DNA of 26,384 nt from a candidate division WOR-3 bacterium. Lineage in GTDB: Bacteria; Hydrothermota; Tepidihabitantia; SM23-42; JAOAFX01. The stretch spans positions 6,405 to 32,788 of the forward strand of contig CBFGIH010000001.1 of NCBI GenBank assembly GCA_965648775.1. Direction: 5' to 3'. Positions 1 to 26,384 of the stretch are shown here, piece by piece. The first letter of the stretch is position 1. Each line of letters starts with the position of its first letter. The translations under genes and the position numbers were made by a program. The notes beneath the pieces were generated by a model. That model was not told where the DNA came from. It worked only from the letters and a program-made list of their open reading frames with translations, and did no database searches.

Positions 1-1
1 T

Positions 2-379
2 TTCATGAATCAAAAAACCACGCAGCTGCGGTCCAAGCTCCGGGAACGGGCGCGCATGGAGATTGAACTCAATAAAAAATATTCCCTGGCCATCGCCGGC
101 CTGGTCTTTCTGATCATGGGTGCTCCGCTCGGCTATGTCTTCCGCCGCGGCGGCAGCGCGGGCATCGTCGTCGGCGTGTTCTTGTTTTCTTTGTATTATA
201 TCCTCGTGCTGTCCGGCGAGGAATTTGCGGACCGGCGGGGCTTTTCGCCCTTCTGGGCGATGTGGCTGCCCAATCTCATCCTGCTCATCCCTGGATTTTT
301 CATGTTCATCATGGCCGAGTATGACCGCTGGCCGGTAAGACAAAAAATGGCCCGCTTCCTTTTTCCGCCGCGTTCATGA
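2..379 (+). CDS. lptF: LPS export ABC transporter permease, LptF/LptG (YjgP/YjgQ) family, 5'-truncated by window edge
   Basis: C-terminal LptF/G motifs EIELNKKYSLAIAGLVFLIMGAPLG and FWAMWLPNLI with three TM helices. The frame is open to the window edge, and the stop overlaps the next lptG-like gene (ATGA). Confidence 0.8.
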   Translation, partial: FMNQKTTQLRSKLRERARMEIELNKKYSLAIAGLVFLIMGAPLGYVFRRGGSAGIVVGVFLFSLYYILVLSGEEFADRRGFSPFWAMWLPNLILLIPGFFMFIMAEYDRWPVRQKMARFLFPPRS

Positions 380-1455
380 TCCTTATTGAACGCTACGTCC
401 TGAAAAATTATATCCGCTATCAATTGGTGGCGCTGGCGATTCTCGTGTTCATTTACATCATCATCAACCTCTTTGATAACCTCGGCCGGTATCTGGCTCG
501 CAATATTTCCGCCCAGGATATTGCCTTGTTGTATCTCTACCAGATTCCCTGGTACGCGGTCCTTTTGCTGCCCGTGGCCGCTATCATCGGTGTTTTCTTC
601 ATTTTTGGTTTCATGACCAAGAATCGAGAATTGATTGCTCTCAAAACCAGCGGGCTGAATGTTTACCGGCTGGTCCGGTTGATTATCCTGGTAGGTGTCG
701 CCACCACTTTTTTTTCTTTCGGGTTCCACGAAACAATCGGCATCTGGGCTCAAAACCGATTATATGAACACCGGGTTAAAAAGATTGATAAAAGACCTCT
801 GCCCACCAATGAACTCCGGCGCAACATCTTCTATTACGGACTCGGCAATTGGCTCTATTATATCCGCGAATTCGATCCCACCGACAACCAGATGAGGGGC
901 GTTACCTTATGGCAGATCGCGCCGGATCAAAGCATCCGCTGCCGAATTGATGCGGAAACCGGCAGGTATTCCCAAGGGTGGATTTTTTACCAGGCCAAGG
1001 TCAGAAATTTTGATTCCCTGGGTAATGAAACGGTGATGGACGGCCAGGTGGTCAATATGCCGGAACTCAAGGAACAACCGCGGGATTTTTTAAAACGCCT
1101 GAAACCGGTGGAAGAGATGAATTTTCTCGAGATCGAACGTTTTGTCCGGCAGCGGTCCCGGGCAGGCGAAAATGTCAACCGCGAAAAAGCCGAACTTCAC
1201 TACCGTTTTTCCCGTCCGTTCATCACCATGATCCTCCTGATCATCTGTCTGCCCCTGTCCCTGGTCCTGAAAAAAGGAGGCATTGCCATTGGACTCAGCA
1301 TCAGTTTTTTACTCGCCTTCTCTTACTGGGGATTGATTCAATCCTGCCTGGCTTACGGAATTGCCGGCGCGATTAATCCTGTTTTAGCCGCCTGGCTGCC
1401 CAACATCATCTTCGGGACCATCGCCTGTTTCACGGCCTGGCGAATACCGCGTTAA
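376..1455 (+). CDS. lptG: LPS export ABC transporter permease LptG (YjgP/YjgQ family)
   Basis: 359 aa with 3 TM, a periplasmic beta-jellyroll region and 3 TM. Motifs: IERYVLKNY, RELIALKTSG, ELHYRFSRPF, LAAWLPNIIF. Confidence 0.87.
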   Translation: MILIERYVLKNYIRYQLVALAILVFIYIIINLFDNLGRYLARNISAQDIALLYLYQIPWYAVLLLPVAAIIGVFFIFGFMTKNRELIALKTSGLNVYRLVRLIILVGVATTFFSFGFHETIGIWAQNRLYEHRVKKIDKRPLPTNELRRNIFYYGLGNWLYYIREFDPTDNQMRGVTLWQIAPDQSIRCRIDAETGRYSQGWIFYQAKVRNFDSLGNETVMDGQVVNMPELKEQPRDFLKRLKPVEEMNFLEIERFVRQRSRAGENVNREKAELHYRFSRPFITMILLIICLPLSLVLKKGGIAIGLSISFLLAFSYWGLIQSCLAYGIAGAINPVLAAWLPNIIFGTIACFTAWRIPR

Positions 1456-1524
1456 CCAACCGTCACTCAGCGGCGCTAAAAAAAAATAGACAAAACCGCC
1501 GCGCTATCGACCATTTGTGCCTTA

Positions 1525-1552
1525 TTGACTTTCCCATAAAAATCAGTACAAT
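1525..1552 (+). promoter_or_regulatory. sigma70-type promoter of tRNA-Gln
   Basis: TTGACT (1525-1530) - 16 bp - TACAAT (1547-1552), upstream of the tRNA in AT-rich DNA. Confidence 0.7.
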
Positions 1553-1589
1553 CGTCCATTGTTTAATCTTTAGGTTTTAAAAATTTTCT

Positions 1590-1661
1590 TGGGGGATCGT
1601 CTAATGGCTAGGACGATTGGCTCTGGACCAATTGATCGGGGTTCGAATCCCTGTCCCCCAG
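1590..1661 (+). tRNA. tRNA-Gln(CTG), CCA not encoded
   Basis: Acceptor stem TGGGGGA/TCCCCCA with U1-A72, D arm TCGTCTAATGGCTAGGACG, anticodon stem ATTGG/CCAAT with loop CTCTGGA (anticodon CTG 1623-1625), T loop GTTCGAATC, discriminator G1661. Confidence 0.97.
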
Positions 1662-1736
1662 TATTTTTTTATTTTTAAGAAAAATAATTGTAAATATTGA
1701 AAAACCCGCGATGATCTTGGTAACCAGACCGCTGAT

Positions 1737-2789
1737 TCACCGAATTTTTACAATCTTCACGGTTACATCCGTCCCTGCGTCGCTTAAGCGGGCGAAATAT
1801 ACGCCCCCGGATACGGAGCATCCTTTTTCGTCTGTCCCGTCCCAGAATACAGAATTGATAATACCTGAACTACGGAAAGACATGTCCTTCACCAGGCAGC
1901 CCGTTGCGGTATAGATCCGCACGCGCAAGGTCTCGATCAAGCATCCTGAATCATGGAGCGTGAATCGTATAGCGTTAGCAAACGGATTGGGCGCAGCGGT
2001 CATGGCTCGCGGCCATCCCGCATCATGATCTTTGATCCCGATATCCTGCTCAATCATGCCGTAAATATCATAGTCGGACAGGTTTTCTGACCAAAAACAT
2101 GATCGGTATCCGAGCCCGGCCGCGGCTGCCGGGTGTCCCCGAAGATGAAAGACGCTGTCAGAAATAACCATGGGGCCGGTGATCGGCTTACCGGCCTGAT
2201 CCAGGAACATGCCCCGGATCTGTCCTGGTCCGTTTTCCCAAACCAGAAAATAATTCTCGCCGTCAAAGACAAGGTCGGGATTGTTTTCCGCTACCAGCTC
2301 CTGAACCAGAATCATGGGCGTGTCGATCGGCATCCCGCCGCGAAGCAACCGGCCGAAAATATCCAGGGTACCGGTTGCGCCGAAATCCGGCCAGACGACG
2401 AGATAATCAGTGCCGTCGAAGGCCGCGGCTGGTCGCGCCGCGGCAGCGCTGATGGCGGCGATCCGCATGACCGTATCCTGCGGTAAGGCCTGATCGTCCA
2501 CAAATCGACCGCAGACCGCATCGAATTCGCGCGACCAGAGAATCAGCGTCTGGCCCGAGCCGCGCACCGCTACCGGATAATTATTGCCCTGGTCAATCGT
2601 ATAACCGGTGTCCATGACAATTCCCTGGGGCGATACGCGGGACGCAACCACGCCTTTATTTTCCCGCGCGTCCCAAAAAGAAACAATGTAATCTGCGCTG
2701 TTGAAAATCACGGATGGAATATTCTGACCGCCCTCGGCATTGCAGATGAAAACGGTATCCAGAATCGTCAATTGGGGCGTGACCCGCAC
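1737..2789 (-). CDS. C-terminal segment of a secreted repeat (beta-propeller-like) protein with a T9SS type A/FlgD-Ig C-terminal domain; probably translated in frame with 2811..3116 through a recoded TGA
   Basis: Repeats such as FDGTDYLVVWPD..DIFGRLL and FDGENYFLVWE. The C-terminus reads PNPF..VRIYTATGCLVK..VFWDGTDEKG..GGVYFARL..VKIVKIR. It has no signal peptide or usable RBS of its own and shares the frame of the upstream ORF. Confidence 0.8.
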   Translation of the reverse strand: MRVTPQLTILDTVFICNAEGGQNIPSVIFNSADYIVSFWDARENKGVVASRVSPQGIVMDTGYTIDQGNNYPVAVRGSGQTLILWSREFDAVCGRFVDDQALPQDTVMRIAAISAAAARPAAAFDGTDYLVVWPDFGATGTLDIFGRLLRGGMPIDTPMILVQELVAENNPDLVFDGENYFLVWENGPGQIRGMFLDQAGKPITGPMVISDSVFHLRGHPAAAAGLGYRSCFWSENLSDYDIYGMIEQDIGIKDHDAGWPRAMTAAPNPFANAIRFTLHDSGCLIETLRVRIYTATGCLVKDMSFRSSGIINSVFWDGTDEKGCSVSGGVYFARLSDAGTDVTVKIVKIR

Positions 2790-2795
2790 TCCCCA
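2773..2795 (-). promoter_or_regulatory. candidate bacterial SECIS-like hairpin downstream of in-frame TGA
   Basis: On the minus strand, TGGGG-A-GTG-CGGGT-CAC-G-CCCCA spans +16 to +38 after TGA(2811-2813): 5-bp stem, A.G mismatch, 3-bp stem and a 5-nt loop with G at position 2. Confidence 0.55.
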
Positions 2796-2810
2796 GATAT
2801 CAGCATTACT

Positions 2811-3116
2811 TCAACAGCTGTCCTGGATTGCCACCAGAAAATTAACACCATCAAACGCCGCATCGACCCATTCGCCGCGGTCACGAAGAATTTCCCGGCC
2901 TTCGGGATCGATAACCGTACCGTCATTCGCAATCCGGGCGGCAAAAACTGAGCGATCAGGAGGGTAATATCTGAGATCCAACCAGAAAACATAAAAAGTG
3001 TCATTATGGCTGATTACCGAAGGATAAAGTTGATCATTGAATGCTTCGGAAACAGGGAAGGAACTTCCCAGGAAAAGCAGCCACCATAAAGTCGGCATAA
3101 AATCAGGGATTAGCAT
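2811..3116 (-). CDS. N-terminal segment (signal peptide plus first repeats) of the same secreted protein; ends ...IQDSC-TGA (possible Sec codon)
   Basis: Hydrophobic N-terminus (MPTLWWLLFLGSS; alternative ATG at 3098) followed by the same repeat type (NDQLYPSV..FYVFWLDLR..SVFAARI..G.VID; FDGVNFLV). Confidence 0.75.
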   Translation of the reverse strand: MLIPDFMPTLWWLLFLGSSFPVSEAFNDQLYPSVISHNDTFYVFWLDLRYYPPDRSVFAARIANDGTVIDPEGREILRDRGEWVDAAFDGVNFLVAIQDSC

Positions 3117-3189
3117 TCAGGGATTAGGATTAAGCAATACTCACGAATTAATGCCTAATATTAATTTCTCTTTCCTGATCCCGCTCAAA

Positions 3190-3271
3190 TGCCGGGGGCG
3201 GGATTTGAACCCGCATGCCCGAAGGCCTACGCCCCTCAAACGTATGTGTCTGCCAATTCCACCACCCCGGC
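3190..3271 (-). tRNA. tRNA-Leu(GAG), long variable arm, CCA not encoded
   Basis: Reverse complement reads GCCGGGGTGGTGGAATTGGCAGACACATACGTTTGAGGGGCGTAGGCCTTCGGGCATGCGGGTTCAAATCCCGCCCCCGGCA. Anticodon loop TTGAGGG, class II variable arm, discriminator A. Confidence 0.97.
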
Positions 3272-3280
3272 AGGTTGATA

Positions 3281-3309
3281 AATATACTATAAAATCAACC
3301 GCTTGTCAA
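3281..3309 (-). promoter_or_regulatory. sigma70-type promoter of tRNA-Leu
   Basis: TTGACA - 17 bp - TATATT on the minus strand, ending 9 nt before the tRNA 5' end. Confidence 0.7.
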
Positions 3310-3384
3310 TTATCATCCCGGGCGGGAAAGACGGATAAATGGGTTTTAATGATTGCCCGTCGGTTTTAAATGATTTTTTGTTCC

Positions 3385-3412
3385 TTGAATTGAAGCCGAT
3401 TCCGGCTATAAT
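3385..3412 (+). promoter_or_regulatory. sigma70-type promoter of the DUF512-der operon (likely leaderless)
   Basis: TTGAAT - 16 bp - TATAAT - 5 nt - ATG(3418); no SD. Confidence 0.65.
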
Positions 3413-3417
3413 TTTCC

Positions 3418-4647
3418 ATGCCGGTCATTCTTGATTCGAATAACCGCCAAATTCCGGTCGGCGCCGAACTTATCGCTCTCAATGGACATCGAATCGACGA
3501 TTTCCTGGATTTTCGTTTTTATCATGAACCGGGCCAGGACCGCCGGGTCACCATCCGACACCATGGCCGGCGCCGACAAATATTGATTCGGGCGATGACG
3601 CCCTTAAACCTCACGCTGTCGGATCCGGTCTATCGTCGTTGTCAGAATGACTGCGCTTTCTGTTTTGTCAATGGCCTGCCCGGCGGACTCCGGCCCGAAC
3701 TTTATTATCGGGATGATGACTATCGGTTGTCTTTCCTGTTCGGTAATTTTTTGAGTTTAACCAATCTGACCGGAAAAGATATTTGTCGAATCGCCCGGCT
3801 CCGGCTTTCCCCCCTTTATGTCTCGGTCCACGCCACGGTCCCGGCAGTGCGCCGGCGGCTTTTTCAAAACAAACGGGCAGGATTAATCATGGAACAGTTA
3901 AAAAACCTGATTCGGTGCGGTATTGCGATCCACGCACAGGTGGTAGTTTTGCCGGGCATCAATGATGCCGCGGTATTGAACCGGACAATCAAGGATTTAA
4001 CCGCTCTTTACCCGGGCGTCGCTTCCATCGGCGTCGTGCCCGTTGGCGTTTCCCGCTTTTTGAAAGGAATCAAACCGATGTCGCGCCGCGCCGCGGCTGC
4101 AGTCTTGACCGCGGTCCAGCGGTTTCATGTTTTCTGCCGGCGAAAGTTCGGCCACGGATTAGTGTATGCAGCGGACGAATTTTATCTTAAATCCGGCACG
4201 GCCATTCCCGCCGCCGGTTATTATGACGATTTTCCCCAGCAAGAAAATGGTATTGGCATGGTTCGACGATTTATGGACGAAACGGCTCAGCCGAAATTGC
4301 GGCCGCCGCGTGCCGGACGGTTCCTGTTTCTCACCGGCGAACTTGCTTATCCCTGCCTGCGGCGCCTGGCCCGGATCCTGAGCAGCCGTGCCGGAAATAG
4401 TAAAATAAAAATTAAAGTCGAGCCCGTGCGCAACCGTTTTTTCGGTCCCGGGGTGAATGTCGCCGGCCTTTTGACCGGTCAGGACCTTGAAAAACACATC
4501 TCCCGAAATGGCCGGAAATTCGACCGCATCGTTCTACCGCCCACCTGCGTGAATGAAAAAAGGCGCTTTCTCGATAACTGGACCATTGACGACCGCCGGG
4601 TCATCGTTGCGCCCCCCACCCTCAAGGAATTAATGCGATGCCTGTAA
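3418..4647 (+). CDS. DUF512-domain radical-SAM-like Fe-S protein with N-terminal PDZ-like region
   Basis: CQNDCAFCFV (CxxxCxxC), LYYRDDDYRLSFLFGNFLSLTN, SVHAT, GINDAA, QQENGIGM, VNVAGLLTGQD; located directly upstream of der. Confidence 0.85.
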   Translation: MPVILDSNNRQIPVGAELIALNGHRIDDFLDFRFYHEPGQDRRVTIRHHGRRRQILIRAMTPLNLTLSDPVYRRCQNDCAFCFVNGLPGGLRPELYYRDDDYRLSFLFGNFLSLTNLTGKDICRIARLRLSPLYVSVHATVPAVRRRLFQNKRAGLIMEQLKNLIRCGIAIHAQVVVLPGINDAAVLNRTIKDLTALYPGVASIGVVPVGVSRFLKGIKPMSRRAAAAVLTAVQRFHVFCRRKFGHGLVYAADEFYLKSGTAIPAAGYYDDFPQQENGIGMVRRFMDETAQPKLRPPRAGRFLFLTGELAYPCLRRLARILSSRAGNSKIKIKVEPVRNRFFGPGVNVAGLLTGQDLEKHISRNGRKFDRIVLPPTCVNEKRRFLDNWTIDDRRVIVAPPTLKELMRCL

Positions 4648-5912
4648 TCGCCATTGTCGGCCGTAAGAATGTCGGAAAATCCACCATCTTCAACCGGCTC
4701 GTCGGCATGAAACGCTCCATTGTTTATCACGAACCGGGTGTTACGCGGGATCGGGTTTATGGGGAAATTCTCTGGCGGGGCCGAACTTTCACCGTGATCG
4801 ACACCGGCGGCTTTTTTCCCGAAGAAGAAATCACCCTGGCCGCTAAAATCATGAACCAGATCGAAATGGCGTTGCAGGAAGCAGATCTGATTTTTTTTGT
4901 CGTCGATAACCGTCAGGGCCTCACCGCGATGGATGATGAAATCGCCCGGCGCCTGCGCGTTCTCGGTAAACCGATCTTCCTGATCGTCAACAAAGTTGAC
5001 ACCAGCCGCGAGGAAACCAAAATGTGGGATTTCAGCCGGCTCGGTCTGGAACAAATCTTTCCGGTATCTGCCGAAGCCGGGCTGGGCTTTGGAGAAATCC
5101 TGGACGCCGCGGCCTTGCTCCTGCCCAAACCTTCACCGCTCCGGCGGGACAAGCGAATCAGAGTTCTGATTCTGGGACGACCCAATGCCGGCAAGTCCAC
5201 CCTGCTCAACACCATCATTCGTCAGGAACGAGCGATTGTCGACGAGCATCCCGGCACGACCCGGGATCCGGTGAATGCGCGCTTTGATTTCCGCGGTCAG
5301 GTCCTGGAGTTAATCGACACCTGCGGTTTCAAAAAACGATCCCGTCTCCAGGAACCGGTCGAATTCTATTCGGCCATGCGGGCCATCCGGTTCATTGACG
5401 AGACGGATATCGCAATCTTGCTGTTTGACATTACCCAGGGGGTGGTCGGCGAGGATCGCCGCATTTCCTCCCTGCTTTTGGCCAAAGCCCGGAGCATTAT
5501 CATTGCTCCCAACAAGATTGACCTGATTTCCAGAAAAGATGTGTCCCGGGTAATTCACGCCGCCCGTCAATCTTTCAACTATCTTGAATTCGCGCCGGTC
5601 ATCCCGATTTCGGCCCGATCCCGGCTCAATATCGAAATGCTATTGAATACGATCCTGGACGTTCACGCCGAAGGCGGAAAAACCGCGGACAAAAAAGTCC
5701 TGCGCGGTTTGACTGAGGGGTTAAAACCACCGGCCAATGGCGAAGTGGTGAAAATGGTCCAGACCGCAACGCGGCCGCCGGTTTTCCGCCTGACCGCGAC
5801 CCGGCCGCTCAAGGAAAATTACCTGCGGTATGTACGGCATGAAATCCGGCGTTATTTCGGTTTCCAGGGCGTGCCCGTGCTGTTGAAAACCACGGTGCTC
5901 AGGAAATCATGA
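4638..5912 (+). CDS. der: ribosome biogenesis GTPase Der (EngA)
   Basis: Two tandem G domains (GRKNVGKST/DTGG/NKVD and GRPNAGKST/DTCG/NKID), PGVTRDR and PGTTRDP switch motifs, C-terminal KH-like domain (RPPVF..YLRY..FGFQGVP). Confidence 0.96.
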   Translation: MPVIAIVGRKNVGKSTIFNRLVGMKRSIVYHEPGVTRDRVYGEILWRGRTFTVIDTGGFFPEEEITLAAKIMNQIEMALQEADLIFFVVDNRQGLTAMDDEIARRLRVLGKPIFLIVNKVDTSREETKMWDFSRLGLEQIFPVSAEAGLGFGEILDAAALLLPKPSPLRRDKRIRVLILGRPNAGKSTLLNTIIRQERAIVDEHPGTTRDPVNARFDFRGQVLELIDTCGFKKRSRLQEPVEFYSAMRAIRFIDETDIAILLFDITQGVVGEDRRISSLLLAKARSIIIAPNKIDLISRKDVSRVIHAARQSFNYLEFAPVIPISARSRLNIEMLLNTILDVHAEGGKTADKKVLRGLTEGLKPPANGEVVKMVQTATRPPVFRLTATRPLKENYLRYVRHEIRRYFGFQGVPVLLKTTVLRKS

Positions 5913-6505
5913 AGCTCTATCTTTTTTCATTTTTTTTCGGGGCGGCCTGCGGTATGATCCCTTTTTCTTTTTTGCTGGGCCTTGTCCGCGGGGTCGATAT
6001 CCGTCAGGTGGGCAGCGGCAATATTGGCGCGACCAATCTCTCCCGTCATCTGGGCCCGGTATATTTTTTGGCCGGTTTCCTGCTGGATGGACTGAAAGGA
6101 CTGATACCCGTACTCCTTTGCCGGCATTGGGGATGGTCATCAACCCTGGCGGGCAGCGCGGCGATTCTGGGGCATGTCTTCAATCCGTTTTTTCATTTTC
6201 GGGGCGGCAAAGGCGTGTCCACTATGATCGGGGCCACCCTCGGGCTGATGCCTAAATCCTTTCTGTGCGGATTGGCGGCCTGGTTGATCATGTACCTTGG
6301 CACATTGATTGTTTCCTGCGCTTCCCTGGCGCTGGCGGTGACCCTGCCGGTGGCTGCGTTCCTCCTGCGCGACGGGACGCTGCTCGACCGGATCTTCATT
6401 GTTCTGCTCGGCCTGCTGGTCATCGCCAGCCACCGCTCGAATATCCGCCGCCTGCTTAGGAAAGAAGAACCAAAGACCGTGCTCTGGAGGAAAAAAGGAG
6501 CATGA
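5909..6505 (+). CDS. plsY: glycerol-3-phosphate acyltransferase PlsY
   Basis: DIRQVGSGNIGATN, LLDGLKG, LGHVFNPF..FRGGKGVST, HRSNIRRL..EE motifs; multi-TM. Confidence 0.96.
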   Translation: MKLYLFSFFFGAACGMIPFSFLLGLVRGVDIRQVGSGNIGATNLSRHLGPVYFLAGFLLDGLKGLIPVLLCRHWGWSSTLAGSAAILGHVFNPFFHFRGGKGVSTMIGATLGLMPKSFLCGLAAWLIMYLGTLIVSCASLALAVTLPVAAFLLRDGTLLDRIFIVLLGLLVIASHRSNIRRLLRKEEPKTVLWRKKGA

Positions 6506-6506
6506 T

Positions 6507-7493
6507 ATGAAGATCGCTGTTCTGGGATGCGGAAACTGGGGATCGGTTTTCGCTGTCATCCAGTCCCGCAATGGTCACCAGGTCCGGGTCTGGGAATTCA
6601 ACTGCCGCCGGGCTCGGCTGGTTCAGAAAACCCGCGACAACCGACCGTTTCTTACCGGCTACCGGCTGCCGGTGGCGATCACGATCAGCCCTGATCTGCG
6701 CTTGGTGCTGAGCGGCGCGGAACTCACGGTTTTTGCCGTACCCTGCCAGGTCCTGCCGGGCGTCGTCGCCGCCGTTCGAAAAACCGGTTTGCCCGTATCC
6801 CTGGCCTTGAGTCTGATCAAAGGCATCGATATCAAATCGTTGCGCCTGCCGTCTTCGGTCATTTTTCAGGGACTCGCGGACCGACCTGACATCTGCGTGC
6901 TTTCTGGGCCGTCGATCGCCAATGAAATCATCCGCGGCGAACCTACGGCGGTAATCCTGGTGGGACCGAAAAAACCAGCGCAGCAACTGCAGCAGGCATT
7001 GGCTACCAGGAACTTGAGAATTTATCTGGGCCGGGATACGGTCGGCGTCGAACTGGCCGGCGCGGCAAAAAACGTGATCGCCATCGCCGCCGGTATCTGT
7101 GAAGGCCTCGGTTTTGGCACCAATATCCGGGGCGCGCTGATTGCCCGCGGCCTGGTGGAATTGCAGCGTTTGGGCATCTGCCTCGGTGCCCGGCCGGAAA
7201 CATTCTGGGGCTTAGCCGGGGTCGGCGATCTAATCACCACTGCCTTCAGTGAAGAATCTCGGAACCACCGGGCAGGCCGTTTCTTCGCAAGGGGCTTGAC
7301 AATCGGTGAAATTCGGAGGAAAATGGTAATGGTCGCTGAAGGCATCCCGACCGCACGGGCGCTTCATGATCTGGCCGGTCGGCACGGTGTGGAAATGCCC
7401 ATTTGTGAAACTGTTTACCGGATTATCTATCAGCGGCTGCCGGTTCGGAAAGGTCTGCACGATCTGATGAACCGGCCCCTCAAGGACGAATAA
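6507..7493 (+). CDS. gpsA: NAD(P)H-dependent glycerol-3-phosphate dehydrogenase
   Basis: MKIAVLGCGNWG Rossmann motif, LSGPSIA, GVELAGAAKNVIAIAAG, GLAGVGDLITT, SRN, VAEG. Start placed at ATG 6507 after SD AAGGAG. Confidence 0.96.
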   Translation: MKIAVLGCGNWGSVFAVIQSRNGHQVRVWEFNCRRARLVQKTRDNRPFLTGYRLPVAITISPDLRLVLSGAELTVFAVPCQVLPGVVAAVRKTGLPVSLALSLIKGIDIKSLRLPSSVIFQGLADRPDICVLSGPSIANEIIRGEPTAVILVGPKKPAQQLQQALATRNLRIYLGRDTVGVELAGAAKNVIAIAAGICEGLGFGTNIRGALIARGLVELQRLGICLGARPETFWGLAGVGDLITTAFSEESRNHRAGRFFARGLTIGEIRRKMVMVAEGIPTARALHDLAGRHGVEMPICETVYRIIYQRLPVRKGLHDLMNRPLKDE

Positions 7494-7510
7494 ACGAGTA
7501 AGGAGGGCCT

Positions 7511-7846
7511 GTGACTGAAAAAGAATATTACTCGATCCGCGAAGTGGCGGAGCTGCTTGAAATTAAACCCTATATCCTGCGTTACTGGGAAAAGGAGTTC
7601 GCCATTCTCCGGCCAAAGCGTAACCGCGTGGGGCGCCGTTATTACTCACGCAAGGACATTGATTTGATCCGTTCCATCAAACGGATTCTTTATGAAAAAG
7701 GTTACACGATCGCCGGCGCCAAGAAGAAACTGGCCATGGTCACTGAAGGTCCCGAGCAACTTTCCCTGCCCATCCAGTCCAGCGGTAAGATCCTGAAAGA
7801 AATCAGGGATGAATTGGTTTTGATCAGGGAGATGCTGGGAAAGTGA
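7511..7846 (+). CDS. MerR-family HTH transcriptional regulator (short form)
   Basis: YYSIREVAELLEIKPYILRYWEKEF..LRPKRNRVGRRYY..GYTIAGAKK; GTG start with SD AAGGAGG. Confidence 0.9.
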   Translation: MTEKEYYSIREVAELLEIKPYILRYWEKEFAILRPKRNRVGRRYYSRKDIDLIRSIKRILYEKGYTIAGAKKKLAMVTEGPEQLSLPIQSSGKILKEIRDELVLIREMLGK

Positions 7847-7862
7847 GATGATAAACCGCGTG

Positions 7863-8738
7863 CTATTTCATGAGGCGGTTGAGCGCCTCGAAATAGCGGG
7901 CGACGGTCTTGTCCACGATGTCAGGCGGTAATTCGGGCGGGGGCGAATTGCGATCCCAATTCACGCTCAACAGGTAATTCCGGACAAACTGCTTGTCGTA
8001 CGATGCCTGTTCACCGCCGGGTTGATACAGGCTTAACTCCCAGAACCGGCTCGAATCCGGCGTGAAGATTTCGTCGATGAGCAGAAGCCGGTCCTCCAAT
8101 AACCCAAACTCAAATTTCGTGTCGGCGATGATGATGCCGCGCTTCAGGGCATAATCATGGGCAAATCGGTAAAGATTGATGCTGACATCGCGCAGGGTCC
8201 CGGCATTCTTATTCCCCACGATGCTGGCCATCCGTTCAAAACTTATGTTCTCGTCATGACCGCTTTCGGCTTTGGTCGCGGGCGTGAATACTGGCTCGGG
8301 TAATCTGTCGCCTTGCTTCAGACCGACGAACTTCTGGCCCGCGACCAAACCGGTCTGCTGATATTCTGCCCAGGCCGACCCGGAGATGTATCCCCGGACC
8401 ACGCACTCGACGGTCAAAGGCCGGCTTTTGCGCACCAACATGGACCGTCCCGTTAGAATCTCACGATGAGGATGAAGCAAAGCCGGGTAGGCATCGGGAT
8501 CGTCGGTGAGAAAATGGTTGGGAACGATATCTCTGGTCAGCTGAAACCAAAAAACGGAAAGCCTGGTCAGGATTTCTCCTTTATGCGGGATCAGGGTCGG
8601 CAAAATCCAATCAAAGGCGCTGATCCGGTCAGAAGCGACAATCAGCAGCTTGTCTTCGATCTCGAATACTTCGCGGACTTTGCCCTTTTTAAACAGCGGG
8701 ACGCCCGGCAGGTCAATGCGACCCACGGGTTCAGTCAT
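7863..8738 (-). CDS. purC: phosphoribosylaminoimidazole-succinocarboxamide (SAICAR) synthase
   Basis: GKVREVF, SDRISAFD, VECVVRGYISGS, FTPATKAESGHDENI, IADTKFEFG, DEIFTPDSSRFW, SYDKQFVR. Confidence 0.97.
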   Translation of the reverse strand: MTEPVGRIDLPGVPLFKKGKVREVFEIEDKLLIVASDRISAFDWILPTLIPHKGEILTRLSVFWFQLTRDIVPNHFLTDDPDAYPALLHPHREILTGRSMLVRKSRPLTVECVVRGYISGSAWAEYQQTGLVAGQKFVGLKQGDRLPEPVFTPATKAESGHDENISFERMASIVGNKNAGTLRDVSINLYRFAHDYALKRGIIIADTKFEFGLLEDRLLLIDEIFTPDSSRFWELSLYQPGGEQASYDKQFVRNYLLSVNWDRNSPPPELPPDIVDKTVARYFEALNRLMK

Positions 8739-9144
8739 AGAAAGTGATATCTTTTACAGCAGACAACAGGGCAAAGATCCGTTCGTTGTTGCTTTCTGGA
8801 TCAATCGGCGAGAAGAAAAATCCCCGGCGCTGCGGTGAATATCCCATGGTCAAACCAAAAAGCACTTCTCCGTCAATGAATTCCACCTTTACCTTTTTAC
8901 CGATCAGAGTTTTGTCCTGGATCTCATCAAAGGTCTTTTTTACCACCGGTCGGGCACGTTTCTTTCCCAGCAGTTCTTTGACGAAAAACACCGCCTTTAA
9001 GTTGGTCAGCTTCACGGGCACGGATTTTTCCCGGCCGCTTTCTTTGACAATCAGATGAAAAAGTTCTTTGTGCGGCTGGAAATCCGTGGTGTAACCTCTT
9101 TCCAGTCGGCCATCCAGATAGTGGACAACCACTTTATTTGGCAT
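8731..9144 (-). CDS. conserved hypothetical protein made of two duplicated beta-rich halves (DUF6982-like)
   Basis: Internal duplication KVVVHYLDGRLERGYTTDFQPHKELFHL / KVKVEFIDGEVLFGLTMGYSPQRRGFFF, with LKAVFFVK and SNNERIF motifs. The DUF assignment is from recall and unverified. Confidence 0.65.
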   Translation of the reverse strand: MPNKVVVHYLDGRLERGYTTDFQPHKELFHLIVKESGREKSVPVKLTNLKAVFFVKELLGKKRARPVVKKTFDEIQDKTLIGKKVKVEFIDGEVLFGLTMGYSPQRRGFFFSPIDPESNNERIFALLSAVKDITFYD

Positions 9145-9152
9145 AGAAGGTC

Positions 9153-9180
9153 ATTATATTCAACGACGGGATAAAGTCAA
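9153..9180 (-). promoter_or_regulatory. sigma70-type promoter of the 9144/purC pair
   Basis: TTGACT - 16 bp - TATAAT - 8 nt - ATG(9144) on the minus strand; no SD. Confidence 0.65.
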
Positions 9181-9203
9181 GAAATTCAGTGAAATAAGAA
9201 AAA

Positions 9204-9584
9204 CTAAGGAGTTTTTTCGTCCAGTTTCATCTGCAATTCCATCAGGGTTTCAATCGCTTCGCCGTATTGCTCCTTATCTATCAGCGCGATCACCTTGGCC
9301 CGGTATTCAGCTTTGATACTGGCCTTTTTATCGGGGATGCCCAGACTATCCAGCTCAAACTCGTGCATGCCTTCGGTGCGGAATTCACGTTTGACCGGCG
9401 GTTCTTTTACGACCGGCAACGGCTTTTCCGGCGGTGGAGTCTTGTCCTGCGAAATATGGGTAACCACGATATCCGCGGGCACGGTCCCGGGTTCAACCTT
9501 AGTTTCTTTTTCTTTTTTCTTGATCACCGAATCGAAAACTGATTCCGGTTTTTTTTCTTTCTTGAGCCGATTTAGAATATCCAT
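9204..9584 (-). CDS. hypothetical protein, Lys/Pro/Glu-rich disordered N-half and helical C-terminus
   Basis: 126 aa from ATG 9584 with SD GGAGGA 6 nt upstream; no recognised family. Confidence 0.7.
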   Translation of the reverse strand: MDILNRLKKEKKPESVFDSVIKKKEKETKVEPGTVPADIVVTHISQDKTPPPEKPLPVVKEPPVKREFRTEGMHEFELDSLGIPDKKASIKAEYRAKVIALIDKEQYGEAIETLMELQMKLDEKTP

Positions 9585-9672
9585 GGAAAATCCTCCGAAT
9601 TTGGCTGGTGCCCCATAGCTAAGGGCCACGGAAAAAAACGGTTGATTATTTTGGCTGGTTGAGAACAGGGCA

Positions 9673-12174
9673 TTATTTTGCTATCTTCCCTTCCTTATAA
9701 AGTGCGATCGCCTCCCTGGCTTCGGCGTTGGTGGGGTCGATTTCCAGCGCCCGCTGGAAAGCCTGCAGGGCTTCGTCATACTTCTCCATCTCCAGCAGGG
9801 ATTTACCGAGATGCACGTGTGCCAGGGTATAATTCACGTTGCGCTTCAGCGCTTCCTGAAACGCCATGACCGCGTCTTCGATCTTTTTCATCTTGAGATG
9901 CAGAAGTCCCAGGTTGTTGTAAATCTCGGCCAGATTCGGTTCGATTTGCAGCGCCTGTTGATACGACTTGAGCGCTTCCTCATGCCGGCCCAGCTCACCG
10001 AGAATCAATCCCTTGAGATTGTAAAATTCGGCGGTGGCATTGATCTCCAGGGCTTTATCAATTTCGTTCAGCGCCAGTTCCGGTGTGCCCCGGTAGTAGT
10101 ACAACGTCGCCCGGTCAAAATGATCAACCGCCTCCTTGAGCCGCGCCTGCGCCTGTTCCTGCCGGTATCGTTCCTCTTCTTTTTCAAAATAGGTGCGGAC
10201 ATGATCCAGGATTTCGCGGGTGTTATCCGCCAGCTGGGTCTGACGGTTGAACAATGATTGGAACTCCTGCTGCACCTCGCCGGTCATGCGGGCCAGCTGT
10301 TCGTTGAGGCCCTGAAATTTGTCCGCCAGCTGGGCGATGTCATTGAAAGTCTTTTCATACTGCTGCTCGAGGGCGCCGATTTCTTTTTTCATTTCGCCCA
10401 CCAGATCCAGCACGCTCTGATTCATGGACGCGCCGACCTGATCGACTCCTTTGCGCATGCCCTCGGCCAGACCGGCGATCTTGCCCAGCGATTCCAGATA
10501 ATTGTGATTTAGTTCGCGCATGGCGCTGCTCATTTCGCTGACCTGTTTCCGGGATTGATCGAAGATGTCCTCGGATTTGCTCATGCCCGAGAGAATCAGC
10601 GCCAGGGCATTGCGGGTTTCCGAATTGAGGTTAGTGATTTCCGTTTTGATCGTCTCGATGTTGCGGGCAATCTCATTCTTGAAATCACCCATGATTGCTG
10701 CCGCATCTCCGCGCAGGCCAACGACCTCGCCGCGGATCGTGCCAATGTGATCAAGGCTGCCGTCGAAGCCGGTCTTAAGGTTCTGTGCCAGGTTGGCGGT
10801 GTCGCTGCGCAGGCCGCCGATATCCAGTTTAATGCCCACGATGCTCTCCACGTTACGGGCAATTTCGCCCTGGATATTTTCCATAGCCGAGCCCGCCTGA
10901 GATCGCAAACCGCTGATTTCTTCCTTGACCGCCTGCAGGCTCTCCAGACTCCGCGTGATTTCATTGCGGAAAGCATCGGCCAGGGCGGCCGTGTCGCCGC
11001 GCAGACCGCTGATCTCGTTGCGAAGCATATCACCGAGCGCCTTGCTGACACCTTCTCCGATTTCGCTGATGCGGCGAAGAAGATCCTGGAGTTTTTCTTC
11101 CTGGCGCGTCAGCGGGTCCACGAGGCCTTTGATCACTTCGTCCATCTTGCCAGTGGTTGCGCTGCGGAAATCCGCCAGGTCAGTCTTGATCGCTTCTGTG
11201 ATGGTCCCCACATCGACAATCACATTGCGGATTCCCTCATTGCCTTGCCGGACTGATTCCCCGAGTGATTTGTTGAACTGATCGAACATTTCCTGAAGTA
11301 CCTGCTGCCGGGACCGGCTGTCATCCTTGAGTCCAGCCAATTCCGCGCGGACCGTCTCGCTGATGCCGCCGATACCGCCGGCGACCGCTTCCAGCTTATC
11401 GAGAAAGCGCAAATAGTCCTGATTCGCCGCGGCGGTTTTGCTGATTTCCGCCACCACGGCTTCCAGACCCGCCTGCTGGCTCGCCTGCAACCGTTCGAAG
11501 GTGGTCTTGAGCGTTTCCAGCTGTCGATTCAAGTTTTCTTCCGACGTCTGAAGCCGCTGGCCGTTTTCCATCGCGAAATTTTTGAATTCTTCGGCAAATT
11601 TCGCCTGACCAGATAGCGTTTCACTTTCCAGCTCCCGCAGAGCCTCAAGGGAGGAGGTGAGGCGGTCGGCGGTTTGACCCAGCAACTGGCCCAGTTCCGC
11701 GATGGCGGCGTTGAGCTTTTCACTTGGTGCGCCGAAGATCCCCGGCAGGGATTCCCTGAGCGCGATGAGGTTATTGGCGGTTTCGGTCATTCGACTCGCC
11801 AGATTGCCCGAAGCGCCGTTGATTAATTCGGACAGCCGGTCAAATCCTAAAATTAAAACCTCATTCTGTTTTTTCATGATTTCAAACCGCGACAGAACAG
11901 CCTCCTGCAGGGTCTGCGCCGCGGTGGTTAAGGATGCGGCCATGACCTCACCGCGATGGGACATTTCGTCCTTAATTTCTTTGATGCCCGCTTTCAAATC
12001 ATCGATCAGGATACCGTCTTTGATATTAGCCGATAAAAGCGAACAGAGTTTGGTGGCGCCGTCGTAAACCATGCATTCATTCTTTATGCATTCCTGGATT
12101 TCAAGCTCTTCGCTGACGTGCCGGCCTTCTCGGTCGAACACCGCTTTTTTTCTGACTAAAAACGGGCATTTCAT
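9673..12174 (-). CDS. large coiled-coil/amphipathic-repeat protein with N-terminal four-Cys motif and C-terminal TPRs
   Basis: N-terminus CPFL..C.KNEC..YD....C, about 600 aa of heptad/hendecad helix, then about 4 TPRs (AEFYNLKGLIL.., AEIYNNLGLL.., AHVHLGKSL). ATG 12174 preferred over GTG 12177 because of SD GGGAGG spacing. Confidence 0.85.
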   Translation of the reverse strand: MKCPFLVRKKAVFDREGRHVSEELEIQECIKNECMVYDGATKLCSLLSANIKDGILIDDLKAGIKEIKDEMSHRGEVMAASLTTAAQTLQEAVLSRFEIMKKQNEVLILGFDRLSELINGASGNLASRMTETANNLIALRESLPGIFGAPSEKLNAAIAELGQLLGQTADRLTSSLEALRELESETLSGQAKFAEEFKNFAMENGQRLQTSEENLNRQLETLKTTFERLQASQQAGLEAVVAEISKTAAANQDYLRFLDKLEAVAGGIGGISETVRAELAGLKDDSRSRQQVLQEMFDQFNKSLGESVRQGNEGIRNVIVDVGTITEAIKTDLADFRSATTGKMDEVIKGLVDPLTRQEEKLQDLLRRISEIGEGVSKALGDMLRNEISGLRGDTAALADAFRNEITRSLESLQAVKEEISGLRSQAGSAMENIQGEIARNVESIVGIKLDIGGLRSDTANLAQNLKTGFDGSLDHIGTIRGEVVGLRGDAAAIMGDFKNEIARNIETIKTEITNLNSETRNALALILSGMSKSEDIFDQSRKQVSEMSSAMRELNHNYLESLGKIAGLAEGMRKGVDQVGASMNQSVLDLVGEMKKEIGALEQQYEKTFNDIAQLADKFQGLNEQLARMTGEVQQEFQSLFNRQTQLADNTREILDHVRTYFEKEEERYRQEQAQARLKEAVDHFDRATLYYYRGTPELALNEIDKALEINATAEFYNLKGLILGELGRHEEALKSYQQALQIEPNLAEIYNNLGLLHLKMKKIEDAVMAFQEALKRNVNYTLAHVHLGKSLLEMEKYDEALQAFQRALEIDPTNAEAREAIALYKEGKIAK
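10642..11016 (-). repeat. four tandem ~32-residue coding repeats inside the coiled-coil protein
   Basis: EISGLRGDTAALADAFRNEITRSLESLQAVKE / EISGLRSQAGSAMENIQGEIARNVESIVGIKL / DIGGLRSDTANLAQNLKTGFDGSLDHIGTIRG / EVVGLRGDAAAIMGDFKNEIARNIETIKT. Confidence 0.75.
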
Positions 12175-15100
12175 CACATCCTCCCTTCAATGAATATTTT
12201 CCCTTTTGCCAATCTCCGTTCCTGGGCTCGCTTTTGATATGATTCGATCTGCTTTTCCACCCCGCTGATGCCGGACTGGCGTAGGACCGCGGCGGCGGTT
12301 TCATAAGAGCCCAGCATCTCGTAGATCAGGGCATAGAGCGGCGCAGTCTCCGCGTCAACCGGCAAAGTCTTTATGACCTCCAGGGCCTTGATTGGCTGAC
12401 GGGTTTGAAGAAAAATCCTGGCGCGCAGAATGGTCTGACGACGCTGCATTTCCGGGTTCGTGACCTGAAAAGCGATTTCCCGTTCGGCTTCGACCAGATG
12501 GCCTGCTTCCAGATGAACCGCCGCCCGGGACAGGCGATCGTCTTCGCGGTCGCCGGTGATCGTTTCTAAGCGGTGGCGCTGATAATCAGCACGGGTTTTC
12601 TTCATGAGCCGGTATATCGCCCGGCGGTCCTTCGTGGTAACCAGCAGATCTCGGTATATCTCCAGGGCTTTTTCTGAATCGCCCATTTCGTAGTAGACCT
12701 GAGCTGCACGCAGGCGGATTTCCTCGCGCCGGGTCGGCAACAGTCCTTCCGCCTTGCGCAAGGCGCCGAGGGCAGGTTCATATTTTTTCTCATGCTGAAA
12801 GAGACGGGCCGCCAGTAAAAAGGCCTCGGCGTTCCCGCTGTCAAGCCGGATCACTTGCTGGAGCTGTTTCAGAATTTCCGTGCTCCGGTCTGGCGCGGCG
12901 TAAAACATTTTTTCCAGCAGCTCAACCGCCTGTTTTATTTCCCCGGTTACAATCTTCAGCGAAGCGACATAAAGCATGATATCCGGGCTGTGCGCCAAGT
13001 GCGGCATTAACTCGTCAATCACGCGGGGCGCTTCGGCAGGCGAGATGTCAATCAGGCGGCGGCCGACTTCGATGGCTTTCTGGTATTCGCCTTCATTGAG
13101 AAAATAGTACAACAGCAGATGATAGGCCGGAATATGGGCGGGATTTTTTTCTAAAATTCTGGGTATGAACGTTTTGACCCAGTCTCCTTCGCGGTTGTCG
13201 ATCCGGTATATTTCGCCGGCCAGATCCAGGGCATCCTCCAGGTTATTGAAGTTGAAGTAAATCTCCGCCAGGCCTTTTCGGGATTCAATGTCCCGGGGAT
13301 CGTCGGCGCAAATTTTTTTCATTTCGGTGATGGCGGGCTCGCGGTAAGATTTATCCGCCTGCTGCGCTTCAATGTAATATTTAACCGCGGAACCCCGGAT
13401 GCCGGCCAGGTGATAAACCCGACCCAGGGAAAACTGTAAAAGCGGCTGGGGTTGTTGTTTAATCAGTTTCTCGAATAGAGGGATAACCTGCTTGACAAAA
13501 CCGGCATCGAGTTCGCTGGCCTGGAGGAGATGCCGGATGCCCTCGTCATGTTTCTTCAGGATTAATTCAATGTTGCCGAGGGCAAAAAGAATGCGGGGAT
13601 TGGCCAGGGCCTTGGCGGCCAGGACTTTCAATTCTTCATAGACGTATTCGGCCCGGGCCGGCAGAATGCGGGCGGTGAGCAGATATTCATCCACCGCTTC
13701 ATCAATGCGCTGGGCCTTGGCCAGGGCGCGGCCCCGGGCAAAATGCGCCGGCACGTTGCTCTTGTCAATCTGCAATATTTTATCCAGGTAGCGGATGACC
13801 TCGGCCGAGTGATCCTCGTTGCCTTCAAGAGAAAGCATGAGGGGCCGAACGCCATCGGTAAGATTGCCGCTTTCCACCAGGGCTTGTCCCATTTTCAAAT
13901 TGAAATACTGCGCCTCGGGGCCGAAAACCTCTATCCCCTTGCGGGCTTCTTCAATGACTCGATCCCAGATTTTCCGATTGAAAAAAGTGTCGATCAGCAG
14001 GACTCTGACTTCCCGATCCTTGGGAAAGTTCTTCAGGGTATCATAAAATTCATCAATGATTTCAAAAAATGCCTTGGGATCGACGGTCTGCGCGGTTTTG
14101 AAAAAACGGGTGGCGATCTCGACATCGCCTTCCTTCATGAATAAACGAGCCGCGGCTAAAAGCAGCGGCACGGCCTGGGGCCGGGCTTGAATGACTTCGA
14201 TCATCGCCCGCTTGACTGTTTCCTTCTGCTCGGCCTGGCCGAGCCAGCGCTCAAAAATTTTCACGGCCTGTTCGTGCTCGCCGCAAAAAGCGTGAAGCCG
14301 AGCCTCGGCCAATTCAAAGGCGAAAGGTTCGGCGGCGCGGTGGCGCTGGTAAAAAGCCAGAATTTTCTTGCCCAGGTTGGGCTGGCGGCTAACAATCTCG
14401 TCAAGGGTGGGCAGGTAAGCGATAACCTCTTCCAGCGGGCCGCTTAATTTGGGTTCCAGCAGGGCATAGGCCTGATCCGCCTTGCCGCGCCGCGCCAGCG
14501 TGCGGGCGTGCAGATTGATATAATCCGGATCCGTCGGTTTCTGTTTCAAAATCTGGGCAGTGGCTTTTTCGACCAGGTCCTCTTCACCGGTTTCAGTGAG
14601 ATTTTCCAGAATCACCAGCACGTTTTCCTTGTCTCCCTTCTGCGCCAGGCAAAGCGCCATCAGATAAAGCGCTCGGCGGTTTGAAATATCGCGCTCCAGA
14701 ATCGCATTGAGATTCTGGATGTACTCCTCGGTGAGACCCGGATCGTTCTGATAGGCTTGATCAATGACTTCAACGGCAGCGGCTAAATTGTTCTGTTTCA
14801 GGTGCAGGGTGACAAAACCCTGAATGACCTGGGGATTGTTGGGTTCCTTCTTAAATGCCTGTTGATATTTCTTGAGAATAACCGGATACTGGTCGGGAGC
14901 AATTTCCAGCAACCGGTCAAATTCATTGATCGCCAGCGAAACCCGGCCGCCCTGAAGGTACGCGTCGCTGAGCGCCACCAGAATTTTCAATTCTTTGGGA
15001 TATACCTTCTCCAGTTCCCGCAGCGCCTTGACCACATCATCAACTTTCGCCGGGTCTTTCTGCAATAAATGCTGTAAACCCTGAATCGAAGCGTCAAGGT

Positions 15101-15905
15101 CGCCCTTCTTGATATGAAGTTCCGTGAGCAGCTGGGCAAAGGCTTCTTCGTGATCCCGAGGGGGCTTGGTGGCGGTGATGGTCTCAATCAACGGATCAAC
15201 AAAATCGGGGAATTTTTCAAGCGTCCGGTGAGCGGCGCTCAAACCTTCTTCGTACATCCGCTGACGGAAAAGAGCTTTCAATAAAGCCAGCGAGGCATAA
15301 GGATCGTTGTAGCGCTCGCGGACCGTGGCGCGAGCCCACGACATGATCTGCGGTAAGAAGGACTCGTGGCTCAGGAGAAAATCAATGAGTTCCAGCGCTT
15401 TCGCGCCTTCCTGCAGAAAAAAATGAATCGAGGCCAGCGTCAAGATGCTTTCCAGTTCCCGTTTATTGGGAACTTTTTTATTGAGCGCGGCCTGGTGTAT
15501 TTTTTCATAACGGGTTATCAGCAGTTTTATTTCCCGTTCGTTGAACGCTCGCAGGACTTTGGCAATTTCGTCAAATTGCTGGTTTGATACGTAGGTCTGG
15601 ATCAGCAGATCGCCGGCATCAATCGAGGTTTTGCGGTAGAAAAGATCGGAAACCAGGGCGACGACTTCATCCATCCGGTTGGGCGCGATTTTTTGCAGAT
15701 CCCGCAACAATTCGATGGCCTGGCTGCGCTGTTCTACTTCAAAATAGAGCCGGCCGAGTTCGAGATAGGCGTCAAAAGCCTGTTCGTCTTCTGTCAGATT
15801 ATCCTCAAGAATTTTAATGGCTGCGTTAGTCTTGCCCTCTTTGAGGTATTCCCGTGCGCGCTGCAAGGCTTTCTGGGGATCCCGGCTGCCGAAAAACTCA
15901 AACAT
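12174..15905 (-). CDS. giant tetratricopeptide-repeat protein (1243 aa)
   Basis: TPR-like helical repeats throughout (AYLELGRLY, ILVALSDAY, AHFARGRAL, ILFALGNIE, SRKGLAEIY). No signal peptide or TM segment. Confidence 0.88.
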   Translation of the reverse strand: MFEFFGSRDPQKALQRAREYLKEGKTNAAIKILEDNLTEDEQAFDAYLELGRLYFEVEQRSQAIELLRDLQKIAPNRMDEVVALVSDLFYRKTSIDAGDLLIQTYVSNQQFDEIAKVLRAFNEREIKLLITRYEKIHQAALNKKVPNKRELESILTLASIHFFLQEGAKALELIDFLLSHESFLPQIMSWARATVRERYNDPYASLALLKALFRQRMYEEGLSAAHRTLEKFPDFVDPLIETITATKPPRDHEEAFAQLLTELHIKKGDLDASIQGLQHLLQKDPAKVDDVVKALRELEKVYPKELKILVALSDAYLQGGRVSLAINEFDRLLEIAPDQYPVILKKYQQAFKKEPNNPQVIQGFVTLHLKQNNLAAAVEVIDQAYQNDPGLTEEYIQNLNAILERDISNRRALYLMALCLAQKGDKENVLVILENLTETGEEDLVEKATAQILKQKPTDPDYINLHARTLARRGKADQAYALLEPKLSGPLEEVIAYLPTLDEIVSRQPNLGKKILAFYQRHRAAEPFAFELAEARLHAFCGEHEQAVKIFERWLGQAEQKETVKRAMIEVIQARPQAVPLLLAAARLFMKEGDVEIATRFFKTAQTVDPKAFFEIIDEFYDTLKNFPKDREVRVLLIDTFFNRKIWDRVIEEARKGIEVFGPEAQYFNLKMGQALVESGNLTDGVRPLMLSLEGNEDHSAEVIRYLDKILQIDKSNVPAHFARGRALAKAQRIDEAVDEYLLTARILPARAEYVYEELKVLAAKALANPRILFALGNIELILKKHDEGIRHLLQASELDAGFVKQVIPLFEKLIKQQPQPLLQFSLGRVYHLAGIRGSAVKYYIEAQQADKSYREPAITEMKKICADDPRDIESRKGLAEIYFNFNNLEDALDLAGEIYRIDNREGDWVKTFIPRILEKNPAHIPAYHLLLYYFLNEGEYQKAIEVGRRLIDISPAEAPRVIDELMPHLAHSPDIMLYVASLKIVTGEIKQAVELLEKMFYAAPDRSTEILKQLQQVIRLDSGNAEAFLLAARLFQHEKKYEPALGALRKAEGLLPTRREEIRLRAAQVYYEMGDSEKALEIYRDLLVTTKDRRAIYRLMKKTRADYQRHRLETITGDREDDRLSRAAVHLEAGHLVEAEREIAFQVTNPEMQRRQTILRARIFLQTRQPIKALEVIKTLPVDAETAPLYALIYEMLGSYETAAAVLRQSGISGVEKQIESYQKRAQERRLAKGKIFIEGRM

Positions 15906-16224
15906 TGCTCGCTCTCCGTTTCAACTCGTCACGTTTCCAGGCCAGGGCATCAATCAGCGAATGAACGGGTTCGCTGCCCGCGGCCACGAGCACGCCGCTT
16001 AAACCGTAATCAAGCCAGTGGGCAATCCGGGATTGCGCCGTCAAGCCGAGTTCCCGGATGATCCCGAATCTAAAGACAAAGGTTATCAGAAGGCCCAGGA
16101 CCAGGCTGACGGCCCAGGCATAAATCCGCCGCCGGGAAGCAGGCAGGAGGTAGAGAATTTTTTCGGTAACCCGCTCCACGATCAGGGATAGCCCCAGCAG
16201 AAAAATGATAATCTTGCCGGTCAT
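15898..16224 (-). CDS. small membrane protein (2-3 TM, basic C-terminus)
   Basis: Hydrophobic segments IIIFLLGLSLIV, IYAWAVSLVLGLLITFVF and LDYGLSGVLVAAGS, followed by KRDELKRR. The stop overlaps the TPR gene start by 8 nt. Confidence 0.75.
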   Translation of the reverse strand: MTGKIIIFLLGLSLIVERVTEKILYLLPASRRRIYAWAVSLVLGLLITFVFRFGIIRELGLTAQSRIAHWLDYGLSGVLVAAGSEPVHSLIDALAWKRDELKRRASNV

Positions 16225-16308
16225 GAGATTATTTTAATGTAACCACCGGGTTCTAACCATAAATTGCTTAATGCCTTTCTTTTCCTGACTTCATCGCCTT
16301 TGCAGCGG

Positions 16309-16330
16309 CCGTGTCCGTTAGAACGGACGG
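16309..16330. terminator. GC-rich hairpin just after the cNMP-binding gene (possible terminator)
   Basis: GTCCGT-TAGA-ACGGAC core with flanking CC/GG. It has no U-tract on the minus strand, so support is weak. Confidence 0.25.
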
Positions 16331-16334
16331 TCGA

Positions 16335-16799
16335 TTAAAATGTCTTGGCGATCGAAAAAATGCTCTTCAACTGCTCGTCGGTTTTACGCAGCCGGGCGCT
16401 GAGCGTCCGGGTGAAAACCCAAAGCAGTTTGTATGCGATCCCCGTCTCCTGAGCCAGGAGTTTTCGGAAATCATCTTTGCCGATCAAGAGCAGAATCGTA
16501 TCGTCATTGGCGATCGCTGAAGCCGACCGCGGGACATCATCGATGAGGGCCATCTCACCAAAGTACTCCCCCTCGCGCAGGATGGTCAATGCTTCTTCGC
16601 CCACACCCGGGACAATGGTGGAAATGCGCACACTGCCGGCAACGATCAGATAAAAAGCGTCGCCGGCATCCCCTTCCTTGAAGATGATGTCACCTTTTTT
16701 GGCCCTTCTTTCCCTGGAGATGGAAATTAAAATATCCATCTCACTCGGCGTGAGTTCCCGGAACAGGTATACTTGACTGAGTGCTTCTTTTTCCTTCAC
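16335..16799 (-). CDS. stand-alone cyclic nucleotide-binding domain protein
   Basis: IFKEGDAGDAFYLIVAGSVRI, GEYFGEMALIDDVPRSASA phosphate-binding cassette; no HTH. Confidence 0.92.
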   Translation of the reverse strand: MKEKEALSQVYLFRELTPSEMDILISISRERRAKKGDIIFKEGDAGDAFYLIVAGSVRISTIVPGVGEEALTILREGEYFGEMALIDDVPRSASAIANDDTILLLIGKDDFRKLLAQETGIAYKLLWVFTRTLSARLRKTDEQLKSIFSIAKTF

Positions 16800-17818
16800 C
16801 GGGCCTCCTGAGCCAGACGGCAGGCTTCGCCGCGCTTGATCGTTCCGGTCTCCCGGGTCCAGGTCAGCAGGCCGATTGAGGCATACTGAAAAACCGACAT
16901 GATCTGCACCTTGCCGATATTAAAATCGGGCATTTTTTTGCCGTCGATAATCCGCTCTTGATAAACATTAAAGATATCGCCGACGGCAACCTGCGCTTCT
17001 TCGCCCTGATCCAGCACGACATAGATATGAGGATTGGTGACGAATTTGCTGAAATCGATCAGATCCACGATATACGCGATCAACTCGCGGGACGCGTCCA
17101 CCAAGGCGACGTTGGACGGCGAGACCATCGGTTCATAGGGCTGAACCAGATCGCCGATTTTGATCACATCGTAGGAGGTGATGACTTTGCAGCGGGCACC
17201 ATCTTCTCCGACTTCCTGCACCTCAGCCTTGCCGAGAATAATTATCTGTTTGCCCAGAAACTTACCCGTTTTAGGCGAATCATAATCCTTGCCTTTTCGG
17301 TATATGGTCAGGATATCGCCGGGCTTGACATCCGAACGGCGATCAATGTAAATCCGGTCATAGGTCGTGATGCTTCTCTCTGGTGCGGGTTCGGTGCCAA
17401 TGATTTTTCCCCAAAGAGGCAGGTCCTCGGTGACAATGAATCCGGCACGGTGTAAAAATGGTTCACTGAAGATATGCTCCTCGCTCTTTACCACTGAGAT
17501 GATCTCAGCGGTTTTCTTGACCGGCGCCGGCGGTGGTGCTGTCGGCACATAAGACGGCGGCGGGGTGACCGTGGTTTCCGGCGCGGCGGCCGTGGCTTCC
17601 GGCGATGGCGGAATCACAAAAACCTGATCCGGATAGATCCAATGCGGATCCTGAATTTTGGTCAGATTTGCCCGCCAGATATAAGGCCACAAAAAAGCGT
17701 TTTGATAGTAGAAGTGAGCGATGTCCCAAAGGGTATCGCCCTCTTTCACGGTATGGGTTGTTTCCTGAGCCATGCCGCTCAGAGCTATGAATAACAACAG
17801 AATGACCATCTTCTTCAT
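16796..17818 (-). CDS. LysM peptidoglycan-binding periplasmic protein, TsaP-like
   Basis: Start moved to ATG 17818 (SD AAGGAGG). Signal peptide MKKMVILLLFIALSGMAQE, LysM HTVKEGDTLWDIA..LWPYIW..IQDPHWIYPDQVFVIP, Pro/Thr linker, beta-rich C-terminal domain. Confidence 0.85.
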   Translation of the reverse strand: MKKMVILLLFIALSGMAQETTHTVKEGDTLWDIAHFYYQNAFLWPYIWRANLTKIQDPHWIYPDQVFVIPPSPEATAAAPETTVTPPPSYVPTAPPPAPVKKTAEIISVVKSEEHIFSEPFLHRAGFIVTEDLPLWGKIIGTEPAPERSITTYDRIYIDRRSDVKPGDILTIYRKGKDYDSPKTGKFLGKQIIILGKAEVQEVGEDGARCKVITSYDVIKIGDLVQPYEPMVSPSNVALVDASRELIAYIVDLIDFSKFVTNPHIYVVLDQGEEAQVAVGDIFNVYQERIIDGKKMPDFNIGKVQIMSVFQYASIGLLTWTRETGTIKRGEACRLAQEAR

Positions 17819-17843
17819 CTCTACCTCCTTGGTTTCCGACGCA

Positions 17844-19010
17844 CTAATTGTTCCATCGTCCCAGCAGGTTGCGGACGCGGACAATTTTATTGCGATTCTT
17901 GAACACCCGGGCGACCCGCGGCCCGATCCCCGAGGTGATTTCGTAAACAATGGTCTTGCACTTGGTCGCGCATTCCTCCGCGGTTATCTCCTCGCGGCCG
18001 TCCCGGCCGATCAGAGTCACGACATCGCCGATGCCTGTCTCCGGCACGTCCGTGATATCGATCATGAGCAGATCCATGCATACCGTGCCGATAATCTTTG
18101 CCCGGCGGCCGCGGCAGAGGACTTCTCCGATATTGGAAAGCATGCGGGGGTAACCGTCGCCGTAACCCACGCTGACCGTGGCGATCCGGCTCCGGCGGGC
18201 AGTGCGGTAGGTATGACCGTAACTGACCGGGGTGTTGGGCGGGACTTCACGGATATTCACGATTTTGGACTTCAGTGTCATGACCGGTTTAAAATCGTCT
18301 CCGTAATATACATTCGGCGAAGAACGCAGGCCATATAAAGAAATGCCGGGCCGAACCAGGTTGAACAAGGCGTCCGGAAAATTGAATAAACCTGACGAAT
18401 TCGCCATATGATAGTATTTAAAACGCGCGCCATTTTTACGGAGGCCATTGAGCAGGCGGTTGAAATTCTGAATCTGCCGGCTGGTGAAATTACCGTCCGC
18501 ATCGGCCAAAGGAAAATGAGAAAATAGACCCGTAATCTTGACGTGCGGCGAAGCGGTCAATAGTTTCATGGCATCCGCCGCTTCGCAGAAGGGTATGCCG
18601 GTGCGAGTCATGCCGGTGTCTATTTCCACATGCGCCGTGATCACCGTGCCCAGAGTCCGAGCCCGCTGATTGAGTTCACGGTAGAAAGCCAGCTCTGAAA
18701 TTGTGGGAATTAAATTGTGTTCAATGATTTCATCAATCTGGTTGTAAAGGATCGGACTCAAGACCAGGATATCAGTCGTAATGCCGGCCTGGCGGAGTTC
18801 AATCCCCTCTTCCACGCTGGCCACTCCAAAAAAATCCACGCCTTCCGCGCTTAAGGTCTCGGCGATTTCCACTGCGCCGTGTCCATAGGCATCGGCTTTT
18901 ATCGCCGCCATGATTTTAGCGCGATGAGCCTGACGTTTAATCAGTCGATAATTCATGATCAACCGGTCCAGCGCGATTTCCGCCCAGACGCGGCCTTCCA
19001 TTCCGATCAT
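17844..19010 (-). CDS. alr: alanine racemase
   Basis: IKADAYGHG (PLP Lys), HVEIDTGMTRTG, GLFSHF, NSSG, VRPGISLYG, VSYG, GYGDGYPR, IGTVCMD, TIVYEI. Confidence 0.97.
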   Translation of the reverse strand: MIGMEGRVWAEIALDRLIMNYRLIKRQAHRAKIMAAIKADAYGHGAVEIAETLSAEGVDFFGVASVEEGIELRQAGITTDILVLSPILYNQIDEIIEHNLIPTISELAFYRELNQRARTLGTVITAHVEIDTGMTRTGIPFCEAADAMKLLTASPHVKITGLFSHFPLADADGNFTSRQIQNFNRLLNGLRKNGARFKYYHMANSSGLFNFPDALFNLVRPGISLYGLRSSPNVYYGDDFKPVMTLKSKIVNIREVPPNTPVSYGHTYRTARRSRIATVSVGYGDGYPRMLSNIGEVLCRGRRAKIIGTVCMDLLMIDITDVPETGIGDVVTLIGRDGREEITAEECATKCKTIVYEITSGIGPRVARVFKNRNKIVRVRNLLGRWNN

Positions 19011-19017
19011 TAAACAA

Positions 19018-19045
19018 ATAATATATATATTTAATAAAAAATCAA
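19018..19045 (-). promoter_or_regulatory. sigma70-type promoter of alr
   Basis: TTGATT - 16 bp - TATTAT - 7 nt - ATG(19010) on the minus strand in very AT-rich DNA. Confidence 0.5.
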
Positions 19046-19072
19046 GGGGTAATTGCAGGACCTTCGGTAAAA

Positions 19073-19531
19073 TCAGGGTTTTTTCATCAGGCCGCTGAAA
19101 AAAAGGTGCGATTTCTTGGCCTGATTAATGTTTTGATTCACCACCAGGATCGTATCATCGCCGGCCACGGTACCCATGATTCCGGTAATTTTCGCGTTAT
19201 CGATCACCCGGCTCACGGCCTGCGCCTCACCGGGAATGGTTTTGACCAGGATCAGATTGCCCACGCGGACCAGATCCTGGACCGCGCTGATGAATTTGAT
19301 CTGAAGCGTTTTGGCATTGGCCGGCACCGATTCCGCGACCAGCTTGTAAGCGGCACCGGACAGCCCTTCGGGCATTTTCGTAACCCCCATTTCGCGGAGA
19401 TCGCGGGACAGCGTGGCCTGGGTTACCCGGATGCCTTTCTGACGGAGGATGGCCAGCAAGACCTCCTGGGTGCGCACCTCGCGGCTGGTGATGAGTTCAC
19501 GGATGTGCCTTTGCCGGTTAATTTTTTTCAT
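19073..19531 (-). CDS. argR: arginine repressor
   Basis: TQEVLL..L...GIRVTQATLSRDLREMG winged helix; LVKTIPGEAQ and GTVAGDDTI arginine-binding domain. Confidence 0.96.
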   Translation of the reverse strand: MKKINRQRHIRELITSREVRTQEVLLAILRQKGIRVTQATLSRDLREMGVTKMPEGLSGAAYKLVAESVPANAKTLQIKFISAVQDLVRVGNLILVKTIPGEAQAVSRVIDNAKITGIMGTVAGDDTILVVNQNINQAKKSHLFFSGLMKKP

Positions 19532-19565
19532 GGATAATTATACAGAGCGATTGCATAATGTCAAG
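19531..19565 (-). promoter_or_regulatory. argR promoter overlapped by an ARG box (autoregulation)
   Basis: TTGACA(19559-19564) - 16 bp - TATAAT(19537-19542) - 5 nt - ATG. ARG-box core TGGATAATTATACA at 19531-19544, with half site TGCATAAT 21 bp away at 19552. Confidence 0.75.
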
Positions 19566-19633
19566 GGGCGGCATACCCCGCCGGACCGCCGCCGTCCCAA
19601 TCGACACCCCCGGCGTGCACCGTGCATAATCTC

Positions 19634-19688
19634 TTGACAACAGGTTTGGTATGCGTATAATTATACAATTATGATTAATAAATATGCA
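19634..19688 (+). promoter_or_regulatory. argH promoter with tandem ARG boxes
   Basis: TTGACA(19634-19639) - 16 bp - TATAAT(19656-19661). Cores CGTATAATTATACA (19654-19667) and TTAATAAATATGCA (19675-19688) sit at the canonical 21-bp period. Confidence 0.8.
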
Positions 19689-21092
19689 AATGGCATACGA
19701 GGTGGGCGATTCCGGAAACCGCTGGCGGCCGCAGCCCTGGCCTTTTCTTCATCGCTGACTGAAGATGAGCGGCTGATTCCCTATGACCTGGCGTGCAGCG
19801 AGGCGCATGTTCGCATGCTGGCCCGGCAGGGTATCATCTCGGCGGACGACCGCCGCCGCCTCCAGGCCGGCCTTCGGCAGATCAAAAATGAATACCAGCG
19901 AGGTTCGTTCCACCTGCGGTCGAAGTACGAAGATGTGCACATGAACATTGAGGCGCGGCTCCAGAAATTGCTCGGGCCGACCGCGGCGGCCCTTCACACC
20001 GGCCGCAGCCGAAATGATCTCATTGCCGCGGACTTGCGGCTTTATCTTCGGACCGCGGTGATCGATTTGATGGCCCGAGTCACGGAACTTCAGACCGCGC
20101 TGCTTGCCGCGGAACCCGGCCAGAAAATTATCATTCCCGCTTTCACGCACCTGCGGCCGGCGCAGCCAGTTTCATATATTTTTTACCGGCTGGGCTGGTT
20201 CTGGAAATTCCGGCGCGATTTTGAAGCGCTCGAGCAGCTGCTACCGGTCATCAATGTTTCGCCACTGGGCGCCGGCGCCCTGGCCGGCACGACGCACGGC
20301 ATCGATCCGGAATACATTGCCCGTCGCCTGCGCTTTGACCAGGTTTTCACCAATAGCCAGGATGCAGTCAGCGACCGCGACTTCATGCTGGAAACCGCCT
20401 TCCGGATCACTCAGATCATGATTCATATTTCCCAGTTTGCCGAGGATTTGATTATTTACAGCCTGCCTGAGGTTGGTTTTTTTGAACTCGACGAAGCCTA
20501 CACCACCGGTTCCAGCATCATGCCCCAGAAAAAAAATCCGGACATTTGCGAATTGCTGCGCGGCCGGACCGCCAGCGCCGCCGGCGTTCTTTCCGGCTTG
20601 ACTGCCCTGCTCAAAGGTTTGCCCGGCGGTTATAACCGCGATCTACAGGAAATGAAAGCACCGCTGTTCCGGTTGATCGATGATGTAAACGCCAGCCTGA
20701 CAGTGGCAACCGGCATGGCGGTAACCACGCGCGTCACAGATAAATGGCGGGGGTGGTCAAAAACGCCGTCCTATGCCGGCTGCACGGAACTCGTCGATCA
20801 TCTTGTCCGGCGCGGATGGCGGTTTCGCGCGGCCTATCACCAGGTCGCCGCCTGCGTGCGGGACAGCCGGGAACAGATCGACGAATTTATCAATCTCAGT
20901 CGGCAGCGGTTAAAGATCCCGGCGGAAGATATAAAGAAAATCCTCCGGCCGGATAATTCGGTGCGGACTAAGTTATCCCCGGGCGGAACCGGTCACCGAT
21001 CAGTCTGTCTTCAACTCAACCGCGGCCGGGTTCTGATCGCCGCCCAAAAAAAATTGATCTCCAAACTGCGGCGCAAATACCGGCTGGCTTAA
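19671..21092 (+). CDS. argH: argininosuccinate lyase
   Basis: GGRF N-terminus, EDVHMNIEARL, LHTGRSRND, AFTHLRPAQP, SPLGAGALAG, GSSIMPQKKNPD, YNRDLQE. Confidence 0.96.
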   Translation: MINKYANGIRGGRFRKPLAAAALAFSSSLTEDERLIPYDLACSEAHVRMLARQGIISADDRRRLQAGLRQIKNEYQRGSFHLRSKYEDVHMNIEARLQKLLGPTAAALHTGRSRNDLIAADLRLYLRTAVIDLMARVTELQTALLAAEPGQKIIIPAFTHLRPAQPVSYIFYRLGWFWKFRRDFEALEQLLPVINVSPLGAGALAGTTHGIDPEYIARRLRFDQVFTNSQDAVSDRDFMLETAFRITQIMIHISQFAEDLIIYSLPEVGFFELDEAYTTGSSIMPQKKNPDICELLRGRTASAAGVLSGLTALLKGLPGGYNRDLQEMKAPLFRLIDDVNASLTVATGMAVTTRVTDKWRGWSKTPSYAGCTELVDHLVRRGWRFRAAYHQVAACVRDSREQIDEFINLSRQRLKIPAEDIKKILRPDNSVRTKLSPGGTGHRSVCLQLNRGRVLIAAQKKLISKLRRKYRLA

Positions 21093-21221
21093 GGTTTTGC
21101 GGAACGCTTTTAATTCACCGGCCGCTGCCCAACCCGCGATCCAGGCAAAACGGTAGTGCCACCGCATCAATCCTGGATGATCGCCCGACCCGGAATTTAT
21201 TTTACTGAGCATACTATTCCG

Positions 21222-21250
21222 TTGACAAGATCTTCCAGACAATATATAAT
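21222..21250 (+). promoter_or_regulatory. consensus sigma70 promoter of arcC (likely leaderless)
   Basis: TTGACA - 17 bp - TATAAT - 5 nt - ATG(21256); no SD. Confidence 0.75.
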
Positions 21251-21255
21251 TTGCC

Positions 21256-22191
21256 ATGAAAAAAGCGGTTATTGCCTTAGGCGGCAACGCCATCGCCACG
21301 ACCGGCAAGGAAAATATTCATGAGCAGTTCGCCAACACGCGCAAGAGCCTGGAAGGAATTGTCGAACTCATTCAAGACGGATACCATCTCGCCATCACCC
21401 ATGGCAACGGTCCCCAGGTCGGCAACGCTCTGCTGAGGGTGGAAAAAACCATCAAAGAAATTCCCGCTCTGCCCTTAGGCGTGATCGTGGCGGACACGGA
21501 AGGCGGCATGGGGTATATGATCGAGCAAAGCCTGCAGAACAAACTGATCCGGCTGAATATCCCACGCGAAGTGGTCACGATTGTGACCCAGATCATCGTT
21601 GATCCGGACGATCCCTCGATCATCAATCCCACCAAGTTCATCGGTCCCTACTACACCGAAAAACAGGCCGAAACGCTCTCCGTTCAGTATGGCTGGGTGA
21701 TCAAGGAAGATTCGGGCCGCGGTTATCGACGGCTCGTGCCGTCTCCGCTTCCCTGCCGGATTATCAACCGTCATATCATCCAGGAACTCGTGGATCAGGG
21801 GGTAATCGTGATCGCCGCCGGCGGTGGCGGTATTCCAGTTTATGTCGAGAACGACGGAACCTACGAAGGCGTGGACGCGGTCATTGACAAAGATCGGGCG
21901 TCCGCGGTCCTGGCGCACGACATCGGCGCCCAAACGCTCGTTATCCTGACCGGCGTGGACAATGTCTATCTTAATTTCAATCGGCCGGACCAGACCCGCC
22001 TCGCCGAGGTCACCCTGAACCAGATCAAGGAATATCAGACCCAGGGCCATTTTCCGGCGGGCAGTATGGGCCCCAAGATCGAAGCCGCCATCGCTTTTTT
22101 GGAAAGCGGCGGCCGGGAAGTGATCATTACCTCCTTAGATAAAGCGAAACCGGCGCTGCAAGGCAGCGCCGGCACGCGCATTGTCCGTTAA
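21256..22191 (+). CDS. arcC: carbamate kinase
   Basis: AVIALGGNAI, THGNGPQVG, ADTEGGMGY, NPTKFIGP, GRGYRRLVPSP, GGGGIPV, GVDAVIDKD, FPAGSMGPKIEAA. Confidence 0.97.
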   Translation: MKKAVIALGGNAIATTGKENIHEQFANTRKSLEGIVELIQDGYHLAITHGNGPQVGNALLRVEKTIKEIPALPLGVIVADTEGGMGYMIEQSLQNKLIRLNIPREVVTIVTQIIVDPDDPSIINPTKFIGPYYTEKQAETLSVQYGWVIKEDSGRGYRRLVPSPLPCRIINRHIIQELVDQGVIVIAAGGGGIPVYVENDGTYEGVDAVIDKDRASAVLAHDIGAQTLVILTGVDNVYLNFNRPDQTRLAEVTLNQIKEYQTQGHFPAGSMGPKIEAAIAFLESGGREVIITSLDKAKPALQGSAGTRIVR

Positions 22192-22198
22192 TATTCCT

Positions 22199-22789
22199 TT
22201 AAAACCGCAGCATCGGCCGCCAGGCCATGGTGATGACCAGCCCGGAAATCGCGCCGACGATGAAGTAGGCGACGAGAAAAACTACGATCGCGATGATGAA
22301 GTACACTAATACCTTATCTTTTGGGGTTTCCATCATCGGTTCAAATCCAACATAAAGGATGTAAAGGCCGTACAAACCGGCGAGAAAAACCAGAATGCCG
22401 AGAATGGGAAAGATATTGAGGACGCTGGCAATCCATGCGGGGGTCATGGAATAGACCACCAGTTTGACCGCATTGGTCATGTCCGGCTTGGATCCAAAAC
22501 TCGGCGCCAGGGCGTTGATCACCAGGGCAAAAACATAAAGCATCACCAGGCTCAGAATATAATAAACAATCGCCCAGGCCAGCGAATACGCCAGCGGAAT
22601 GCGGATGGAACCCAGCAATCCGAAGTTCATGCCGATCAGCGCGCGGCCGAGAAACCCAAAAACCGCCGGGATCAAGGCCAGTGGAATCGCATACCCCGTG
22701 AAGACCTGGCCGACGCCGGCCGGCTCGCCTTTTATTTTCACCCATTCGGTCTTGGGCGAAATCAAAATATTTTTAATTCGCTCAATCAT
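22199..22789 (-). CDS. Yip1-family membrane protein
   Basis: IERIKNILISPKTEW..IK.E, LAPSFGS, VVYSMTPAWIA..L, LYGLYILYVG; five TM; SD AGGAGG. Confidence 0.9.
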   Translation of the reverse strand: MIERIKNILISPKTEWVKIKGEPAGVGQVFTGYAIPLALIPAVFGFLGRALIGMNFGLLGSIRIPLAYSLAWAIVYYILSLVMLYVFALVINALAPSFGSKPDMTNAVKLVVYSMTPAWIASVLNIFPILGILVFLAGLYGLYILYVGFEPMMETPKDKVLVYFIIAIVVFLVAYFIVGAISGLVITMAWRPMLRF

Positions 22790-22811
22790 CGCGTCCTCCT
22801 TTGATCTCCAG

Positions 22812-22839
22812 ATTATAACAATATCTGGCGGAATGTCAA
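22812..22839 (-). promoter_or_regulatory. sigma70 promoter of Yip1 gene (leadered)
   Basis: TTGACA - 16 bp - TATAAT, followed by a short leader carrying AGGAGG (22795-22800). Confidence 0.75.
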
Positions 22840-22887
22840 CATTAGAAAAATTTCTTTACAATAAATCTCTTGCTGGTTATCCTGGTC

Positions 22888-22918
22888 TTGACTTCCCGGA
22901 TAAAATAAATATTATAAT
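22888..22918 (+). promoter_or_regulatory. sigma70-type promoter of HD-GYP gene
   Basis: TTGACT - 16 bp - TATTAT, with an overlapping TATAAT (22913-22918) 6 nt before ATG 22925; no SD. Confidence 0.6.
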
Positions 22919-22924
22919 CGTTCA

Positions 22925-24208
22925 ATGATCTCAGCGCTTGCCACTTTATCCTTCGCGCTGATTACTTTCTTTTTTTTCATCGGTCTCATTTACCTTTTTC
23001 GCCGCGATCCGCATCATACCATTTTTCTCTATGCCGGTTTGAATTTCCTGGCCAGTTTTCTTTATCTCTTCGGCGAATATCTCCTGCAGATCGTGCGCGA
23101 GCCGGTCGCGATCGTGATCACCACGAAAATTGTTTACGCCGGCGGCTTCGGCTTTCTCTTCGCCCTGCCCATGTTCATCACCGCCCTGCGGGGAATAAAT
23201 ATTAAGCCGGCCCTGCGCCGCGGCCTGCTGGTCGTGACGATTCTGCTCGAAGGATTATGCCTGGGAACGCCCTTGATCATCGCCCACCACACCCAAATTC
23301 AACTCGGCGCTCTGCGCGGCGGCATGGGCCCGCTCTATCCTTACAGCGTTGGACTCTTAATCAGCGTCTGCCTGGGCGCGGTTCTGCTTGCCTTGAAGCG
23401 CAAACCCGACACCCCTGCCGTCAACTATCATCCGATGATGATTGGCCTCGGTGTCTGTCTGATAACCGGCGTCCTTTACCTTCTGAACCTTTTCTTCTCG
23501 AAGCCATTTTTACCGATGATTCCAAGGCCTTTCATTTACGGCATTTTCATTCTATCCGTTTCGTTCGCGGCAACATTTTTTTCTCAATTCTCATGGTTAT
23601 CCGCGGCCTTTACCCGCTCGGAACGGAAAATAGAACAACTCCTGCAAAAATCCAATCAAAGTTTCCTGGAATTCGTGCAACTGATTGCCCGGACCCTCGA
23701 CGCCAAAGACCATTACACGGCGGGTCATTCCCTGCGGGTCATGGAATACGCCACACGCGTCGCCCGCGCCCTGGACCTGCCTGAGCACGATATTCAACTG
23801 CTCAAGCAGTCATGCCTGCTTCACGATATCGGCAAGATCAGCATCCCGGATGGCATCCTCAATAAAAAATCGCCGCTCACGGATCAGGACCGGGAATACA
23901 TAATACGACACCCGCTGGTTGGAAAGCAAATTCTCAGCGCCATGAGCGAATTTCAGGAAATTATCGAAATCATTCAGGCTCATCATGAGCGGATCGACGG
24001 CAAGGGTTATCCCCAAGGATTGATCGGCGAGGATATACCCCTGCTGGCGCGCATTCTGGCCGTGGCCGACACCTACGATGCTATATGCTCGGAACGCCCC
24101 TACCGCCGCGCCAAACCACCGGACCTGGCGATCCAGGAACTCCGCAGCGTCCGTGATACCCAGCTCGATGAACAAATTGTCGAGAAATTCATTGAAGTCA
24201 TTTCTTAG
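22925..24208 (+). CDS. membrane-bound HD-GYP domain phosphodiesterase (~7 TM sensor plus HD-GYP)
   Basis: About seven hydrophobic helices, then DAKDHYTAGHSLRV, LLHDIGK, HP, HHERIDGKGYPQGL, ILAVADTYDA, RPYR. Confidence 0.92.
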   Translation: MISALATLSFALITFFFFIGLIYLFRRDPHHTIFLYAGLNFLASFLYLFGEYLLQIVREPVAIVITTKIVYAGGFGFLFALPMFITALRGINIKPALRRGLLVVTILLEGLCLGTPLIIAHHTQIQLGALRGGMGPLYPYSVGLLISVCLGAVLLALKRKPDTPAVNYHPMMIGLGVCLITGVLYLLNLFFSKPFLPMIPRPFIYGIFILSVSFAATFFSQFSWLSAAFTRSERKIEQLLQKSNQSFLEFVQLIARTLDAKDHYTAGHSLRVMEYATRVARALDLPEHDIQLLKQSCLLHDIGKISIPDGILNKKSPLTDQDREYIIRHPLVGKQILSAMSEFQEIIEIIQAHHERIDGKGYPQGLIGEDIPLLARILAVADTYDAICSERPYRRAKPPDLAIQELRSVRDTQLDEQIVEKFIEVIS

Positions 24209-24236
24209 CGGACCGGTGCAAGACTCGGTGGCATGA

Positions 24237-24265
24237 TTGAATTACGCTTTTATATAAATTATAAT
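24237..24265 (+). promoter_or_regulatory. sigma70-type promoter of comB-like gene (likely leaderless)
   Basis: TTGAAT - 17 bp - TATAAT - 5 nt - ATG(24271). Confidence 0.65.
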
Positions 24266-24270
24266 CCAAA

Positions 24271-25089
24271 ATGAATAAAATGTGCCACCGAGTCTTGCAC
24301 CGGTCCGATGTTCACCTGGATTGGACCACTGACGGACTGCAACTGGCGCTTCGCCAGAGGCGGATCGTAGTCATCGTTGATGTCTTGAGATTCAGTTCGG
24401 CGGTTACCACTGCGGTCGCCAACGGTTTTATCGTGTATCCAGTGGCTGAGCAGAACCGCGTCGAGCAGCTCGCCCGGCGGCTCAGCGCCAATGCCGCGGG
24501 TCGGTCGGGCGAAGCCCGCTTTTCCCTTTCGCCGCTGAGTTATCTGCATATTTCTCCGGCCGGGGCGCGCAAAATCGTACTTTGGTCGCCGAATGGCGCA
24601 GCCTGCGCCAGTCTGATTCGTTCGCGCGACCGTGCTTTTGTTGGCTGCTTGCTCAACGCCCGCGCGCTGGCTTGGCATCTCAATTTTTTGGCCCGGCAGC
24701 AATCCTGCGGCATCACCCTCATCGCCGCCGGTGAACAACAAGCTCGGCGCACAGGCGAGCGCATTCTCTATGATCTCAAAGCCAGCCGCCGGGTTTTCGC
24801 AATCGAGGATTATCTCGGCTGCGGAGCAATCCTTGCGCACCTCCGACTGCCCAAGACACCCGAAGCGCGGGTCTGTGAATCAGCGTTTCTGGCTTCGCGC
24901 CGGGGCCTCAAGAATTTGCTGCTTAACAGTTTCAGCGGCCTTTTCCTGCAGCAAAAAGGCCTGACCGCGGACGTGCTCTGGGCGTCTCAGTTAAACCGCT
25001 ATGATGTCGTCCCGATCATCCGGCATGACCGAATAGAAGCGGTGTCGGATGCTGCCGGCAAAAGCTCACGGACAAGGAGAAAAATATGA
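24271..25089 (+). CDS. 2-phosphosulfolactate phosphatase (ComB) family protein
   Basis: VVIVDVLRFSSAVTTA, RFSLSP, LWSPNGA, GCLLNARA, LIAAGE, FAIEDYLGCGAI. Confidence 0.88.
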   Translation: MNKMCHRVLHRSDVHLDWTTDGLQLALRQRRIVVIVDVLRFSSAVTTAVANGFIVYPVAEQNRVEQLARRLSANAAGRSGEARFSLSPLSYLHISPAGARKIVLWSPNGAACASLIRSRDRAFVGCLLNARALAWHLNFLARQQSCGITLIAAGEQQARRTGERILYDLKASRRVFAIEDYLGCGAILAHLRLPKTPEARVCESAFLASRRGLKNLLLNSFSGLFLQQKGLTADVLWASQLNRYDVVPIIRHDRIEAVSDAAGKSSRTRRKI

Positions 25090-26159
25090 AAAAAGTTTTT
25101 ATTCGGTCAGAAAAAACCGCCGATTTATCACGGCGGCAATTACCGGTGCTGGCGAACGGCGGACTAAATCCACCGGGGCGAATAATTTTAATAAGAAACG
25201 GCGCACTAATGGGATTGTTTTTTATCGTTTTAACCGTCTTGGGATCCGCGGCTTCACTGACCAGCAACGGAGAGCAGAAACCCGCCTCGGTCTACATCGG
25301 CGTATATGTCAATCAGATCTATGACGTGAGCCTTAAAGAAAACCGATTCAACGTGGACTTCTGGCTCTGGTTCCGTTGGTTGGAAGATAATATCAATCCC
25401 CTGGAAAGTTTTGAGGTCGTGAACGGCCGGATTGAAACAAAAGAAGGCGTTTACGAGGATACCGTGCAGGGCTTCAATTATGCCGCTTGCCGGGTGAACG
25501 CGACCATCACCAAGTTCTGGGATATCTCCGAATTTCCCCTCGATAACCATGTGCTGACCATCGAAATCGAAGACAACGAGAATGAAGATTTCAAACTCAC
25601 ATACATCCCCGACCAGGAAAACTGTGGCGTCAATCCCGGCGTGCAGGTGCCCGGCTGGAAATTTCAAAAAGCGTGGAGTGAGGTGACCGTTCACGGCTAC
25701 GCCACGAATTATGGCGACATCTCTTTGCCCACAAACAATAAATCGTGTTATTCGCGTTTCATCTATTCCCTGAAGGTGATCCGACCTGGCCCCGGTTATT
25801 TCTTCAAGCTATTCTTTGGCGTGTTTATCGCGGCCCTGATCGCGTTTCTTGTCTTTTTCATCAAGCCCACGGATCTCGATCCGCGCTTCGGCCTGGGCGT
25901 GGGCGCGATCTTTGCAGCGGTGGCCAGCGAATATGTCATCGCCTCCTCCCTGCCCGAAACAAATATCCTAACCCTGGCCGATAAATTGCACATCGTCGCT
26001 TTTGCCTTTATTTTCTTGTCCATCGCCCAATCTATTCTTTCGTTGAGGCTGTTTACTAACGGCCGGGAAAAAGCATCCCGGCTGCTTGACCGTCTATCCT
26101 TCCCGGTTTTCCTTTTTCTCTATTTAATGCTGAGCTTGCTTTTGATTCTTTTTCGCTAA
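25086..26159 (+). CDS. prokaryotic pentameric ligand-gated ion channel (Pro-loop, GLIC/ELIC superfamily)
   Basis: Extracellular beta-sandwich VYIGVYVNQIYDVSLKENRFNVDFWLWFRW, Pro-loop EFPLDNHVLTIEIE, VPGW, then four TM helices with the M2-M3 loop LPETNILTLAD. Start is 25086 (SD AAGGAGA) or 25209. Confidence 0.92.
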   Translation: MKKVFIRSEKTADLSRRQLPVLANGGLNPPGRIILIRNGALMGLFFIVLTVLGSAASLTSNGEQKPASVYIGVYVNQIYDVSLKENRFNVDFWLWFRWLEDNINPLESFEVVNGRIETKEGVYEDTVQGFNYAACRVNATITKFWDISEFPLDNHVLTIEIEDNENEDFKLTYIPDQENCGVNPGVQVPGWKFQKAWSEVTVHGYATNYGDISLPTNNKSCYSRFIYSLKVIRPGPGYFFKLFFGVFIAALIAFLVFFIKPTDLDPRFGLGVGAIFAAVASEYVIASSLPETNILTLADKLHIVAFAFIFLSIAQSILSLRLFTNGREKASRLLDRLSFPVFLFLYLMLSLLLILFR

Positions 26160-26163
26160 AGAT

Positions 26164-26384
26164 TTATAAAAACAAAGTTACCAGCACCGGCACGAGTAAA
26201 GTCAACACGATACCGCTGAAAACTGCGATCACCGCGTATTCTTTGCCGGCGAAGCGAACAATCACGGGCAAAGTCGTGTCCATGGCCGTGGCGCCGCCGG
26301 CCGCGATCGGCGCCAGTCTTCCCAGATAACGAACCAGAAAGGGCGTCGTTAATAAAGTGATAATTTCCCGGATAATATTTGCCA
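26164..26384 (-). CDS. lysine exporter LysO (YbjE/DUF340) family, C-terminal fragment cut by window edge
   Basis: My translation (not in the ORF track): ANIIREIITLLTTPFLVRYLGRLAPIAAGGATAMDTTLPVIVRFAGKEYAVIAVFSGIVLTLLVPVLVTLFL*. GGAT.MDTTLP is the family motif. Confidence 0.88.
   Translation of the reverse strand, partial: ANIIREIITLLTTPFLVRYLGRLAPIAAGGATAMDTTLPVIVRFAGKEYAVIAVFSGIVLTLLVPVLVTLFL

Follow-up and report, generated by a model that had tools for sequence, protein, structure and literature searches.

A gene-splitting UGA almost certainly read as selenocysteine in a predicted exported propeller protein of an uncultured bacterial phylum

When analyzing a window of 26,384 nucleotides of DNA from a candidate division WOR-3 bacterium, we examined a minus-strand gene that is split by an in-frame TGA. 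This "stop" codon is almost certainly selenocysteine (Sec), forming a Cys-Sec pair in one seven-bladed propeller protein predicted to be exported. We consider it highly probable that a single gene encodes an exported protein of about 453 to 459 amino acids, with the UGA at positions 2811-2813 decoded as Sec by the standard bacterial route. With moderate confidence, we further favor the view that the protein represents a family of obligately selenium-dependent surface propellers displayed by the type IX secretion system (T9SS), which have an invariant Cys-Sec and many paralogs per genome and for which no cysteine-only version exists anywhere. The features of the gene are as follows.

1737..3116, minus strand: whole predicted selenoprotein gene, 459 codons plus TGA stop at 1737-1739 (single frame, end-to-end alignment with 32 relatives, one continuous fold)
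3098, minus strand: alternative start ATG (ortholog alignment)
3042..3098, minus strand: candidate signal peptide, the hydrophobic N-terminal stretch MPTLWWLLFLGSSFPVSEA (helix at residues 8-14 in the AlphaFold model)
2046..3059, minus strand: predicted seven-bladed β-propeller, residues ~20-357 (28 strands forming seven sets of four; pLDDT >90 for the most part)
2814..2816, minus strand: invariant Cys codon TGT (C101), immediately 5' of the predicted Sec codon (invariant column in alignments A2 and A3)
2811..2813, minus strand: in-frame UGA, predicted to be read as Sec, residue 102 counted from the first ATG (invariant in 55/55 members read)
2773..2795, minus strand: SECIS-like hairpin (-10.7 kcal/mol, pairing conservation, wobble covariation, bacterial SECIS criteria)
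1977..2042, minus strand: predicted disordered linker, residues ~359-380 (pLDDT <50)
1740..1970, minus strand: C-terminal β-sandwich, a candidate T9SS type-A-like sorting domain (sub-threshold profile matches; residues 383-457 in the AlphaFold model)

A conserved Cys-TGA within one reading frame

The initial annotation had described two minus-strand open reading frames (ORFs) in one frame, and the ORF reading of the window confirmed them: 2811..3116 (101 amino acids) and 1737..2789 (350 amino acids) have between them one TGA (2813..2811) followed by seven open codons. The joined product, ...FDGVNFLVAIQDSC-U-SNADIWGVRVTPQ..., has 459 residues with U as residue 102, and the gene's own terminator is a TGA too. 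While the joined frame holds, the proposed length may not, as the ortholog alignment suggests that translation may in fact begin at the second ATG (3098), which would give 453 amino acids and U at residue 96. As had been claimed, the TGA interrupts a single repeat unit of the encoded protein; the corresponding unit in TGA-free relatives is FDGTNYLVVWxDxR[NSG]xxxDIYGARV. Use of TGA as an ordinary stop in the source genome was also borne out, since it terminates 313 of the 771 ORFs of at least 300 codons, and it is the terminal stop in 10 of the 55 family genes read.

The Cys-TGA occupies the identical alignment column in all 55 distinct relatives read codon by codon, 33 of which share 23-47% identity with the window protein, and the frame stays open in every one. 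When the codon after Cys was left free in a pattern search of 272 genomes of the phylum, 130/130 matches had TGA at that codon, in 59 genomes, with 0 control matches; neither a sense codon nor TAA or TAG was found at the site. About 105 homologs of ~364-517 amino acids were listed from 41 genomes (15 genera), each with one TGA. Matches free of TGA proved to be long repeat proteins, their open frames spanning 594-1457 amino acids. Purifying selection was seen on either side of the UGA, with ω of 0.04-0.18 upstream and 0.07-0.28 downstream, and the strain single-nucleotide polymorphisms comprised four synonymous and two conservative changes.

Apart from there being a stop codon at all, nothing favors a nonsense mutation, a pseudogene, or an assembly error in the source strain, and we regard this reading as refuted, with a vanishingly small residual chance. 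The TGA recurs in the 130 copies from 59 genomes, both sides are under purifying selection, and positions 2811-2813 are unchanged, with no indels, in four independent metagenome assemblies at 170-324x k-mer depth, which represent a strain ~99% identical to the source.

A second reading takes the TGA as a true stop within a conserved gene pair encoding a secreted N-terminal protein of ~100 amino acids and a C-terminal protein of ~350 amino acids. This is how gene callers annotate the locus at present, public protein sets contain the downstream ORFs alone, and a GTG or ATG is usually on hand a few codons past the TGA. We nevertheless judge a gene pair to be very unlikely. The two parts lie in the same frame, 0-7 open codons apart, in 55/55 cases, and the start of the downstream part varies among members (MADIF..., MGVRV..., MWGVR...). 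The stop falls in the middle of a blade, and the joined fold is predicted with pLDDT of 92-98 over it. The downstream piece would have no signal peptide and the upstream piece no sorting domain. Finally, dS in the supposedly intergenic codons is lowered rather than raised: it is reduced in the 12 codons following the UGA in 9 of 10 pairs.

With the UGA read as Sec, the family is a multi-copy one that databases hold as headless fragments only, because gene callers cut every copy in two. Genomes carry one to eight copies by the strict signature and more by protein search. Its members occur only in lineages that use Sec, all within a single uncultured phylum whose source is bioreactor sludge. The tRNA-Gln and tRNA-Leu genes flanking the window gene are not conserved in its orthologs, and no conserved partner gene emerged from this limited look at the flanks.

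A SECIS-like hairpin and the selenocysteine machinery

The hairpin of the window gene consists of 5 bp, a 1x1 mismatch, 3 bp, and a CGGGU loop (2782-2786), and its codons read G-V-R-V-T-P. The core stem of the family has 6 bp (2787-2792 with 2776-2781) and begins 18 nucleotides 3' of the UGA, with the consensus GGnGUG-CG[U/G]GU-CACnCC. Bacterial SECIS elements are recognized by a loop of 3-9 nucleotides, a stem of 4-16 bp, a G among the first two loop positions, 16-37 nucleotides from UGA to loop, and a minimum free energy of at most -7.5 kcal/mol (PMC13188914). The window hairpin falls within all of these limits, with a 5-nucleotide loop carrying G in position 2, a 6-bp stem, a spacing of 24 nucleotides, and -10.7 kcal/mol. 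Its stability by itself is unexceptional (z = -1.6 isolated, +1.2 within a 67-nucleotide context), and the minimal hairpin of one relative reaches only -5.2 kcal/mol.

As the peptide encoded by the hairpin is itself conserved, selection on the protein could account for most of the conservation at the nucleotide level, and the informative pairs are only the two that join wobble positions. Pair 3, between a Gly and a Thr wobble position, occurs as AU 31, GC 8, CG 7, UA 3, and GU 2 times, and pair 6, between two Val wobble positions, occurs as GC 47, CG 7, and AU 1 times and is unpaired in no member. In the family hairpin, 95-96% of cells are paired versus 41-61% in slid controls, and the covariation score is 0.262 versus at most 0.077 in the slid controls, a value reached by 0/500 shuffles. 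An Rfam scan around the TGA site gave only noise, Rfam having no fitting general bacterial SECIS model, and no loop sequence obviously shared with the SECIS of selD in relatives was found.

A search for the Sec machinery in the source genome recovered selA (541 bits), an adjoining selB (339 bits), and tRNA-Sec (selC) with anticodon TCA. The tRNA is of the 7+5 form. The gene set is thus present except for selD, which the search did not recover from this metagenome-assembled genome (MAG), 68% complete; a Sec-type selD was found in 35 of the 41 genomes searched, namely, 40 relatives and the source MAG (G000), the latter being without it. Of the 59 genomes with the Cys-TGA signature, 53 have selA. 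Among the 272 genomes, the signature is confined to selA-positive genome families, and 0 genomes of selA-free families carry it; a family of genomes with the signature and no Sec machinery was looked for and not seen.

It had also been predicted that genomes lacking Sec would encode Cys-Cys homologs. This did not prove to be the case, as lineages without the Sec machinery are without the protein family altogether. A global hidden Markov model search with the N-terminal profile returned so many long generic repeat proteins that Cys forms could not be singled out, and we therefore used word-restricted and pattern searches. No Cys-only homolog was found with the free-codon pattern in the 272 genomes of the phylum, nor in 5.8 billion proteins or 241 million metagenome records. 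Several candidates for non-Sec forms were rejected, being generic repeats, fragments at contig ends, or matches by chance: P0229, P0240, P0241, P0243, P0255, and P0256, the shorter TGA-free matches in family f14, and two metagenome matches to the Cys-Cys pattern. The customary validation by Sec/Cys pairs is consequently unavailable for this family, and the Sec reading is not weakened by the missing Cys homologs.

The conserved UGA, the open frame, and the hairpin show recoding rather than the identity of the inserted residue. Together with the lack of selD in the source MAG, this leaves room for readthrough without selenium, in which the hairpin would stimulate a near-cognate tRNA to insert Trp, Cys, Arg, or Gly. 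We consider this improbable. In its spacing, the size of its loop, and its loop G, the hairpin fits the SelB-type SECIS model; the signature keeps to selA-positive families among the 272 genomes; and the site lies beside an invariant Cys, a typical setting for Sec in redox or metal sites. Moreover, if a standard residue were tolerated, it would be expected to be directly encoded in some of the 130 copies, and 0 do so.

From the established bacterial pathway, we infer how recoding would proceed. SelB with Sec-tRNA(Sec) would bind the small hairpin starting 18 nucleotides 3' of the UGA, Sec would be inserted at the UGA, and translation would then go on through the hairpin, which would double as the code for the next β-strand, GVRVTP. 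The product would be a seven-bladed propeller built from a widespread repeat of ~50 amino acids, in which the usual Arg-x of the loop between strands 2 and 3 would be swapped, in blade 2 only, for the invariant vicinal Cys-Sec.

The UGA might also serve as a switch. At low selenium, translation would mostly terminate there, and the full-length surface protein would be made only with selenium. Such attenuation is inherent in SelB-dependent recoding, and the same device is present in many paralogs per genome. The invariant neighboring Cys, however, speaks for a chemical and not a purely regulatory role of Sec, and we give a regulatory switch very little weight. We regard it as a refinement of the Sec reading.

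The predicted propeller and its export

AlphaFold modeled the joined protein with an overall pLDDT of 86.8, values of 92-98 across the junction, and a pTM of 0.75. In the model, the Cys-Sec pair lies in blade 2, on the loop that links strand 93-99 to strand 106-112. Foldseek matches were propeller lectins, sialidase-like proteins, and GH43 proteins with TM-scores of up to 0.69, which are generic propellers only.

The initial annotation had placed a signal peptide in the upstream part and a T9SS/FlgD-type sorting domain in the downstream part. Candidate segments for both are present there, but the hydrophobic segment of the window protein has no basic n-region, and the C-terminal matches are below the curated thresholds (TIGR04183, 20.7 bits versus a cut-off of 23; FlgD_ig, 16.8 versus 27). 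Further sub-threshold matches were to the C termini of PorU and PorZ, and P0004 and P0022, two close homologs, are recorded with PF18962. A strongly hydrophobic 9-amino-acid window near the N terminus was found in 34 of 40 members. Of the T9SS machinery, the PorU sortase and SprA were found in the source MAG and four relatives. The hydrophobic N terminus and the T9SS-type C-terminal domain suggest Sec export, type IX passage, and attachment to the cell surface.

The family shares its blade repeat of ~50 amino acids, and often its T9SS tail, with the TGA-free FDGTNYLVVW...DIYGARV repeat proteins of the same genomes. These are far commoner (22,508 representative proteins) and, at 850-950 amino acids, twice as long, with about 12-13 matched repeat stretches. 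At the Cys-Sec site, they have Arg-[Asn/Ser/Gly] in every blade, and both the UGA and the hairpin are absent from them. The long TGA-free relatives match DUF3659 (PF12396) weakly, at 27-44 bits, and the window protein gave no match to it at E ≤ 1. The Cys-Sec is the one distinctive feature of the family. A vicinal Cys-Sec can form an eight-membered selenenylsulfide ring, and the most likely role of the pair would be either such a reversible selenenylsulfide or a surface-exposed site binding soft metals or chalcogens.

Comparison with known selenoproteins and implications

The protein had been put forward as a selenoprotein of an architecture without known precedent, and this stands: the family is absent from Pfam, from NCBIfam, and from a 2026 inventory of 119 selenoprotein families. 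The NCBIfam scan (E ≤ 1) gave only T9SS and FlgD-type C-terminal matches and the Pfam scan only FlgD_ig, and no relevant paper came up in a literature search on selenoproteins and type IX secretion.

Cys-Sec had been introduced as the redox motif of mammalian thioredoxin reductase. It does occur there, as a Gly-Cys-Sec-Gly center, but the thioredoxin reductase pair sits on a flexible C-terminal tail, whereas that of the window protein is at residues 101-102 of 459, in a propeller-blade loop. The window protein has no flavin domain, no N-terminal dithiol partner, and no homology to thioredoxin reductase, and it is, unlike that enzyme, predicted to be extracytoplasmic. Nor is the motif unique to thioredoxin reductase, as six bacterial families have a CU motif, namely, HgcA, SaoL, SaoC, MbdU, KCU-star/DUF466, and the Csac_0668 family (PMC13188914, Table 1). 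The window protein is like them in its adjacent Cys and Sec, and none of their NF models matched it in the NCBIfam scan. The names of several of the six families refer to metal or organometallic chemistry, so that metal binding is plausible for the window family. Going by their names, we take several to be small or metal-binding proteins, compared with a secreted propeller here.

Like other SelB/SECIS genes, of which Escherichia coli fdhF is the prototype, the window gene has a UGA and a hairpin with a loop G inside the coding region. Unlike the catalogued ones, the family is unrelated to known families and has no Cys homologs found, and its SECIS stem is fixed on an almost invariant peptide, GVRVT. 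The TonB-dependent receptor of the FCYXU type and the MtrB/PioB-like GSU2204 are likewise predicted envelope selenoproteins; they are integral outer-membrane barrels, whereas the window protein is a predicted soluble, multi-copy propeller with a T9SS-type domain. PorZ (PDB 5m11), the best Foldseek match in the PDB (E = 1.4e-8), resembles the predicted window protein in combining propeller domains with a C-terminal T9SS domain, but with a TM-score of only 0.43, 12% identity, two propellers, and no Sec, the likeness is generic.

If the Sec reading is right, selenoproteome counts for the phylum miss up to eight or more genes in each genome, and a family without a Cys form marks a blind spot of the standard searches, which rely on Sec/Cys pairs. 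The SECIS coincides with the codons of a structural β-strand, so that the same stretch works at both the RNA and the protein level, and it appears to impose Val at a place where Ala prevails in generic blades. A surface-displayed propeller exported by T9SS would carry selenium biochemistry into a new compartment and a new fold, and would place selenium-specific chemistry, be it redox, chalcogen capture, or soft-metal capture, on the outside of anaerobic sludge bacteria. Digesters respond to selenium supplementation. As these organisms come from bioreactor sludge, we speculate that multi-copy surface selenoproteins could contribute to the selenium demand of digesters.

Reading frame and conservation of the Cys-TGA site

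The initial annotation had described the gene as one reading frame split by a single TGA, and this was confirmed, the TGA being the sole interruption of the minus-strand frame from 3116 to 1737. The elements of the locus are as follows.

3116..1737, minus strand: joined reading frame
2813..2811, minus strand: in-frame TGA
3189-3272, minus strand: tRNA-Leu(GAG)
1589-1662, plus strand: tRNA-Gln(CTG)

The two tRNA genes flank the gene, an arrangement absent from 18 ortholog loci of other genomes. A Cys codon lies directly 5' of the TGA, and between the TGA and the GTG from which gene callers begin a 350-aa ORF there are seven sense codons. When joined, the product has 459 aa from the first ATG or 453 aa from the second (3098), and alignment with orthologs suggests that the second is the real start. 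As had been proposed, this organism uses TGA as a regular stop codon: 313 of the 771 long ORFs of the window's genome end with it, as do the gene under study itself and 10 of the 55 relatives that we read. A strain about 99% identical was found in contigs from four bioreactor-sludge metagenome samples (170-324x k-mer depth), all four with the TGA unchanged and without indels. Six SNPs of this strain fall inside the gene, four synonymous and two conservative, and they are distributed over the parts before and after the TGA.

In a six-frame search, homologs turned up in all 41 genomes covered, 40 relatives and the window's own, from three families and 15 genera of one order. Each open-frame match of about 364 to 517 aa (roughly 105, among the matches listed) had exactly one in-frame TGA, while the stop-free matches were open frames of 594 to 1,457 aa. 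We read 55 distinct members codon by codon, including orthologs, paralogs (23 to 47% identity to the window protein), and members from another family of the same class and from another class of the phylum. The Cys-TGA fell in the same alignment column in all 55, so that C101 and U102 are invariant within the motif [QR][DN][ST]-C-U-x-x-[AG]-[DN]-[ILV]-x-G-V-R-V-T-[PAS]. The strongest single test of TGA conservation at the sequence level was a scan of 272 genomes of the phylum that left the codon after Cys free (Cys, any codon, two free codons, [AG]-[DNEK], a codon with T in the middle, mostly I/L/V, one free codon, and G-V-R-V-T). TGA followed Cys in 130 of the 130 matches listed, from 59 genomes; the scan returned no sense codon at the site, and a reversed-pattern control gave no match. 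One member (L048, G017:C32:14970-16268) has an in-frame TAG besides the conserved TGA, perhaps because this copy is decaying or through an error in sequencing.

Purifying selection, a check named in the initial annotation, was seen on both sides of the TGA, with omega values of 0.04 to 0.18 before it and 0.07 to 0.28 after it (Nei-Gojobori, ten ortholog pairs).

A SECIS-like hairpin and the Sec machinery

Family members share a hairpin with a 6-bp stem starting 18 nt after the UGA and a 5-nt loop (GGnGUG-CG[U/G]GU-CACnCC). In the window gene it is as follows.

2773-2795, minus strand: hairpin with one A-G mismatch and extra basal pairs, -10.7 kcal/mol

With a UGA-to-loop spacing of 24 nt, this hairpin agrees with all four criteria of the bacterial SECIS model as given in a 2026 review of the prokaryotic selenoproteome (PMC13188914), namely, a loop of 3 to 9 nt on an upper stem of 4 to 16 bp; a G within the first two positions of the loop, in most cases with G or U next to it; a UGA-loop distance of 16 to 37 nt; and a minimum free energy of -7.5 kcal/mol or lower. 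Thermodynamic stability alone was unremarkable (z = -1.6).

Because the stem overlaps codons for Gly-Val-Arg-Val-Thr-Pro, the protein could account for most of its conservation. Two of the six stem pairs join third codon positions, and both covary among 55 sequences (40 in an earlier set). The Gly-wobble:Thr-wobble pair was AU in 31, GC in 8, CG in 7, UA in 3, GU in 2, and unpaired in 4, and the Val-wobble:Val-wobble pair was GC in 47, CG in 7, AU in 1, and never unpaired, the CG flip marking the members from the other class. Pairing was found in 95.8% of stem cells, compared with 41 to 61% when the partner was slid by one to three columns; the covariation score was 0.262, compared with at most 0.077 in the slid controls, and none of 500 shuffles matched it. 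Synonymous divergence in the 12 codons 3' of the UGA was lower than in the flanks in 9 of 10 ortholog pairs. Further, the Sec blade has an invariant Val (GVRV) where generic blades of the same repeat mostly have Ala (GARV); since Ala codons would disrupt a U-A pair, the RNA element seems to constrain the protein sequence at this position.

The window's genome, a metagenome-assembled genome (MAG) in 299 contigs, encodes SelA (541 bits), SelB immediately downstream (339 bits), and a tRNA-Sec with anticodon TCA.

L010:1501-1594 (G000:C25:10582-10671): tRNA-Sec, 7-bp acceptor plus 5-bp T stem (12 bp, manual pairing)

The 7+5 form is the unusual "Cloacimonetes type" (PMC5330540) and would fit a tentative assignment of the phylum to Cloacimonadota. 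Of the sel genes to be expected, only selD was not found in this MAG, which is 68% complete; among the 41 genomes searched (the MAG and 40 relatives), 35 have a selD, and this gene also contains one in-frame TGA. Several relatives (G017:C21, G019:C7, G016:C17, and G001) have two such Sec-type selD genes.

The Cys-UGA-hairpin signature occurs in 13/15, 27/31, and 2/2 genomes of the families of its own order, in 1/1, 1/2, and 9/44 genomes of three other families of the class, and in 5/6 genomes of one family of another class. It is limited to families having selA, and none was found in the selA-free families among the 272 genomes, 120 of which have selA. All but six of the 59 signature genomes (53) have selA, and those six fall in selA-positive families, four of them with Sec-type selD; as the signature genomes are related to one another, we take this association as a description and draw no statistical inference from it. 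Three genomes of 90 to 98% completeness, G037 (a single contig), G006, and G022, carry family members and gave no selA match at E ≤ 1e-60; their selA may be frameshifted or divergent, and G037 and G006 have Sec-type selD.

Strict-signature copies number one to eight per genome, and two in the window's own. Paralogs are often tandem or in small clusters, with adjacent pairs also in the family from the other class.

G000:C4:22318-23433 (L046:315-1670), minus strand: second member in the window's genome, 452 aa, 34% identical, same Cys-UGA and hairpin
G019:C28 8058-9263, 12824-13897, 17693-18742: three paralogs within about 10 kb
G020:C1 35845-40952; L079, L080: tandem or clustered paralogs

At the level of comparative genomics, these data show that one selected gene of a Sec-competent lineage has a UGA recoded at an invariant position, together with a SECIS-type hairpin. 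The Sec interpretation of the initial annotation is supported by the conserved Cys-TGA, the hairpin, selA, selB, and tRNA-Sec, and selection, and the UGA at 2811-2813 very probably encodes Sec.

TGA-free relatives and the Cys form

The long TGA-free relatives repeat in tandem the ~50-aa unit that the short proteins also contain, here in the form FDGTNYLVVWxDxR[NSG]xxxDIYGARVxxxGxVLD, with Arg-Asn, Arg-Ser, or Arg-Gly in place of the Cys-Sec of the short proteins. The unit itself occurs very widely, in 22,508 representative proteins at E ≤ 0.001, and the long relatives match Pfam DUF3659 weakly. By sequence they are paralogous repeat proteins, not Cys orthologs. Four of them (P0182, P0184, P0209, and P0222) bear the source name "FGAM synthase PurS component," probably an annotation artefact of spurious PF02700 matches. 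One blade of a generic repeat protein (L102, G218:C106:8954-9724) reads QDSC-G-S...GARVTP, a Cys-Gly in a context very like that of the Sec blade, and could be either what remains of a change from TGA to GGA or the result of convergence.

Cys-Cys homologs had been expected in Sec-lacking genomes, and none were found; a family-level search of a selA-free family returned no member of the protein family at all. In the Sec-using family with the signature in 9 of 44 genomes, every match of 430 to 480 aa has the TGA, and the remaining matches were rejected as Cys forms, being long repeats or contig-end fragments. A search of 5.8 billion proteins for a Cys form returned only truncated downstream ORFs and generic repeat proteins. 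Among 241 million metagenome records there was no genuine Cys-Cys version, the two pattern matches being chance hits in unrelated frames. An N-terminal profile search was uninformative. The lack of any Cys form is unusual.

Predicted fold, likely export, and novelty of the family

A confident AlphaFold2 model from a 33-sequence alignment (mean pLDDT 86.8, pTM 0.75; pLDDT 92 to 98 for residues 81 to 120) predicts three regions.

Residues ~20-357: propeller of seven four-stranded blades
Residues 359-380: disordered linker
Residues 383-457: C-terminal beta-sandwich

Sec102 is placed in the short loop that joins strands 2 and 3 of blade 2. Loops of this kind, in the usual propeller topology, sit on the face that commonly bears binding or active sites. 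The matches from a fold search were all generic propellers (PorZ, Photorhabdus and Aspergillus propeller lectins, sialidase-like and GH43 proteins, and unnamed AlphaFold DB clusters) and gave no functional lead.

The C-terminal domain has sub-threshold matches to the T9SS type-A sorting domain, FlgD_ig, and the PorU and PorZ C termini, and PF18962 is recorded for close homologs. Most family members have a short hydrophobic N-terminal segment, and genes for the PorU sortase and the SprA translocon were identified in the window's genome and in four relatives. Taken together, these features make export and surface attachment likely. In the window's genome the PorU homolog occupies two consecutive frames (G000:C112:2357-4231 and 4263-5576), compared with one frame of ~1,280 aa in relatives; the cause could be a frameshift, a fault of the assembly, or a genuine break in the gene.

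By the established bacterial pathway, SelB and Sec-tRNA(Sec) would bind the hairpin and deliver Sec, and the product would then be exported via the Sec system and T9SS and attached to the surface. There, on chemical grounds and by analogy, the neighboring Cys and Sec might close to a reversible selenenylsulfide or else chelate a soft metal or a chalcogen species. As a rough estimate, with neither candidate function more likely than not, a role in binding or transforming sulfur, selenium, or metal species is somewhat more likely than thiol/selenol exchange with a substrate or partner protein.

Outside its C-terminal tail, the joined protein matched no Pfam or NCBIfam family, and the May 2026 inventory of 119 prokaryotic selenoprotein families contains no propeller, repeat, or T9SS protein, its text making no mention of propeller, secretion, surface, or Cloacimonadota (PMC13188914). 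The CU motif is already known in six bacterial families, HgcA, SaoL, SaoC, MbdU, KCU-star, and Csac_0668 (PMC13188914). The deep-Sep and BSepDB papers mention no such propeller/T9SS selenoprotein, and we found nothing relevant in the full texts searched on selenoproteins with type IX secretion or Cloacimonadota; an earlier description seems improbable. The claim that no known selenoprotein family has this architecture thus held against the inventory, Pfam, and NCBIfam. This appears to be a new protein family of the bacterial SECIS-dependent selenoprotein kind, and four properties set it apart as unusual: the absence of a Cys form, the likely export to the surface, the predicted propeller fold, and the expansion into multiple copies.

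Follow-up and report, generated by a model that had tools for sequence, protein, structure and literature searches.

The window analysed here, i.e., the whole stretch of 26,384 nucleotides from a candidate division WOR-3 bacterium, contains on its minus strand two consecutive open reading frames (2811..3116, 101 codons, and 1737..2789, 350 codons) that are in frame with each other and with a TGA lying between them, and the protein sequence is conserved on both sides of this TGA. A hairpin lies directly behind the TGA, and the locus thus raises the question of whether the TGA ends a gene or is decoded as selenocysteine (Sec) under the direction of this hairpin. Our data suggest that the hairpin (2795..2773) is very probably a functional bacterial SECIS element that acts through the ordinary mechanism; the same overall reading had been proposed from the DNA sequence of the window before any comparison with other genomes, and it is supported by the analyses reported here.

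The split gene and the protein it would encode

The features of the predicted single gene, including the two arms and the loop of the hairpin, are listed in Table 1.

Table 1. Positions of the features of the TGA-interrupted gene, counted from the first letter of the window
Feature	Position	Strand	Remarks
Predicted single gene, 459 codons plus TGA stop (1739..1737)	1737..3116	(-)	One frame through the internal TGA
Internal TGA (codon 102), predicted to be read as Sec	2811..2813	(-)	Context Q-D-S-C-U-S-N-A-D
Spacer from UGA to foot of hairpin	2796..2810	(-)	15 nt; codons for S-N-A-D-I
Probable SECIS hairpin	2773..2795	(-)	8 pairs plus A.G mismatch (2790/2778); evidence from fold, pair counts, controls, synonymous-site fixation and covariation
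5' arm of hairpin, UGGGG-A-GUG	2795..2787	(-)	
Apical loop of hairpin, CGGGU	2786..2782	(-)	
3' arm of hairpin, CAC-G-CCCCA	2781..2773	(-)	
GTG, Val110	2787..2789	(-)	ORF-finder start of the 350-aa ORF; forms the three loop-closing pairs
Hydrophobic N-terminus, residues 1-25, probable export signal	3042..3116	(-)	In the upstream fragment only; modelled as a helix with low confidence
Ig-like, T9SS type A sorting-like domain, residues 375-459	1740..1994	(-)	TIGR04183; FlgD_ig weak

Public gene callers annotate split ORFs at this locus, as would be expected if the TGA were a true stop, the locus consisted of two genes or a pseudogene, and the hairpin were either a by-product of coding for the peptide G-V-R-V-T-P or a regulator of re-initiation. 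The GTG at which the downstream frame is called to start is also conserved and is preceded by a purine-rich GGGGA; however, no spacer separates the GGGGA from the GTG, and the predicted starts differ among orthologs. Specifically, the public gene calls for relatives start at this GTG, at a nearby GTG, or at an ATG two codons past the TGA, and there is thus no conserved independent start. The proposal that the GTG is buried in the hairpin was confirmed, as the GTG (2789..2787) represents the 5' arm of the upper stem.

The predicted fold of the read-through product also argues against two genes. An AlphaFold2 model (based on a 13-sequence alignment; mean pLDDT of 79) is all-beta, with seven four-stranded blades formed by residues ~20 to 358 and with a C-terminal beta-sandwich after this propeller. 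The TGA codon falls within blade 2, in the loop that connects strands 2 and 3, and a stop at this position would cut one blade of a single propeller in two. Moreover, if the two reading frames were expressed separately, the downstream piece would have no export signal and the upstream piece would have no sorting tail. Structure searches with the model found only generic propellers (e.g., lyases, lectins, sialidases and CylK) and gave no functional lead, and the neighboring genes (encoding LptF/G, a DUF512 radical-SAM protein, Der, PlsY and GpsA) have housekeeping roles and likewise gave no functional hint.

Judging from its hydrophobic composition, the N-terminal segment (residues 1-25) is probably an export signal. 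The C-terminal tail matched TIGR04183 with 20.7 bits, as compared to a cut-off of 23, and is common to approx. 35 other proteins of the genome. We also found a PorU-like gene, present in two pieces on contig C112 (282 and 152 bits, each under the cut-off), as well as a PorV-like match with 96 bits (cut-off of 250). Export of the propeller protein by a T9SS thus appears plausible.

The hairpin in the window and the bacterial SECIS consensus

The hairpin has exactly the sequence and the coordinates (2795..2773, minus strand) that the sequence-only reading had assigned to it, and the loop geometry described there was borne out in full: the apical loop CGGGU starts 24 nt past the TGA, is 5 nt long, and has a G at position 2. 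When the 49 nt after the TGA were folded, this hairpin represented the minimum-energy fold (-11.7 kcal/mol). The isolated 23-nt hairpin folded with -10.7 kcal/mol, which is within the range observed for the family (mean of -9.7 kcal/mol; range of -5.2 to -15.1 kcal/mol). In the protein, the hairpin codes for residues W108 to Q115, i.e., strand 3 of blade 2.

According to the bSECIS consensus (Zhang and Gladyshev, as given in PMC13188914), the apical loop has 3 - 9 nt and carries a G within its first two positions, usually with G or U next, the upper stem has 4 - 16 bp, the distance from the UGA to the apical loop is 16 - 37 nt, and the MFE is ≤ -7.5 kcal/mol. The window hairpin agrees with this consensus in its loop, the position of the G, the spacing and the MFE; like the model, it is a coding-region hairpin right after the UGA, with a loop of 5 nt whose second position is a G and whose third is G or U, and a distance of 24 nt. 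On the other hand, it has 3 contiguous pairs, then an A.G mismatch and then 5 pairs; the helix above the mismatch therefore consists of only 3 pairs and fails a strict rule of at least 4 bp for the upper stem. The fit to the published consensus that had been claimed for this hairpin thus held for loop, G and spacing, whereas for the upper stem it held only if the A.G mismatch is tolerated. In most relatives, the upper stem has 6 - 9 contiguous pairs, with A-U, U-A, G-C, C-G or G-U at the position of the mismatch, and in one clade the helix goes on past a 1-nt bulge on the 3' side.

We did not retain thermodynamic stability as evidence for a SECIS element. As compared to dinucleotide shuffles, the window hairpin showed a z of -0.16, with 88 of 200 shuffles folding equally well, and a loose consensus test (our own implementation of the published consensus) was passed by 394 of 3000 random TGA sites of the genome (~13%). 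The lack of unusual stability in the single-sequence fold is also what would be expected if the hairpin were a by-product of coding. A single-sequence hairpin with a match to the consensus, which is weak evidence by itself, thus represents no more than chance, and the comparison with relatives is decisive. Rfam covariance models, including those for SECIS families, found nothing relevant in 2650..2900 with E values up to 10.

The SECIS of E. coli fdhF has a GGUC loop and a bulged U and is bound by the C-terminal domain of SelB. The window hairpin shares with it a G-then-U loop motif on a short G+C-rich upper helix and a fixed distance from the UGA, but differs from it in having a CGGGU loop (in relatives also CGUGU) instead of GGUC, a 5' arm without the bulged U, and a loop that starts approx. 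6 nt farther from the UGA. In the same genome, other candidate selenoprotein genes with T9SS tails have the loops GGUC at 20 nt (C1:40076-42028) and UGGAU at 28 nt, and selD of relatives has a GGUU-type loop. A covariance model built on the SECIS of the family (R1) matched only the two paralogs in the genome; this model is family-specific and does not generalize to other SECIS elements.

The TGA and the stem in relatives

A search with the read-through protein found near relatives of 349 - 368 residues, and in every case the match was confined to the last 76% of the query. In three metagenome orthologs (50 - 64% identity), a 95-aa ORF, a TGA and a downstream ORF follow each other, with the junction Q-D-S-C-TGA-S-N-A-D. 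We inspected 45 relatives, representing 15 distinct metagenome or MAG loci, one of which is from a Candidatus Stahlbacteria MAG, 29 loci from genomes of the phylum, and a paralog on contig C4, which is a second copy of the gene in the same genome and has kept the C-TGA. Cys-TGA was found at the homologous place in all 45 relatives; loss of the pairing in homologs that keep the TGA, which had been named beforehand as the observation that would speak against a SECIS element, was not seen, as the same 45 relatives have a homologous hairpin at the same distance. The TGA was also present in 15 of 15 codon-aligned orthologs. The site was never TAA or TAG in the relatives; the long ORFs of the genome end with TAA (367), TGA (313) and TAG (91).

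Scanning the genomes of the phylum, we found a match in 97 of 272 genomes, and 136 of the 150 matches listed carried one TGA. The TGA-bearing matches listed had open frames of approx. 430 - 480 residues, with up to 7 copies per genome. The remaining 14 of the matches listed were stop-free, with open frames of 461 - 956 residues; the three of these that were examined belong to the ordinary repeat proteins and have R-(S/N)-G in place of the C-U-S of the family.

No Cys-form ortholog was found in a search with the N-terminal region or in the phylum scan, and the pairing of Sec with Cys forms that is usually used to recognize selenoproteins was thus not observed for this family; Cys homologs are supportive, but not obligatory, for calling a selenoprotein. 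When residues 20-135 were used in a word-based search for Cys forms of full length, only truncated entries that were already known were returned. A profile search for Cys forms among 1.84 billion representatives was uninformative, as the result was overwhelmed by giant multi-repeat proteins (43,009 matches).

Synonymous sites in the stem provide evidence that separates constraint on the RNA from constraint on the protein. In the codon alignment of 15 orthologs, Val110 is encoded by GTG in 15 of 15 and Val112 by GTC in 14 of 14 sequences; both codons close the loop, and they represent the only four-fold-degenerate conserved columns without codon variation in this alignment, as compared to 2 - 4 codons in each of the eight further Val columns that are conserved in these genes. 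In a larger alignment (A5), Val110 is encoded by GTG in 41 of 42 rows. The third bases of the codons for Gly109 and Thr113, both of which are synonymous sites, form A-U in 17, C-G in 10, U-A in 2, G-C in 1 and G-U in 2 of 38 distinct sequences; the remaining 6 sequences, including the window with its A.G, have mismatches.

Among 39 distinct sequences, 84.9% of the stem cells of a 9-pair helix are in standard pairs, as compared to at most 52% when the 3' arm was moved by 1 - 3 columns as a control. Three stem pairs have changed on both sides, and the observed covariation score was reached by 0 of 500 shuffles, although the sequences are phylogenetically related and the shuffle controls therefore overstate the significance of the covariation. 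A 15-sequence set gave the same picture of pairing and covariation. Covariation of the stem in homologs, which the sequence-only reading had named as a check, was thus found together with fixed synonymous stem sites, with compensatory changes in three pairs. RNAalifold with default settings kept only 5 pairs and gave a small covariation term, owing to variation in the lower stem and to a shift of its register in one clade; we adopted explicit pair counting in its place.

The loop and its distance from the UGA are conserved as well. All 42 sequences have a G at loop position 2, and 41 of 42 have G or U at position 3; the 5-nt loops of 39 distinct relatives are CGGGU (22), CGUGU (14), AGGGU (2) and AGAAU (1). 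There are no indels, so that all sequences have 24 nt from the UGA to the loop, and the 15-nt spacer is invariant in length across the family while its synonymous sites vary freely (ungapped alignments). In the closest relative (L060), the upper stem is weakened, with Val replaced by Leu (CTG) and Thr by Asn (AAC), leaving two pairs above a 2x2 internal loop.

The stem overlaps the invariant peptide G-V-R-V-T-P, which accounts for part of the nucleotide conservation. Taken together with the pairing, however, the pattern at synonymous sites indicates that the evolutionary constraint on the hairpin acts on the RNA and not on the protein. Two lower pairs track a change of residues, i.e., W...Q in the clade of the window as compared to F...E elsewhere, which suggests that here the RNA may also shape the protein, even though this may represent a single event. 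Neither coding nor a start codon explains the covariation between the third bases of Gly109 and Thr113 or the fixation of GTC at Val112, and two separate genes would not explain a stop that is always TGA. A pseudogene is further contradicted by purifying selection on both halves in 97 genomes. Overall, we consider it very unlikely that the TGA is a true stop between two genes or within a pseudogene.

Selenocysteine machinery and comparison with known selenoproteins

The genome assembly (1.73 Mb in 299 contigs, 68% complete) contains selA (542 bits) and a full-length selB (339 bits), both above the cut-offs and adjacent on contig C28, where selB spans 7296-9182, and a tRNA-Sec with the anticodon TCA on contig C25. 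We did not find selD in this 68%-complete assembly; in the order, however, 41 of 49 genomes have selD, including 28 of 30 high-quality genomes, and nearly all copies contain one TGA. The same order includes the Candidatus Stahlbacteria MAG SOIY01 (loci L016 and L062 are identical).

Some uncultured lineages use TGA as a sense codon throughout the genome (genetic code 4 or 25), which would leave no need for a SECIS element. In this genome, however, TGA ends 313 of 771 long ORFs (TAA and TAG end the other 458), the other genes of the window are intact under table 11, and the genome encodes selAB and a dedicated tRNA-Sec. TGA serves as a normal stop here, which excludes a reassigned code, and we give this explanation next to no probability.

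Another possibility is that the UGA is recoded, but not as Sec, with the hairpin aiding read-through by a near-cognate Trp or Cys tRNA or causing a pause that does not involve SelB. While the failure to find selD in the incomplete assembly and the lack of Cys-form orthologs that would prove chemical equivalence are in line with such recoding, the hairpin agrees with bacterial SECIS elements in its spacing, its loop size and the G[G/U] motif of its loop, selA, selB and tRNA-Sec are present, and the lineage keeps a selD that itself contains a UGA. Moreover, an invariant Cys adjoins the UGA, and CU represents a recurring motif of selenoproteins (PMC13188914). It would also be simpler to use a sense codon for Trp or Cys, yet such a codon was found in 0 of the 45 inspected genes. 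Recoding to an amino acid other than Sec thus seems very unlikely, and a SECIS element that directs insertion of Sec is the reading we prefer.

With a SECIS element of the ordinary type, a ribosome at the UGA (2813..2811) would have the hairpin just outside its mRNA channel, where the apical loop (C-G-G/U-G-U) and the three invariant closing pairs G-C, U-A and G-C would be bound by the C-terminal domain of SelB. SelB with GTP would then deliver Sec-tRNA(Sec) to the A site, 24 nt upstream of the loop, and the two annotated ORFs would be translated as one exported propeller of 459 residues with a vicinal Cys101-Sec102 pair. The conservation of the TGA, the evolutionary constraint on the pairing, the presence of selA, selB and tRNA-Sec and the continuity of the fold across the TGA are results of the present analysis, whereas binding by SelB, insertion of Sec, export and the role of the Cys-Sec pair are inferred; the pair could serve as a selenenylsulfide redox center or bind soft metals.

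While the SECIS mechanism is already known, the propeller selenoprotein family is in none of the catalogues checked. In NCBIfam, matches of the protein were limited to the C-terminal tail, and no family model was found. None of the 119 families and subfamilies in the 2026 catalogue (PMC13188914) corresponds to the propeller family, neither this catalogue nor the BSepDB paper mentions a propeller, secreted or T9SS selenoprotein, and a literature search for selenoproteins with T9SS, Por_Secre_tail or WOR-3 found nothing relevant.

Known selenoproteins with a CU motif include SaoL, SaoC, SaoB, HgcA, MbdU, the KCU-star family and the Csac_0668 family, and several CU-motif families handle mercury, metals or organometallic compounds (PMC13188914). 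The propeller family shares with them the invariant adjacent Cys-Sec pair, but the CU-motif families have no beta-propeller or T9SS-type tail, and the NCBIfam scan found no sequence similarity. Predicted selenoproteins located in the envelope, i.e., a TonB-dependent receptor of the FCYXU type, the outer-membrane barrel GSU2204, DUF1573 and UshA-like proteins (PMC13188914), provide a precedent for selenocysteine outside the cytoplasm; they have other folds, whereas the propeller family would be soluble or on the surface and has several paralogs per genome. As compared to the generic propeller superfamily (TIGR04275-like), the family has the same fold and the same repeat (F-D-G-x-N-Y-L-V-V-W ... 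D-I-Y-G-x-R-V), and its Cys-Sec loop takes the place that the D-x-R-(S/N)-G-x-x-D loop has in ordinary blades. Ordinary members, on the other hand, have neither a stop nor a Cys at this site, and the C-U in blade 2 was found only in the propeller subfamily of approx. 430 - 480 residues.

Tentatively, these exported seven-bladed propellers may thus represent an uncatalogued selenoprotein family that has expanded in this lineage, with as many as 7 copies in one genome, a Cys-Sec pair that is obligate and lies in the loop of a blade, and a role in extracellular selenium chemistry. Such a family would be unusual in its large size, in being extracellular, in having a fold other than that of thioredoxin, in its vicinal Cys-Sec pair and its many paralogs, and in that no Cys form was found. 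To our knowledge, the selenoproteins known so far are mostly cytoplasmic redox proteins. In the order, a conserved in-frame TGA is also carried by two or more further families of proteins with T9SS tails. If the propellers and these families are indeed selenoproteins of this kind, an uncultured order would run selenium-dependent chemistry outside the cell, perhaps redox catalysis or the capture of metals or metalloids, which would represent a functional class unlike those mostly cytoplasmic proteins.

The hairpin would also provide a natural example of an RNA structure that shapes a protein, as the stem lies on a beta-strand with G-V-R-V-T-P, and the 42-sequence alignment may be used as a ready SECIS model for the SelB of this lineage. 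For annotation, our reading implies that hundreds of public genes are split into a "hypothetical protein" of ~95 aa and one of ~330 - 350 aa where a single selenoprotein should be annotated. A naive codon-bias scan of the genome for TGA-interrupted genes was not useful for finding such cases, as it placed antisense artefacts on top and ranked the propeller gene 157th; codon bias combined with a hairpin filter gave a usable list of candidate TGA-interrupted genes.

Propeller copies and their hairpins

The source genome encodes a second propeller copy, in which the TGA follows R-D-S-C and is followed by a hairpin whose GGAGUG/CACUCC stem is topped by a CGGGU loop; the TGA-to-loop spacing of 24 nt is identical to that of the window gene. 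Both the TGA and the CGGGU loop are also retained in the closest relative of the window gene (locus L060). In this relative Val110 is replaced by Leu (CTG) and Thr113 by Asn (AAC), and as a consequence of these substitutions just two closing pairs are left, over a 2x2 internal loop; the energy of the hairpin is -6.7 kcal/mol. L060 represents either a weak SECIS that is still tolerated or a copy in decay. Additional TGA-bearing propeller copies are present in the genome of this relative (G112).

Across the 42 aligned propeller-family sequences (alignment A5), two lower-stem base pairs switch in step with two residues, i.e., Trp108 and Gln115 in the clade of the window gene versus Phe or Ile and Glu elsewhere. 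RNA structure and protein sequence seem, as judged from this alignment, to have co-evolved at the lower stem, and the switch may represent one event inherited by descent.

Coordinates of the features described (G000, source genome; C, its contigs; L, fetched loci; G112, genome of the closest relative)
Feature	Location	Strand	Remark
Ortholog of window gene, hairpin region	L060:2230-2280, G112	minus	closest relative, 50% identity
Paralog of window propeller selenoprotein gene	G000:C4:22318-23433 (= L052:1297-2652)	minus	34% identity
Lower-stem pairs	window 2794..2793 with 2775..2774 (A5 columns 20-21 with 39-40)		co-varying with protein
651-codon gene, FlgD_ig / Por_Secre_tail C-terminus	G000:C1:40076-42028 (L040)	plus	in-frame TGA
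Omp28-like + MAM + sorting-tail protein gene	G000:C150:2-1675 (L041)	minus	in-frame TGA
Further locus grouped with the C150 Omp28-like gene	G000:C53:3279-3950
PorU-like T9SS sortase, two consecutive pieces	G000:C112:2357-4231 + 4263-5576	plus	model match

Other candidate selenoprotein genes

The 651-codon gene, located on the contig of the window approx. 7 kb past the window end, carries its TGA in the context H-T-C-U-T, with a hairpin (7-bp stem, GGUC loop) whose loop starts 20 nt past the TGA. Among the matches listed in an order-wide scan, all those with an alignment start in the first ~100 residues have a TGA, and none starting at about residue 190 or later has one. On these sequence comparisons, the gene looks like a second family of T9SS-tailed Cys-Sec selenoproteins.

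The TGA of the Omp28-like gene on C150 lies in the context G-U-P-Y-C, a UxxC motif like that of glutaredoxin, and a hairpin with a UGGAU loop starts 28 nt past the TGA. Across the order, full-length forms of this protein occur both with a TGA and without a stop (50-56% identity), and many Omp28-like paralogs of ~350 residues also contain one TGA.

PorU-like sortase match and selD

The two PorU-like pieces span model positions 3-628 and 634-1094; the match may be split by a frameshift or an additional recoded site, or through faulty assembly. No selD was found in the 68%-complete assembly of the source genome. In relatives within the order (L089, L090), selD is itself a selenoprotein gene (motif A-G-U-A-x-K), with a GGUU-type loop ~33 nt past its TGA.
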